DNA of 16,637 nt from Candidatus Eiseniibacteriota bacterium. GTDB taxonomy: Bacteria > Eisenbacteria > RBG-16-71-46. The notes beneath the pieces were generated by a model. That model was not told the origin of the DNA. It saw only the letters and a program-made list of their open reading frames with translations, and ran no database searches. Location of the stretch: positions 1 to 16,637 of the forward strand of contig JBBRLX010000046.1 in the NCBI GenBank assembly GCA_038231135.1. The letters run 5' to 3'. Positions 1 through 16,637 of the stretch are shown piece by piece; within the stretch, counting starts at the first letter, position 1, and each line of letters opens with the position of its first letter. The translations under genes and the position numbers were made by a program.

Positions 1-780
1 AACCTCGGGTGCGCATCTATCCCGCGCGAGCCGTCAGGCGGGCTGGTGCCTCCCGTGCCGTCGTCGGGGAAGTGGGCCGACAGGATGTCTCCCCCACCGA
101 GGACGTATTTCATCACGCCGTCGGCGGTCATCTTTCCGCCCCACGACGTGTTGATGCCAATCGTGCCTCCGGCGGCGTGGACGACGAGCGGCTCCCCGGT
201 GGGGGTGGTGTCGAGTCGGGAGCCGACCATCCACACGTCGAGCGCGCGGAGCGGCAACAGGGTGTCTTCCCAGCCTCCGAAGCAGCCGCGCTGCGGACCG
301 CCCATCACGGTGTGGACGCGTCCATCGGGCAAAATACGGCCCACGTAGCCTGCCGAGGCGAAGTACACGCTGCTGTCGTGGCCGAGCGTGAGGCCGGTCA
401 CGAACCCAGTCTCCGCCGCGGTCGAGGGTCCGCCTTCGCCAGCGGCCGCCAGATCGTAACAGATGTTGGTCGAGCCGTTTCCAACGAGGGAGTGGATCAT
501 CCCGGCGTCGTCCACGTACCGGACCCGGCGGTTGAGGTTGTCGGCGAAGTAGAAGCAGCTCGCGCAGTCGAGCCCGGGGCGCACCTGGCCTTGCTGGGGA
601 TCGATCTGGGCGGCCGTCGCCGGCTTCTCGTCACCGTTGTAGCCGGGCGTGCCGGTACCCGCGACGCACCGGACAACGTCGTCGCTGCCGATGCGGTAGA
701 TGCGGCCACGCCCCGCGTCGGACACGAAGATGTTGCCGTTCGGGGCCACCGCGACGGCGCTGATGCTGCCGAAGGCGAAG
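1..780 (-). other. NHL-repeat beta-propeller region (partial) of the giant CDS
   Basis: Translation shows NHL-type blades: SAVAVAPNGNIFVSDAGRGRIYRI, VAGTGTPGYNGDEKPATAAQI, FYFADNLNRRVRYVDDAGMIHSLVGNG, GLTLGHDSSVYFA. Confidence 0.85.
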
Positions 781-3700
781 CTCTTGACGGGCACGTTGCA
801 GGTCGTGCTGTCGGTGCCGGCAGCGCCGTTGTCGCGCGAGAAGGCCTCCACGATCGGCCCGACAGCGCGCCCGGTGACGACGCTGCCATCGCCCTTCTGG
901 AGCACGCCCTTCTTGTCGTAGGCGTGGTGCACGTCGATGTCGCAGCCGGGCGCCGTCGCCTCCACGGGGCGATCAGCGTCGAACGTCTCCGTGCGCCACA
1001 CGGTGCGCTCCTGGCGGCTGGGAGTGCCCGTGGCCTTGGCGTCGGTCAGCGCGAACTTCGGCACATCGCCGTACTCGGTCGCGTAGACGTACGCGAGCCT
1101 GACCGACACCTGCTGGGCGCCGTGAATGTGGCGGCCGCAGGCGTCGGTGCCGTCCCAGGCGATCTCCTTGCGGAGGTTGACGACAGGATCGAAGGACTCC
1201 TTCGTGGTGTGGCCTCCCTTCGTCACGTACATGTCAATCCGCTTCAGGAGACCGAGGGGCTGATCGTCCCAGAGGACGATGGTGTGCTTGCTGTCCGCCT
1301 TGTCGGCGCGCCCGGTGGAGCACACCAGGGTGTAGGGCGTACCGGCGATCGGATCGCGGGAGAGGACGCGCCGATTCAGGGTGTCGATGGCCACGTTGCC
1401 GTGGCTCTCGATGCAGCCGCCTGGCAGATCGGTCTCGGGCCACTTGCGGCTCACCACGGTGGTGTCGGGCAAGTCGTGGAAGCCGGGGCTGATGCTCCAC
1501 GATCCAAACCGCGAGAGCTTGTTGCGGAGGAGCGCCTTCCCGACCGGGTACAGCGCAGCGAGCTCCTGGAGCTCGCACGTCGAGTAGCCCGCGGTGGTGA
1601 GGGCGGCCGGGGACTCGGCCACGCCGTCGCCGTCGAGATCGAGCGCGGCGACTCCCGCGTTGACGGCGACGATGCGGACGACCTGGCCGTTGGTGGTGGC
1701 TTGCCAGGAGCCGCGCTCGCCGCAGGTGGCGCACGGCGTGTCGTACGAGGCGGCGGGGAGGCCGGTCCCGACGGGGAGGTGGAGGATGTTCTCCACGTAG
1801 TAGGTCGCGGCCTGGCCGAGCTCGACGGTGCGAGCGCCGGCGCTCTGCACCACGTCGGCCGAGACATCCATGGCGTAGCCATGGGCGCTCTCGACAGGCA
1901 GGGTCGCCGCGGCGCGCTGGGGGCCGCGCGTCCCCACAGAGTGCTCGGTGATCCGGACCGTCGCGGAAGCGAGCGGGCTGAGCGTGCCACTGGCGGCCAC
2001 GAGCTGGGCCGTCGTGCCGGGCTCGACGATGAGGGTGCCTTGCCGCGTGCCGTCGGTGTCGGTCTCGATCACGCCGCGTGCGATCTGGCAGCCTGCGCCG
2101 AACGTGACCGTCGTGGCGACGGGCTCGCGCGTGATGAGCACCACGTCCTCGAGCTCGGAGAACGCACCCCACGGCGTGAGCAGCGTCCTCTGGGCGGTGA
2201 TGTAGCCCGACTTCTGCAGATCGAAGGCGTAGAGGGGGCCGCCGTTCACGACGAGATCGAACTGGCCGTCAGCCCGCGAGATCGTCTGTCCGAATTCGCC
2301 GTGCCCCGCGACGCGCACCGTGACGCCCGGGAGCGGTGTGCCGTCGGCCTGGAGGACACGGCCGTGCACCGGCGCGATCCGCTTGCCGATGAAGATCGAC
2401 GGGTCCACGCCGGTCTGGATGTTGGCGCTCCAGAGGTGCTTCACCTGATCGGCCAGCGTCGTGGGCACGGTGGGATCCAGAGGTGGGGCGACCACGCAGG
2501 GATCGGGCGGGAGGGTGCCCGTGCACGCGCCGTTGCTGGGCGTCGAGCAGCGACCCGTTCCAGGATCGCAGGTGCCCGCGTCGTGGCAGCCGTCGATGGG
2601 GGCGCAGTCCACGATCGCTCCCGCGCACGCTCCGCCGCGGCACTGATCGTTGCCGGTGCAGGCGATGCCGTCGTCGCAGGGCGCGCCGTCGTGCTTCGCC
2701 GGGTTGGAGCAGGCCCCCGTGGTTGGATTGCAGCTGCCGGCGCCGTGGCAGGTGTCCGTCGGCCCCGGGCACACCACGGGGTTCGAGGGGGTGCAGGTGC
2801 CGGACTGGCAGGCGTTGGTCTGGAAGCAGAGGTTGGCCCCCGGGCACGCGGTGCCGTTGGCCTTGGCCGCGTGAGTCACCGCGCCAGTCGACGGCGCGCA
2901 CGCGTCGGTGGTGCAGGGGTTTCCGTCATCGACGGTGATCGCCGTGCCGGGCGTGCACACGCCGCCGGCCGCGCACACCTCGACGCCGTTGCAGGCGTCG
3001 CCGTCCGAGCAACTGGCCCCGACGGCCCTCGGCTGGTGCACGACGCCCAGGCTGGGATCGCAGTAGTCGCTCGTGCAAGGGTTGTTGTCGTCGACGGTGG
3101 GCGGCACTCCCGCCGTGCACTGACCGGCCGCGCTGCAGACTTCCACGCCGTTGCAGGCGTTGGAGTCGCTGCACGACGCGCCAGGCGTCGGCGTGTGCGC
3201 GACACCGGTCGCAGGATCGCAGGTGTCCGCGGTGCAGGGGTTGTGGTCGTCGAGGACCGGCACCGACGGCGCGAAGCACACGCCGCCCGCAGAGCACACC
3301 TCGACGCCATTGCAGGCGTTGCCGTCCGAGCACGATGCGCCCACCTGGACGGTGTGGGTGACGCCCTGGGCTTCGGTGCAGGCGTCGACAGTGCAGGTGT
3401 TCCCGTCGTCGAGCGTCAAGGGGGTGCCCGCCGCGCAGTGACCCGCGCCGTCGCACCGCTCTTGACCGTTGCAGGAGAGGCCGTCCTGGCAGCCGACGTT
3501 GTACCCAGGGCTCAGGGGGGTGTGGCTGACGACACCGTTGGTGCAGTTGTCTTCGGTGCAGGGGTTGCCGTCATCCAGCGTCGGCGCAGCGTGCGGGATG
3601 CACGCTCCGGCGGCGTCGCAGAGCGAGACACCCGTGCATGCGCTTCCGGCCGAGCAGGCGCTGCCCGCTGCGAGCTGGGTGTGGGACACCCCGGTGATCG

Positions 3701-6700
3701 GATGGCAGCTGTCGGCGGTGCACGGGTTGCCGTCGTCCAGCGTCAGGGATCCGGGCGAGAGGCAAGCCCCGGTCGCCGTGCACACCTCGGCGCCGTTGCA
3801 CACGTCACCGTCGGAGCAGGAGAGGCCCGTGCTCGCCACGTGGGACACGGCGCCGGTGCCGGGATCGCAGGAATCCACCGTGCACGGGTTGCTGTCGTTC
3901 ACGTTGACCGGGTACGTCCCCGCGCAGGTGCCCGCGCCGTCGCAGAGATCGAGTTGCGTGCACGCGTTTCCGTCGTTGCAGAAGTAGTTGCCCGGGGCGG
4001 GCACGTGAACCACGCCGGTGTAGTAGTCGCACGAGTCGATCGTGCAGGGGTTCCCGTCGTCGATCGCCAGAGGCACGCCCGGCGCGCAGAACCCCGAGCC
4101 GTCGCACAGCTCGACGCCGTTGCAGGGGTGGCCGTCCGAACAGGACGCGCCCGCGCCCAGAGGCACGCCTGGAATGCACGCGCCGACGGCGTCACACACG
4201 GCTCCCGTGCTGCAGAGCGTGGCCGCGGGCCCACAGCTCGAGCCTGCTGCGAGCGTGACGTGCTGGACGCCGAGGACGGCGTCGCACGAGTCGACGGTGC
4301 AGGGGTTGCCGTCATCGACGATCGGTGAAGCGCCGGCGACGCAGATCCCCGCGCCATCGCAGGTCTCCATCCCGTTGCAGACCGTCGCGTCCGAGCACGG
4401 CGTCCCCGCGGCGAAGGGGGAGCTCGGCACGCAGCTACCGGCAGCGTTGCACGTCGCCGCACTCGCGCAGGCGCCCCCGCCCAGGCCACAGCTGGTTCCG
4501 GCGCTCACCGCCACGTGCTGCACCCCCAGGATCGGATCGCACGAGTCGACCGTGCAGGGGTTGCCGTCGTCGATCACGACGGGGACCGGCTGGCACGCGC
4601 CGTACGGAGGCGCTGCGAGGCACGTGCCCCGGGTGGAGCACGCGTCCGCGGGAGCCGGGCCACAAGGCGTCCCGGGAGACGCCGGCGTGGTCCCGTTGCA
4701 GACGCCAGACGCGTCGCAGGTGCCGAGGACACAGGCGTCGCCCACCGAGCACGCCGTGCCTGGCGCAAAGACGATGCCCGCGACGCAGGCCCCCGCCGCG
4801 TCACACACCGCCGGGCCGCTGCAGGAGGTGCCCGCAGCGCCACAGGAGGCTCCGGCCGCGAGCTGGACGTGCCGAACGCCGAGCACGGGATCGCACGAGT
4901 CGACCGTGCAGGGATTGCCGTCATCGATGGCTACGGGCACGCACGCGCCCGCCGCGCACGCCCCGACCGAGCACGGACCCGCCACCGAGCACGACGAGCC
5001 GTCCGCCACGGGCGTGTAGGTCACCCCGCCGGTCGTCGGATCGCACATGTCCACGGTGCAGGGGTTGTTGTCCGACACCTGCACGGGAGTCCCCGGGACG
5101 CACTCGGCGCTGTAGTTGCAGATCGCGGCGCCGTTGCAGAGGTTGCCGTCCCCGCACGGCGAGAAGGGCAATGCAAAGTGATAGGGCCCCGAGTGATCAC
5201 AAGCGTCGTAGGTACACGGGTTTCCATCGTCGATCACGAGCGGGCTACCCGCGACGCAGGCACCGCTGCCGTCGCACGTCTCGAGCCCGTTGCACGGATT
5301 GTCGTCGGAGCACGGGCTGCCCGCGGCGCGCGGGACGCCTGGAGTGCAGTCGCCACCGGCGCTGCATGTGCCTGGTGCGAAGCAGACCGATTCCGAGAGA
5401 GAGCACATCGTTCCTGCGGCCGCGAGCACGTGCTGCACACCGAGAACGGAATCGCAGGTGTCAACCGTGCAAGGGTTGCCGTCCGACGGATCCAGGGTTT
5501 GCGGGAAGCACGACGTGGTCGTGTCCGAGGGGAGACATACCCCGCGGACCGAGCAAGCGTCGGGCGCCGGCGGGCCGCACGGCGTCCCGCTCGGTGCGGC
5601 CACGCCCCCCGTGCACGCGCCAGCTGCGTTGCAGGTCGCTCCCGAGAAGCACTCGTTCGCGGTGCCCCCCGGCAAGTGGAACCCGCCGCCGGGATCGCAG
5701 GTGCTTCCCACCGCCAGCTGTGGGTGCGTCACTGTTCCCGTCGCTGGATCGCAGGTGTCCGCCGTGCAGGGATCCCCATCGCTGGTGAAGACCGGGAACC
5801 CGGGCTGGCACGCGCCTATCGCATCGCACAGCTCGTCACCGTTGCATGCGTTGCCATCGGAGCAGGTCGTGCCCTCGGCGACGGGCGTGCCCACGCAGCT
5901 GCCCCCGGCGTTGCAGCTCTCGCCAGTCACGCACAGGCTCCCCGTGGAGCACTCCGTCCCGGTGGAGACCGGCGTGTGCGACACGGTGCCGTTGGCCGGG
6001 TTGCACGCGTCGGCCGTGCAGGGGTTGTTGTCGTTCACCTGGACGGGCGTGCCGGGCGTGCACACGGCCATCGCGTTGCACGTCTCCTGGCCGTTGCAGG
6101 CGTTGCTGTCCGCACAGGACGTCCCGGCCGCCACCGGCACGTGGGTCACGCCGATCGACGGGCTGCAGGAGTCTGTGGTGCACGGGTTGGCGTCGTCCAC
6201 GACGGGCGCGACGCCCGGAGTGCACGCGCCCGCCGCATCGCACAGCTCGACACCGTTGCACGCGTTGCCGTCGGTGCACGAGGTGCCCGCGCTGACGGGC
6301 GTGTGCGTCACGCCGATCACCGGATCGCACGCGTCGACGGTGCAGGGGTTGCCATCGTCGAGCACGGGCGCGGGGCCTGCACCGCAGATGCCGGCCGCGC
6401 TGCAGGTCTCGCTGCCGTCACAGATGTTGCCGTCCGAGCAGGACGTGCCCGGGACCACCGGCGTGTGCGTCACTCCCGTCGAGGCGTCGCAGGCGTCCGT
6501 GGTGCAAGGGTTGCTGTCGTCGACGACGAGCGCAGTGCCCGGGGCACACACGCCGCCCGCCGCGCAGGTCTCGATGCCGTTGCACGCGTTGCCGTCCGAG
6601 CAGCTCGTGCCGATCGCCGCGGGGGTGTGGGCCACGCCCGTCACCGCGTTGCAGGAGTCCACCGTGCAGGGGTTCCCGTCGTCGAACGACGGCGGCGGAC

Positions 6701-9700
6701 CGGCCACGCAGGCGCCCGCGCCGTTGCAGCTCTCGGCACCGTTGCACAGGTTGTCGTCCAGACATGCCACGCCGATCGGCGCGGGTGTGTGCGTGACGCC
6801 GAGCGCCAGTGTGCAAGCGTCCACGGTGCAGGAATTGCCATCGTCGAGGCTCGGGGCGCTGCCACCTGTGCAGACACCCACGGCGTCGCAGAGTTCGACG
6901 CCGTTGCACGCGTTTCCGTCCGAGCAAGCGACACCCGCGCTGACCGGCACGTGCACGATCCCCGCGATCGGATCGCACGAGTCGGCCGTGCACGGGTTGC
7001 CGTCGTCCACGCTCACGCTCCCCGCGACACAGGTGCCCGCCGGGTTGCAGGTGGCGCCGCAGGCCGAACAGGCGGTGCCCGTCGCCACCGGAGTGTGGGT
7101 CACGCCCGACGCCGGATCGCAGGCGTCGGTGGTGCAGCTGTTTCCATCGTCGACGCCGGGAGCGACTCCAGCCGCGCAGGTCCCCGCGATGCCGCACAGC
7201 TCGACGCCGTTGCACGGGTTGCCGTCCGAGCACGCCGTCCCCTCGGGCACGGCGGTGTGCGTTACCCCGAGCGCCGGCGTGCACGCATCGGTGGTGCACG
7301 GGTTGCCGTCGTCGATGGCTGGACCGTCGGTACCGGACTGGCATGCTCCGGTGGCGTCGCAGCGCTCGACACCGTTGCAGACGTTGCCATCCGAGCAGAT
7401 CGTGCCGCCGGGAAGAGGCGCGTGAAGGACCCCGGCGATCGCATCGCAGGTGTCGGCGGTGCAGGGGTTGGCGTCGTCCAGGAGAGGCGCCGGGCCGGCC
7501 ACGCAGCCGCCGCTCGCGTTGCACAGCTCGTTGCCGTTGCAGGCGTTGCCGTCGCTGCACGCCGTGCCCGCGGAGACGGCCACGTGAGTCACGCCGATCG
7601 CCGGGCTGCACGCGTCGGTCGTGCACGGATTGCCATCGTCGACCACCGGCGGAGTCCCGCTCGCGCAGACGCCGAGCGGATCGCACAGCTCGACGCCGTT
7701 GCAGGCGTTGCCGTCGCTGCAATTCGTGCCCGTCGCCACCGGCGTGTGCGTGACACCGGTCCCCGGGTAGCACGCGTCGGTGGTGCACACGTTCCCGTCG
7801 TCGACGGTGGGTGGGACGCCAGGCTGGCAGCTCCCGCTCCCGTTGCAGAGCTCGTCGCCGTTGCACAGGTTGCCGTCCCCGCAGGCCGAGCCCGCAGCCA
7901 CGCTGGTGTGGGTCACGCCGCTCACCGGGTTGCAGGCGTCGGTCGTGCACGGGTTCCCGTCGTCGACCGTCGGCGCGGTGCCGGCCTGGCAGGCGCCCGC
8001 TCCGTTGCAGAGCTCGGTGCCGTTGCAGGCGTTGCCGTCGCTGCAGGCCGTTCCCGCGGGCAGCGGGGCATGCGAGACGCCGGTCACTGGATCGCAGGCG
8101 TCGGTCGTGCACGGGTTCCCGTCGTCCACGTTGATGCTCCCCGCGGTGCAGCTCCCCGCCGCGTTGCAGGTGGCGCCGCAGGCCGAGCAGGAGGTGCCGG
8201 TGGCCACCGGCGTGTGGGTCGCCCCCGTGGCGGGGTTGCACGCGTCGGTCGTGCAGACGTTGCCGTCATCGATCGCCAGCGGGGTGCCGGCCTGGCACGC
8301 GCCGCTGGCATTGCACAGCTCGTTACCGTTGCAGACATTCCCGTCGCTGCAGCTGGTGCCCTGCACCACCGGCACGTGGCTCACCCCCGTCGCGGGACTA
8401 CACGCGTCGGAGGTGCACGGGTTCCCATCGTCGACCGAGGGCGGGCTGCCCGCGGTGCAGGTGCCGCTGCCGTCGCAAGTCTCGGAGCCATTGCACAGGT
8501 TGCCATCCGCGCACGAGGTGCCCGCGCCGAGCGGCGTGTGGGTCACGCCGGCTCCCGGGCTGCACGCGTCGGCGGTGCATGGATTGCCATCGTCGATCGC
8601 CGGCGCCGTCCCCGCCACGCAGCTCCCCGTGGCGTCGCAGAGCTCCGCTCCGTTGCAGGCGTTGCCGTCCGTGCACGAGGTCCCCGCTGAGACGGGCACA
8701 TGGGTCACGCCGGTCCCAGGCGCGCACGCGTCGGTCGTGCACGGGTTCCCGTCGTCGACGGTCGGCGGCAGCCCAGCCTGGCAGACTCCCCCTCCCGAGC
8801 ACGTCTCGGCGCCGTTGCAGGCGTTGCCATCGGAGCAGGCCGTGCCCGCCGAGACAGCCACGTGATGCACGCCTGTCACGGCGTCACACGAGTCCGTCGT
8901 GCACGGGTTGCCGTCGTCCACCGCAGGCGCGGTCCCCGCGGTGCACGTGCCAGAGCCGTCGCACGTCTCCCCACCGTTGCACGCGTTGCCGTCGGAGCAG
9001 GACACGCCCGCCGACACCGGCGTATGGGACACTCCGCTGGCCGGTGCGCAGGTGTCCGTCGTGCAGGGATTTCCGTCGTCGACCGTCGGCGCGGTCCCGG
9101 CGGCGCAGGTGCCCGAGCCGGTGCAGATCTCCGCGCCGTTGCACGCGTTACCGTCCGAGCACGAGGCGCCCGCGGACACCGGCGTGTGGGTCACTCCCGT
9201 CGCAGGCGCACACGCGTCCGTCGTGCAGGGATTGCCGTCATCGACGATCGGGGGCGCGCCCGACTGGCACGAACCGCTCGCGCTGCACGTCTCGGCACCG
9301 TTGCAGGCATTCCCATCCGCGCAGGAGGTCCCCGCCGCGACCGGCGTGTGGGAGACGCCGGTCGTCGGACTGCAGGTGTCGGTGGTGCACGGGTTCCCGT
9401 CGTCCACCACCGGCGCGGTCCCCGCGAGGCAGGTGCCGCTCGCGTCGCAGAGCTCCGTCCCGTTGCACGCGTTGGCGTCGGCGCACGAGGTGCCGGCGGG
9501 CACGGGCGTGTGGCTCACGCCGCTCACCGGGCTGCAGCTGTCCGCCGTGCACGGGTTCCCGTCGTCCACGACCGGCGCGGTGCCCGACTGGCATGCTCCG
9601 GCGCCGTTGCACGTCTCGGCCCCGTTGCAGGCGTTGCCGTCCGAGCACCCCGTCCCCGCCGAAGCCGGCGTGTGGGCCACCCCGGTCGCGGGGCTGCAGG

Positions 9701-12588
9701 TGTCGACCGTGCAGGGGTTGCCATCGTCCACCACCGGCGCGGTACCCGCCTGGCACGTCGATGTCGCGTTGCACAGCTCCACGCCGTTGCACGCGTTGCC
9801 GTCGGAGCAGCTCGTCCCCGCGGCCACCGGGGTGTGCGAGATGCCGCTGACCGGATCGCACGCATCCGCGGTGCACGGGTTCCCGTCGTCCACGTTCACG
9901 CTCCCCGCCACGCACGTCGCCGACGCGTTGCACGTCGCGCCGCACGCCGAGCACGACGTGCCAGTGGCCACCGGCGTGTGCGTCACGCCGCTCGCCGGGT
10001 TGCACGCGTCGGTCGTGCACGGGTTCCCGTCGTTCACGGCCGGTGGTGTCCCCGCCGTGCACGTCCCGCTCCCATTGCAGGTCTCGGAGCCGTTGCACAG
10101 GTTGCCGTCCGCACACGATGTCCCGGCCGCGATCGGGGTGTGGCTCACGCCGCTCGCCGGGTTGCACGCGTCCGCCGTGCACGGGTTGCCGTCGTCGATC
10201 ACGAGGGGCGTCCCCGCGGCGCAGCTCCCGCCTGCGGTGCAGATCTCGGCGCCGTTGCACACGTCGCCGTCCGAGCACGCGGTCCCCGCCGAGACGGGCG
10301 TGTGCGTGACGCCGGTCGCCGGGTTGCAAGCGTCGGTCGTGCACGCGTTGCCGTCGTCCACCGCGGGAGGCGTCCCGGCCACGCACGCCCCCGCGGCGCT
10401 GCAGGTCTCGGCGCCGTTGCACAGGTTGCCGTCGGCGCACGACGTCCCCGTCGCCACGGGCGTGTGGCTCACTCCGGTCGACGGGCTGCACGCGTCGGTC
10501 GTGCACGGGTTGCCATCGTCCACCACCGGGGCGGTCCCCGCCAGACACGCGCCCGTCGCGTTGCAGAGCTCCGCACCGTTGCAGGCGTTCCCGTCGCTGC
10601 AAGAGGTACCCGAAGCCTTCGGCGTGTGGCTCACGCCGGTCGATGGACTGCAGGCGTCGGTCGTGCACGGGTTGCCGTCGTCGACGATCGGGGGCGTCCC
10701 CGCCGCGCACGTCCCCGAAGAGCAGAGCTCGCTCCCATTGCATGCGTTCCCGTCGGTGCACGAGGTGCCGTTCGCGGCGATCGGGTTCGAGCAGACGCCC
10801 GTCGTCGTGTCGCACGTCCCCGCCACGTGGCACGCGTTCGACGCCGTGCACACCCACCGGGCTCGCTCCCGCGCACGCGCCAGACTGGCACGTATCGCTG
10901 GTCGTGCACGCGTTCCCGTCGTTGCACGCGCTCCCGTTCGCCTTCGCGGGGTTGCTGCAGACTCCCGTCCCGGTGTTGCACACGCCGGCGGTGTGGCACT
11001 GATCGCTCGCCGCGCAGATCACCGGGCTCGCGCCGGTGCAGGTCCCCGACTGGCACGTGTCGCTCTGCGTGCACGCGTTGCCGTCCGAGCACGCCGTCCC
11101 GTTCGCCACGCTCTGATCGGCGGGACACGCCGCCGCGTTGCCCGAGCACTTCTCGACCGCGTCGCAGGTGCCGATCGACGCGCGGCACACCATGGTCGCC
11201 GCCGCGAACGCGTCGGTCGGGCAAGCGTTCGACGCCCCGGAGCAGCTCTCCACCACGTCGCAGGGTCCGGCGGCGGCGCGACACACCGTGCCGGCCGAGG
11301 CGACCGCATCCGCCGGGCACGCGGCGCTCGCTCCTGTGCACTTGTCGGCGACGTCACACCCTCCCGCGACCGCGGCTCGGCACACCGTCGTCGACGCCGC
11401 GAAGCCGTTGGCCGGGCACGCCGTCGAGCTCCCATTGCACACCTCGACAACGTCACAGACCCCGCTGCTGGCACGACACGCCGTCCCCGAAGGCGCGGCC
11501 ACATGGGTGCAACTCCCGCTCACGCACGCGTCCGTCGTGCAGGGGTTCCCGTCGTCGCACGACGCCGGGCACACGTACTGAAAGCCGTCCTCGAGGCCCA
11601 GGTGGCAGTTCTGCCCGACGTCGACGTCCTTGCCTCCCACGGCGCCGGTCAGCGTCACGTTCTGCTGCAGCAACAACTTCCCGTTCGGGGCGTAGAGCAG
11701 ACCCCGCACGTGCGAATTCTCGAACGTCGCCGCCGTCGTCGCCGAGCTCAGCGCCGTGATCTGGATGCTCTTCGCGGTCAGCGTCGTTCCCGACGCCGGT
11801 CCGATCGTCTGGTTCTGCTGGAAGGCGAATGCGTTGGCGACGCGCACATCCACCGCCGCGAGGGCCTGGATCTGTGTGTTCTGCCCCGCTGTGATGTTCG
11901 CGATCTGGTACAGGCCTCCCGACAGCTTCACCACCGCGTTCTGCCCGATCGTCCACGTCGCGTACTGCCCTGGAGCCACCGTCTGCGTCACGCTGTCGGC
12001 GATGGTCACGTTCGTGGTGCCCGGCGTCACCGTGGGCGCCGCTGGCAGCGCGGGAGGCTGCAGGAAGGCCGTCACTGTGCCCCACGTCGCGTTGGCGCCA
12101 TGCGTGAAGTGATCGGACGAGATCGCCCCCGCGTGCACGTTCGTGTCGATGCCGAGCCACGCTCCGTACGACGCCCCCGGCAACGTGACGGCCTGTTGGG
12201 TCCAGAGCGTGTAGCCGCTCTGGATCGTCCCCGTCGTCGACGTGGCTCGCGCCCCGATGTCGCCGCTCGAGATCACCGCGTTCTGCTGGATCCGCGCGCT
12301 CCGTTCGGCGAGCACGACGAACGATCCGAGAGTGAGTGCTTCCTTCGCCGCTGCCGTCGGCTCCGACACGGACGGCGGTGCAGCTCGGGTAAGGACGGGC
12401 GCAGGCGGCGCCGGCTCCTCGCCGTGCTTCCCGCAGCCCAGGACGGCCAGGACGACAAGGCCAAGGCCGGAGAGCTGGGCCCACCTGCTCCAGGAGGGGC
12501 CACCCGGTACGGCTGGGGTGACTCCGGAATCGCCACCGCGGTGGTGATGGAAGTCATGGCGAGCGCCGACGCTGGGAGGCTTTTTCAT
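1..12588 (-). CDS. Giant Cys-rich lipoprotein with teneurin-like (FN-plug + NHL) region; 3'-partial, one apparent +1 frameshift at ~10854
   Basis: ATG at 12588 preceded by AAGGA. 578 codons read in the frame of ORF 9238..12855 (MKKPP...GASPV); a sensible protein then continues in the adjacent frame from 10853 (VCTASNACHV...). The track lists no terminated minus ORF in that frame below 11019, and spot translations found no stop. Third positions are strongly G/C and domains are coherent along the length. Confidence 0.9.
870..2490 (-). other. Teneurin-like TTR/carboxypeptidase-regulatory-like + FN-plug region of the giant CDS
   Basis: [43 protein letters not shown]...QRTLLTPWGAF, then IAGTPYTLVCSTGRA, EIAWDGTDACGRHIHG and [20 protein letters not shown]. 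These motifs are collinear with motifs recalled from teneurin extracellular cores. Confidence 0.8.
2520..2870 (-). repeat. Second-type Cys-rich repeats (distal end of stalk)
   Basis: ACQSGTCTPSNPVVCPGPTDTCHGAGSCNPTTGACSNPAK and CDDGIACTGNDQCRGGACAG...CHDAGTCDPGTGRC resemble the repeats at 10770-11110. Confidence 0.75.
2870..10770 (-). repeat. Coding tandem array of ~45 Cys-rich units, mostly 162 nt/54 aa with 6 Cys (Dictyostelium CTDC-like DDGNPCTxDxC motif)
   Basis: Motif resembling gtgca(c/g)gggtt(g/c)ccgtcgtc counted 45 times between 2911 and 10663, mostly at 162-nt spacing (e.g. 10663, 10501, 10339, 10177, 10015). Typical unit: CSDGNACNGAELCxxxGxCxAGTxPxVDDGNPCTTDACxPxTGVxHTPVxAGTx. Confidence 0.92.
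10770..11110 (-). repeat. Second-type Cys-rich repeats (proximal end of stalk), two copies
   Basis: CSDGNACTQSDTCQSGTCTGASPVICAASDQCHTAGVCNTGTGVCSNP, followed by a paralogous copy that spans the frameshift. Confidence 0.8.
11113..11480 (-). repeat. Four disintegrin-like Cys repeats (~30-31 aa)
   Basis: CRASSGVCDVVEVCNGSSTACP, CRAAVAGGCDVADKCTGASAACP, CRAAAGPCDVVESCSGASNACP and CRASIGTCDAVEKCSGNAAACP; the CRx4-5CDxxExCxGxSxxCPxD pattern is that of the ADAM disintegrin C-terminal half. Confidence 0.7.
11581..12336 (-). other. Probable beta-helix/beta-solenoid domain (ice-binding DUF3494-like or related)
   Basis: Nearly Cys-free ~250 aa rich in T/G/A/Q/N with SFVVLA, SGDIG, VAPGQY and GLLYAPNGKLLLQQNVTLTGAV, and recurring GQN/QQN turns. 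Confidence 0.5.
12433..12588 (-). other. Lipoprotein signal peptide of the giant CDS (lipobox VLG-C, Cys codon 12433-12435)
   Basis: RWAQLSGLGLVVLAVLGC followed by a Pro-rich linker (GKHGEEPAPPAP). The n-region is unusually long, so the start codon is uncertain. Confidence 0.65.
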
Positions 12589-12797
12589 GAGGGCAGTCCT
12601 TCGGGAGCGGAGTCTGGCAATCGGTGCCGCAAGGAAGTGGAATCGGTCGGCGCTCCGACCTTCGTGGTCGAGCCCATCGCGAGTGCGGAGCGGAGGACGA
12701 CGGCCGCCTCGGGCCCGAGGCGGCCGGCATCCCGTGCCTCGGCGGCCTGCACCTCGAACAACACGACATGATCCGAGCTGTGCATCGTCATGGTCAC
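12585..12797 (-). CDS. Possible small hypothetical protein (~66-70 aa) coupled to the giant gene
   Basis: Its TGA overlaps the giant gene's ATG (ATGA, 12585-12588); mostly G/C third positions over the first ~50 codons; GTG/ATG/ATG start cluster after GAGAG. Confidence 0.35.
   Translation of the reverse strand: MTMTMHSSDHVVLFEVQAAEARDAGRLGPEAAVVLRSALAMGSTTKVGAPTDSTSLRHRLPDSAPEGLPS
12701..12726. repeat. Perfect 26-bp palindrome
   Basis: cggccgcctcggg|cccgaggcggccg equals its own reverse complement. Confidence 0.9.
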
Positions 12798-12922
12798 TCT
12801 CGAGCGCTGGGAGGTTGCTTGCTTTCACTGGACACGCGACGACTTCGCGGGTCAAGAACGGAAACTTTGCGCACCCGATCCTCGAGAGGATCTGCGTGAT
12901 CCGAGTGGCGGAACTCCGCTGC

Positions 12923-13318
12923 CTACTGACGCCGGAGCGCCACCTGGATCGCCAGGTGTGCCGTCGACCAGCTCTCCGCCACCGCCCTCGTCACGAGCTC
13001 TCGCTGCTTCTCCGCGGGCAGGCCGAGCACCAGGTACGCGTGCCGCAGCGTCAGCTTCTCGAGCTCCGGCGCACGCATTGTGATCCGGAAGATCGCCAGG
13101 CACCGCCGCAGCGTGGTCACCGAGAAGGGGCACCCCGATCGCAGGGCGATCGCCTCCACCGACCTTCGCTTCGGACCGCGCCGAGAAGAAAGCGCGACGT
13201 CGCCGCCGTACACCCCCAGGACGAGGCGTCCGACCTCCAGCGCAGAGGGAAGATCGCTGATCGACCCGACGCGCTGCAGCTCGTCGATGACGTGTTCGAA
13301 GGGATCGTGGTGGCGCAC
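12923..13318 (-). CDS. Hypothetical helical protein, DUF1016/YhcG N-terminal-like, no nuclease domain (~131 aa)
   Basis: 3' part of ORF 12923..13846; GTG at 13318 after purine-rich GAGAGGGGAGG. Motif order LEVGRLVL, PFSVTTLRRCLAIF, LTLRHAYLVLGL, RAVAESWSTAHLAIQV. Confidence 0.6.
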   Translation of the reverse strand: MRHHDPFEHVIDELQRVGSISDLPSALEVGRLVLGVYGGDVALSSRRGPKRRSVEAIALRSGCPFSVTTLRRCLAIFRITMRAPELEKLTLRHAYLVLGLPAEKQRELVTRAVAESWSTAHLAIQVALRRQ

Positions 13319-13511
13319 CCTCCCCTCTCGGCCCTGCGAATCCCGAGTTGCGTGTTTCTGGACGAACCGCGAATCACGGGGTGAGCAAGGAGAGGTACCG
13401 GGTGCTCGAGCCGGGCCCCGTTTCGCTCGTCCCATCCGTAGGGTGGTAATGTTGTGCTCTGGATGCACATGAATGGGCCCCCGGAAGGTAGGATCTCGGA
13501 GGGTGAACAAA

Positions 13512-13811
13512 TCACCGAGCCGCGGTAGCCCTGCGAGCGCGGCGACGTGGGACCCCAGGCGTCTCGGCTGGCGGGGCGAGCAAGTCGGCGGGCTCGCAGC
13601 CCAGCGCAAGCGCGAGTTTCTCGATGGTGCGTAGGCCCAGGTTCTCGCCCCCGCGCTCCACACGCTGAATGTACCGCGCCGACACCCCGGCCAGTTCCGC
13701 GAGGCGCTCCTGGGTGAAGCCGCGGGTCCGGCGCAGCTCGGACACGCGCAGCCCCACCCGGTCGAGGAGCGGAGAGTGCGAGCGGGGGAGCGTTGGCGTG
13801 GGCGGCGGCAC
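13512..13811 (-). CDS. XRE-family (HTH_3) transcriptional regulator; start uncertain
   Basis: VGLRVSELRRTRGFTQERLAELAGVSARYIQRVERGGENLGLRTIEKLALALGCEPADLL is a classic XRE HTH. GTG 13811 chosen tentatively; the ORF's maximal start at 13895 would overlap the kinase. Confidence 0.9.
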   Translation of the reverse strand: MPPPTPTLPRSHSPLLDRVGLRVSELRRTRGFTQERLAELAGVSARYIQRVERGGENLGLRTIEKLALALGCEPADLLAPPAETPGVPRRRARRATAAR

Positions 13812-13879
13812 TGCCCGTGTGCGGTCGCTCGGAAAGACGCGGCCAACCACGACCCATAAGTACGTGTTAGCCTCGCACG

Positions 13880-15304
13880 GTGCAGGACTCCGCAACCCAG
13901 CTGTACGACCCGACGATGATGCGCGCGCAGAAGCGCGTCGGGCTCTTCCTACGGGAGAAGTGGCGGCTCGATCGGCTGCTCGGGGTCGGCGGGATGGCGG
14001 CGGTCTACGCGGCGACCCACCGAAACGGCAAGCGCGGCGCGATCAAGATGCTGCATCCGGAGCTCTCCGCGGACCCCGGGATTCGCGAGCGCTTCCTGCG
14101 CGAGGGACGAGCCGCGAACCACGTCGGCCACCCCGGAGCGGTGTCCGTCCTCGACGACGACACCGCCGAGGACGGATCGATCTTCCTCGTGATGGATCTT
14201 CTTGAGGGCGAGAGCCTGGAGGGCCGGCGGGAGCGAATGGGCGGGAAGCTCGACGTGATGGACGTGCTCTCCATCACGGATCAGGTGCTCAACGTGCTCA
14301 TCGCGGCGCACGCGAAGGGCATCGTTCATCGCGATCTGAAGCCCGACAACCTCTTCGTGACGCGCGACGGGGCGGTAAAGGTCCTCGATTTCGGTATCGC
14401 ACGACTCCGTGAGAGCGGCGCTTCCAAGGGCACTCACACCGGCATCTCGATGGGGACTCCCTCGTACATGGCCCAGGAGCAGGCTCGCGCGCTCTGGGAT
14501 GAGGTCGACGGTCGTACGGATCTCTGGGCGGTCGGAGCCACCATGTTCGCGTGCCTGACGGGCCGCGTCGTTCATGAAGGACGCACGATGAACGAACAGC
14601 TCCTGTCGGCGATGACCAAGCCCGCGCCGCCGGTCCGCACGCTCGCCCCGGCAACGCCGCGTCCGGTTGCCGAGGTCATCGATCAGGCTCTGGCGTTCGA
14701 TCGTGAAGGGCGGTTCCCCACCGCTGGCGACATGCAGGCGGCCCTCCGGGGAGCGTATGAGGCTCTGCAAAGCGGCGCGCCCATTTCGACGGCGCCGAGG
14801 CTCCTTGTGCCGGACGTCGCGATCCAGAAAACGCTGCCCTCGTTCCCCGGCTCGGGCGGCCTCGCAGACCCCCGGACGGAGGGCGCGACCGCGCGCGCGA
14901 TCGTCAGCGGCACGGGTCCGGGCCGCCCTCGAGCGGCGATCGGTCAACGCGTCGCGATGGGCGTCGTGGCCGTCGCTCTCTGCATCGCGCTGATTGTTGC
15001 AGCATCGTTCGCGCTCCCTGGCGGTCGCGAGGCCGCGACGACCACCGCGCCGGGCACGGCGGCGCCGAACACCCCGGACGTCCCCGGTCAGTCGGCGTCG
15101 GCAACGCCGGCGGTCATGCCCACAACGGCTCCGTCAGAGTCCACGCCGGAGTCCGCTCCGACTACCCCCCCCGTCAAAAAGGACCTCCGCGCGAAAACGG
15201 GCGCGGCTGGCGCGGCAGCCAAGACTGCCCCCGACACGGGGAAGCCCCCTCCCCCTGTCGTCGCGCCGAATCGAAAAGGCGGCCCCATGGACGACAACCT
15301 ATGA
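13880..15304 (+). CDS. Membrane-anchored Hanks-type Ser/Thr protein kinase
   Basis: LGVGGMAAVY, AIKML, HRDLKPDN, DFG, GTPSYMAQEQ, DLWAVG; TM segment VAMGVVAVALCIALIVAASFAL; Pro/Thr-rich C-terminal tail. Confidence 0.95.
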   Translation: MQDSATQLYDPTMMRAQKRVGLFLREKWRLDRLLGVGGMAAVYAATHRNGKRGAIKMLHPELSADPGIRERFLREGRAANHVGHPGAVSVLDDDTAEDGSIFLVMDLLEGESLEGRRERMGGKLDVMDVLSITDQVLNVLIAAHAKGIVHRDLKPDNLFVTRDGAVKVLDFGIARLRESGASKGTHTGISMGTPSYMAQEQARALWDEVDGRTDLWAVGATMFACLTGRVVHEGRTMNEQLLSAMTKPAPPVRTLAPATPRPVAEVIDQALAFDREGRFPTAGDMQAALRGAYEALQSGAPISTAPRLLVPDVAIQKTLPSFPGSGGLADPRTEGATARAIVSGTGPGRPRAAIGQRVAMGVVAVALCIALIVAASFALPGGREAATTTAPGTAAPNTPDVPGQSASATPAVMPTTAPSESTPESAPTTPPVKKDLRAKTGAAGAAAKTAPDTGKPPPPVVAPNRKGGPMDDNL

Positions 15305-16293
15305 CCCTGCGCCCTTTCCTCTGCGCCTTCCTGATCGCCGCGAGTTCCGCGGCTGCTGACCCCGCGAGCGAAGCGCTCTTCAAGGAGGGAAAGGCGAAGT
15401 ACGAAGCTGGCGAATACGTCGCCGCGCTCGAGAACTTCCGGCAGGCCTACGCCCGCACCAGGAGCCCGGCGGCGATGCTGAGCATCGGGACGACGCTGAA
15501 AGCGCTCGGGCGCTTCGCTGAAGCCGCGGACGCCTACGAAGCCTACCTCGCGGATCCCGGCGCCAATCCGGCGAAGAAAGCCGAGACTCAGAAGGCGCTT
15601 CTCGAATCACTCAAGAGCGTAGCAACGCTGAAGATCGACGCGGAAACGAACGCCAACGTCACGGTCGACGCCCGCGAGGTGAAGGGATCAGTGCGCGTGG
15701 ATCCAGGCGCGCACGTGGTCATCGCGGATGACGGTTCGGGCAACCCGATGACAACCCAGATCACCGTGAAAGCGGGGGAGGAGCGAACCGTCTCACTGCG
15801 CCGCAAGGCGGATGGCTCGCCGCCCGCAACGGGACCGAGCGAAAGGAAAGAGCCCAGGGAGCCTCCGGCCACTCCCCAGCCCGCGCGGCGACCCGGATCA
15901 GGTGGAGGGGGGGGCATTCCGGTATTGAGCTACGTCCTCGTCGGCACCGGGATTCTCGCGGGCGGTGTTGCGGTGTACGCCGGCGTGCAGTCGAGAGGAA
16001 AGTACAGCGACGCCGGAGGGTTCGCGACTGCCAAGCTGGAATGCAACGGCGCAGCCACGGAAGCGTGTCGGAGCGCGAGAAGCGCCGACATAAACAGGGC
16101 GAACGACGACGGAGACCAGCTTCAACGCGTGACCATCGTCGCGGGCGCGGTTGGCGTGGCCGCGGTCGTCAGCGGAATCCTCGTCGCGGTCTTCACACGA
16201 TCTGCGGATGACGCCATGGCAGCTCGACCGCCCGCCCTCACCGTGAGCGCGGGACCAGGCACCGCCGGGGTGTCCCTCGGCGGGCTCTGGTAG
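15301..16293 (+). CDS. Exported TPR + PEGA-like protein with hydrophobic C-terminal segments
   Basis: Signal peptide MTLRPFLCAFLIAASSAAA; TPR-like ALFKEGKAKYEAGEYVAALENFRQAY...LGRFAEAADAYEAYL; PEGA-like VRVDPGAHVV...ITVKAGEERTVSL; ends GVSLGGLW; ATGA overlap with the kinase stop. Confidence 0.85.
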   Translation: MTLRPFLCAFLIAASSAAADPASEALFKEGKAKYEAGEYVAALENFRQAYARTRSPAAMLSIGTTLKALGRFAEAADAYEAYLADPGANPAKKAETQKALLESLKSVATLKIDAETNANVTVDAREVKGSVRVDPGAHVVIADDGSGNPMTTQITVKAGEERTVSLRRKADGSPPATGPSERKEPREPPATPQPARRPGSGGGGGIPVLSYVLVGTGILAGGVAVYAGVQSRGKYSDAGGFATAKLECNGAATEACRSARSADINRANDDGDQLQRVTIVAGAVGVAAVVSGILVAVFTRSADDAMAARPPALTVSAGPGTAGVSLGGLW

Positions 16294-16397
16294 GTGGGTT
16301 GGCGGCGCGGGCGGCGGCCCGGATAGAGCATCACGTGAGCTCGAAAGATTCTGCAGTGCGCAACGACGGAAGGCTGATTCATCATGAGGAGGTCGAG

Positions 16398-16637
16398 ATG
16401 AAGCAAAAGACAAACCCCAAGATCACGTTCCTCTCGCTTGGGATCCTGCTCATAGCCTGTGGGTCGAGAGCCGACGACCCCGCCACGAGCTCGGCGGCTT
16501 CAGCGCTCGCGAGAAGTGACCCACCCCCGCTCGGGAGAAGTGGTCCACGTGGGGATCGTGCTTTTCCGGGCTCGTCTCACCTCATGAATCTTCTCCTTCA
16601 CGCTGCTTCGCTGGCGCTACTTCCTCTTCTTCCCTCG
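16398..16637 (+). CDS. Probable lipoprotein, 3'-partial
   Basis: Strong SD GAGGAGG (16386-16392), then ATG 16398: MKQKTNPKITFLSLGILLIAC with lipobox LIA-C; no stop before the window end, so absent from the ORF track. Confidence 0.65.
   Translation, partial: MKQKTNPKITFLSLGILLIACGSRADDPATSSAASALARSDPPPLGRSGPRGDRAFPGSSHLMNLLLHAASLALLPLLPS

Follow-up and report, generated by a model that had tools for sequence, protein, structure and literature searches.

The question raised by this locus is what a hidden giant gene, predicted from the letters alone to encode a lipid-anchored teneurin-like protein (TLP) on a cysteine-rich stalk, really encodes and how its product might act. The window, i.e., the whole stretch of DNA analyzed (16,637 nt), is the complete contig C46 of its assembly, so no direct extension is possible. 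The gene proved to be real: it lies on the minus strand and codes for a lipobox, a DUF7305 domain, a Cys stalk, and a TLP core, in that order (Table 1). The ATG at 12588 starts 577 in-frame codons, which are followed by a one-base frame shift; with that base corrected, no stop interrupts the next 3,617 codons up to the contig end. Our best explanation, held with moderate confidence, is that the gene specified a stalked lipoprotein with an uncut first shell, from which the chain would exit via a linker to a second, toxin-bearing Rhs shell, and that this copy is broken.

Table 1. Features of the giant gene in the window
Feature	Position (nt)	Strand	Evidence
Start codon, long signal peptide, predicted lipobox V-L-G-C52	12433..12588	-	Sequence; homologues with a lipobox-like Cys at the equivalent position
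DUF7305, ice-binding/adhesive-like, probably β-helical	11572..12348	-	Pfam PF23981, E 1e-8
First stalk part: one Dicty_CTDC unit, four Disintegrin-like units, more Cys modules	10856..11571	-	Pfam PF00200, E 6.6e-19, 4 stretches; PF00526
One-base frame break inside a stalk unit	10853..10855	-	Sequence; present also in the public contig (0 gaps)
Main stalk, ~2,780 aa, 45 Dicty_CTDC motifs, mostly 54-aa six-Cys units	2526..10853	-	Pfam, sequence, AlphaFold
Teneurin TTR-like domain	2136..2384	-	Pfam PF25020, E 3.1e-21
TIP domain and FN-plug, boundaries approximate	890..2135	-	Continuous alignment to 9IFO 358-1010
NHL propeller, truncated by the contig end	1..889	-	Pfam TEN_NHL; gene resumes across a gap on contig C72, with YD shell, altered Rhs core, and linker

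The N-terminal anchor and the cysteine stalk

The lipobox and the β-helix-like domain of the original prediction were both recovered. A hydrophobic stretch ends in V-L-G-C52, and the domain behind it has DUF7305/pAdhesive_15 as its top ESM Atlas matches (0.92-0.94). DUF7305 is also the N-terminal opener of the homologues L031, P0447, P0130, and P0198 and is possibly an adhesion or spacer module. The published TLPs of Myxococcota are predicted lipoproteins, and Dicty_CTDC is listed among TLP N-terminal domains (PMC13018210, Supplementary Fig. 1c legend); the combination of lipobox, DUF7305, and Dicty_CTDC thus conforms to the signal peptide and variable adhesion-type N terminus of that family. 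The C46 protein would be lipidated and displayed on the surface.

The stalk is 3,016 aa long, contains 352 Cys, and has 46 D-x-N/D-x-C-T/S-x-D-x-C motifs, close to the ~50 repeats foreseen, most of them in regular 54-aa six-Cys units; Pfam matches Dicty_CTDC 45 times in it. A 48-aa unit variant appears three times in the main stalk, which suggests block duplications. Three units modeled with AlphaFold gave a pLDDT of 91.7 and a pTM of 0.53, and a Foldseek search of the PDB with stalk units returned no EGF or other solved-fold match at E<=0.001. EGF repeats were likewise found nowhere in the C46 protein by Pfam or Foldseek, so that the proposed parallel with the EGF region of teneurins is an analogy only. 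The cysteines are probably disulfide bonded and, if the units are EGF sized, the stalk would reach roughly 100-150 nm by our own estimate. The anchor-Cys stalk-superfold layout itself had been put forward as possibly new but is already present in the data of the TLP paper (PMC13018210) and in our own set, where 44 of the 165 TLP-core proteins examined carry stalk-type Cys motifs. The only outstanding trait of that layout here is the length of the stalk, as anticipated: 46 motifs versus two in the Sorangium cellulosum So ce836 TLP and <=25 in the other TLPs examined.

A teneurin-like core split between two contigs

The core aligns to the Bacillus inaquosorum TLP (BiTLP; PDB 9IFO) with an E value of 1.5e-115 over residues 10-646, bearing out the predicted FN-plug and NHL domains, and to animal teneurins with E values of 1e-10 to 1e-26. 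Pfam FN-plug has no match in the C46 copy and is matched in five relatives; the 9IFO alignment covers the region. The suggested extension to the left for YD repeats ended at the contig boundary, but the YD shell was found on contig C72, the only contig of the assembly to carry one. Overlaps between contig ends were sought across the assembly, and none were found; the bridge is provided by a 9,460-nt public contig that matches window positions 1-7961 and also C72 1-160, the two matches being ascribed to one public contig by identical length and depth. The intervening gap is 1,339 nt, and its 447 codons, all of the shell and outside the sequence read, preserve the reading frame. With this reservation, TTR, TIP, FN-plug, NHL, and YD shell follow in the TLP order. 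The C72 frame stays open to its final base, and the public contig extends 996 nt beyond. A search of the assembly for a PKD domain or a second shell of this gene found none.

A special kinship to animal teneurins was considered and rejected: a short core segment of C72 scores best with Ten-3, but over 540 aa BiTLP scores far higher. TLPs of the host's own family (G001, G004, G005, G006, G013, and G020) were also rejected as orthologues because they are of an Ig type with 31-38% identity, are devoid of the Cys stalk, and have intact DPxG-type motifs in all 5 whose core was read. The host was placed by RecA since rpoB was not found in the assembly. The C46 gene copy is probably misbinned and derived from a Polyangiales cell. 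An exact-peptide search for the core relatives among genome contigs gave no match, and no RNA data set was listed as containing the locus.

The frame break and the state of this copy

In the coding frames, GC3 is 0.84-0.93 (0.76 in the last 17-codon bin), and it falls to 0.53-0.58 in the off-frame continuations flanking the break. No base run at the break is longer than three, and programmed slippage was rejected for want of a suitable run. A second assembly, probably from the same sequencing run, spans 10853-10855 without a gap, so the break is not due to the genome assembler alone.

Could the break nevertheless be a sequencing artefact, or be read through, with the complete giant protein produced in this strain? 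The 3,617 + 605 stop-free codons, the GC3 near 0.9 throughout, and the retention of all Cys in regular units imply that selection acted until recently, and a second assembly built from what are probably the same reads is not an independent witness. Yet the public contig crosses the site ungapped with no indel variant listed, the homopolymers there are <=3 bases, and the TLP core is eroded: of 149 conserved core columns, 74% are kept in the C46 copy versus 87-92% in its double-shell relatives (see below), and retention is lower in just 1 of 171 single-shell proteins. We therefore judge an artefact or read-through to be unlikely. That the N-terminal lipoprotein and the stalk-core half are two separate genes is very improbable and largely refuted. 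A GTG at 10853 with a GGAG ~12 bases upstream could start the downstream frame, but the break sits within a stalk unit, the upstream frame runs on off-frame for 539 codons of low GC3, the downstream product would be without a signal peptide, and in homologues a single ORF encodes N-terminal domain, stalk, and core, as the one-gene prediction held. We take this copy to be broken and eroded, with its double-shell status deduced from its relatives, and the break likely prevents the full-length protein in this strain.

Tandem double-shell relatives

All seven of the closest relatives carry two shells in tandem. Their layout is a TLP shell 1 whose self-cleavage sites are altered, a conserved linker, PKD, DUF6531, a second Rhs shell, and a variable toxin-like tip; in the five scanned, Pfam recovers TTR, YD shell, PKD, DUF6531, and Rhs repeats. 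The window core and C72 have the same top three relatives, P0211, P0161, and P0170, and P0394, P0438, P0447, and L031 (a gene of a Polyangiaceae metagenome-assembled genome) share their organization. A quick maximum-likelihood tree of 35 cores groups the C46 copy with six doubles (SH-aLRT 99), and within this clade it is the most diverged member, on a long branch (1.7); in a shell 1 tree, C72 lies outside the clade of the seven doubles in an unsupported position.

Two features of C72 tie it to the doubles. The shell segment before the Rhs core has 61-63 aa in C72 and all six anchored doubles versus 29-42 aa in 113 of 114 anchored singles (67 of the 189 counted are without an anchor, including P0211, in which the long form is visible by eye); at 62 aa versus a typical 36, C72 thus carries the ~26-aa insertion. 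After the core, the small toxin domain that had been expected, i.e., a small hypervariable tip enclosed by the shell, is replaced by a conserved linker (LDSxC...C...DLP) that is open to the contig end, which coincides exactly with the start of the first PKD in the relatives. Against a profile of the linker from the seven doubles (88-105 aa), the C72 tail ranks first of 137 tails, at 11.4 bits versus 5.2 for the next, with a modest E value of 0.002. The relatives carry ~1,900 aa extra, including the second shell; by analogy, this copy would have had one too, for a total of about 7,100-7,300 aa.

Alternatively, this copy has no second shell but ends after the linker or in another domain, as a nontoxic teneurin-like adhesin or a decayed remnant. 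Nothing beyond C72 is assembled, no other member of its clade has diverged as far, and the position of C72 in the shell tree is unsupported; however, this copy has both the insertion in the shell and the whole linker as far as the start of PKD, all seven linker-bearing proteins found run into PKD and a second shell, and C72 is open to its last base with public sequence continuing past it. We regard this alternative as distinctly unlikely.

Identity across five complete doubles is ~40% in the linker and ~25% in the final tip. One tip resembles TNT/Tox-ART-HYD1/TreTu toxins at 0.90-0.91, a weak lead, and directly downstream of it, in L034, lies a small ORF that is matched by no Pfam family and is a candidate immunity gene; two of the five tips were assigned to no family. 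In the tree, single-shell stalked PKD-Rhs proteins are intermixed with shell 2 of the doubles. These include P0178, P0480, P0486, and P0488, which, along with PKD-domain Rhs proteins of Archangium and Acidobacteriota, have the same PKD-DUF6531-shell-tip module; some have DUF7305 and a Cys stalk, but the teneurin superfold between stalk and PKD is missing. The cassette thus looks like a TLP superfold fused to stalked PKD-DUF6531-Rhs toxins of the same lineage.

Such proteins appear to be rare. Among 401 Polyangiales and 401 Myxococcota genomes, the full linker junction was recovered only in the seed genome G041, with the TLP core present in 118 of the 401 Polyangiales. A junction pattern gave two matches in genomes (one real, one by chance) and three in metagenomes (one real, identical to P0170, and two by chance). 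The two stalked TLPs of G226 were rejected as doubles, being ordinary single-shell proteins, and the TLP of G265 is truncated by its contig. The tandem double-shell layout was not found in the literature searched.

Probable loss of self-cleavage and proposed exit from the first shell

Two structural papers (PMC6425310, PMC13018210) portray bacterial TLPs as containers that cut themselves, the small tip being hidden in a shell that has no exit; in their account, animal teneurins stay uncut and a linker passes out of the shell. In C72, the bipartite DPxG autoprotease (two Asp and one Arg) is altered: the Arg is retained, the second Asp is Ala, and there is a two-residue deletion at the first motif, in place of the PxxxxDPxG core that had been expected. 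The conserved FN-plug cleavage-site Ser (S724) has no counterpart at or adjacent to its position in the C46 copy; a Ser at or beside the site occurs in 78 of 91 anchored singles and one of five anchored doubles, with Gly-Ser retained in P0211 and, by eye, in P0161. At the first catalytic Asp position of shell 1, 6/6 doubles have Glu and 149/154 singles have Asp; L031 also has Glu. Shell 1 is accordingly unlikely to be cleaved. It may still cleave, however, because the catalytic Arg and the second Asp persist in all seven relatives, and because the Asp-to-Glu exchange is a conservative one that is also seen in 5 of the 154 singles.

This last point bears on a two-stage release, in which shell 1 cuts itself, traps the linker as a tether, and frees the whole PKD-Rhs toxin unit at target contact. 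Besides the catalytic residues kept in the seven relatives, two linker Cys and one near the FN-plug site are conserved, recalling the C719-C2216 bond that ties the tip to the plug in BiTLP (PMC13018210). Against this, all seven have Glu in place of the first Asp, the second core motif has lost its Pro, C72 is without the second Asp, a residue likewise lost in uncleaved chicken Ten-2, and the linker would still have to exit the shell. Two-stage release is therefore unlikely, if slightly less so than the other alternatives discussed.

Under the favored explanation, the protein is a predicted surface lipoprotein whose 3,000-residue Cys stalk likely holds out the teneurin-like head. Self-cleavage of the first shell is unlikely, so that the chain would thread out of it, as in animal teneurins, through the short linker to a second, presumptive Rhs shell, which would carry a likely antibacterial toxin; shell 1 and the NHL propeller would serve in adhesion or recognition. 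AlphaFold of a relative's shell 1, linker, and PKD models the shell confidently (rmsd 2.1 A to 9IFO for a relative's shell 1) and gives the linker a pLDDT under 50. The long-reach contact device originally proposed is plausible.

Comparison with known systems

BiTLP (9IFO/9PT5; Raoelijaona et al. 2026, PMC13018210) shares the TTR-TIP-FN-plug-NHL-YD shell order. In published TLPs, the bipartite DPxG core is intact and the tip, variable and ~15 kDa in size, is hidden, whereas in the present gene the core and FN-plug site are altered, with a 26-aa shell insertion and the conserved linker added, and the relatives add a second shell. The So ce836 TLP (2,106 aa; PMC13018210 supplementary alignment) has a lipobox, a ~54-aa Cys unit, and the superfold but only two Cys units, no DUF7305, and a single shell; in the near-identical entry just before it, the core is intact and the tip is short. 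Animal teneurins (Ten-2, 6FB3; Ten-3, 6FAY) resemble the C46 protein in membrane anchor, Cys-rich spacer, superfold, lost catalytic Asp, and a linker of similar size (~126 aa internal linker in Ten-2; PMC6425310). In contrast, the C46 protein has a predicted lipid rather than a transmembrane anchor and TIP is present; the intracellular domain, transmembrane helix, and eight EGF repeats of animal teneurins are missing, and its repeats are non-EGF. After the linker, animal teneurins have ABD and Tox-GHH, and the doubles have PKD and an Rhs shell. As BiTLP outscores animal teneurins over both the core and C72, the likeness reads as convergence rather than ancestry.

Implications

Two limits apply: the gene copy at hand is both broken and incomplete, and no carrier in culture was found. 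Whether cut or not, double-shell proteins must pass the chain out of the first shell and so offer a bacterial system for studying the origin of exit and of cleavage loss, as well as a handle on how TLP toxins reach their targets without an injection machine. Within one subfamily the stalk varies from a few to about 50 units, which makes reach a testable variable. Tentatively, and with somewhat less than even confidence, we propose a rare Polyangiales subfamily in which the superfold was turned from a toxin container into an uncleaved, stalked recognition head, with an exit gate built by insertion and a second Rhs toxin shell behind it, the present ~7,000-aa gene with the longest stalk being its extreme member. 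If true, bacteria would have gone through the same decisive change by which animal teneurins became receptors.

The giant gene and its continuation

The lipobox, N-terminal domain, Cys repeats, teneurin core, and NHL blades of the original prediction are all present in the giant gene of the window, which fills one contig (C46) of a 4.09-Mb genome bin (see the table). A one-base shift of the sensible frame occurs at 10853-10855, inside a Cys unit; after the proposed correction there, no stop interrupts the 3,617 codons that lead to the contig end. GC3 is ~0.9 in the coding frames versus 0.53 to 0.58 in their off-frame continuations. Since contigs of a public run, a possible source of the bin and not independent evidence on the break, span the site gap-free, the break belongs either to the dominant allele or to the reads themselves; comparison of these contigs with the bin listed no variant there. 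Seven single bases do differ between them (window 12832 and 14661-14863), indicating that the population is not clonal.

The YD shell anticipated beyond the window occurs in the assembly only on C72, a second contig of the bin, as a 605-codon open frame spanning that whole contig. A 9,460-nt public-run contig, taken as one record in both placements by its length and depth, aligns from its base 1 onward to C72 1-160 and from its base 1500 onward to window 1-7961. The intervening gap of 1,339 nt is in frame (447 codons) and consistent with the spacing in 9IFO, the structure of the Bacillus inaquosorum teneurin-like protein (TLP), BiTLP. Because this contig joins C46 to C72 with the frame kept, the gene has at least about 5,250 codons.

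Features of the giant gene and its neighbors
Feature	Position	Strand	Basis or remark
Start codon ATG	12588	minus	heads 577-codon open frame
Long signal peptide ending V-L-G-C52	N terminus of giant gene	minus	sequence
DUF7305 domain	within 577-codon frame	minus	Pfam E 1e-8; Atlas 0.92-0.94
Cys modules, including four Disintegrin-like units	within 577-codon frame	minus	Pfam
TLP core: TTR, TIP, FN-plug, NHL	from 2525 on	minus	9IFO match E 1.5e-115
Orphan ORF, 133 aa	12926-16637 region, upstream of giant gene	minus	sequence
XRE-type HTH gene	13515-13760, upstream of giant gene	minus	sequence
Ser/Thr kinase	13880-15304, beyond HTH gene		
TPR protein with signal peptide	15301-16293, after kinase		
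Probable lipoprotein, start only	contig end after TPR protein (region ends 16637)		

The Cys stalk

Over its 3,016 aa, the stalk contains 352 Cys; of its 46 Dicty_CTDC-type motifs, the majority lie in six-Cys units of 54 aa. Such motifs occur in 44 of the 165 TLP-core proteins examined, with at most 25 per protein in a database survey limited to proteins of up to 6,330 aa; among those examined, this stalk is the longest on any TLP. The AlphaFold prediction for three units has good local confidence (pLDDT, 91.7; pTM, 0.53) and gave no fold match to solved structures at an E value of ≤0.001. Units 5, 16, and 23 of the main stalk (window 2526-10853) share a 48-aa variant form, a pattern pointing to block duplications. 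The head-proximal third of this stretch is less regular and richer in aromatic residues. The stalk is a modular part not specific to TLP heads. Other heads on it (P0127-P0371) include Kelch, carbohydrate-binding, amidase, MYXO-CTERM-anchored, and TTR-less Rhs types; in one such protein, 7,507 aa long, 49 stretches match the stalk.

The proposed novelty of the anchor-Cys stalk-superfold layout does not survive these 44 proteins and the published record. PMC13018210 predicts Myxococcota TLPs to be lipoproteins, counts Dicty_CTDC among TLP N-terminal domains, and includes a Sorangium cellulosum So ce836 TLP that, like the window gene, has a lipobox and Dicty_CTDC-type Cys units, though two units as against 46 motifs. 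The superfold assignment holds; only the stalk length stands out.

Double-shell relatives

The best three relatives of both the window core and C72 are proteins of 4,100 to 5,500 aa with two Rhs shells each. Three further double-shell proteins came from a junction search, and a Polyangiaceae MAG gene (L031) came from a DNA pattern. They begin with a lipobox (where the start is complete), a DUF7305-type domain, and a Cys stalk with or without Kelch, followed by the TLP superfold with shell 1, an 88- to 105-aa linker, PKD domains, DUF6531, shell 2 with its final DPxG intact, and a variable tip; two of the seven (P0447 and L031) are cut off inside shell 2. As shell 2 interleaves with the shells of single-shell stalked PKD-Rhs proteins, its relationships suggest that the TLP unit is a cassette gained or lost ahead of such proteins. 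Of the 401 Polyangiales genomes examined for a TLP core, 118 have one, and the full double-shell junction was found in the seed genome only among 401 Polyangiales and 401 Myxococcota genomes.

Three sequence features place the present copy (window gene plus C72) likely among the double-shell proteins: its membership of a clade of seven (SH-aLRT, 99; quick tree, 35 cores); a 26-aa shell insertion, giving a segment of 61 to 63 aa versus 29 to 42 aa in single-shell TLPs (113 of the 114 with an anchor; 67 of 189 proteins had none); and the C72 linker, which ranks first among 137 tails and stops where PKD starts in relatives. Counting against this placement, C72 takes no resolved position in the shell-1 tree, the branch of the window core is long, and the bin's contigs contain no second shell of this gene.

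State and origin of the present copy

Of 149 conserved core columns, 74% are retained in this copy, versus 87 to 92% in double-shell proteins, and only 1 of 171 single-shell TLPs scores lower. The core is eroded, yet there are no stops and the stalk cysteines are intact, which suggests that constraint on the head relaxed before a recent break of the frame.

The neighbors at 12926-16637 all look Polyangiales-like, so that the contig is probably misbinned. The kinase reaches 59% identity to kinases of Polyangiaceae versus at most 41% inside its own bin, and the TPR protein has 19 homologues in one Polyangiaceae genome and only weak matches in 7 of 40 host relatives. The bin's RecA sides with its kin (83 to 88% identity versus 62% to Polyangiaceae RecA). 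On these affinities, C46 and C72 probably derive from a Polyangiales cell by misbinning or else form a large island acquired by transfer; tetranucleotide distance did not discriminate between these origins.

The host's phylum lies outside the six listed for TLPs in PMC13018210. Ordinary Ig-type TLPs with variable tips occur in several genera of the host's family (L017-L021). In one (L019; G020:C1, about 2085000-2086000), the YD shell is split midway by a sequence that, read on the opposite strand, resembles an insertion-sequence transposase.

Cleavage sites, tips, and a proposed mechanism

In shell 1, Glu replaces the first catalytic Asp in 6/6 double-shell proteins, and 149/154 single-shell TLPs have Asp. 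The FN-plug Ser is mostly lost among the former and absent from this copy. In this copy, it is the second catalytic Asp that is missing, as in the uncleaved chicken Ten-2 (PMC13018210). Bacterial TLPs, as far as the accessible part of PMC6425310 describes them, keep all catalytic residues, with no linker or exit shown. A shell-1 model of a relative matches 9IFO with an rmsd of 2.1 Å. The 44,000-cubic-angstrom cavity reported for BiTLP (PMC13018210) is too small for about 1,900 aa, which obliges the chain to exit shell 1. We propose that the first shell would stay uncleaved and, with the NHL propeller, act as a contact or recognition head; the chain would exit toward the second shell, which would carry the toxin. 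Two-stage release through residual cleavage at shell 1 is possible, because relatives retain the Arg and second Asp. The window gene is a TLP by superfold, without the cleavage and small-tip features of TLPs.

Among double-shell proteins, tips share about 25% identity versus 40% for linkers. One tip weakly matches TNT/ART-type toxins; two show, by eye, what we take to be a PD-(D/E)xK-like pattern. The tip with the toxin match has a small ORF after it, which begins immediately past the end of the double-shell gene P0170 (minus strand of L034, about 3412-3864) and encodes a candidate immunity protein, with no match in a Pfam scan.

We found no description of a double-shell TLP in the literature searched, subscription papers and bioRxiv supplements being outside its reach, and a search of the PMC13018210 supplements for four subfamily motifs found none of them, though alignment gaps there could hide them. 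The double-shell subfamily is undescribed in that literature, and this copy is likely a member of it. The new element is the double-shell layout of the relatives and not the anchor-stalk-superfold layout of the window gene.
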